DNA of 32,939 nucleotides from positions 1 to 32,939 of the forward strand of contig DASZGG010000244.1 in the NCBI GenBank assembly GCA_035939025.1, in the 5' to 3' direction. The translations under genes and the position numbers were made by a program. Shown piece by piece: positions 1 to 32,939 of this stretch (within the stretch, counting starts at the first letter, position 1; every line of letters begins with the position of its first letter). The notes beneath the pieces are model-generated. The model was given only the letters and a program-made list of their open reading frames with translations, was not told where the DNA came from and did no database searches. This DNA comes from Chthoniobacterales bacterium (GTDB lineage Bacteria; Verrucomicrobiota; Verrucomicrobiia; Chthoniobacterales; JAFAMB01).

Positions 1-1298
1 GGATCCGAGTCAAGCTGCTTGACTCCAAGACTGATGCGCTGATTGACTTTATCGATGTCCAGCACGATGGCCTCAATCTCGTCGTTCTTCTTCAGCACCT
101 CGCTCGGGTGATTGATCTTGCGCGTCCAGCTCAGATCTGAGACGTGGATCATGCCATCGATCCCCTCTTCAAGCTCAACAAACGCGCCATAGGCTGTCAT
201 GTTGCGAATCTTGCCCGTTACGCGCGACCCGATGACATACTTGTGCTCGATTGCATCCCATGGGTTAGGCTCGAGTTGGCGAACGCCGAGAGAGATTTTC
301 TGTTCCTCTTTGTTGACGCCGAGAACAACCGCTTCGATCTCCTGACCTTGGGCGAGGACGTCTGACGGGCGGGTGATTCGCTTGGTCCAGGAAAGTTCGG
401 AAACATGGATTAGTCCTTCAACACCTTCCTCGATTTCGACAAACGCTCCGTACGGGACAAGGTTTGTCACCTTTCCCCGCACCGTGGCACCAACCGGGAA
501 TCTCTCTTCTATCTTGTCCCAAGGGTTACGCTGAGTTTGTTTGAGACCGAGCGATACGCGCTCTTTTTCTTTGTTGATATCGAGAACGACAACATCGATC
601 TCTTGGCCAATCTTGAGAAGTTCGCTCGGATGCGTAAGCCGGCCCCAAGTCATGTCAGTGATGTGAAGTAAGCCGTCCATGCCATCGAGATCGATAAATG
701 CACCGAAATCGGTCAGATTTTTCACCACGCCCTTGACGGTGTCGCCCACCTTGACAATTTCAAGGAACCTGGTCCGTTTTTCGGCTCGCTCTTGCTCGAT
801 GATCTCCCGGCGACTAAGAACGACGTTTTTACGCTCGTCATTAATTTTGACAATTTTAAAGTCGTAGGTGTTACCGACAAACTGCTGCAAATCCTTGGGA
901 GGAACGATATCGATCTGAGAACCAGGGAGGAACGCTTCGACCCCGATATTCACGGTCAAACCGCCTTTGACTACTGCCTTCACCTTACCTTTGATCAGGC
1001 CGTCGCCTTCGAAGACCTTGACAATCTTGTCCCAATTCTGCTTATGAGCGGCCTTTTCCTTTGACAGGACGACCATCCCATCTTCGTTTTCGAGCTTTTC
1101 CAGCAGCACTTCAACTTCATCGCCGACCTCGACTTCGTTCATGTCGTCGAACTCGGAGGAGGGAATCACGCCTTCGGATTTATAGCCGATGTCCACTAGA
1201 ACCTCGCGAGGTCGGATCTCCAAAATCCGCCCTTTAACGATGCTGCCTTCTTTAAAATCGCGCAGGGACTTCGCGATTAGCTCCTGCATTTCTGTCAT
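1..1298 (-). CDS. rpsA: 30S ribosomal protein S1 (N-terminal ~432 codons; the ORF runs off the left edge of the window)
   Basis: Absent from the ORF track because no stop lies inside the window. My translation of the minus strand from ATG 1298-1296 gives MTEMQELIAKSLRDFKEGSIVKGRILEIRPREVLVDIGYKSEGVIP... It continues with repeated S1-domain signatures (FGAFIDLDGMDGLLHITDMTW, YGAFVEIEEGVEGLIHVSELSW, YGAFVELEEGIDGMIHVSDLSW). Confidence 0.95.
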   Translation of the reverse strand, partial: MTEMQELIAKSLRDFKEGSIVKGRILEIRPREVLVDIGYKSEGVIPSSEFDDMNEVEVGDEVEVLLEKLENEDGMVVLSKEKAAHKQNWDKIVKVFEGDGLIKGKVKAVVKGGLTVNIGVEAFLPGSQIDIVPPKDLQQFVGNTYDFKIVKINDERKNVVLSRREIIEQERAEKRTRFLEIVKVGDTVKGVVKNLTDFGAFIDLDGMDGLLHITDMTWGRLTHPSELLKIGQEIDVVVLDINKEKERVSLGLKQTQRNPWDKIEERFPVGATVRGKVTNLVPYGAFVEIEEGVEGLIHVSELSWTKRITRPSDVLAQGQEIEAVVLGVNKEEQKISLGVRQLEPNPWDAIEHKYVIGSRVTGKIRNMTAYGAFVELEEGIDGMIHVSDLSWTRKINHPSEVLKKNDEIEAIVLDIDKVNQRISLGVKQLDSD

Positions 1299-1438
1299 AT
1301 CGTTTACAAACACAAACAAACCACGGTTGCCACAGGTTTCATCTGATCTCGGGCAGCCAACAAACTGGTTGCCTTCACGATATCAGAGGGAAACCGAACT
1401 TAGCCAGAAAACGGCTCTCCGCAAGGGCGGAGTCGAGA

Positions 1439-1490
1439 TTAACCTGCATCGCCCACAAATTCTGAGAAATTTGTGAGCGATGCAGGTTAA
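1439..1490. repeat. Palindromic hairpin element, copy 1 of 2 (23-nt arms, one mismatch, loop CTGAGA)
   Basis: The sequence reads TTAACCTGCATCGCCCACAAATT-CTGAGA-AATTTGTGAGCGATGCAGGTTAA. It is intergenic between rpsR and rpsA. A second copy lies at 24563-24608. Confidence 0.85.
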
Positions 1491-1531
1491 CTCGATTCCA
1501 CTCAAAAGCCGAGTTGCCTGACCCACAAAAC

Positions 1532-1561
1532 TAAAAAGGCGACCAGGGTGCGGCCGCCTTC
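1532..1561 (-). terminator. Putative intrinsic terminator after rpmG-rpsR
   Basis: In minus-strand sense it reads AAGGCG-G-CC-GCACCCT-GG-T-CGCCTT followed by TTTAG, starting 23 nt downstream of the rpsR stop. The stem is short (6+2 bp with an internal mismatch), so support is moderate. Confidence 0.4.
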
Positions 1562-1583
1562 TGAAATTTATGAGAATAGACTT

Positions 1584-1823
1584 CTACTTCATCAGAAGCA
1601 CCGAACGAGCACGCTTGATCTCGCGAGTGATTTTCCGATGGAGATGTGCCGGCATGCCGGTTACCCGCCGAGGAAGGATTTTTCCGCTTTCAGTCACGAA
1701 TTTCTTAAGCAGATCCGGATTTTTGTAGTCGATGGCCTCTGTCGCGATATCGATTCGACGGCGCGGCATGACGCGGTTTGCCCGCCGGAAGTTCGACCTA
1801 CGTTTGGCGTTTTTCGGTTCCAT
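1584..1823 (-). CDS. rpsR: 30S ribosomal protein S18
   Basis: The 79-aa ORF contains [26 protein letters not shown]...[12 protein letters not shown], typical of S18. ATG was confirmed at 1823. Confidence 0.95.
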
Positions 1824-1826
1824 CGT

Positions 1827-2000
1827 TTACTTGACCTCCCGATGCAGGGTGCGGCGGCGCAGGAAAGGATTGTATTTCTTTTTCTCCAGGCGGCCGGGTG
1901 TGTTGGGGCTTTTTTTGTTACGCGTGCTGACGTAACGGGAGACCGGCTTACCTTCCGCTTTCGCTTCCGTGCACTCGAGAGTGATAATGTCCCTTGGCAT
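1827..2000 (-). CDS. rpmG: 50S ribosomal protein L33
   Basis: Below the 60-aa cutoff of the track. My translation from ATG 2000-1998 to TAA 1829-1827 is [57 protein letters not shown] (57 aa), which is L33-like. It ends 3 nt before the rpsR ATG. Confidence 0.9.
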
Positions 2001-2005
2001 GACGG

Positions 2006-2590
2006 CTACTCTTTCGAATCAGTGATGGTGTCTTCTTCTTCGCCTTCGCCACCTTCCTCGTCGGTTAAGCCAAAGAGGGAAGTGACCGGCTGCCGGACTC
2101 GCAAAGCCTTCTTCTGTTTCTCGATTTGAGTCTGGCACTCGACCGTAAATCTGGCGAACGGGATGGCCTCAAGGCGGGCGTGCGGAATTGGTTTGCCCGA
2201 CATCTCGCAGATGCCATAGGTACCGGCGTCGACGCGCTTGAGTGCCTCTTCGATTTCGTACAGAGCGTCTTGCTCCTGGGAGAGCAGACTCAGAGCAAAG
2301 TCGCGATCGTAGGCGTCACTACCGGCATCGGCCTGATGCATACCGAATGCGGAGGCTTCGCTGCCCTCCGCCCGCGAGCGGAGCGTGTCCCGCGATACGC
2401 CCATCATTGAGTCAAGGAGACTATCTCGAAGCTGAAGCAACTTGCTCTTTTGCTTGCGCAGGAACGGAGAAAGCTTTTCGTCGCCATCCTCTTTGCTCGG
2501 CGAGTCCAGTGACTGATTTTCGACTTCGGCCGCATCCACCTGCCCGTTTTCGGACAGCGCGTCCTTCTTTTGTGCTTTTGATTTCGGCAT
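2006..2590 (-). CDS. DksA/TraR-family RNA polymerase-binding protein (atypical zinc-finger region)
   Basis: The C-terminal part ...[46 protein letters not shown] matches the DksA coiled-coil plus finger region. The track ORF starts at a TTG (2659). I prefer ATG 2590 ([10 protein letters not shown]...), but the start is uncertain. Confidence 0.8.
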
Positions 2591-2692
2591 ACCTTGAACA
2601 GAACACTCCTGGTTTTCCGCCAACCGTTCCCAAAGAGGCGGGCGAACATATACTGGCAATTGAATAGAGGTGCAAGGGGAAAGATGCGGGTT

Positions 2693-3496
2693 TTAGGAAC
2701 TTGCGCTCGAGTACCGATTTAGAGCGAATCGCCAAAGGATTCTGGAAGCCAAAAGCATCAGAGCCGAAGCGAGCAGGAGATGGCAAATCAGCCACCAGGG
2801 AGTCGCTGAGGAATTCATCAACAGGCGGGCGGGGACATTGGTTACGACGATTACGGGAATCAACCAACTGAACACGAATTTGATGAATCCCTTGAAGACG
2901 ACATCGGGATAACGAGCGAGGTTCATGATGCTGTAATAGCCCCAGAGCAGTCCCTGTGTCCGGATGATCCAGAAGCTCACTGTCGAAAGGGCGAACATTA
3001 TTGCGTAATGTATCGTGACCCCGACGCATATCGTAGCCAGATAGAGCACGACCTGACCGAGGCCGGGCATCACGTGCAACCGGTACAATGAATAGATAAC
3101 AATCCCGACGCCCACCAGCGCGTTCACGACGCTGTCGAGGCCGAATTGCCGAAATGAGGTCGTGAACTGCCCATCTATCGGTTGCAACAGGATGAAATCA
3201 AACTTCCCGGTTCGAACGAGTTCGGGCAGGTTGATCAGATTGACATAGAAGAATCCTTGAAAGATTTGGCTGATGATCTGATGGGTTCCGACGAGTAAAA
3301 CCATCTGCCACTTGGTCCAATCGCCGATTTGGTCCACGTGACTGAAAATCACATTAATAAAGACCAGTTGACCCACGAACCAAAGCGATTCAACGACCAT
3401 CCATAAGAGAAAGTTCAGCTTGAAACTCATATCCCGAATGAGGGAATTGCGCAGCATCACCGAATAAACGGCCCGGTATTTCCCCACGGTGGACAT
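2693..3496 (-). CDS. ABC-2 family transporter permease (DUF990-like membrane protein)
   Basis: The protein is multi-pass hydrophobic. It contains YRAVYSVMLRNSLIRDMSFKLNFLLWMVVESLWFVGQLVF... and LPELVRTGKFDFILLQPIDGQF, which resemble ABC-2 permeases. Start is set to ATG 3496 (MSTVGKY...), because upstream codons of the track ORF merely translate the heptamer repeat. No ATPase partner lies in the window. Confidence 0.75.
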   Translation of the reverse strand: MSTVGKYRAVYSVMLRNSLIRDMSFKLNFLLWMVVESLWFVGQLVFINVIFSHVDQIGDWTKWQMVLLVGTHQIISQIFQGFFYVNLINLPELVRTGKFDFILLQPIDGQFTTSFRQFGLDSVVNALVGVGIVIYSLYRLHVMPGLGQVVLYLATICVGVTIHYAIMFALSTVSFWIIRTQGLLWGYYSIMNLARYPDVVFKGFIKFVFSWLIPVIVVTNVPARLLMNSSATPWWLICHLLLASALMLLASRILWRFALNRYSSASS

Positions 3497-3506
3497 CGAG
3501 AGCAAA

Positions 3507-3602
3507 GTTTTGAGTTTTGGGTCTTGAGTTTTGAGTTTTGAGTTTTGCGTGGACATCCGCAGCTTACTCAAAACTCAAAACTCAAAACCCAAAACGCGAA
3601 AC
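3507..3602. repeat. Heptamer-armed hairpin element A: 6 x GTTTTGR, 19-nt loop, 5 x YCAAAAC
   Basis: Left arm 3507-3548 reads GTTTTGA GTTTTGG GTCTTGA GTTTTGA GTTTTGA GTTTTGC. Loop 3549-3567 is GTGGACATCCGCAGCTTAC. Right arm 3568-3602 reads TCAAAAC x3, CCAAAAC, GCGAAAC. The element lies 2 nt from the aspartate aminotransferase stop and 10 nt from the permease ATG. Confidence 0.95.
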
Positions 3603-3604
3603 GG

Positions 3605-4783
3605 TCACAGTGTTCGACAGAATTCTTCGAACCGGTCCATGCCCTTCTTGATGACATCCAGGCTCGTGGCATAGCTGAAGCGTAGGGTCCGATCGTCGCC
3701 GAACGCGATCCCTGGAACCACCGCGACATTAGCCTTGCTAAGAAGCCGGTCGGCGAAGTTCTGGGAGGTGAGCCCAAGCTTACTGATATTGACCAGGACG
3801 TAAAATGCGCCGTTCGGACGGACCACGCTCAAGTGGGGCATTTTGGAAAGTCGCTCGAGCATATATTCGCGGCGGAGATTAAACTCATCGCGCATGTCAG
3901 CCACGCTCTGTTGATCACCTCTGAGCGCAGCGAGCGCCCCCTTCTGGGCGAACGAACAGGCATTCGAAGTGCTGTGGCTCTGAATAGAGTCAATTGCCTT
4001 GGCGATAGGCTCGGGTGCACCCAAATAGCCAATGCGCCAACCGGTCATCGCGTATGATTTGCTAAACCCGTTGACGGTGATCGCGAGGTCGTAATACTCC
4101 TGGCCGAGCGATGCGATGCTAACGTGCCTGGTGTCATCGTATACGAGTTTTTCGTAAATCTCATCGGACAGAATAAGTATTTCCTCTTCTGCGGCTACGT
4201 TTGCCAGAGCTTGCAATTCCTCTTTCGTGTATACCGCTCCGGTCGGGTTTCCGGGGCTGTTCAATATGATCATCTTGGTCCGTGGCGTCATGGCATTTTC
4301 AAACTCCTCGGCGGTGAGCTTCCAGCCATCTTCCTCTTTCGTGTAAACGAACACGGGATCAGCCCCGGCAAGACGAACCATCTCCGGGTAACTCAGCCAG
4401 TAAGGAGTCGGAATGATGACCTCATCGCCGGGTTGACAAGTTGCGACAATGGCGTTGTAGCAAGAATGCTTCGCTCCGTCGCTAATGATGATCTGAGATG
4501 GTTTGTAATCGACGCCGTTGTCGATCAGGAACTTGTCCGCGACGGCCTGGCGAAGGTCTGGAATGCCGGAACTGGGTGTATACTTGGTGAAGCCGGATTC
4601 CAGCGCCGCTATCGCAGCCGTCTTGATGTGCTCGGGAGTGTCAAAGTCCGGCTCACCCGCTCCGAAACTGCAAACATCGATCCCCTCCGATTTCATCGCC
4701 TTGGCTTTGCTATCAATCGAAAGAGTGAGAGATGGAGTTAAACTGGTGGCTCTAGAGGAAAGTTGCATAGGAACTATTTTCAC
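3605..4783 (-). CDS. Class I/II PLP-dependent aminotransferase (aspartate aminotransferase-like)
   Basis: The 392-aa ORF contains GEPDFDTP, NSPGNPTG and the SKSYAMTGWRIGY lysine motif. The track start at 4783 is a GTG. ATG 4768 (MQLSSRA...) is an equally plausible start. Confidence 0.9.
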   Translation of the reverse strand: MKIVPMQLSSRATSLTPSLTLSIDSKAKAMKSEGIDVCSFGAGEPDFDTPEHIKTAAIAALESGFTKYTPSSGIPDLRQAVADKFLIDNGVDYKPSQIIISDGAKHSCYNAIVATCQPGDEVIIPTPYWLSYPEMVRLAGADPVFVYTKEEDGWKLTAEEFENAMTPRTKMIILNSPGNPTGAVYTKEELQALANVAAEEEILILSDEIYEKLVYDDTRHVSIASLGQEYYDLAITVNGFSKSYAMTGWRIGYLGAPEPIAKAIDSIQSHSTSNACSFAQKGALAALRGDQQSVADMRDEFNLRREYMLERLSKMPHLSVVRPNGAFYVLVNISKLGLTSQNFADRLLSKANVAVVPGIAFGDDRTLRFSYATSLDVIKKGMDRFEEFCRTL

Positions 4784-4872
4784 GACTATATGTGCCTCGC
4801 TGTCTTTTCAACCAATGAATTCGAAAGAGGATACTGGGTGGGTGCGAAGCTGGTCGCGCTGGGACCGCTTAT

Positions 4873-5703
4873 TTAGGTCTCTGTCCTCTGTACGAGCATC
4901 GTCACCCATTTTCCTCGAACTCTCTTCGCTTCGATTCGTCCACAAAATTCGTTCAGTTTTTCGGTAACAGACTTGACCTGATCGAGCATCAGGCCGGAAA
5001 TGATCAGTCTGCCCCACGGCTTGATGGCCGGCCAAAGTCTAGGTGCGGCTTTCCGGAAGAGATCGCTATACAGGTTGGCGGCCACTATGTCAAAGGTGCC
5101 CTCCGGTCGGTACTTCAGGACGTCCGCACGAAAAAGTTTCAGGCCGCGGACATTGTTCAAATGAGCATTCGCTTTTGCTACTCGAACGGAGGTTGCGTCA
5201 GAATCGAAACCGAGCACCCTTTTTGCTCCGAGCCTTGACGCAGCGATGGCCAGAATGCCGGTTCCTGTACCTGCATCGAGAAATTCCCAATCACTCCTCC
5301 TCGGAGCGATGTCCGCTAAAAGCCGAAGGCATCCGGCTGTGGTGGCGTGCTCTCCCGTTCCGAAGGCGAGGTTGGCCGGTATGTAGATTGTATCCGGATC
5401 TTTGAGCGTGGCCGAACTCGGTTCGTTGTTTACGATCCGCAGCCGTCCCCGAATTGATATCGGCCGCTTTAGAACAACACTTCGGACCCAATCTGCGGTT
5501 GAATGATTGAGGTCGCGAACCTCACCCCCGAATTTTTTCAACAGCAGGATTGATTCATTTGCCGTGATATCGAAAATTTCCAACCGGATCCGGCGCGAAC
5601 ACGCGATTTGCGTGATCACGAGGCGTTCCGCGCCAAGGAAGGCCAGCCTTTCCTGCCATGAGTCGCCCCATTTTTCGCCGCTTAATTTTCTCCAGACGAG
5701 CAT
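4873..5703 (-). CDS. prmA: Ribosomal protein L11 methyltransferase
   Basis: The 276-aa ORF contains AFGTGEHATTAGCLRLL and the SAM-binding motif LDAGTGTGILAIAA, with a PrmA-like overall layout. Confidence 0.85.
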   Translation of the reverse strand: MLVWRKLSGEKWGDSWQERLAFLGAERLVITQIACSRRIRLEIFDITANESILLLKKFGGEVRDLNHSTADWVRSVVLKRPISIRGRLRIVNNEPSSATLKDPDTIYIPANLAFGTGEHATTAGCLRLLADIAPRRSDWEFLDAGTGTGILAIAASRLGAKRVLGFDSDATSVRVAKANAHLNNVRGLKLFRADVLKYRPEGTFDIVAANLYSDLFRKAAPRLWPAIKPWGRLIISGLMLDQVKSVTEKLNEFCGRIEAKRVRGKWVTMLVQRTET

Positions 5704-5757
5704 GCAATCGATATTCCTTGATTACTGCATAACGACTTTCTAGAAGAGGACGCGCAC

Positions 5758-6063
5758 ATGATTCACCACATCATTCTGTACAAACTCAAACCGGAGACCA
5801 CAGCTGAGCATGTCGAGAAGCTCTTGATGCAAACGCGAATGCAGCTTTTGAAGATTCCAGTTGCGATGAACGTGCGATGCGGTCGACGGATTGACCAGAA
5901 GAATGAGTGGCCTTTCTTTCTTGCGGTAGACTTCGACTCGAAGGAGCGGATGGCCATGTTCAGCGAGGACCCGATTTACATCAAATTCGTCGAAGAAACT
6001 ATCAAACCGAATACTCAAGAAGCGCTGGTTTTGGACTATGAGACCGATCCCAAGCGCAAATAG
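5758..6063 (+). CDS. Dabb-family stress-responsive alpha/beta-barrel protein
   Basis: The 101-aa ORF starts MIHHIILYKLKPETTAEHVEKLL... with ...FLAVDFDSKERMAMFSEDPIYIKFVEE, typical of Dabb domains. Confidence 0.75.
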   Translation: MIHHIILYKLKPETTAEHVEKLLMQTRMQLLKIPVAMNVRCGRRIDQKNEWPFFLAVDFDSKERMAMFSEDPIYIKFVEETIKPNTQEALVLDYETDPKRK

Positions 6064-7415
6064 TTATAGATTTTATTGCAGGTGTAATCAATTTCTTCTG
6101 TCTCGATGCAAAAGGGTGGTGTGAAGGACAGAACATTACCGTCCAGGCCTCCTCCAAGAAAGAGCAATCCATCTTTGAGCGCCGACAGGACTATCTGCGA
6201 TGCAAGCTTCGAGTTCGGTGAACCATCCTTCTGAACTATTTCCGCGCCGATCATAAGGCCCAGGCCGCGGATATGCCCAATCTCAGGTGCGGCCAGCGCT
6301 TTAAGCCTGGTTCGAAAATGTTTTCCCAGCGCCTGAACGCGTTTTCCTAAAGTACTATCCAGATGAAGATCGATCGAGGCTAGAGCAATCGCACAGCCTA
6401 CGGGATTTCCCAGGAATGTTGTCGTATGCAGTGCTTCGCCGGCTGAGCGCGGCCACGCGTCCATAATCTCAGCCCGTCCGACGCAGGCCGACAGCGGGAA
6501 GCCTGTCGTGAGTCCTTTTCCCAAGCAGATGAGGTCTGGATAAACACCGAACTGATCACTGGCGAACAATGCACCAGTGCGATTAAACCCGGTGTAAATC
6601 TCGTCGAAAATGAGGAGGATCTTGTAGGTATCGCAAACCTGGCGGAGCATCCTTAGGAAATCGAGCGGAGGCACGACTTCACCGCCGCGTCCCTGGCACG
6701 GCTCGACCACCATACATCCAATTGGCCGTTGGCGAATGGCCAGAACGATTTGATCCTCGATGGCTTCCAAACAGGAGCTCGCACAGTTCGGGAAACGAGA
6801 TCCGTCCAACCGGTATCCTTCTAGTCTTCCAAACGGGCACCGATAACAGTGAGGATAGGGAAGCCAAGTGGTGAAGTCGCGAAGGTGTTGCTGGAACGGC
6901 TCACGAAACCAACGAATACCCATTATCTCTAATGCGCCGTAGCCCAGACCGTGGTAGCCGCCGGTGAAGGCGATGACACCCGGTTTTCCGCTATGGAGCA
7001 GGGAGGTCTTAATCGCGACTTCGACTGCCTCGAAGCCGGAATTGCACAGAGTTGTTTTTCCGGTGCCGAGTCCCCATCGCTCGAAGGTGATTTGGCTTAG
7101 CCTCTGGCAGAGGAGCGCCTTGTTCTCCCCGGGATGCACGTCTCCCATGGCATGCAGCAATTTGGCAGATTGATCGACCAGTGCTGCTTGAATCGAGAAG
7201 TGGGTGTGGCCGTGCGCGACAACTGCGAAGCCCCCGGTAAGGTCCAGGAAGCGATTCTCGTCGACGTCCCAAACATTTGCTCCTGAGCCTCTCTTCCAAA
7301 AAACCGGGAAGTTTGGTCCGATATAGGTCACGTTTCGATTTTCGTATTTCGAAAGCAACGACGCTAATTCAAGCGAGCGCGGGCCGGGGATCGAAGTAAC
7401 GATTTCTGGGAGCAT
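6036..7415 (-). CDS. Class III PLP-dependent aminotransferase (GabT/ArgD-like; substrate unknown)
   Basis: The 459-aa ORF contains GGFAVVAHGH, LIFDEIYTGFNRTG and DLICLGKGLTTGFPLSA (catalytic Lys). Its 3' end overlaps the convergent Dabb gene by 28 nt. Confidence 0.85.
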   Translation of the reverse strand: MLPEIVTSIPGPRSLELASLLSKYENRNVTYIGPNFPVFWKRGSGANVWDVDENRFLDLTGGFAVVAHGHTHFSIQAALVDQSAKLLHAMGDVHPGENKALLCQRLSQITFERWGLGTGKTTLCNSGFEAVEVAIKTSLLHSGKPGVIAFTGGYHGLGYGALEIMGIRWFREPFQQHLRDFTTWLPYPHCYRCPFGRLEGYRLDGSRFPNCASSCLEAIEDQIVLAIRQRPIGCMVVEPCQGRGGEVVPPLDFLRMLRQVCDTYKILLIFDEIYTGFNRTGALFASDQFGVYPDLICLGKGLTTGFPLSACVGRAEIMDAWPRSAGEALHTTTFLGNPVGCAIALASIDLHLDSTLGKRVQALGKHFRTRLKALAAPEIGHIRGLGLMIGAEIVQKDGSPNSKLASQIVLSALKDGLLFLGGGLDGNVLSFTPPFCIETEEIDYTCNKIYNYLRLGSVS

Positions 7416-7443
7416 CAGATGGCATTAACTGCAGGTTGGCATC

Positions 7444-8892
7444 TTACGCCGGAGAGGCCTGTCGGTGTCGCAATAGGTTGGCGTACAGTTTGGCGAAGGC
7501 ATTCGCTGACTCGGCCCAAGAAAAATCGACTGCCTGCGCTCGACGGACCAGTTTTGTCCATGCATCTGGCTGGCGATAAAACTGCTTCGCCCGTCGGATC
7601 GAATCCCATAGCGCCATTGGTGAATGATTGGCGTACACAAAACCAGATCCGGAATCAGAGACCGGATCATAGTCGGAAACGAGCTGACGCACGCCGCCGC
7701 GAGTCCTCACGATCGGCAAGGTTCCGTACCGCATCGATGCCACCACGTTCGCACCCCGGAAACCAAGTGACGCGGGTAGCAGGACCACGTCCGTACCGGC
7801 CAGCGCGAGTTGTCGCAACTTTGTGTCCGCGTCTGAGCGATACGCGAAACGAGTCGGATATTTTCTTTCCGCCACAATAATCTCGGCCAAGTCTTGTTCC
7901 GGCGCTTTTCCAGTCACAACCAGACAAGTATCGGCCGTCAATACAAGGTCCAGCACCGGCTTCACCGAGCCGAATGCCAATTCATCCTGGGATTCGATGG
8001 GCAGCGCAAGAGCGATACTGTTCGAGCTATTTTCAAGTTCGAGCTGTTCCGAAAGCGCTTTCCGGCAGGCCAATTTGGCGTTGGTCTCTTCGGATTTGTA
8101 GCGTCTCCCAAGGAGTTTGTCGAGGGAGGGGTTGGTCTGCGAATAATCGACGCCGTGTGGAATACCGTACGTCCGAAAGCGATTTTCTTGCAGGACAGCA
8201 TCCAGGCCGAAACCGTGTTGAGGGTTGAAAGCCTCGAAGAGAGACACTTCGCCCGGGAGCGTGACTGCGTCGGCGTACAAAATCCCACTCTTCAAGAAGT
8301 TTAGGCGACCGTAGAATTCAAGGCCGCGCGGTCCGAAATAACTTCCCGGCAAGCCGGTCAATCCAAAATCGAAACTCCAAAATGAACCCTGGTGCTCCAG
8401 GTTGTGGATCGTCAGAACGGTGAGAAACGCTAGCTGTCGATCTCGAACGAAGACCGGAATAAGAGCTGTAGTCCAATCATGGCAATGGATCAGGTCCGGA
8501 GAGGGCGAGAGTCTTCGAGCGAGTTCGATGGCAGCCTTAGCAAAAAAAATAAATCGCTCGGCGTTATCTTCGTAGGCTCTGCCATCTCCTCCATAAATAC
8601 CGCTTCGATCAAAGTATTCGTCGCGACGAACCAAGAATACCTGAATTTGTTCCGGGCCGGTCGTCTCGACGATGTCAGTGGAAGCCCGTTTTCCTCCGAG
8701 ATTAATTTGAAACTCGAGACCGGTAGGCCTGATATCGTAGTTGCCTTCGCGAATGGACCGATAGAACGGCATAACGACGCTGACGTCGTGACCAAGTCTC
8801 TTTAGTTCAACGGACAGAATTCGGATTTGATCTCCCAAGTCTCCGGTCGAGCCGAGAGGGGAGAACTCACTGGTTGCCATTAAAATCTTCAT
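7444..8892 (-). CDS. Glycogen/starch synthase (GT5) homologue with substituted catalytic residues
   Basis: The 482-aa ORF is collinear with my remembered E. coli GlgA (CHDWTTAL, IHNLEHQG, MRYGTLPIVRTRGG). Key residues are replaced, as described in the findings. Confidence 0.8.
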   Translation of the reverse strand: MKILMATSEFSPLGSTGDLGDQIRILSVELKRLGHDVSVVMPFYRSIREGNYDIRPTGLEFQINLGGKRASTDIVETTGPEQIQVFLVRRDEYFDRSGIYGGDGRAYEDNAERFIFFAKAAIELARRLSPSPDLIHCHDWTTALIPVFVRDRQLAFLTVLTIHNLEHQGSFWSFDFGLTGLPGSYFGPRGLEFYGRLNFLKSGILYADAVTLPGEVSLFEAFNPQHGFGLDAVLQENRFRTYGIPHGVDYSQTNPSLDKLLGRRYKSEETNAKLACRKALSEQLELENSSNSIALALPIESQDELAFGSVKPVLDLVLTADTCLVVTGKAPEQDLAEIIVAERKYPTRFAYRSDADTKLRQLALAGTDVVLLPASLGFRGANVVASMRYGTLPIVRTRGGVRQLVSDYDPVSDSGSGFVYANHSPMALWDSIRRAKQFYRQPDAWTKLVRRAQAVDFSWAESANAFAKLYANLLRHRQASPA

Positions 8893-9064
8893 GCAATAGA
8901 CTCAAGAGGTTAGGTGGTTGTTGGTAACACGGCCGATTTTCAACAACAAATCGAAACGACAGCTTTAGTGTTCCGCCTTATAAATAACGTTTGCATCTTT
9001 CAAGTGAAAGGCTCTTGTCAAAGGGCGGTGACTTGATAATGTGCCGCATTCTCGATCGAGAGCT

Positions 9065-9541
9065 ATGACATTGGGCTCCCTTTTATCAGTAGAGCAAATC
9101 ATTCCCGAAATGAAGGCAACCGAAAGGTGGGCAGCAATCGTGGAATTGATCGACTTGTTGGTTCGGAAAGGCCGCGTTCGGACATCTGACCGGGATTCGG
9201 TTCTCGCCGCGTTGCGACAGCGGGAAGAGACAATGAGCACCGGAATCGGCTTCGGAATCGCGATTCCTCACGCTTCCTCAAATTGTGTAAGCGAAGTGGT
9301 CGCTGCGTTTGGCAGATCCTCCACAGGGATCGAATTCGATTCCCTGGATAATTCTCCGGTTCGATTTATCGTTCTGTTTGTTGTGCCAAAAGATCAGTTT
9401 CAGGTTCATCTGCGTACTTTGGCCGCAATTGCTAAATTTCTAAACGACAAGACGATACGCGAGCAGCTGGCGAAGGCAGAGTCGTCGGAAGAGATTCTAA
9501 GCATCTTCGACAACAAAGCCTCTCGTCCGCAGGCCAAGTAA
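9065..9541 (+). CDS. ptsN: PTS EIIA (fructose/mannitol type 2, PtsN-like) domain protein
   Basis: It reads MTLGSLLSVEQIIPEMKATERWAAIVELIDLL...REETMSTGIGFGIAIPHA (active-site His context). The track start at 9041 is a GTG, so I prefer ATG 9065. Confidence 0.8.
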   Translation: MTLGSLLSVEQIIPEMKATERWAAIVELIDLLVRKGRVRTSDRDSVLAALRQREETMSTGIGFGIAIPHASSNCVSEVVAAFGRSSTGIEFDSLDNSPVRFIVLFVVPKDQFQVHLRTLAAIAKFLNDKTIREQLAKAESSEEILSIFDNKASRPQAK

Positions 9542-9544
9542 GGG

Positions 9545-11248
9545 ATGCCGACGGTCTCCCAGATACTGCAGGAGCGTTTGCAAAACGCTCTTCGGGCGGT
9601 TGGCATCGCAAGCGATGAGCCGCTGCAATTGACGCCTACGACGGATCCGCGGCATGGCGATTATCAGACGAATGCGGCCATGGTGCTGGCCAAGAAGCTG
9701 ACGCTAAATGCCAGAAATCTCGCTTCTCGGATCGTCGCGCATCTTTCGACGAACGACATTGGCGAGCCGGCTGAAGTCGCCGGCCCGGGATTTATCAATT
9801 TCAGGCTTTCTCCGGAGTTTCTTGGGAAACGTCTCCAGGAGTTGGCTCTCGATACGCATCTTGGCGTGGAACCTGTAGCAAAGCCGAAAACGATCGTCAT
9901 TGACTTCAGCTCTCCGAATATTGCGAAGCCGATGCACGTCGGGCATATCCGATCGACGAATCTCGGGGACGCATTGGCAAGAGTTGCTCGGTTCCTGGGG
10001 TACCACGTAATCACCGACAATCATCTCGGTGATTGGGGTACTCAATTCGGCAAGGTGTTATACGGCTGGAAACGTTTGTTAAATCAGAGTTGCCTCGATT
10101 CAGATCCGATAGCGGAGCTGGTTCGTATCTATCGCGAAGCCGACGCAGCAGCAGAAAAGGATCCAGGAGTTTTGGAAGTGTGTCGTCAGGAACTGGTGAA
10201 ACTGCAACAGGGGGACGTTGAGAACCGGCGGATTTGGCAACAGTGCGTTCAACTCTCAATGCAGGATTTTTCGAGGGTTTACGATCTCTTGGGAGTTCGG
10301 TTTGATTATCAGTTGGGCGAAAGCTTCTATAACCCTCAGTTGCCGCGAGTCGTGCAGGAGCTGCAGGATCGGGGTCTCGCTGAAAAAAGCGAAGGGGCGA
10401 TCGTTGTCTGGGATCGCGCCTTGTCTGAAGATCCATTTATCATTCGGAAGTCCGACGGCGGATTTGGCTATGCGACAACCGATGTTGCGACGATCGAATA
10501 TCGGGTCCAACAGTGGCATGCGGACTCCATCTGGTATGTCGTTGGGGCGCCACAACATCTGCACTTTCAGCAGTTGTTCAGTCTGGCACAGCGGCTCGGA
10601 TACAACCTCGACCTACAGCACATCGCATTTGGCAGTATATTGGGGGAGGATCGGAAGCTCATGCGTACACGTTCCGGTGAGTCGGTTTCTCTTCGTGTAT
10701 TACTCGATGAGGCGGTTAGCCGCGCTACCGCTATCGTCGCCGAGAAGAATCCTCAATTGTCCGAGTCGGAGCGCGCCGCAATCGGGAGAATTGTTGGAAT
10801 CGGCGCGATCAAATACGCCGATCTATCCCAGTACCGTATGTCCGATTACGTCTTTTCTTGGGACAAGATGTTATCCCTGCAGGGGAATACTGCGCCGTAT
10901 CTTCAGAACGCCTACGTGCGTAGCCGATCGATTTTCCGGAAGTTGGATACTCCGTTTGCGCCTCCAGGGTTGGTCGAACTTCGAGAAGAACCGGAGCTGG
11001 CTCTTACGAAAAAGATTCTGCAATTCCCGGATGTCGTGCCGGCGATCCTGGATGGGTTCAAACCTAACATCTTGGCGAATTACCTTTACGAATTAGCCGC
11101 TCAATTTCACGGATTCTACGAATCCTGCCCGGTGTTGTCTGCCGAGCCTTTGAAGCGTGAAACTCGACTGCTCTTGTGCGACATTTTTGCGAGGCTCCTG
11201 CAGACCGGGCTCGATCTATTAGGCATTCGAGTTCCCGAAAAAATGTAA
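9545..11248 (+). CDS. argS: Arginine--tRNA ligase
   Basis: The 567-aa ORF contains SSPNIAKPMHVGHIRS (HIGH-type motif). It has a DALR-type anticodon-binding C-terminal region and ArgS-like length. Confidence 0.95.
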   Translation: MPTVSQILQERLQNALRAVGIASDEPLQLTPTTDPRHGDYQTNAAMVLAKKLTLNARNLASRIVAHLSTNDIGEPAEVAGPGFINFRLSPEFLGKRLQELALDTHLGVEPVAKPKTIVIDFSSPNIAKPMHVGHIRSTNLGDALARVARFLGYHVITDNHLGDWGTQFGKVLYGWKRLLNQSCLDSDPIAELVRIYREADAAAEKDPGVLEVCRQELVKLQQGDVENRRIWQQCVQLSMQDFSRVYDLLGVRFDYQLGESFYNPQLPRVVQELQDRGLAEKSEGAIVVWDRALSEDPFIIRKSDGGFGYATTDVATIEYRVQQWHADSIWYVVGAPQHLHFQQLFSLAQRLGYNLDLQHIAFGSILGEDRKLMRTRSGESVSLRVLLDEAVSRATAIVAEKNPQLSESERAAIGRIVGIGAIKYADLSQYRMSDYVFSWDKMLSLQGNTAPYLQNAYVRSRSIFRKLDTPFAPPGLVELREEPELALTKKILQFPDVVPAILDGFKPNILANYLYELAAQFHGFYESCPVLSAEPLKRETRLLLCDIFARLLQTGLDLLGIRVPEKM

Positions 11249-11346
11249 CCAACTGCTAAGGTGGGACGTTTTGAGTTTGGTTTAGTATTTGACTGGGTCT
11301 CAAAGCGCTTGGTTTCTGAGTGTATTTTGCAATTATTGTCCTTGGT

Positions 11347-12039
11347 ATGCCGGATCGCGTTAGACATATAATCACAAGCTTCGACACAGCGCTGAACAAT
11401 TTGAAGAATGACGTTCTAATGATGTCGAGCCTGGCAGAGCGTCTTATAGAAAATGCGATGCAGGGCCTTTTGAAGAGGGATAGCAACCTTTGTAACATGA
11501 CGATCGCCGATGACGAAGAGGTGGACGTACTGGAGAAACAAGTCGATAAAGAAGGGGTTGAGATCATGATTCGATTCCATCCCGTGGCCTCCGATATACG
11601 TCAGGTAATCACAACGATGAAGCTTGGCGCCAACCTGGAAAGAGTAGCAGATCAATCTGTGGCGATTGCTCGACGTGCGAAAAAAATGAATCTACTGCCG
11701 GCTGTGCCGGAGGTTTCTTTGCTCGAGCCCATCTACCGAGAAGCCCTCGGCATCTTCCGCGATAGTCTTCGCGTATTTGTGGATGGAGACTCGCAGCTCG
11801 CTTTGCAGCTCAAACCGCGAGACCGGCACTTGGATGGTTTGAATGCCAGGCTCAGCGATAAATTAGCTGGTCGCATGGTCGCTGACCCGAAACAGGTACC
11901 GACCTACTTGAACATCATTTTCATTGCGCGCTTTCTGGAACGGATTGGAGATCACGCCACAAGCATTGCCGAAGACGCTTTCTGGCAGGAACAAGCCGAG
12001 GACATTCGTCATACTTTCGGCGCCGTTAAGGAGGATTAA
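11347..12039 (+). CDS. phoU: PhoU-family phosphate signalling protein
   Basis: It shows two PhoU repeats, with ...ANLERVADQSVAIARR... and ...ARFLERIGDHATSIAED. The track start at 11320 is a GTG, so I prefer ATG 11347 (MPDRVRH...). No pst genes lie nearby. Confidence 0.85.
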   Translation: MPDRVRHIITSFDTALNNLKNDVLMMSSLAERLIENAMQGLLKRDSNLCNMTIADDEEVDVLEKQVDKEGVEIMIRFHPVASDIRQVITTMKLGANLERVADQSVAIARRAKKMNLLPAVPEVSLLEPIYREALGIFRDSLRVFVDGDSQLALQLKPRDRHLDGLNARLSDKLAGRMVADPKQVPTYLNIIFIARFLERIGDHATSIAEDAFWQEQAEDIRHTFGAVKED

Positions 12040-12142
12040 GCGAAAGCTCGAGCTCGCCGTCTGTCCTGATGAAGGTTCAAGAGGCAAAAGCTGGAGCTTT
12101 TCTGAGGGGCTAAGAGCAAAAGCTGGAGCTTTCGTTTACGGG
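12040..12142. repeat. Three direct copies of a GC(A/G)AAAGCT(G/C)GAGCT motif in the phoU-uxs spacer
   Basis: The copies read 12040 GCGAAAGCTCGAGCTCGC, 12084 GCAAAAGCTGGAGCTTTTCTGAGG and 12116 GCAAAAGCTGGAGCTTTCGTTTACGG. A related copy lies at 24708-24732. Confidence 0.7.
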
Positions 12143-12203
12143 GCAGGAAAACTTTTCTCTCGACTTCTGGGCCTCTCGATCTAGAGGTGACAAGGTTTAT
12201 CCA

Positions 12204-13163
12204 ATGTTCGCATCGAAATCTTCGAAAGATACTGCGGTTGTGACAGGAGGCGCGGGATTTCTGGGTTCGCATCTCTGTGATCGGTTGCTGGCTGAAGGAT
12301 TGCGCGTCATCGCGATCGATAATCTTATCACCGGATCTCCGGACAATATCGCCCATCTCGCCGGGAATCCGGATTTCCGGTTTATCCGGCAAAACGTTTC
12401 CGATTTTATTTTTGTGCCGGGCACGGTTGATTTCGTATTTCATTTTGCCTCCCCGGCCAGTCCGATCGATTACCTGGAACACCCGATTCCGACGTTGAAA
12501 GTCGGCGCGCTCGGGACACATAATTCGCTCGGCTTGGCCAAGGACAAAGCTGCGAAATTCTTGCTGGCTTCGACCTCGGAGTGCTATGGCGATCCTCTCG
12601 TGCATCCGCAAAACGAAGATTATTGGGGGAATGTCAACCCGATCGGGCCCCGAGGCGTTTACGATGAGGCTAAGCGATTCGCCGAGGCAATGACCATGGC
12701 TTACCATCGTTTTCACGGTATGGACACGAAGATCGTTCGTATCTTCAACACATATGGCCCGAGGATGCGGCTCCGCGATGGCCGGGTCGTGCCGTCATTC
12801 ATCAGCCAGGCATTGAACAACGAGCCGCTCACCGTCTTCGGTGACGGGAGCCAAACGCGGAGTTTCTGTTACGTTTCAGACTTGATCGAAGGGATCTTCC
12901 GCCTTGCGATGAGCAAAAACCACGGGCCGATTAATATCGGGAACCCGGTGGAAATGACGATTAAGCAATTCGCCGAAAAGATTCTCGAAATCACCGGCGC
13001 TGCGGGTGGCATTACCTACCGAGAGCTGCCGATCGATGATCCAAAGGTTCGCCAGCCGGATATCACGCGTGCCCGCACTCTGCTTGGCTGGGAACCCAAA
13101 GTTGATTTTGATAAGGGAATCCGCGTAACGATCGACTATTTCCGAACGAAATTGGGGGCATAG
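12204..13163 (+). CDS. UDP-glucuronate decarboxylase (UDP-xylose synthase) type SDR
   Basis: The 319-aa ORF contains [26 protein letters not shown] and the YDEAKR catalytic motif, then [10 protein letters not shown]. Confidence 0.9.
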
Positions 13164-13166
13164 GAG

Positions 13167-13265
13167 GTTTTGCGTCTTGCGTTTTGGGTTTTGGGTTTTG
13201 AGTAGGTATCAAATCTGCGGGCTTTCTCACGCAAAATTCAAAACCCAAAACTCAAAACCCAAAAC
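13167..13265. repeat. Heptamer-armed hairpin element B: 5 x GTYTTGN, 29-nt loop, 5 x NCAAAAY
   Basis: Left arm 13167-13201 reads GTTTTGC GTCTTGC GTTTTGG GTTTTGG GTTTTGA. The loop is 13202-13230. Right arm 13231-13265 reads GCAAAAT TCAAAAC CCAAAAC TCAAAAC CCAAAAC. The element starts 4 nt after the uxs stop and ends 3 nt before the coaE ATG. Confidence 0.95.
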
Positions 13266-13268
13266 AGC

Positions 13269-13886
13269 ATGGCCTTGGGCATTGGAATCACAGGAGGCGT
13301 TGCGACTGGCAAGTCGACGGTTGCTCATCGCCTTTTCGAGTTGCTGCGGATTCGTGCGCCGGTCGAACTTTTCAGTTCAGATTTCGAAGCCAGAAGATTG
13401 ACGGATAGCGATTTCGTTGTACAAGAGGAGATTAAAGCGGCCCTTGGAGTTCAAGTATTCGACCCCGAGGGCAATCTTGCCCGAGACCGGTTGCGGGAGT
13501 TGGTGTTCCACGATGCAGCGGCGCGAAAAGCCCTGGAAGCCATTCTCCACCCCCGGATCCGAGAGGCGTGGATTAGCCGGACCAGAGGAGATAGGCTGCT
13601 CCTCGCGGAAATACCTTTACTGTACGAAACCGGGGCCGAACGTTACTTTGATCGAATCATCGTCACTGCTTGCAGTCGTGCCTCGCAAGTCGAACGAATG
13701 GTAGTCGAACGACGTTTAGTGAAAGAACTGGCGGAACAGATAATTCAGACCCAGATGGATCTCGAGGAGAAAATTCGTCGGGCAGATTGGGTCGTGTGGA
13801 CTGATTGTACGCCCCAGATTACCGCTCAACAAGTTAACCTGATATCTCAAGAGGTCATCGAACGATATGGAGGAGCCAGGCGCTGA
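13269..13886 (+). CDS. coaE: Dephospho-CoA kinase
   Basis: It starts MALGIGITGGVATGKSTV (P-loop) and contains ...AEIPLLYETG..., with CoaE-like length of 205 aa. Confidence 0.9.
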   Translation: MALGIGITGGVATGKSTVAHRLFELLRIRAPVELFSSDFEARRLTDSDFVVQEEIKAALGVQVFDPEGNLARDRLRELVFHDAAARKALEAILHPRIREAWISRTRGDRLLLAEIPLLYETGAERYFDRIIVTACSRASQVERMVVERRLVKELAEQIIQTQMDLEEKIRRADWVVWTDCTPQITAQQVNLISQEVIERYGGARR

Positions 13887-15186
13887 ACCGACTGTGTTGC
13901 CAGGTTCAGAATATTTTAGCGAAAACGGAACTGTTCTTGAGCTTGACAGGCTCCATCAACTTACTCACCTCGTCTTGCTTGAGCTCACCCGCCAATTCAA
14001 CCTTCGTGTCTCGCACGAGCGTACTCGGCACCAGTTGATTTTCGATCTTCTTAAGGCCTACTCAAGCCGGGGGATCGCATTAGTTGCCGAAGGAATGCTC
14101 GAAATAGCGAACGAGAGTTATGGGTTTCTTCGTTGGGAACGTTACAATTTTACGCCCTGCGCGGAAGATGTTTACGTGCCGGCGGTGATCCTGAAAAAAT
14201 GGGGCATCCGTCCTGGAAACAAAGTCCGAGGTTACATTCGGGGGCCGAAGGAAAAAGAAAAATTTATGGCCTTGGAGCAGGTCATAAGCATCGAAGGTAT
14301 TCCCTTGGAGTCCTGGACTGAGCCGAAGCTTTTCGATCAGTTGACGGCGCTTTTCCCGGACAAACGAATCCTGCTCGAAAACTCTAAGACCGGGAGTGTT
14401 AGCGCGCGAGCGGTTGACTTAATTGCGCCCTTGGGGCGCGGGCAGCGGGGGCTCATCGTCGCAGCGCCCCGAACTGGAAAGACGATTTTGCTAAAGGATA
14501 TTGCGCTGGCGATCCGCGCGAATTCGCCTGATGTTCACCTGATTCTCTTATTGGTGGACGAACGCCCTGAAGAGGTGACAGATCTTGAGCAATGCCTGGA
14601 TTGCGAAATTTTTAGCTCAACGTTCGACGAAAGTCCGACGCGCCACGTTCAAGTAGCCGAACTGGTGAGTGAGCGGGCGAAACGTCTGGTGGAACTCAAG
14701 AAGGATGTGGTCATCCTTCTCGACAGCATTACCCGGCTGGCGCGCGGCTATAACGCGCTTCAACCCGGAAAAGGCCGGATAATGTCCGGCGGTGTTGAGG
14801 CCAAAGCTTTGTTGAAGCCTAAACGTTTCTTCGGGGCTGCGCGAAATTGTGAGGAAGGAGGCAGTCTGACGATTTTAGCGACCGCCCTGATCGATACCGA
14901 AAGTCGTATGGATGAGGTCATTTTCGAGGAATTCAAAGGAACTGGTAACATGGAGTTGCATCTGGATCGGACGTTGGTCGAGAAGCGAATCTATCCGGCA
15001 ATTCATATTCTGAAATCAGGAACGCGCCGCGATGACTTACTGTATCATCCCGACGAATTTGAGCGTGTCACGCTGCTGCGAAAGAAGCTCGCGCAATTGC
15101 CGGCGCTCGAGGCGATGGAAGTATTCTTGAACACCTTGAAAGCAACCAGAACCAACGCGGAACTATTGCTGACGGCACTTCGATGA
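13867..15186 (+). CDS. rho: Transcription termination factor Rho
   Basis: The 439-aa ORF contains [14 protein letters not shown], the [24 protein letters not shown] Walker A region, [10 protein letters not shown] and [22 protein letters not shown]. It overlaps coaE by 20 nt. Confidence 0.95.
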
Positions 15187-16259
15187 CCATGACGAACCTG
15201 GATTTGCTGGTCATCAACAAGAACGAGGCGCTGGATGATTGGTGTGGTACGCTCGAGAAGTTCGACCCGATTGCCGTCGATACCGAAGGGGATAGCCTTC
15301 ACTGCTATTTCGAAAAGCTTTGTCTGATTCAGATAGGTTTGCCTGGCAAGAATGTGCTGATCGATCCCCTCGAACCGATCGATTTTTCCCGCTTTAACGC
15401 CGTTCTGGCCGGAAAGAGGATTATTCTGCACGGCTGTGACTACGATCTGCGCATGCTGCGGCGTGGAACGAAGTTTGCCCCGGGTGCGGTATTTGATACT
15501 TATCTTGCAGCGAGGCTGGTAGGCCTAAAAGAGGTGGGCCTGGCATCTCTGGTAAAAGAGTTTTTCAGTATTGAGCTGCCAAAATCTTCGCAAAAAGCAA
15601 ACTGGGCTCGGCGGCCGCTCACCCAGACGATGATTGAATACGCGGTCAATGACACTCTTTACTTGATAGACTTGGCAGAACGACTATCGCAAGAGCTGCG
15701 TGCCAGGGGCCGCTGGGAATGGTTCCAGGAAAGCTGCCAAAAGGCTGTCTTGGCTGCCGCTGAGGATCGAGAGAAAGATCCGGAGCGAATTTGGAAGATC
15801 CCGGGGAGCACCGCGCTTCGCGGAAGCGCCCTCGCGGTTTTGCGGGATTTGTGGCACTGGCGAGATGCCGAGGCGCAAAATGCAGATCGCCCCAGCTTCC
15901 AAGTGCTACGGAATGAGGAACTCATCGAACTCGCGAAACTGGCGGGAGAGGGGAGTCTCCGTATACCGCCTGGAGTACAGGGCTCAAGACGCAAGCGTTT
16001 GCATTCCGTCCTGCAGCAGGCAATGCAGCTGCCCGAATCGGAATGGCCCGAACGCGTTCGGCCGGTTCGAATCCGGGCGACCAGCGAACAGGATCAACGT
16101 CTGGAACAGCTGAAAAATCGGCGTGACCGCGTAGCGGAAGGTCTGCGCCTCGACCCGGGCGTGGTTGCTCCGCGACAGGCGCTGGAGCGGATTACGCGAG
16201 AGCCGGAAACGGCAGGCACGGTCCTGATGCATTGGCAGAGACAGCTCTTGGGGCTTTAA
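15183..16259 (+). CDS. rnd: Ribonuclease D (DEDD 3'-5' exonuclease plus HRDC domain)
   Basis: The 358-aa ORF contains AVDTEGDSLH and YAVNDTLYL exonuclease motifs. An HRDC-like C-terminal region follows (LRDLWHWRDAEAQNADRPSFQVL). It has an ATGA overlap with the rho stop. Confidence 0.85.
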   Translation: MTMTNLDLLVINKNEALDDWCGTLEKFDPIAVDTEGDSLHCYFEKLCLIQIGLPGKNVLIDPLEPIDFSRFNAVLAGKRIILHGCDYDLRMLRRGTKFAPGAVFDTYLAARLVGLKEVGLASLVKEFFSIELPKSSQKANWARRPLTQTMIEYAVNDTLYLIDLAERLSQELRARGRWEWFQESCQKAVLAAAEDREKDPERIWKIPGSTALRGSALAVLRDLWHWRDAEAQNADRPSFQVLRNEELIELAKLAGEGSLRIPPGVQGSRRKRLHSVLQQAMQLPESEWPERVRPVRIRATSEQDQRLEQLKNRRDRVAEGLRLDPGVVAPRQALERITREPETAGTVLMHWQRQLLGL

Positions 16260-16654
16260 ACCCAAATTCCTCTTATCTTCGGTTTTTGCGTTAAATCGGT
16301 GGTGGACAGCAAAATTTTTTGTTTGGCAATTTCGGGGTCTTGAGTTAAGCGGTTAGAAGTTATTCAACTCAATGAAACCCGTGAACAGCATCTGCTTTCT
16401 GGCTTCTGACTTCGGTTTTGTTGGGTACTTTTTGTTTTACTGGCGCTTTAACTAAGCATCCGACCTGCCGCTCGCGTTTCGAGTGCTTTCCTGGTCAGGT
16501 TGTAAATTTTCTCCGTACTATGCAGACTACTTTCCCTCCAACTGTGCAAAAAAGGCCTGAATCATCGGTTCGGTGCAAGACCGAGATGAACTCGATTTCA
16601 ACGAAAACGAGTTGCAGCCGGCCTTTTGCGCATTTAACACCCAAATCATTAGCA

Positions 16655-17668
16655 ATGATCATTGTTACCCGTCCCGATGCGACTGAGGAGCAGATCGATC
16701 ACATCGTCGATCGAATCCGTTCCTGGGGTCTGAAAGCTGAAGTAAGCCGTGGCGAAATGCGTGTCGTCATTGGTGTAATCGGACCTGAAGATAAAATCCG
16801 TGAAAAGCCGTTGGGCGCCTTTCCAGGGGTAGAATCAGTGACGCCCGTGCTCAAACCCTACAAGCTCGTGGCTTATGAATTTCGGGGGAGATATTCTCAC
16901 GTTCAGGTGGGAGATGTGACAGTGGGTGCGAAAGAGGTCGTTGTGATAGCTGGCCCCTGCTCGGTCGAAAGCGAAGGTCAAATCATTGCGATTGCGAAAG
17001 AAGTCCGTAAGGCTGGAGCCAAGATCCTGCGTGGGGGCGCCTTCAAGCCGAGGACTTCGCCCTACAGTTTCCAGGGCCTCGGCAAATTAGGGCTACAATT
17101 CCTCGCAGAAGCTCGCCAGGCAACAGGGATGCCAATCATTACCGAGGTGATGGACACGAAAGACCTTGAGTTGGTCTGTGCATATGCAGATTGTCTGCAG
17201 GTTGGAGCTCGTAACATGCAGAATTTCTCCCTGCTCAGGGAAGTAGGGCGAACGGACTTGCCTGTGATGCTCAAACGAGGGATGGCAGCAACGATCAAGG
17301 ACCTCCTTATGAGCGCTGAATACATCTTGAACGAAGGGAACTTCAACGTGTTGCTTTGCGAGCGTGGCATCCGCACCTTCGAGAGCATGACGCGCAACAC
17401 TCTGGATCTGAATGCCATTCCGGTACTCAAATCTGAAACCCATTTGCCCATTGTCGTCGACCCGACGCACGGGATCGGTGTTCGCGAGTTCGTGCCGGCC
17501 ATGGCCTTTGCAGCGGTCGCGGCAGGGGCGGACTCCATCATGGTTGAAGTACACAATGCTCCAGAGCAAGCCAAGAGCGATGGTGAGCAAGCGCTGCTCC
17601 CAGCTGATTTTGAGGATCTCGTGGCTCGGGTTCGAAGTGTTGCTATCGCCGTCGGACGTGAACTCTGA
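16655..17668 (+). CDS. aroF: 3-deoxy-7-phosphoheptulonate (DAHP) synthase, type I-beta with N-terminal ferredoxin-like regulatory domain
   Basis: From [18 protein letters not shown]... it is collinear with my remembered Thermotoga maritima DAHPS ([49 protein letters not shown]). The track ORF's 79 extra N-terminal codons (TTG at 16418) have no counterpart. Confidence 0.9.
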
Positions 17669-17692
17669 TGTTATTTCGGGGACGGGACGCCA

Positions 17693-18358
17693 TTGAAACA
17701 ATTACCGATCGTTGGCTTATTTGTTCTGCTGGTGCAAATCGGCTTCGCCGATCTCCGGAGTTCTAGTGCCGCTTTGGAACGGGCTACGACGGCCTTCAAT
17801 CAAGGCAAGTATGCAGAAGCCGAGAAGCAGGTCGACGCCGCAGAAAAGGTGGACGCGAAAAAGCCCGAGATCCCAAACCTGCGTGGAGCGATTTTCACCA
17901 AACAAAAGCGATACGACGAGGCCGCTCAACAGTTTAATCAGGCGCTTGCGTTGGACCCAAAGTTCTATCCTGCCAAACTCAATCTTGCCGAAGTCAACCT
18001 GTTGCAAGGAAAATACGCCGACGCCGCCCAACTGTACCAGGAGTTGAAACAGCTGGATCCAGGCTCGGAGCTGCTGGAATTTAAGCTTATGCTCTGTGCG
18101 TTACTTGCCGGGGAGGAAAACAGGGCGACCGCGATGGTTGATGTCATGAAGTTTCCCGGCAAGACGCCGGCATATTACTATGCTCGCGCCGCCATCGCTC
18201 TTAAGCGGGGCCAAAAAGAAACAGCGCAAAAATATTTAGAAAATGTAAAGAAATATTATTCCGACGAAGAATGCGCTTATTTCGCTCAGTCGTTAAAGGA
18301 AATCGATTTTACAGCCCCGAATCCGCCCCAACCGGTCAAGATGGAGCAACCTCAATGA
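17693..18358 (+). CDS. Secreted tetratricopeptide-repeat protein
   Basis: It has a signal-peptide-like N-terminus (KQLPIVGLFVLLVQIGFA). TPR-like repeats follow (GKYAEAEKQVDAA..., KRYDEAAQQFNQALALDP, GKYADAAQLYQELKQLDP). The only in-frame start is TTG 17693. Confidence 0.6.
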   Translation: MKQLPIVGLFVLLVQIGFADLRSSSAALERATTAFNQGKYAEAEKQVDAAEKVDAKKPEIPNLRGAIFTKQKRYDEAAQQFNQALALDPKFYPAKLNLAEVNLLQGKYADAAQLYQELKQLDPGSELLEFKLMLCALLAGEENRATAMVDVMKFPGKTPAYYYARAAIALKRGQKETAQKYLENVKKYYSDEECAYFAQSLKEIDFTAPNPPQPVKMEQPQ

Positions 18359-19053
18359 AAAAGATGCGAACCAAAGAGCGACTCCAATGCATTATTCAAA
18401 GGCTACGAGAAGTTTATCCAAGTGCGCACTGTGAACTGGAGTTCGAGACGCCTTTTCAGCTGTTAGTTGCCACGATTCTTTCGGCTCAGTGCACGGACAA
18501 GCGGGTAAACATGGTGACCCGAGATCTGTTTCAAAAATACCCAAATGCGTATGGTTTAGCCGAGGTTAGCCAAAGCGAATTGGAGCAGGCGATCAAATCG
18601 ACCGGATTCTATCGGAACAAAGCGAAGAATCTTCGTGCGATGGCAAAAGATTTGGTGGAAAAACATGGCGGAGAAGTTCCGCATACGATGGCGGAATTGA
18701 CGCAACTGGCCGGAGTTGGTCGGAAGACGGCAAATGTGGTGCTCGGGAATGCATTTTCGGTTGAAGAAGGAATCGTCGTTGACACGCATGTCGCTCGATT
18801 GGCCAAACGTTTCAATCTTACGACGAAGGACGAGCCCGAAAAAATTGAGGCAGATCTCATGCGGCTGGTCCCTCGAACCCAGTGGACAAACTTCAGCCAC
18901 TGGTTGATCTGGCATGGTCGGCGCAGATGTTACGCACGGAATCCGGATTGCCCGGACTGCGAAATTGGCACGATCTGCCCGAGCTACGGAAAGTTCGCAA
19001 AAGTGCCGCGCGTGAAAGCAATGCCCGCTCCCCGGAAAAAAGCGATTGCTTAG
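18355..19053 (+). CDS. nth: Endonuclease III
   Basis: From MKKMRTKERL... it contains FQLLVATILSAQCTDKRVN, a helix-hairpin-helix LAGVGRKTANVV, DTHV and the C-terminal 4Fe-4S Cys cluster (CxxxxxxCxxCxxxxxC). The ATG overlaps the TPR stop (ATGA). The track ORF start at 18271 lies inside the TPR gene. Confidence 0.9.
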   Translation: MKKMRTKERLQCIIQRLREVYPSAHCELEFETPFQLLVATILSAQCTDKRVNMVTRDLFQKYPNAYGLAEVSQSELEQAIKSTGFYRNKAKNLRAMAKDLVEKHGGEVPHTMAELTQLAGVGRKTANVVLGNAFSVEEGIVVDTHVARLAKRFNLTTKDEPEKIEADLMRLVPRTQWTNFSHWLIWHGRRRCYARNPDCPDCEIGTICPSYGKFAKVPRVKAMPAPRKKAIA

Positions 19054-19131
19054 AATTATTACACGGAGCAGACTTTTGCCGCGCGCGCGTGGATTGAGCG
19101 CGTGGCGTAAATTTCCTCTGTGTAATCCTCT

Positions 19132-19908
19132 ATGAGCTCAAAACCCCTCGAAGGAAAAGTCGGCGTTGTATTCGGCGTGGCGAACAAGCGCAGTATAGCC
19201 TGGGCGATCGCTCAGGCTTGGTCGTCTGCGGGCGCGAAGTTAATTTTCAATTATCAAGGCGAGCGCTTGAAAGAAAACGTCGAAGATCTGGTCTCGACTT
19301 TTGGATCGGATGTCCCCCTTTACGGTTGTGATGTGACCAGCGATGCGGAGATCTCTCAATTTTTTCAGCGTGTTCGCAACGATACCGACCGGATTGACCT
19401 CATGTTGCACTCGGTCGCTTTTGCGCCCAGGGAAGCGTTGGAAGGAGACTTTCTCAGCACCTCACGTGAAGCCTTTCTTTTAGCTCACAACATTAGTGCC
19501 TACTCTCTTCTTGGACTTGCCAGGGAAGCCACTTCATTGATGACGAACGGAGGGAGTATAATTGCGATGACCTACTATGGCTCCGAAAAGGTGGTTCCAC
19601 ACTACAACGTCATGGGAGTTGCGAAAGCCAGCCTCGAGGCCACGACGCGCTATCTGGCGTACGATCTAGGTCCAAGAAAGATTCGAGTGAACTGCATCAG
19701 TGCAGGTCCGGTGCAAACTCTTTCCGCCCGTGGAATAGCCGGTTTCACTACCATGCTCAAACACTACCAGGAACATGCGCCTCTTAGACGAAGTTGCGAC
19801 CCGGCCGAGCTTGGGCACACAGGGGTCTTTCTGGCAAGCGACGGTGCATCCGCGATTACCGGCCAGGTCATATACGTCGATGGCGGATATCAGATCATGG
19901 GGATGTGA
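19132..19908 (+). CDS. fabI: Enoyl-[acyl-carrier-protein] reductase (NADH), FabI type
   Basis: The 258-aa ORF contains GKVGVVFGVANKRSIAW, HSVAFAP, YNVMGVAKASLE (Tyr/Lys catalytic pair) and ISAGP. Confidence 0.9.
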   Translation: MSSKPLEGKVGVVFGVANKRSIAWAIAQAWSSAGAKLIFNYQGERLKENVEDLVSTFGSDVPLYGCDVTSDAEISQFFQRVRNDTDRIDLMLHSVAFAPREALEGDFLSTSREAFLLAHNISAYSLLGLAREATSLMTNGGSIIAMTYYGSEKVVPHYNVMGVAKASLEATTRYLAYDLGPRKIRVNCISAGPVQTLSARGIAGFTTMLKHYQEHAPLRRSCDPAELGHTGVFLASDGASAITGQVIYVDGGYQIMGM

Positions 19909-20040
19909 AATTGAGTTTTGGGTTTTGAGTTTCGGGTTTTGGGTTTTGAGTTTTGCGTGGGCTACAGGTAGCTAGGCGAGCGCCTTTCGACGACCGACTC
20001 AAAACTCAAAACTCAAAACGCCAAACTCAAAACCCAATTT
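19908..20040. repeat. Heptamer-armed hairpin element C: 6 x GTTTYGR (plus degenerate outer unit), 42-nt loop, 5 x NCAAAAC (plus outer unit)
   Basis: Left arm 19915-19956 reads GTTTTGG GTTTTGA GTTTCGG GTTTTGG GTTTTGA GTTTTGC. Right arm 19999-20033 reads TCAAAAC x3, GCCAAAC, TCAAAAC. The outer AAATTG (19908-19913) pairs with CAATTT (20035-20040). The element runs from the last base of the fabI stop codon to 3 nt before the next ATG. Confidence 0.95.
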
Positions 20041-20043
20041 GCT

Positions 20044-21411
20044 ATGGATCTTTACTCCGAACTAGCCTTACTTCTCGGTTCGGACGTCGTCTCGCGCGAC
20101 CAAGCGAAGCTGGAGGAGAACAGTCACGATAAGTGGTTTGCCAGTCATTTGCCCGACGTGGTGGTCGAACCGACTTGTACCGAACAAGTCTCGTGCCTGC
20201 TGCGTTTCGCAAGCCAATGGCAGATTCCAGTCACGGCACGTGGGGCCGGGTACGGCTATGTGGGCGGGTGCGTTCCGGTAAAGGGAGGGATAGCCCTCTC
20301 TTTAGCCAGGATGAACCGGATAAAAGAGATCGCGGCTGAAGACGGTGTGGCCGTGGTCGAGCCTGGGGTCATTACGGGGGATTTACAGCGTGAGGTGAAA
20401 AATCGTCGGCTCTTTTATCCACCCGATCCGGCGAGCCTCAAGAATAGCTCGATCGGCGGCAATATTGCAACCAATGCAGGCGGCCCGCGCTGCTTGAAAT
20501 ACGGTGTGACCCGGCACTACGTTCTGGGTCTCGAGGTCGTCTTGGCCAGTGGCACCGCCGTTCGAGTCGGCGGACGAACTCATAAGAACAAAACCGGCTT
20601 CGATCTCGTCGGACTCTTTGTCGGGTCCGAAGGGATGCTAGGGATTGTGACAGAGGCCACGCTGCGACTGCTACCGTTTCCACCGGCGCGGGGTTCCATC
20701 TCGTCAAGCTTTCGCTCCATTGAAGACGCGGCGACGGCTGTCCAAGAAATCTTGTTGGAAGGTTATTTGCCTTCAGCGATGGAGATTGCAGACCGATTCA
20801 CCCTGGAGGCTGCCCGCCAACATTTAGCCGATCGAATCGTGCCGGAAGGTGACGCACATCTCCTGATCGACCTGGACGGGCATGAGACACCGGTCCGGTC
20901 CGAGATCGAGGCGCTTTCGCGACTCGTAAAGTCGCTCGGTGCGCTGACTCTGGAATGTGCGTTCGGTGAAGAATCATGCGAGAAGCTTTGGGATCTGAGG
21001 CGGGGTTTCTCTGAATCCTTGAAAGCTACTGGATTAACCAAACTAAACGAAGACGTTGCTGTTCCTCGCGGGAAATTGGTCGAGCTAATGCGGTTTGCGG
21101 GAGATCTGCGGGACAGGTACGGATTTCCAGTAGCCTGTTTCGGGCATGCCGGCGACGGGAACATCCACGTAAATGTCATGGTGGCGGAACCGAACAATCC
21201 CGAAGTCGGCCAGAAGGTGGAACGAGCTCTGGACGATCTATTCCAATATGTGATCGCCTCCGGCGGGGCGATCACCGGTGAGCACGGGATCGGCTTGGCC
21301 AAGAAGCGCTGGTGGTCCCAAGCGGTTTCGAGGGAATCAATCGACTTGCACCAGACCGTCAAGCGCGCTCTGGACCCAGGCGGAATTTTGAATCCGGGTA
21401 AATTCCTGTAG
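20044..21411 (+). CDS. FAD-linked oxidase (GlcD / D-lactate dehydrogenase family)
   Basis: The 455-aa ORF contains an FAD-binding PCMH-type region (VTARGAGYGYVGG) and ends in ...GHAGDGNIHVN...GGAITGEHGIGLAK...LDPGGILNPGK. Confidence 0.85.
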   Translation: MDLYSELALLLGSDVVSRDQAKLEENSHDKWFASHLPDVVVEPTCTEQVSCLLRFASQWQIPVTARGAGYGYVGGCVPVKGGIALSLARMNRIKEIAAEDGVAVVEPGVITGDLQREVKNRRLFYPPDPASLKNSSIGGNIATNAGGPRCLKYGVTRHYVLGLEVVLASGTAVRVGGRTHKNKTGFDLVGLFVGSEGMLGIVTEATLRLLPFPPARGSISSSFRSIEDAATAVQEILLEGYLPSAMEIADRFTLEAARQHLADRIVPEGDAHLLIDLDGHETPVRSEIEALSRLVKSLGALTLECAFGEESCEKLWDLRRGFSESLKATGLTKLNEDVAVPRGKLVELMRFAGDLRDRYGFPVACFGHAGDGNIHVNVMVAEPNNPEVGQKVERALDDLFQYVIASGGAITGEHGIGLAKKRWWSQAVSRESIDLHQTVKRALDPGGILNPGKFL

Positions 21412-21416
21412 AGGTA

Positions 21417-21534
21417 AAGAATTCAAGAATTCAAGAATTCAAGAAGAGCCAACAGTCTCGCGCCGAGTTTCACATCGCAGCATTCCTGGCTTCTTGAATT
21501 CTTCAGTACTGAGTACTTGAGTGCTTGAATGCTT
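21417..21534. repeat. Octamer-armed hairpin element D: 3 x AAGAATTC, ~37-nt loop, 5 degenerate GAATTCTT units
   Basis: AAGAATTC occurs three times at 21417-21440, followed by AAGAAG. The right arm from 21496 reads GAATTCTT CAGTACT GAGTACTT GAGTGCTT GAATGCTT. A perfect 14-bp stem joins 21433-21446 and 21490-21503. The element sits between convergent glcD-like and rnc stops. Confidence 0.9.
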
Positions 21535-22348
21535 ATCCGCCTGGCGGTGCGGATGGCTCATCGACCGGCTTTTTTCGTCGTGGACGCTTTGCGGCCGGTG
21601 ATTTCGTTTTGGTCCCGGGTTCCTCTGATGGCACAGCCACAGCCTCGGGCTCCGTATTTGCGGGCTTGATTTCCCAGATCTTCGACTTCAGCGCAGAGAG
21701 AGCTGCGGCTGTTTCCGCCTGTTTCTTGCTCGATCCTTCACCGGAACCGAGCTCGAGGTTGTCCCAGATCACTTTTGCAACAAATAATTTTTGATGTTCT
21801 GGGCCGGTCTGGGAGACTATTTCGTAGTTTGGGCTTTTTGGCGAGATTGCTTGGAGAATCTCCTGAAGCTGCCCTTTCGGATTCACCTCGAGGGGTTGGT
21901 GTGTGAGCCGTTGGATATCCTGAAGGGCCTCATCCAACACAAAACGCCGGACCACCTCGATATTGCTATCGAGATACATCGCGCCGACAAGAGCTTCGAA
22001 AGCGTCTGCCAGAATGGAGGCACGTTGGCGTCCGCCGCTTGCTTCTTCACCCCGTCCCATCATCAGGTAGGTGCCTAACCCGATGCTGATGGCGTGGACT
22101 TTCAAACCCTCGCGGGAAACGAGCCGAGAACGCAATTTTGTCAGTTGTCCTTCGCTAAAATGCGGAAACAAGCGGAAAAGATGTTCCGTAAAGATGACTT
22201 GGAGAACCGCGTCACCGAGAAACTCGAGACGTTGATTATCGAAATGATGTCGTTGCGTCTCGTGGCCGAGGCTCGGATGTGTCAAAGCCTCGGCCAGGAG
22301 AAGCGAATTTCGGAATTTGTATCCGATTCGTTGCTCTAGGGGGTTCAT
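21533..22348 (-). CDS. rnc: Ribonuclease III with a ~48-aa Pro/Lys-rich C-terminal tail
   Basis: It reads MNPLEQRIGYKFRNSLLLAEALTHPS...NQRLEFLGDAVL (RNase III signature), then ...ADAFEALVGAMYLD and a dsRBD. The track start at 22396 is a GTG, so I prefer ATG 22348. Confidence 0.9.
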   Translation of the reverse strand: MNPLEQRIGYKFRNSLLLAEALTHPSLGHETQRHHFDNQRLEFLGDAVLQVIFTEHLFRLFPHFSEGQLTKLRSRLVSREGLKVHAISIGLGTYLMMGRGEEASGGRQRASILADAFEALVGAMYLDSNIEVVRRFVLDEALQDIQRLTHQPLEVNPKGQLQEILQAISPKSPNYEIVSQTGPEHQKLFVAKVIWDNLELGSGEGSSKKQAETAAALSALKSKIWEIKPANTEPEAVAVPSEEPGTKTKSPAAKRPRRKKPVDEPSAPPGG

Positions 22349-22458
22349 CAATGAGTTGTCCTGGAATCCTGTCACAGTACAAGAATGAACAATCACTCAA
22401 TGCTTCATGCATGAGTTAGACCGCCTAGAAACCCTAACTCCGGCCGTCTGTCAACCGA

Positions 22459-23967
22459 TCATGCCACGGTTTCGAGTTTCCCCGCTTCCGGCCGCTTGAA
22501 ACCGAAGAGGTGCCGCTCCTTGATGATCGCCGCAGCCTTCTCAGGCACCATTCGTTCCCATCCTGTCTCTCCGGTCTGGATCTTGGTCAGGACATCTCGG
22601 GAAAAGATGTCCATAATAGAAGCGTCATAGCCCACGATCGCTGCAATGTAGTGATTTTCCAATAGATGTGCGTACAGGTTCCGCAAGTGCAGCTCGACTT
22701 GCAGGTTGACTGCATTGACCCAGACGTCGGTTGCAAGCGGGTGTAGAGATGTGTTGGGAAGTGGAGTCGGGCACTCAGCCGGGTTGGTCATACAGTACCG
22801 GTCGTAGGCGGTCTTCCGCATCGGATAGATATATAGCTTGATCAAGTTCTTAAATAACCGCCCGAATGATTCGAGAATCCCGCCGTCCAGATTTTCGTAA
22901 TATTTCTCATTAAATACTTCGAGCAAGTTGTTGATGCCCATCGCGACTCCAACCATCTGCTTAGTGTAGCGGCGGAAATAAGAAGTCAGTCTGTAGAACT
23001 CCAGGTAATTCGAAATGAGCACATTGTTTCCGATCGCAGCGAGGGTGTCGACCCGGTCCAGAAAGTCTTTGTGGTCGATGTTCCCTGAGGAGAGCAGATT
23101 GTGCATGGTGATCTCCATCAAGACCACAACGTCGACTCCTTTGAGAGCAGGTTCCTGGAGAAACTGGGCTAATGCGCACCGCATCATGTCTTCGTTGACC
23201 AATGTCACGGGTCGGAAACTCCCGCGTTCGACGATGATTGCTTTCTTATAAAGCACCTCGGACGGTTGCAGAACTTCGCCGTTCGGACCGAACATGACAG
23301 CGTTCGTCAATCCGTATTCGACCAGCTTTAAGCTCATGAGGCGGTTGTCGACATTGGCGAAGAGGGGTCCGGCGAAGTTGATCATGTCGACTTCGATCCG
23401 GTCGACGCCCAGATTGTCGGCCAGCGACATGATGAACCGATCCTGGTCGTTGATGTAATAAAAAGCGCCGTAAACCAGGTTGACGCCGATTATGCCCAGC
23501 GCCTGTTGCTGCAAGATGTTCTCCTTATCAAGCATCCTGACGTGCAGAATGACATCACTTGGCGGTGTATGGCGTTCAGCTTGGAACCTGACTCCCATCC
23601 AACCGTGGGCCTCATTAGTTCCCTTGAAGCTTTTGGCCGCGACGGTGTCGGAAAAGACAAAGAACTCCGTCCGTTCGCCTCGTACCTCATTTAGCCGTTC
23701 CAGAAGCAAATTGTACTCGTGGTCGAGCATGAGTCCCAAGCGTTCCCTGGAGACGTAGCGGGCGGTTCTGCCGTAGATCTCATCGCTGAACTTCATGTCG
23801 TAGGCAGAGATGGACTTTGCGACAGTGCCTGCTGCTCCACCTGCTTGGAAGAAGTGTCGAGCGACTTCTTGGCCGGCACCGATCTCAGCGAACGTGCCGT
23901 ACTTTGCCTGGTCGAGGTTAATCGTCAGAGCTTTGCGATTAGTCGTTAGGAGTTCGGATGATTCCAT
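22459..23967 (-). CDS. Conserved-looking cytoplasmic protein of unknown function (502 aa)
   Basis: This is a long uninterrupted ORF with an ATG start. It has no transmembrane or signal features, and I can name no motif. Coding is supported by length and by the absence of competing ORFs. Confidence 0.7.
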   Translation of the reverse strand: MESSELLTTNRKALTINLDQAKYGTFAEIGAGQEVARHFFQAGGAAGTVAKSISAYDMKFSDEIYGRTARYVSRERLGLMLDHEYNLLLERLNEVRGERTEFFVFSDTVAAKSFKGTNEAHGWMGVRFQAERHTPPSDVILHVRMLDKENILQQQALGIIGVNLVYGAFYYINDQDRFIMSLADNLGVDRIEVDMINFAGPLFANVDNRLMSLKLVEYGLTNAVMFGPNGEVLQPSEVLYKKAIIVERGSFRPVTLVNEDMMRCALAQFLQEPALKGVDVVVLMEITMHNLLSSGNIDHKDFLDRVDTLAAIGNNVLISNYLEFYRLTSYFRRYTKQMVGVAMGINNLLEVFNEKYYENLDGGILESFGRLFKNLIKLYIYPMRKTAYDRYCMTNPAECPTPLPNTSLHPLATDVWVNAVNLQVELHLRNLYAHLLENHYIAAIVGYDASIMDIFSRDVLTKIQTGETGWERMVPEKAAAIIKERHLFGFKRPEAGKLETVA

Positions 23968-24089
23968 GGCTGCCTCGCACTACTCTAACCTACGAAAGTC
24001 ACTAAGGACAAGAAGAGTGTCGAGGGCGTCGTCGGTCACGCGATTTTATCTCCCGAGCTCCTGCAACCCCCGAATTCTCGGCTTCTTGA

Positions 24090-24563
24090 GTGCGCTTCCG
24101 TTTGAATTTTCTCCGCGAATCAGTATATACCCGTTCAGTGCCTGCTTTTCCGGTTTCAGAGAGAAAGGCGAGAGCTTTGCGCGAGCGGCTAAACGCCCTT
24201 CAATGTTCAGAAAAAGACCTTGAGGAGAGTTTCTTCCAGCGCTCCGGCGTCGAGTTACGGCATCGACCGACCGGGGTTCGGATCCGCTGCTCTGAGCAAC
24301 GTTGCCAAATCTTGAACAGGTTCCTCGCTCGCCGAATGTTGGCCGACGAACTCGAAGCGCGCCTCCAGAATAAGACTCGTCATGAGGTTAAAGCTGAGAG
24401 AATCAGGGAAGCAAAAGGTAAACTAAAGTGCCCGAGAATAACCGAGCGCCTCGACCAGTTCGCGTTGCGCCCGTTGGCTCGAGCCGGTCAACAGTCGGCG
24501 CCCAAGGAGCTCGGAAAATTGTTGGCCCAGCTCGAGTATCTTGGGACGGATAAAGCTCCTTAG
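24090..24563 (+). CDS. RF-1 (class I release factor / ArfB-like) domain protein lacking the GGQ loop
   Basis: ...SEKDLEESFFQRSG-VELRHRPTGVRIRCSEQRCQILNRFLARRML... matches the RF-1 domain on both sides of where GGQ should be. In-frame GTG 24138 (VPAFPVSERK...) is a plausible alternative start. Confidence 0.65.
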   Translation: MRFRLNFLRESVYTRSVPAFPVSERKARALRERLNALQCSEKDLEESFFQRSGVELRHRPTGVRIRCSEQRCQILNRFLARRMLADELEARLQNKTRHEVKAERIREAKGKLKCPRITERLDQFALRPLARAGQQSAPKELGKLLAQLEYLGTDKAP

Positions 24564-24608
24564 CCTGCATCGGTCACAAATCCTGAGAGATTTGTGACCG
24601 ATGCAGGC
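24563..24608. repeat. Palindromic hairpin element, copy 2 of 2 (20-nt perfect arms, loop CTGAGA)
   Basis: It reads GCCTGCATCGGTCACAAATC-CTGAGA-GATTTGTGACCGATGCAGGC and starts on the last base of the upstream TAG stop codon. Confidence 0.9.
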
Positions 24609-24612
24609 GGTG

Positions 24613-24655
24613 GCAGCAGAATTCTTCGGCTGCGCCGAAAAATTCTACTGCTTTT
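24613..24655 (+). terminator. Putative intrinsic terminator (18-bp stem with 2 mismatches, then TTTT)
   Basis: It reads GCAGCAGAATTCTTCGGC-TGC-GCCGAAAAATTCTACTGC followed by TTTTGGG. It lies between convergent genes, directly after the palindromic element. Confidence 0.55.
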
Positions 24656-24748
24656 GGGAGCGAAGAGTTTAAAACGCTTGCCTTTGCCTCAAACGACGTT
24701 CCCCAATCAAAAGCTGGAGACTTCGCTTACGGCTGAGGTGCGGCCTCG

Positions 24749-25084
24749 CTAAATCATAGCGCTTTTCAGGGTCTGTGCCTGTTTAAGGGCTGGTGAGAGC
24801 TTTGAGACTTTCTGTCGCATCACCTTGCCAGACTTGAACTTCACGGTAGCTCGAGGCGGGATCTTAAAGTTGCTCCCGGGTTGATTGGGATTCCGGCCAA
24901 CCCGTTCCTTAGTCAGTCGAACCTCAAATATCCCAAAATTCCGTAACTCAACGTCATCTCCACGCGCCAAGCTATCAGTGATCAAATCGAGTGTTCTCTG
25001 GACTACTTCGAACACTTGATGTTGCACGAGGCCGGTCTCGTTACTGATCTTTACAACAATATCCCGTTTTGTCAGGTTAGCCAT
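24749..25084 (-). CDS. HU/IHF-family DNA-binding protein
   Basis: It reads MANLTKRDIVVKISNETGL...VELRNFGIFEVRLTKERVGRNPNQPGSNFKIPPRATVKFKSGK, with the characteristic beta-arm RNP...P motif. AAAGGAG lies 5 nt upstream of ATG 25084. The longer track ORF start is not supported. Confidence 0.9.
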   Translation of the reverse strand: MANLTKRDIVVKISNETGLVQHQVFEVVQRTLDLITDSLARGDDVELRNFGIFEVRLTKERVGRNPNQPGSNFKIPPRATVKFKSGKVMRQKVSKLSPALKQAQTLKSAMI

Positions 25085-25236
25085 CAAGACTCCTTTCAAA
25101 ATGTCCGGATTTTTATGGCACTCACGGTGGCCTATTTCCGCCAGCAACGGTGCAGCAAAAGTCCGACGCTGAGAGTTTTCCGAACTATCGACGAGAATGC
25201 AAATGAGGCAAGGACTTAGTGGACCATATTGTTCCA

Positions 25237-26166
25237 TTACGTCGTTGTCTCATTTGCATTCTCACCGAGCACTTCAGCCGAGGTCCTGAAGTGCATCTTC
25301 GCAATAGTGCGCAAAGCCTCGCGGCCAACTTTTTCGATGACGGCCCGGGCGGCGGATTTGACCGCCCCTGAAACCCCTTTCGGAAGGATAATTCCCAGTT
25401 GTTCGCCGCGCGTATCCAACCACCGGACAAATTTGTCTCGGGCTAGAATTGACGCAGCCGCGACGGCGACATCCGATTCTGCTTTGGTGCGTTGATCGAT
25501 CTGGATTTGCCTTCCTTGTTTCAAAAGCGCGTTTCGGATCACTCTTTCGTTAGCGAACTTATCGGAAAGCGACCTATTGCAGTCCGGTCTTTGCATCAGG
25601 AGATTCTCTATTACGCGGGCGTGTCCCCAGGCTAACAGATCATTGAGGTTCGCGAGTTTTTCGTAGAGCGAATTGTATTTCTCGGGTCCGATAAGGACGA
25701 CATTGGCGGCCAAACCAGAGGTTCTGAGAATTCCATCTGCGAGCTGTCGAATTCTTTTATCCGAGCCGATTCTCTTGCTGTCCATTACTCCGAGAGAAAG
25801 CAGGTGGCGCGCGATCTCGCGTTCCACATAAACGCCGGCGATGACAAGTGGGCCGAAGAAATCCCCTTTCCCACTCTCGTCGATGCCGAAATGCGGTTCG
25901 AACATCTCCGGTTGTAACACTTCCTCATACCCGATTCGAGCCTCCTTCAGGATTTCCGGCTCGAGATAAAACCGGACAAATTCTTCTGTGTCTTTCCCTT
26001 GAATGACTACTTTTGGGCCCTTTTCGTAGACGGCGATCGATAGTTTTGCTTTTTGCGCAAAGAAGATCGTGTAAGGTCGAACGACGAACTCGAAGCCTTG
26101 GTCTTGCAAGAGAATTCTGAGGGCTTCTGCTTGCAAAGGCGTGATGGCTATCGTGTAGGAGTTCAC
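25237..26166 (-). CDS. rnhC: Ribonuclease HIII
   Basis: It contains the GIDESGKGDFFGPLVIAGV catalytic motif. An N-terminal TBP-like domain (NSYTIAITPLQAEALRILLQDQGFEF...KVVIQGKDT) aligns from residue 1 of remembered Chlamydia and Bacillus RNase HIII. Start is assigned to in-frame GTG 26166. The 111 upstream codons of the track ORF run antisense through mutY. Confidence 0.8.
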   Translation of the reverse strand: MNSYTIAITPLQAEALRILLQDQGFEFVVRPYTIFFAQKAKLSIAVYEKGPKVVIQGKDTEEFVRFYLEPEILKEARIGYEEVLQPEMFEPHFGIDESGKGDFFGPLVIAGVYVEREIARHLLSLGVMDSKRIGSDKRIRQLADGILRTSGLAANVVLIGPEKYNSLYEKLANLNDLLAWGHARVIENLLMQRPDCNRSLSDKFANERVIRNALLKQGRQIQIDQRTKAESDVAVAAASILARDKFVRWLDTRGEQLGIILPKGVSGAVKSAARAVIEKVGREALRTIAKMHFRTSAEVLGENANETTT

Positions 26167-26178
26167 GGGTGCAAAAGG

Positions 26179-27210
26179 ATGGAACAGAATCTCGTTGAAA
26201 GCACGGAGTTTCGCACCGCGCTGGTCGACTGGTTTAAGCATCAAGGCCGCAAATTGCCGTGGCGCGAAACTGCGGATCCGTATGCGATCCTCGTCTCGGA
26301 GCTCATGCTCCAACAGACGCAGGTGAGAACGGTTCTGTCCTATTACCCGCGCTGGTTTGAGCGATTCCCGACGATCCGCGACTTGGCGAACGCCCGCGAA
26401 GCCGAAGTTCTTCACGCCTGGCAAGGGCTCGGATACTACAATCGGGCCCGGAATCTTCACAGGTGCGCGAAGATTATCGTGACCGAGTTGAACGGACACT
26501 TACCATCTTCGGTTGACGACTTGGTGAAGCTTCCAGGGATCGGACGATACACCGCAGGTGCGATCGTATGCTTTGCTTTCGACCAACCCGCCCCGATTGT
26601 GGATGGAAATATCGCACGAGCCGTGAGCCGGCTTTTAAACTTGCAGGAACCGGTGGATCAACCCCGCGGAAGTCGGATCATTTGGGATTCGGCGTTTCGA
26701 TACGTCCAGGGAAACAACAACCCGCGACTCTTGAATTCCGCGTTGATGGAGCTCGGAGCGATGATTTGTCTGCCCCGAAAACCGCTGTGTTTTCTCTGCC
26801 CGGTGCGGTCCTTTTGCCGAGCCCGGGATCCTGACTCTCTCCCGAAGAAAAGAGAGCGGCCAAGAATCGAGAGAAAAAATGAATTCCATTTTTTCGCGCT
26901 GAAGGATGGGAGCGTTTTATTGGAACAGAATCCGGGAAAGCGCTGGCAAGGCTTGTGGACTTTGCCGGCCCTCCCTCCAGATTTCGGATCGGCTCGATCC
27001 GCTGATGCGCGGATCGCTTTTCTAAGTTTGAGTTACCCGATCACGCGGTTCGTGGTTCGTCTGAATGTTTTTCTGAGCGACCCGCCGGCTACGCTTCTCG
27101 ACGGGCAGGCGTGGCATCGATTGGAGTTGCTCGACTGTCTCCCGATGCCGTCGCCACACCGCCGCGCAGTTCAAATGGCGCTGCAAAAGGGTGGGCTGAT
27201 TTCCTCTTGA
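26179..27210 (+). CDS. mutY: A/G-specific adenine DNA glycosylase
   Basis: From [30 protein letters not shown]..., it contains [16 protein letters not shown], a helix-hairpin-helix [12 protein letters not shown], the CxxxxxxCxxCxxxxxC cluster and a NUDIX-like C-terminal domain. The track start at 26053 lies inside rnhC. Confidence 0.9.
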
Positions 27211-27220
27211 TTCCCCCGGC

Positions 27221-28537
27221 ATGGAGCGGCGATGGTCCTCTGATCCTTCTATGAACGTTACAGTTGAGCTCAGTCAGATGCCAGATGTTCACGGCCACTT
27301 TGGACCGTACGGCGGCGTGTTCGTTCCGGAAACTTTAATGCCTGCGATTCAGGAGCTTACGGAAGAGTACGAACGGGCTCGCAGAGATCCAAAATTCAGG
27401 CTGGAGCTGGATGGCCTGCTGAGCTCGTTCTGTGGACGGCCGACGCCTCTCTACTATGCCGAGCGACTCAGCGAACGGCTCCGGGGGCCGCGAATTTATC
27501 TCAAGAGGGAGGACCTTTTGCACACGGGCGCTCACAAAATCAACAACGCAATGGGCCAGATTCTGCTCGCCAGGAGGATGGGCAAGACCCGGGTCATTGC
27601 AGAAACTGGAGCGGGCCAACATGGTGTCGCGACCGCGACGGTTGCAGCGCGATTTGGTTTTGAATGCGTGGTTTACATGGGGAAGGTCGATATGGAACGT
27701 CAGGCACTCAACGTCACGCGAATGGAATTCCTCGGGGCGAAAGTTGTTCCTGTCACGGCAGGCCAGGCGACTTTGAAAGAAGCGATCAACGAAGCCATGC
27801 GAGATTGGGTCACGAACGTTCGTTCGACACACTACCTGCTTGGAACTACTTATGGTCCTCATCCATACCCCATGATGGTTCGTGATTTGCATCGGGTCAT
27901 TGGGGATGAAGCGAGGCGACAGATCCTTGAGCAGGAAGAACGGTTGCCTGATCTGTTAGTGGCTTGCGTCGGAGGTGGAAGCAACGCGATCGGGTTGTTC
28001 TACCCGTTTCTGCGCGATGGCGGGGTCCGAATGGTCGGCGTGGAAGCCGGCGGACGAGGGATTCGTCCGGGCGAGCATGCGGCGCGTTTTCAGGCTGGTA
28101 AGCTTGGGATTTTCCAGGGGACCAAAACCTGGCTCCTCTCCGACGACGATGGACAGATTCAATTAACTCATTCTGTTTCCGCAGGCTTGGATTACGCCGC
28201 AGTTGGTCCTGAGCATAGTTATCTTCGCGATTTAGCTAGAGTAGAATATGACTATGCTACCGACGATGCGGTTCTCGAGGCATTTCTCGAGTTATCGAAG
28301 ACCGAAGGCATCATACCGGCGCTCGAGTCGACTCATGCCGTGGCCTATGTGATAAAACACGCACGGAAAATGCCTCGTGACCAAGTCGTGATCATCAACA
28401 TGTCTGGCCGCGGAGATAAGGACGTGCAACAAGTAGCCCAGTTTTTGGCTGCCCGAGGCGGGGTGGGAACTGTTGAGGTGCCGCGGGCAGTAGACTCAAC
28501 CGTCCTGGACGCGACTCCGACCGCTTTCCGTGATTGA
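27221..28537 (+). CDS. trpB: Tryptophan synthase beta chain
   Basis: It contains [31 protein letters not shown] (PLP Lys), [12 protein letters not shown] and GGGSNAIG. The start is ambiguous, with in-frame ATGs at 27221, 27251 and 27278. There is no adjacent trpA. Confidence 0.9.
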
Positions 28538-29144
28538 GATTCCAACAGAAGTTCCAGTGATGGCGTTGTCGAATGCGGTGCTCTTTCCACATTCATTGTT
28601 GCCGCTGCACATCTTTGAGCCACGCTATCGCGATCTGCTGGCGCATAGCCTGGACGGGGACCGGATGTTTTCGGTTGCACTGATGAAAAGGGGAATCGAT
28701 GAGGCCGCCGAAATCGATGACCTTTGCCCGGTTGCCGGAGTGGGACTGATTCGTGCCTGCGTCGGAAACGAGAACGGCACCTCCAACCTTGTGCTTCAGG
28801 GTTTAGCACGTGTCCGCCTAGTCGACTGGGCGCAGGAAAAGTCGTTTCGGGTAGCGAGCATCGAGCTCGTTAAATCGATTCCCGGGAACGTCGTAGAGGC
28901 TGACGCGTTGAGTGCGAAGGTGAAAGAGTTTTGTGCACGGATCGAACAAATCGGCGTCCCGCTTCCTCCAAATCTCATGGATCATTTGAGGCAGATTGAT
29001 TCTCCCGAAATACTCTCTGATGTTGTGGCGGCAGCCTTTGTGGGCGAGCCATTCCAGCGGCAAAAGCTCCTCGAAGCATACGAAGTTTGCGAGCGTCTGC
29101 GACTGTTGATCCAGTTTTTGCGAAGTCAAGTGCGGGGAAACTGA
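28530..29144 (+). CDS. LON N-terminal (substrate-binding) domain protein
   Basis: [30 protein letters not shown]... is typical of stand-alone Lon-N/PUA-like domain proteins. The GTG start at 28530 overlaps the trpB end by 8 nt. Confidence 0.75.
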
Positions 29145-29231
29145 CGGCAAGGAGGTGCTCCCGCGCGTCCCCACCCTTATTTCGATTGTCAATCGAACAT
29201 GAATGAATTAATGCTCATGCATTAATTTTCT

Positions 29232-29624
29232 ATGATTCGTCACCTCATTCTCCTGGCTCCGGCCGCTCTTTGTGTGGCGTTAGTATCCTGTCAAACAACT
29301 GGTGGACCAAAAACAGCCGGTGCGGGGAATCGCTATGGCTATGGTGCAGTTCCAAGCCCAAGACCGTCCCCGGTGAGCGCAATGCCCAAGGGCACGCCAG
29401 AGGCAGCTCCGGAGGAATCTCCCCCGCCGGAAGCATTCCCTACGCCGTCTCCGACTCCGGCTGCACAGCCTGAAAATTATCCCGTCGCGACGAAGGTCCC
29501 TGGTAAACCCGGCCGCGTAATCAGTCCCTACGCACCAAATGCTGGTGAAGTCGACGTGGAAGGATATCCTCCGGGTGCGGAGGTGAAGGATCCGTACACG
29601 GGAAAAATCTTTCTCGTGCCTTAA
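29232..29624 (+). CDS. Proline-rich lipoprotein of unknown function
   Basis: It has a signal peptide with a lipobox ([16 protein letters not shown]). A Pro-rich linker follows, then a C-terminal segment [48 protein letters not shown]. Confidence 0.65.
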
Positions 29625-29653
29625 TTTTTGGGGTTGAAAGAACTCAGTTTTAG

Positions 29654-29690
29654 CGGGACGCGCGATTGAGCGCGTCCCGTTTTTGCTTTT
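29654..29690 (+). terminator. Intrinsic terminator-like hairpin (10-bp GC-rich stem, 6-nt loop, T-run)
   Basis: It reads CGGGACGCGC-GATTGA-GCGCGTCCCG followed by TTTTTGCTTTT. It starts 30 nt after the lipoprotein stop and ends 6 nt before the tyrA ATG. Confidence 0.75.
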
Positions 29691-29696
29691 GGAACT

Positions 29697-30542
29697 ATGG
29701 AAGCGCGCAGTGTGGGAATTGTGGGTGTCGGTCTGATCGGTGGCTCGATTGGGCTCGCCGCATTGCGTGCCGGCTATCGCGTTTATCTCTACGATTGTTT
29801 GGCCTCCGAAAAGTTGGCCGGGTCGAAGTTTCGGCCGGCCGTAATTGTGGCCGATCTTGAAGAGCTCGCTTTGCGCAGTCGGCTAGTTATTCTAGCAACT
29901 CCGATTGCTGCGCTCGCGAAAATTGGTGCGGTCTTGGGAGAGCTGGTGGTCGCAGGCCAGGTGGTTTCGGATGTGGCGAGCGTCAAAGAACCGGTGGCGA
30001 AAGCTCTCGCGAAGGCCTTACGAAACCGTTGTGACTACGTGCCTGCGCACCCGATGGCTGGATCGGAAAAATCCGGTGCAGAGGCTGCGCGCGCCGATTT
30101 ATTCGTCGGCGCGGTGACTCTGGTCTGCCCAGAGTTAGCCGGTGACACGGCCAGCGTACAACTGGTAAAGGGTTTTTGGGAAGAGTTAGGCACGCGAGTC
30201 GTTCTGGCGAGTGTTGCGGCGCATGACCAGATGGTTGCTGCAATGAGTCATCTCCCCCATCTGATTGCTGCTCTGCTGGTCAGACACGTCGCGGCAACAA
30301 ATAGCGCTGCACTCGAGCTGTGCGGACCAGGGTTCCGTGATTCGACACGAATAGCGTCAGGCGCGCCCGAACTCTGGGCCGATATCCTGTTATCGAATTC
30401 CGATGCAGTCAAACAGCAACTCCTGGCGTTCAAAGACCTGCTGGAAGAAGCCTTCACTCTGTTGAGTGAAAAAGACGCTAAAAAATTGCAAGCTTTGCTC
30501 GACGACGCGAAGCAGAATCGCGATAGGTTATCGCCAGAATAG
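29697..30542 (+). CDS. tyrA: Prephenate (or arogenate) dehydrogenase
   Basis: It contains VGIVGVGLIGGSIGLA (Rossmann), DVASVK, AHPMAGSEKSG and SHLPHLIAA. Confidence 0.9.
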   Translation: MEARSVGIVGVGLIGGSIGLAALRAGYRVYLYDCLASEKLAGSKFRPAVIVADLEELALRSRLVILATPIAALAKIGAVLGELVVAGQVVSDVASVKEPVAKALAKALRNRCDYVPAHPMAGSEKSGAEAARADLFVGAVTLVCPELAGDTASVQLVKGFWEELGTRVVLASVAAHDQMVAAMSHLPHLIAALLVRHVAATNSAALELCGPGFRDSTRIASGAPELWADILLSNSDAVKQQLLAFKDLLEEAFTLLSEKDAKKLQALLDDAKQNRDRLSPE

Positions 30543-30545
30543 TTT

Positions 30546-31901
30546 ATGTCCGAATTACTGGTTTTCAGGGCGCCTCGGATCGAGGCAGAAATTCGAGTTC
30601 CAGGTGATAAGAGCATGTCACATCGCGCAGTGCTGCTCTCGGCCATTTCCAATGGTACTTGCGTCATTCGTGGTTTCCTGCCGAGTGAGGATTGTCAGCG
30701 CACGGTCAACGCGATGCGAGAGTTTGGGATCGCAATAGATCAGCCGGAAGAAACGACGTTGGTGGTCCACGGACAGCGTGGAAGCCTTCATCCCCCTAAA
30801 CACCCTATCGATTGCGGTAATTCAGGAACATTGATGCGGTTACTCTCCGGTCTAGCTGCTACGCAACCTTTTGAAACGAAGTTGATCGGTGATGCCTCGC
30901 TCTCTTCCAGGCCTATGCGGCGAGTTATCGAACCGCTCAGCCTGATGGGCGCTACGATCAGAGCGACGGAGCCGAAAGGCACGGCCCCTTTGGTAATTCG
31001 CGGCGGTCAATTACGCCCAATTCAGTATGAGATGCCGGTCGCCAGTGCTCAGGTGAAAAGCGCTATATTGTTCGCATCGCTCAAAGCGTCGGGAAAGACC
31101 GTCGTCGTTGAGCCCTTTGCGACGCGCGATCATACCGAGAGAATGATGTCATATTTTCTCGTCCGATCGCAACGTCAGAAGGTGGGTCAGGGTTTCGCTA
31201 TCTCTTTGTACGGTGGCCAGATTCCTGAGTCGAGAGACTTCGCGGTACCCGGCGACATCTCGAGTGCTGCATTTTGGCTGGTGGCTGCAGCCGCACAGGA
31301 AGATTCCAATCTTTTGGTCCGCGACGTAGGTCTAAACCAAACCAGGACCGGGATACTGTCGGTGCTTCTGCGCATGGGAGCTAAAGTTCGAGAGGTGATC
31401 GAGGATTGCGATCAAGTGGAGCCGAGAGGCGAGGTGCAGATTCAGGGTGGGCGGCTTCGCGGAACCACTATCGGAGGGGACGAAGTGCCGAATGTCATCG
31501 ATGAGATCCCGATTCTCGCGGTAGCCGGCGCTCTGGCTCAAGGAAAGACGGTGATCCGCGACGCCAAAGAGTTGCGAGTGAAGGAAACTGATCGTCTTGC
31601 GGCTATTTCGACAAATCTGACTGCCATGGGAGTCGAGGTCATGGAACTGGAAGATGGACTGGAAATTTATGGCGGAAGCCCGCTCTTGGGAGCTCGGGTG
31701 AAAAGCTACGGCGACCATCGTATTGCAATGGCTTTCGCAATTGCCGGAATGTTCGCGGATAAGGAAACGGTAATAGAGGATACCGAATGTATCGCTACCT
31801 CTTATCCGGCGTTTGAGGAGCAGTTGCAGAGATTTTTGACGCCAGACGAGAATCCGCCTACGCCTGTGATCAACCCCGCTGAAGCTTTAGAGAAGAATTG
31901 A
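30546..31901 (+). CDS. aroA: 3-phosphoshikimate 1-carboxyvinyltransferase (EPSP synthase)
   Basis: It contains VPGDKSMSHRAVLL, CGNSGTLMRLL, LSSRPMRRV, ELRVKETDRL and GDHRIAMAF. Confidence 0.95.
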   Translation: MSELLVFRAPRIEAEIRVPGDKSMSHRAVLLSAISNGTCVIRGFLPSEDCQRTVNAMREFGIAIDQPEETTLVVHGQRGSLHPPKHPIDCGNSGTLMRLLSGLAATQPFETKLIGDASLSSRPMRRVIEPLSLMGATIRATEPKGTAPLVIRGGQLRPIQYEMPVASAQVKSAILFASLKASGKTVVVEPFATRDHTERMMSYFLVRSQRQKVGQGFAISLYGGQIPESRDFAVPGDISSAAFWLVAAAAQEDSNLLVRDVGLNQTRTGILSVLLRMGAKVREVIEDCDQVEPRGEVQIQGGRLRGTTIGGDEVPNVIDEIPILAVAGALAQGKTVIRDAKELRVKETDRLAAISTNLTAMGVEVMELEDGLEIYGGSPLLGARVKSYGDHRIAMAFAIAGMFADKETVIEDTECIATSYPAFEEQLQRFLTPDENPPTPVINPAEALEKN

Positions 31902-32578
31902 GCCCGGACATCGACTCCGAATTTTCGGTCGTTGCAATCGATGGACCTGCTGCTTCAGGGAAAAGCACAGTTGCTCGCAAGCTCGCCAGACGTCTTGGCT
32001 TCTCCTACGTAAATAGCGGAGCGCTCTATCGAGCGGTAGCCTGGTTGGCGAACGAGCACAAAATACCGCCCGACGATTGGTCCGCGGTTTGCGCTCAGGT
32101 GCGAAAGTCGGTTTTCAATTTTCATCTGCGCAACAAGGAGTTGTTTTTTTTGATCGACGGAAATAGCCCTCAGACGCATTTGCGCGAAGAACGGGTGAAT
32201 CGAACCGTCTCTGCTATTTCGGCGATAGCGGAGGTGCGCGAATTTCTTGTGGCTCATCTTCGGGAATTTTTAACCTTGGATAACCTGGTGATGGAAGGGC
32301 GCGACATAGGGTCCATCGTGTTTCCGGATACTCCCTATAAGTTTTATATCGATGCCTCGCTCGAAGTTCGCGCCCAACGGAGAGCGGCTCAGGGGCAACC
32401 CGATGATCTGTTTTTCCGGGACCGGGCCGATTCTTCGCGGCGCGCCTCTCCGCTCACCATCGCCGAGGACGCTCACGTGATCGATAGTTCGTCTTTGACG
32501 ATCGACGGTGTTGTGGGGGAAATCATCGGACGATTAAAAATTGAACGGCTCCCGGAAGCTTTACGCCTCGACCCATGA
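31898..32578 (+). CDS. cmk: Cytidylate kinase
   Basis: It contains VVAIDGPAASGKSTVARKLA (P-loop), SGALYRAV and GRDIGSIVFPD. The only in-frame start is TTG 31898, which overlaps the aroA stop (TTGA). Confidence 0.9.
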   Translation: MSPDIDSEFSVVAIDGPAASGKSTVARKLARRLGFSYVNSGALYRAVAWLANEHKIPPDDWSAVCAQVRKSVFNFHLRNKELFFLIDGNSPQTHLREERVNRTVSAISAIAEVREFLVAHLREFLTLDNLVMEGRDIGSIVFPDTPYKFYIDASLEVRAQRRAAQGQPDDLFFRDRADSSRRASPLTIAEDAHVIDSSSLTIDGVVGEIIGRLKIERLPEALRLDP

Positions 32579-32939
32579 AGCCTCTCTACTGGTGCGGGTA
32601 CACACTTTGCAAAACTGTCGCTAATATCGGCTTCCAGTACCGGGCATTTGGGCAGGAGAACATAATCGAAGATGGTCCTGCGATCATGGCCGCAAACCAT
32701 CAGAGCTACCTCGATCCGCCACTCGTTGGGATCACTTGCCGCGCGGAATTATATTTTCTGGCACGAAAAACACTTTTCGAAAACAAGCTATTCGGTTCAA
32801 TCCTTTCCCGGGTTAACGCGCTGCCGGTGGATCTCTCGAAAGGAGATCTTACGGCCGTCCGGACGGTCATCAACCTGCTCAAACAGGGGCATCGAACAGT
32901 CATTTTCCCGGAAGGAACCCGGTCCTTGACCGGCGAAAT
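32575..32939 (+). CDS. plsC: 1-acyl-sn-glycerol-3-phosphate acyltransferase (N-terminal part; the ORF runs off the right edge)
   Basis: Absent from the track because there is no stop in the window. My translation from ATG 32575 is MKPLYWCGYTLCKTVANIGFQYRAFGQENIIEDGPAIMAANHQSYLDPP...VIFPEGTRSLTGE, with the HxxxxD and FPEGTR acyltransferase motifs. It has an ATGA overlap with the cmk stop. Confidence 0.85.
   Translation, partial: MKPLYWCGYTLCKTVANIGFQYRAFGQENIIEDGPAIMAANHQSYLDPPLVGITCRAELYFLARKTLFENKLFGSILSRVNALPVDLSKGDLTAVRTVINLLKQGHRTVIFPEGTRSLTGE

Follow-up and report, generated by a model that had tools for sequence, protein, structure and literature searches.

Convergent heptamer arrays form a putative hypervariable intercistronic hairpin in a Chthoniobacterales bacterium and recur in metagenome-assembled genomes of nine phyla

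In a 32,939-nt stretch of a Chthoniobacterales contig (hereafter, the window), the spacer between an aminotransferase gene and a permease gene is filled by a hairpin, element A, both arms of which are tandem arrays of a heptamer. On balance, we favor a reading of element A as a single copy of a hypervariable, slippage-driven hairpin that is dispersed, has the form (GTTTTGR)n, locus-specific center, (YCAAAAC)n, and would be cotranscribed between cistrons. Judged by its sequence, it consists of two convergent arrays of a heptamer simple-sequence repeat (SSR), an architecture already known from Xanthomonas.

Results

Anatomy and Fold of Element A

On the plus strand, element A consists of a first arm of six tandem GTTTTGN units (3507..3548; GTTTTGA, GTTTTGG, GTCTTGA, GTTTTGA, GTTTTGA, and GTTTTGC), a unique center of 19 nt (3549..3567; GTGGACATCCGCAGCTTAC), and a second arm of five inverted units (3568..3602; three TCAAAAC, CCAAAAC, and GCGAAAC). 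Both flanking genes are encoded on the minus strand, with a class I/II aminotransferase upstream (4783..3605; PF00155, E 9e-80) and an ABC-2 family permease downstream (2693..3496; PF06182, E 9e-51). Read on this sense strand, arm 2 is the 5′ GUUUUGN arm and lies 2 nt past the aminotransferase stop codon (3607-3605), and arm 1 is the 3′ NCAAAAC arm and lies 10 nt before the permease ATG (3496..3494), a start that is backed by ortholog alignments beginning at residue 1. An earlier note on this DNA had described heptamer arrays acting as inverted arms around a unique center and taking up the entire intergenic spacer, and the sequence reads exactly so.

Tandem Repeats Finder reports a period of 7 in both arrays (6.0 copies with 88% matches at 3506-3547, and 4.3 copies with 95% at 3566-3595), and an inverted-repeat search pairs 3507-3543 with 3566-3602 as arms of 37 nt that are 92% complementary, with 22 nt between them. 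This co-occurrence of tandem arrays and inverted arms bears out the proposal of a duplex that can slip in register. The predicted fold reaches −55.2 kcal/mol (z = −11.7) on the sense (minus) strand and −57.9 kcal/mol (z = −9.3) on the plus strand, and 0 of 200 shuffles attain the folding energy of the element. The stem is rich in A/U and G/U, and the 3′ tail is CA-rich and devoid of a U-tract. The unit GTTTTGR contains no run of three or more G, which excludes a G-quadruplex for it. No Shine-Dalgarno motif and no space for a promoter were found between the hairpin and the permease ATG, and a consensus scan of 3300-3800 detected no promoter- or terminator-like site at the element. Against Rfam, the whole window gave no match at gathering thresholds, and a permissive scan returned only sub-threshold hairpins resembling miRNA precursors at 3400-3700.

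Further Copies in the Window and in Other Genomes

The sequence GTTTTGNGTTTTG occurs 28 times in the window with at most one mismatch, when 0.25 occurrences are expected, and all but two of these matches fall within 3507-3602, 13167-13265, and 19908-20040. The latter two intervals are further GTTTTGR copies, as the earlier note had claimed. Element B (13167..13265; 5+5 units, 31-nt center) separates the stop codon of an epimerase gene (13163) from the CoaE ATG (13269) and carries a GGAGG motif at the 5′ base of its stem, and element C (19908..20040; 6+5 units, 44-nt center) extends from the stop codon of a FabI-like SDR (19908) to the ATG of a GlcD-like FAD-linked oxidase (20044). The next ATG lies 10, 3, and 10 nt beyond the three GTTTTGR elements of the window. 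A fourth element with an octamer unit had also been proposed, and element D (21417..21534; unit AAGAATTC) does exist between the convergent genes of the GlcD-like FAD-linked oxidase and of RNase III; it is, however, a decayed copy, with a perfect 5′ arm, a diverged 3′ arm, and a fold z-score of only −2.0.

Beyond the window, the strict GTTTTG pattern was found in 37 metagenome-assembled genomes (MAGs) from nine phyla, one of which, MFD05521.bin.2.45, holds 25 strict-pattern loci and 27 copies by looser criteria. Across 109 copies, an arm comprises from 3 to 12 units, and the average per phylum ranges from 3.3 to 4.9. Some copies have centers of 100-250 nt. That all 99 of the 99 GTDB matches are MAGs, with 0 isolate genomes among them, could suggest an artefact of metagenome assembly or binning. 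We consider this exceedingly improbable, however, since over 15 independent metagenome assemblies repeat these elements with consistent flanks and centers, including short-read MEGAHIT and SPAdes assemblies as well as contigs presumed to be long-read from their names and sizes (tig000..., and MFD contigs of up to 1 Mb), and since the elements lie in the interior of contigs, flanked by conserved genes that are intact.

Every copy is intergenic. The location at gene 3′ ends that the earlier note gave for all four elements of the window does not generalize: of the 84 copies for which both neighbors were resolved, 50 are flanked by co-directional genes, 17 by convergent genes, and 17 by divergent genes. 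Where a gene 3′ end faces an element (96 cases), the median distance is 3 nt, 51 ends lie at 0-10 nt, and in 26 cases a TGA within the array itself serves as the stop codon. Where a 5′ end does (89 cases), the median distance is 18 nt, and the start codon is within 10 nt in 31 of them.

This short median distance from stop codon to stem, together with the near-complete occupation of the spacer in the 17 convergent pairs, would be expected of a transcription terminator, bidirectional between convergent genes, or of the main 3′-end-forming signal of the upstream gene; likewise, at locus L020, an element occupies the spot where the window has another palindrome and a terminator-like hairpin. We nevertheless hold this explanation to be very unlikely. 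The CA-rich tail of element A lacks a U-tract, and the consensus scan found no terminator there; in the window, as in the 31 of 89 cases given above, the next start codon is no more than 10 nt away, which leaves no promoter space, so that termination would silence housekeeping genes such as coaE-rho; and 17 copies stand between divergent genes.

Unit Number Varies Independently in the Two Arms

The number of units, which the earlier note had singled out for comparison between strains, does vary. At the locus of element A, the sense strand carries 5+6 units in the window, 6+6 in L100 (99% amino acid identity), and 3+3 in L101 (97%), while the 19-nt center is kept in both orthologous elements with one substitution. 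The same is seen for element C in ten contigs encoding an identical FabI-like protein, where each arm has 4-6 units, the arms vary independently of each other, and the center is nearly constant. More generally, the lengths of the two arms are uncorrelated (r = −0.06). Whole units are thus gained and lost quickly in each arm, independently of the other arm, a behavior that fits replication slippage.

The variable seventh base of the unit is not mirrored between the arms either, with 56-62% matches at any register. Since this pattern is no better in register than shifted, a mirror-image origin of the arms, be it by simple palindromic duplication or through frequent arm-to-arm correction, was rejected.

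Hairpins Arise, Switch Unit, and Decay at One Gene Junction

The aminotransferase–permease junction carries the GTTTTGR unit in the window, L100, and L101, CAGGAGTT in L102, GTTCCGR in L103, GTAGACA in L110-112, and mosaics in L104-106 and L109, and it has no hairpin in L108. The hairpins at these orthologous junctions have fold z-scores of −1.8 to −6.9, several spacers retaining only weak, decayed hairpins (z of about −2) and one having none, so that a cycle of birth and decay fits better than a strictly required structure. Across short evolutionary distances, hairpins at a single gene junction therefore arise, switch unit, and decay.

The GTTTTGR unit is accordingly not the defining feature of these elements, for hairpins of other units occur both in the same genomes and at the same junction of relatives. 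About 30 such hairpins, mostly built of 7-mers, were found in the flanks within the same genomes. In an unbiased set of 425 kb, period 7 characterizes 47 of 71 arrays and all 7 of the 7 nonredundant repeat-armed hairpins.

The G-Rich Arm Comes First

On either strand, the G-rich version of the unit forms the 5′ arm. Among GTTTTG hairpins, the GT arm comes first in 109 of 110, and the lone apparent exception consists of two adjacent elements. Among other units, the 5′-arm unit is richer in G than in C in 26 hairpins, the reverse holds in 4, and the two bases balance in 4 (p = 6e-5). No bias of T over A is seen (14:11). Stop codons are an unconvincing source of this polarity, as they occur in 16 5′-arm and 11 3′-arm units among the other units.

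Slippage alone leaves the G-first polarity unexplained. As for possible sources, the core sites of integron attC do not fit the GTTTTGR unit, and ideas involving Chi-like sites or a telomerase-like 3′ extension would fit the polarity but not the many units per genome, and are speculation.

Arms Are Shared between Loci, Centers Are Not

Local slippage is likewise insufficient to explain how one unit can dominate many unrelated loci of a genome, as in three of the four elements of the window. In this regard, the two L102 hairpins, in the PrmA–aminotransferase and aminotransferase–permease spacers, share about 90% identity along about 45 nt of their arms and have unrelated centers; arms are common to several loci of one genome, non-repeat inner parts included, and centers are locus-specific. 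Moreover, orthologous sites differ in the presence or absence of an element, as seen for window positions 1439-1570 versus L020, for L108 versus the rest, and at the glycogen synthase–aminotransferase and PrmA–aminotransferase spacers.

These features lend some credit to a nonautonomous element akin to MITEs or REPINs, whose terminal inverted repeats would be heptamer arrays bound by a protein, whose transposase or RAYT (REP-associated tyrosine transposase) would act in trans, and in which slippage would only adjust the length of the arms later. Such an element would account for the many copies at unrelated loci (3 in the 33-kb window and the 25 strict-pattern loci of the MAG mentioned above), for the sharing of arms and their inner non-repeat parts between the two L102 hairpins, for the presence/absence differences just listed, for a strict end polarity such as oriented transposase sites would yield, and for the copies whose centers reach 100-250 nt. 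We nonetheless regard it as rather unlikely, for centers are unrelated even within one genome, when such families normally share their whole sequence. At the boundaries, direct repeats 4-8 nt long do not exceed their frequency with shuffled partners, arguing against target-site duplication; no transposase, RAYT, or other recurrent protein was found within 2.5 kb of the 109 copies, and the window genes that were checked are housekeeping genes only; a search of about 1.2 Mb of retrieved sequence around the copies showed no insertion sequence bearing such ends; IMG/VR viral contigs gave 0 matches; and the coexistence of many units in one genome would require many cognate enzymes.

Two other vehicles were rejected. 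Carriage by phages is at odds with the absence of IMG/VR matches, and cotransfer with neighboring genes with the composition of the flanks, in which the only recurrent proteins are distant SDR paralogs and one pair of FabI orthologs.

It is also conceivable, although we deem it unlikely, that a dedicated mechanism makes or copies the paired arms, working with a fixed strand polarity to either side of a center specific to the locus. Where a break or a stalled fork falls in a palindrome, templated 3′-end synthesis or a switch of template would be one possible route, and another would be a new kind of transposition that moves arms rather than cores. If such a mechanism were genuine, these hairpins would constitute a distinct class of genome-shaping elements in at least nine bacterial phyla, and no passive product of slippage.

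Discussion

Possible Roles of the Hairpin in the Transcript

Returning to the reading of element A as a slippage-driven intercistronic hairpin, we suggest that it sits inside an aminotransferase–permease operon and would be transcribed within a polycistronic mRNA. There, a hairpin of 30-37 bp would form, its base joining the upstream stop codon (2 nt) and the downstream AUG (10 nt). The duplex would stop 3′-to-5′ exonucleases and serve RNase III as a substrate, the C-rich arm would be hidden from Rho by the G-rich arm that is always made first, and changes in unit number would tune the length of the stem. From this analysis, the hairpin is probably a target of RNase III or of exonucleases rather than a terminator.

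The cell may depend on element A, or may tolerate it as a by-product of slippage. On the sense strand of elements between co-directional pairs, mismatches of the G:U type (27) and of the A:C type (25) are about equally frequent, and hence no sign of selection on RNA rather than DNA was detected. A split ribosome-binding site, in which hairpin formation would carry a Shine-Dalgarno motif from the 5′ stem base to the AUG, was considered and set aside as a general rule; it describes the GGAGG of element B, but of 34 tight co-directional cases it fits just 4.

Cold-shock proteins bind U/T-rich sequences of about 7 nt, and Bacillus CspB prefers the heptanucleotide GTCTTTG/T. With this in mind, the arrays could instead be tandem sites for a conserved single-strand nucleic-acid binder, for instance a cold-shock protein on the first-made GUUUUGR arm, the hairpin then acting as a switch for the downstream cistron. 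The 7-nt unit with its G-flanked U-run resembles the CspB heptanucleotide, a protein-binding arm that is always transcribed first would be consistent with the polarity, the occurrence of the GTTTTG unit in nine phyla is what a universally conserved binder predicts, and Csp, S1, and CsrA have been proposed for the TAACTGA repeats (PMC4679880). This possibility nonetheless appears quite improbable to us, as the architecture and polarity extend to about 30 unrelated units without U-richness (CAGTAGA, AATGACG, GGCGTTC, and GGGAATC among them; PMC4692102), and as the seventh base and the number of units drift freely.

Relation to Known Repeat Families

The earlier note had set element A apart from standard terminators, REP sequences, CRISPRs, and plain STRRs, and this exclusion holds. 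Intrinsic terminators have a short GC-rich stem, a loop of 3-8 nt, and a U-tract, whereas here the centers measure 19-44 nt and a CA-rich tail takes the place of the U-tract. CRISPRs have direct repeats of 24-48 nt with unique spacers of similar length, whereas these repeats are 7 nt long, contiguous, and inverted between arms. REP/REPIN sequences and MITEs resemble the GTTTTGR elements in being short, dispersed, intergenic, hairpin-forming, and often located at gene 3′ ends, and REP hairpins stabilize upstream mRNA. They differ in that GTTTTGR elements have no conserved whole sequence, their centers being unique and their arms being variable-number tandem micro-repeats; instead of the conserved imperfect palindrome of 20-40 nt of REPs, with doublets sharing a spacer, only micro-repeat arms are shared, and the target-site duplication above chance and the shared internal sequence of MITEs are both lacking. 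REP/REPIN families also have a RAYT (Y1 transposase) gene in the genome, often with repeats on either side of it, whereas the flanks of the 109 copies showed no recurrent protein. Cyanobacterial STRRs are plain direct arrays of units such as CCCCAGT, TTGGTCA, and CAACAGT in heterocystous cyanobacteria; the GTTTTGR elements differ from them in unit, arrangement, and host.

The further statement that element A belongs to no described family was too strong, given the convergent GGGAATC pairs of Xanthomonas (PMC4692102), and stands only for the GTTTTGR unit and its lineages, which we did not find in the literature, a search for the unit having returned nothing relevant. In Xanthomonas, tandem GGGAATC heptamers form convergent inverted pairs, with 70-75 pairs per genome (Rehm et al. 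2015, PLoS One, PMC4692102). The GGGAATC and GGGGAYT heptamer SSRs of Xanthomonas and Nostoc typically have about four units per array, and the Xanthomonas arrays lie mostly on opposite strands, close to each other, with the G-rich strand first and the capacity to form a stem-loop (PMC4692102). About 90% of them are intergenic, near ORF ends, and most have co-directional neighbors; at a given gene pair, unit number and sequence differ from one related species to another, and the pairs are transcribed, with a function given as unknown (PMC4692102). The GTTTTGR elements share the 7-nt tandem units, the convergent opposite-strand pair with the G-rich array first, the intergenic position near ORF ends, and the variable unit number. 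By contrast, the Xanthomonas and Nostoc repeats are defined by G-tracts able to form a G-quadruplex (PMC4692102), which GTTTTGR lacks, so that the architecture is shared but not the G-quadruplex subclass, and the GTTTTGR hosts are soil Verrucomicrobiota and eight other phyla. What is new relative to that work is the independent variation of arms within a species, the replacement of units at a junction, the extension of the G-first rule over about 30 units, and the sharing of arms around locus-specific centers.

Other heptamer repeats offer more partial likenesses. Long SSRs, the units of which measure 5-11 nt, are most often heptameric (Mrazek et al. 2007, summarized in PMC4679880 and PMC4692102). 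Long SSRs and the heptamers of cyanobacterial STRRs resemble the present arrays as heptanucleotide repeats enriched in the noncoding DNA of certain lineages, for which polymerase slippage is proposed, but they are described as plain direct arrays, whereas the GTTTTGR element is an inverted pair around a unique center. The direct TAACTGA heptamers of Beggiatoaceae, Cyanobacteria, and Bacteroidetes (MacGregor 2015, PMC4679880) are another case of one heptamer in distant phyla without a known transfer mechanism, and they too are intergenic, a few nucleotides from starts, with rare Shine-Dalgarno motifs and with close relatives devoid of repeats at the same junction (PMC4679880). They are, however, direct, oriented to the downstream gene (with one inverted case in 170), and predicted to be unstructured (PMC4679880), unlike the inverted pair and long duplex of GTTTTGR. 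As an experimental model for how such elements can work, the (ATCTTTC)n repeat in the hmw 5′-UTR of Haemophilus influenzae is of relevance: once transcribed, this heptamer SSR supplies one of the two arms of a long RNA hairpin, which RNase III cuts, and its unit number sets expression (Rapun-Araiz et al. 2025, PMC12721329). Nevertheless, this hairpin has a single repetitive arm, with the pyrimidine-rich arm first, and belongs to a single phase-variable virulence locus rather than to a dispersed family (PMC12721329).

Implications

Among the long simple repeats of bacteria, heptamer arrays are the most common, and the GTTTTGR case renders the question of their role and lineage enrichment testable, owing to strain-level independence of the arms, unit replacement, the G-first arm, and arms shared without shared centers. 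Essential-gene operons harbor GTTTTGR hairpins, one of them lying upstream of coaE-rho, with starts a few bases from a duplex of 30-40 bp and often no Shine-Dalgarno motif, which bears on translation initiation and mRNA processing in poorly studied phyla. From a practical perspective, heptamer hairpins are natural variable-number markers with which strains could be tracked in soil metagenomes, and they are also a likely cause of contig breaks.

A Heptamer-Armed Hairpin between Housekeeping Genes

The window is an ordinary stretch of chromosome with housekeeping genes. Over the first 1.4 kb it shows 87% identity to a Verrucomicrobiota MAG, and its aminotransferase is encoded at 99% identity on a 32,989-bp soil metagenome contig. 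Element A (3507-3602) lies between two minus-strand genes, that of a class I/II aminotransferase, which ends 2 nt from it, and that of an ABC-2 permease, which starts 10 nt beyond it at an ATG (3496) backed by orthologue alignments. The earlier note described six GTTTTGN units, a 19-nt centre, and five inverted NCAAAAC units on the plus strand, and this description holds on re-reading of the sequence. Indeed, Tandem Repeats Finder returns period-7 arrays of 6.0 copies at 3506-3547 and 4.3 copies at 3566-3595, and an inverted-repeat search finds arms of 37 nt each, 92% complementary and 22 nt apart. The RNA fold reaches -55.2 kcal/mol on the sense (minus) strand (z = -11.7) and -57.9 kcal/mol on the plus strand (z = -9.3).

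Allowing at most one mismatch, GTTTTGNGTTTTG has 28 matches in the window versus 0.25 expected, nearly all within element A, element B (13167-13265, in the spacer between an epimerase gene and coaE), and element C (19908-20040, between a FabI-like gene of the short-chain dehydrogenase family and a GlcD-like FAD-linked oxidase gene). One unit is common to three of the four window elements, and in all three copies the next start codon comes within 3-10 nt of the stem. The fourth, element D (21417-21534), is built on the octamer AAGAATTC and folds weakly (z = -2.0), with a diverged 3' arm opposite a perfect 5' arm.

Two neighboring genes deserve mention. Directly after coaE, and overlapping it by 20 nt, comes rho (13867-15186), which places element B upstream of the coaE-rho pair, and the RNase III gene rnc (21533-22396) adjoins element D. 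Both enzymes are expected to act on RNA of this kind, and the adjacencies are probably coincidental.

Arms Change by Whole Units and Hairpins Turn Over at Fixed Junctions

The earlier note had proposed looking for differences in unit number between strains, and these exist at elements A and C; element B shows a single substitution among nine contigs and is otherwise invariant. Counted on the sense strand, element A has 5+6 units in the window, 6+6 in a relative at 99% amino acid identity (locus L100), and 3+3 in another at 97% (L101), around a conserved centre. Element C has 4, 5, or 6 units per arm, in independent combinations, among ten contigs that encode an identical FabI-like protein, and its centre differs by only a few substitutions among them. 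Change in the arms is thus rapid, comes in whole units, and is independent between the two. The pattern of seventh bases is not mirrored from one arm to the other (56-62% match at every register), and the arm lengths of one hairpin are uncorrelated (r = -0.06): the two arms evolve separately.

For a deeper comparison, we followed the aminotransferase-permease spacer through 12 syntenic loci at 84-99% amino acid identity. Its arms consist of GTTTTGR in the window, L100, and L101, of CAGGAGTT in L102, of GTTCCGR in L103, and of GTAGACA in L110-112; L104-106 and L109 have mosaic or decayed arrays, and the 29-nt spacer of L108 has no hairpin. Across these orthologous spacers, fold z-scores lie between -6.9 and -1.8. 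Neighboring junctions likewise differ in whether a hairpin is present. Between glycogen synthase and aminotransferase, the window lineage has a short spacer, L103 a GTTTCGC hairpin, and L110/111 a (GTTTCGR)8-9 hairpin, and the PrmA-aminotransferase spacer holds a hairpin in L102 only. Such hairpins arise, switch unit, and decay at a junction. Different hairpin families can also replace one another at a site, since window 1439-1570 carries a CCTGCATCG palindrome and a GC-rich hairpin where a related MAG with flanking genes about 87% identical (L020, 282-353) has a GTTTTG heptamer hairpin at the orthologous position.

Arms can moreover be common to different loci of one genome when centres are locus-specific. 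In L102, two hairpins 1.2 kb apart (2724-2986 and 4162-4341) both have CAGGAGTT-type arms that agree at about 90% of positions over about 45 nt, the non-repeat inner GCAGAATGGA included, around unrelated 130-nt centres.

A Class of Elements with Strict Polarity

Scanning one genome per GTDB species with the strict pattern (GTTTTGN)2GTTTTG-N15-45-CAAAAC(NCAAAAC)2 retrieved 99 stretches, which record titles assign to 37 MAGs in nine phyla: Bacteroidota (mainly Saprospiraceae), Chloroflexota, Acidobacteriota, Verrucomicrobiota, Planctomycetota, Cyanobacteriota, Desulfobacterota, Abditibacteriota, and Electryoneota. Their local G+C spans 36 to 71%. At the seventh position, Chloroflexota, Acidobacteriota, and Cyanobacteriota nearly always have A, Bacteroidota have A or G, and Verrucomicrobiota have A, G, or C. 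Binning error does not account for the phylum spread, since several hits are on contigs 100 kb to 1 Mb long. Although every hit is a MAG, an assembly artefact is for practical purposes excluded because the same flanks surround the elements in many independent assemblies. The carrier genomes hold many unit families and GTTTTG is the one unit scanned, so its sharing by nine phyla may partly reflect chance or compositional preference and is not evidence of transfer.

The flanks of these loci contain about 30 further repeat-armed hairpins, with quite different units that are mostly 7-mers, and a 425-kb unbiased set of orthologous soil loci contains seven non-redundant ones, all of period 7, a period also found in 47 of its 71 arrays. 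Heptamer-armed hairpins are a class, not one sequence. Some genomes have a repeat-armed hairpin in nearly every spacer, and the 8-kb loci L082 (Ca. Ribeiella danica) and L023 (Bacteroidota KLAP56) are very dense, with 5-6 hairpins per 8 kb drawn from 4-5 different heptamer or octamer units. Longer or composite forms, in which GTTTTG arm pairs stand 100-250 nt apart or several GT arms precede one CA arm, are seen at L025 3320-3497, L063 2647-2868, L069 7456-7920, and L048 7032-7245.

The G-rich arm always comes first, and this polarity is strict: the GT arm leads in 109 GTTTTG hairpins, the single apparent exception being two adjacent elements. Of 34 other units, 26 have more G than C in their 5'-arm version, 4 have more C than G, and 4 have as many of one as of the other (p = 6e-5), T versus A being unbiased; in Verrucomicrobiota the G-first, C-second bias extends into the inner stems of the centres. 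This strictness, the dominance of one unit at many unrelated loci per genome, and the arms shared between loci around unique centres keep alive a rival explanation, a mobile-element-like or other active copying mechanism. We consider it unlikely, albeit worth retaining: target-site duplications are absent, boundary direct repeats being no commoner than with shuffled partners, no recurrent protein family was found within 2.5 kb of 109 copies, and IMG/VR viral contigs contain no copy.

With heuristic gene calls, the 109 copies in the window and fetched loci fall into 50 co-directional, 17 convergent, 17 divergent, and 25 unresolved contexts. Gene 3' ends facing an element (n = 96) lie at a median distance of 3 nt, 51 of them at 0-10 nt; 26 of the 96 use a TGA inside the array as their stop, three consecutive GTTTTGA units supplying TGA in every reading frame. 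For gene 5' ends (n = 89) the median distance is 18 nt; 31 of them are no farther than 10 nt away, and the starts usually come without a Shine-Dalgarno motif. These distances indicate that the element is typically the entire spacer. The placement of all four window copies at gene 3' ends, as first noticed, does not generalize, given the 17 copies between divergent genes and the 89 gene 5' ends that face an element.

Relation to Known Repeats and Possible Role

Element A matches no Rfam family at threshold, and a consensus scan found neither terminator nor promoter there; the tail after the stem is CA-rich. Heptamer hairpins come without terminator, promoter, target-site duplication, or linked genes, and a terminator role seems very improbable, weaker than active copying. 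Arm pairing is 93% Watson-Crick, and sense-strand mismatches in co-directional pairs are equally of G:U type (27) and A:C type (25), giving no sign of pairing maintained specifically in the transcript. The hairpin could be equally important as DNA, or its mismatches may be too young for selection to have filtered. A protein-binding array, also a weaker rival than active copying, is improbable in our view.

The earlier note did not recognize a described family. We found no paper on GTTTTGR or on the carrier lineages; the architecture, however, is known. In Xanthomonas, GGGAATC heptamer SSRs of 2-26 units, most often 4, include 70-75 cases per genome of two close arrays, convergent on opposite strands; about 90% are intergenic, near ORF ends, and they differ from species to species at the same gene pair and are transcribed, with no known function (Rehm et al., PMC4692102). 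Element A is a member of this class of convergent heptamer-SSR pairs. TAACTGA direct repeats common to Beggiatoaceae, Cyanobacteria, and Bacteroidetes adjoin start codons and are missing at the same junction in close relatives (MacGregor, PMC4679880). According to the summary of Mrazek 2007 in PMC4679880, heptamers are the dominant long SSR, with polymerase slippage as explanation. In the H. influenzae hmw 5'-UTR, a transcribed heptamer SSR folds into a long hairpin that RNase III cuts, and unit-number change requires transcription and RNase III (Rapun-Araiz et al., PMC12721329).

As the permease ATG lies 10 nt past the stem with no promoter, we infer that element A is transcribed within an operon. 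The transcript would fold into a 30-37-bp duplex, bringing the upstream stop and downstream start codons together at the foot of a single stem; this duplex is expected to halt 3' exonucleases and to serve as a substrate for RNase III. With the G-rich arm always emerging first, untranslated RNA would never offer the C-rich arm to Rho as a loading site. Class identity, slippage dynamics, and this operon-RNA role together form the account that we hold to be slightly better than an even bet, with most of that confidence placed in identity and dynamics and far less in a specific function.

The heptamer hairpin is a real, well-defined element. It extends a known but little-explored kind by a new unit and new phyla and does not found a category of its own. 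What it adds is of moderate interest and open to clear experiments: the two arms vary independently between strains, units turn over while the junction stays fixed, the G-first rule is general, and arms are shared around centres that are unique.

Other Motifs in the Window

A promoter-like motif, TTGGTTGAAAAGAC..N..CA(C)ATRTAGTC, is conserved upstream of the aminotransferase (window 4784-4872; same spacer in all the relatives L100-L112), which suggests that the aminotransferase, permease, and DksA-like genes form their own transcription unit. An unrelated hairpin family, CCTGCATCGNNCACAAAT with loop cTGAGA and an inverted copy, occurs at 1439-1490 and 24563-24608 (half-sites: 4 versus 0.01 expected), with stems of 20-23 bp that are 96-100% complementary, each copy beginning directly after a stop codon. 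Unlike heptamer hairpins, this family is conserved from end to end, loop included, in the manner of REP elements. Finally, an inverted repeat at 25188-25268, with 39-nt arms 82% complementary across a 3-nt gap, lies where two minus-strand ORFs meet, one at 24749-25237 and the other an RNase HII-domain gene (25237-26499).
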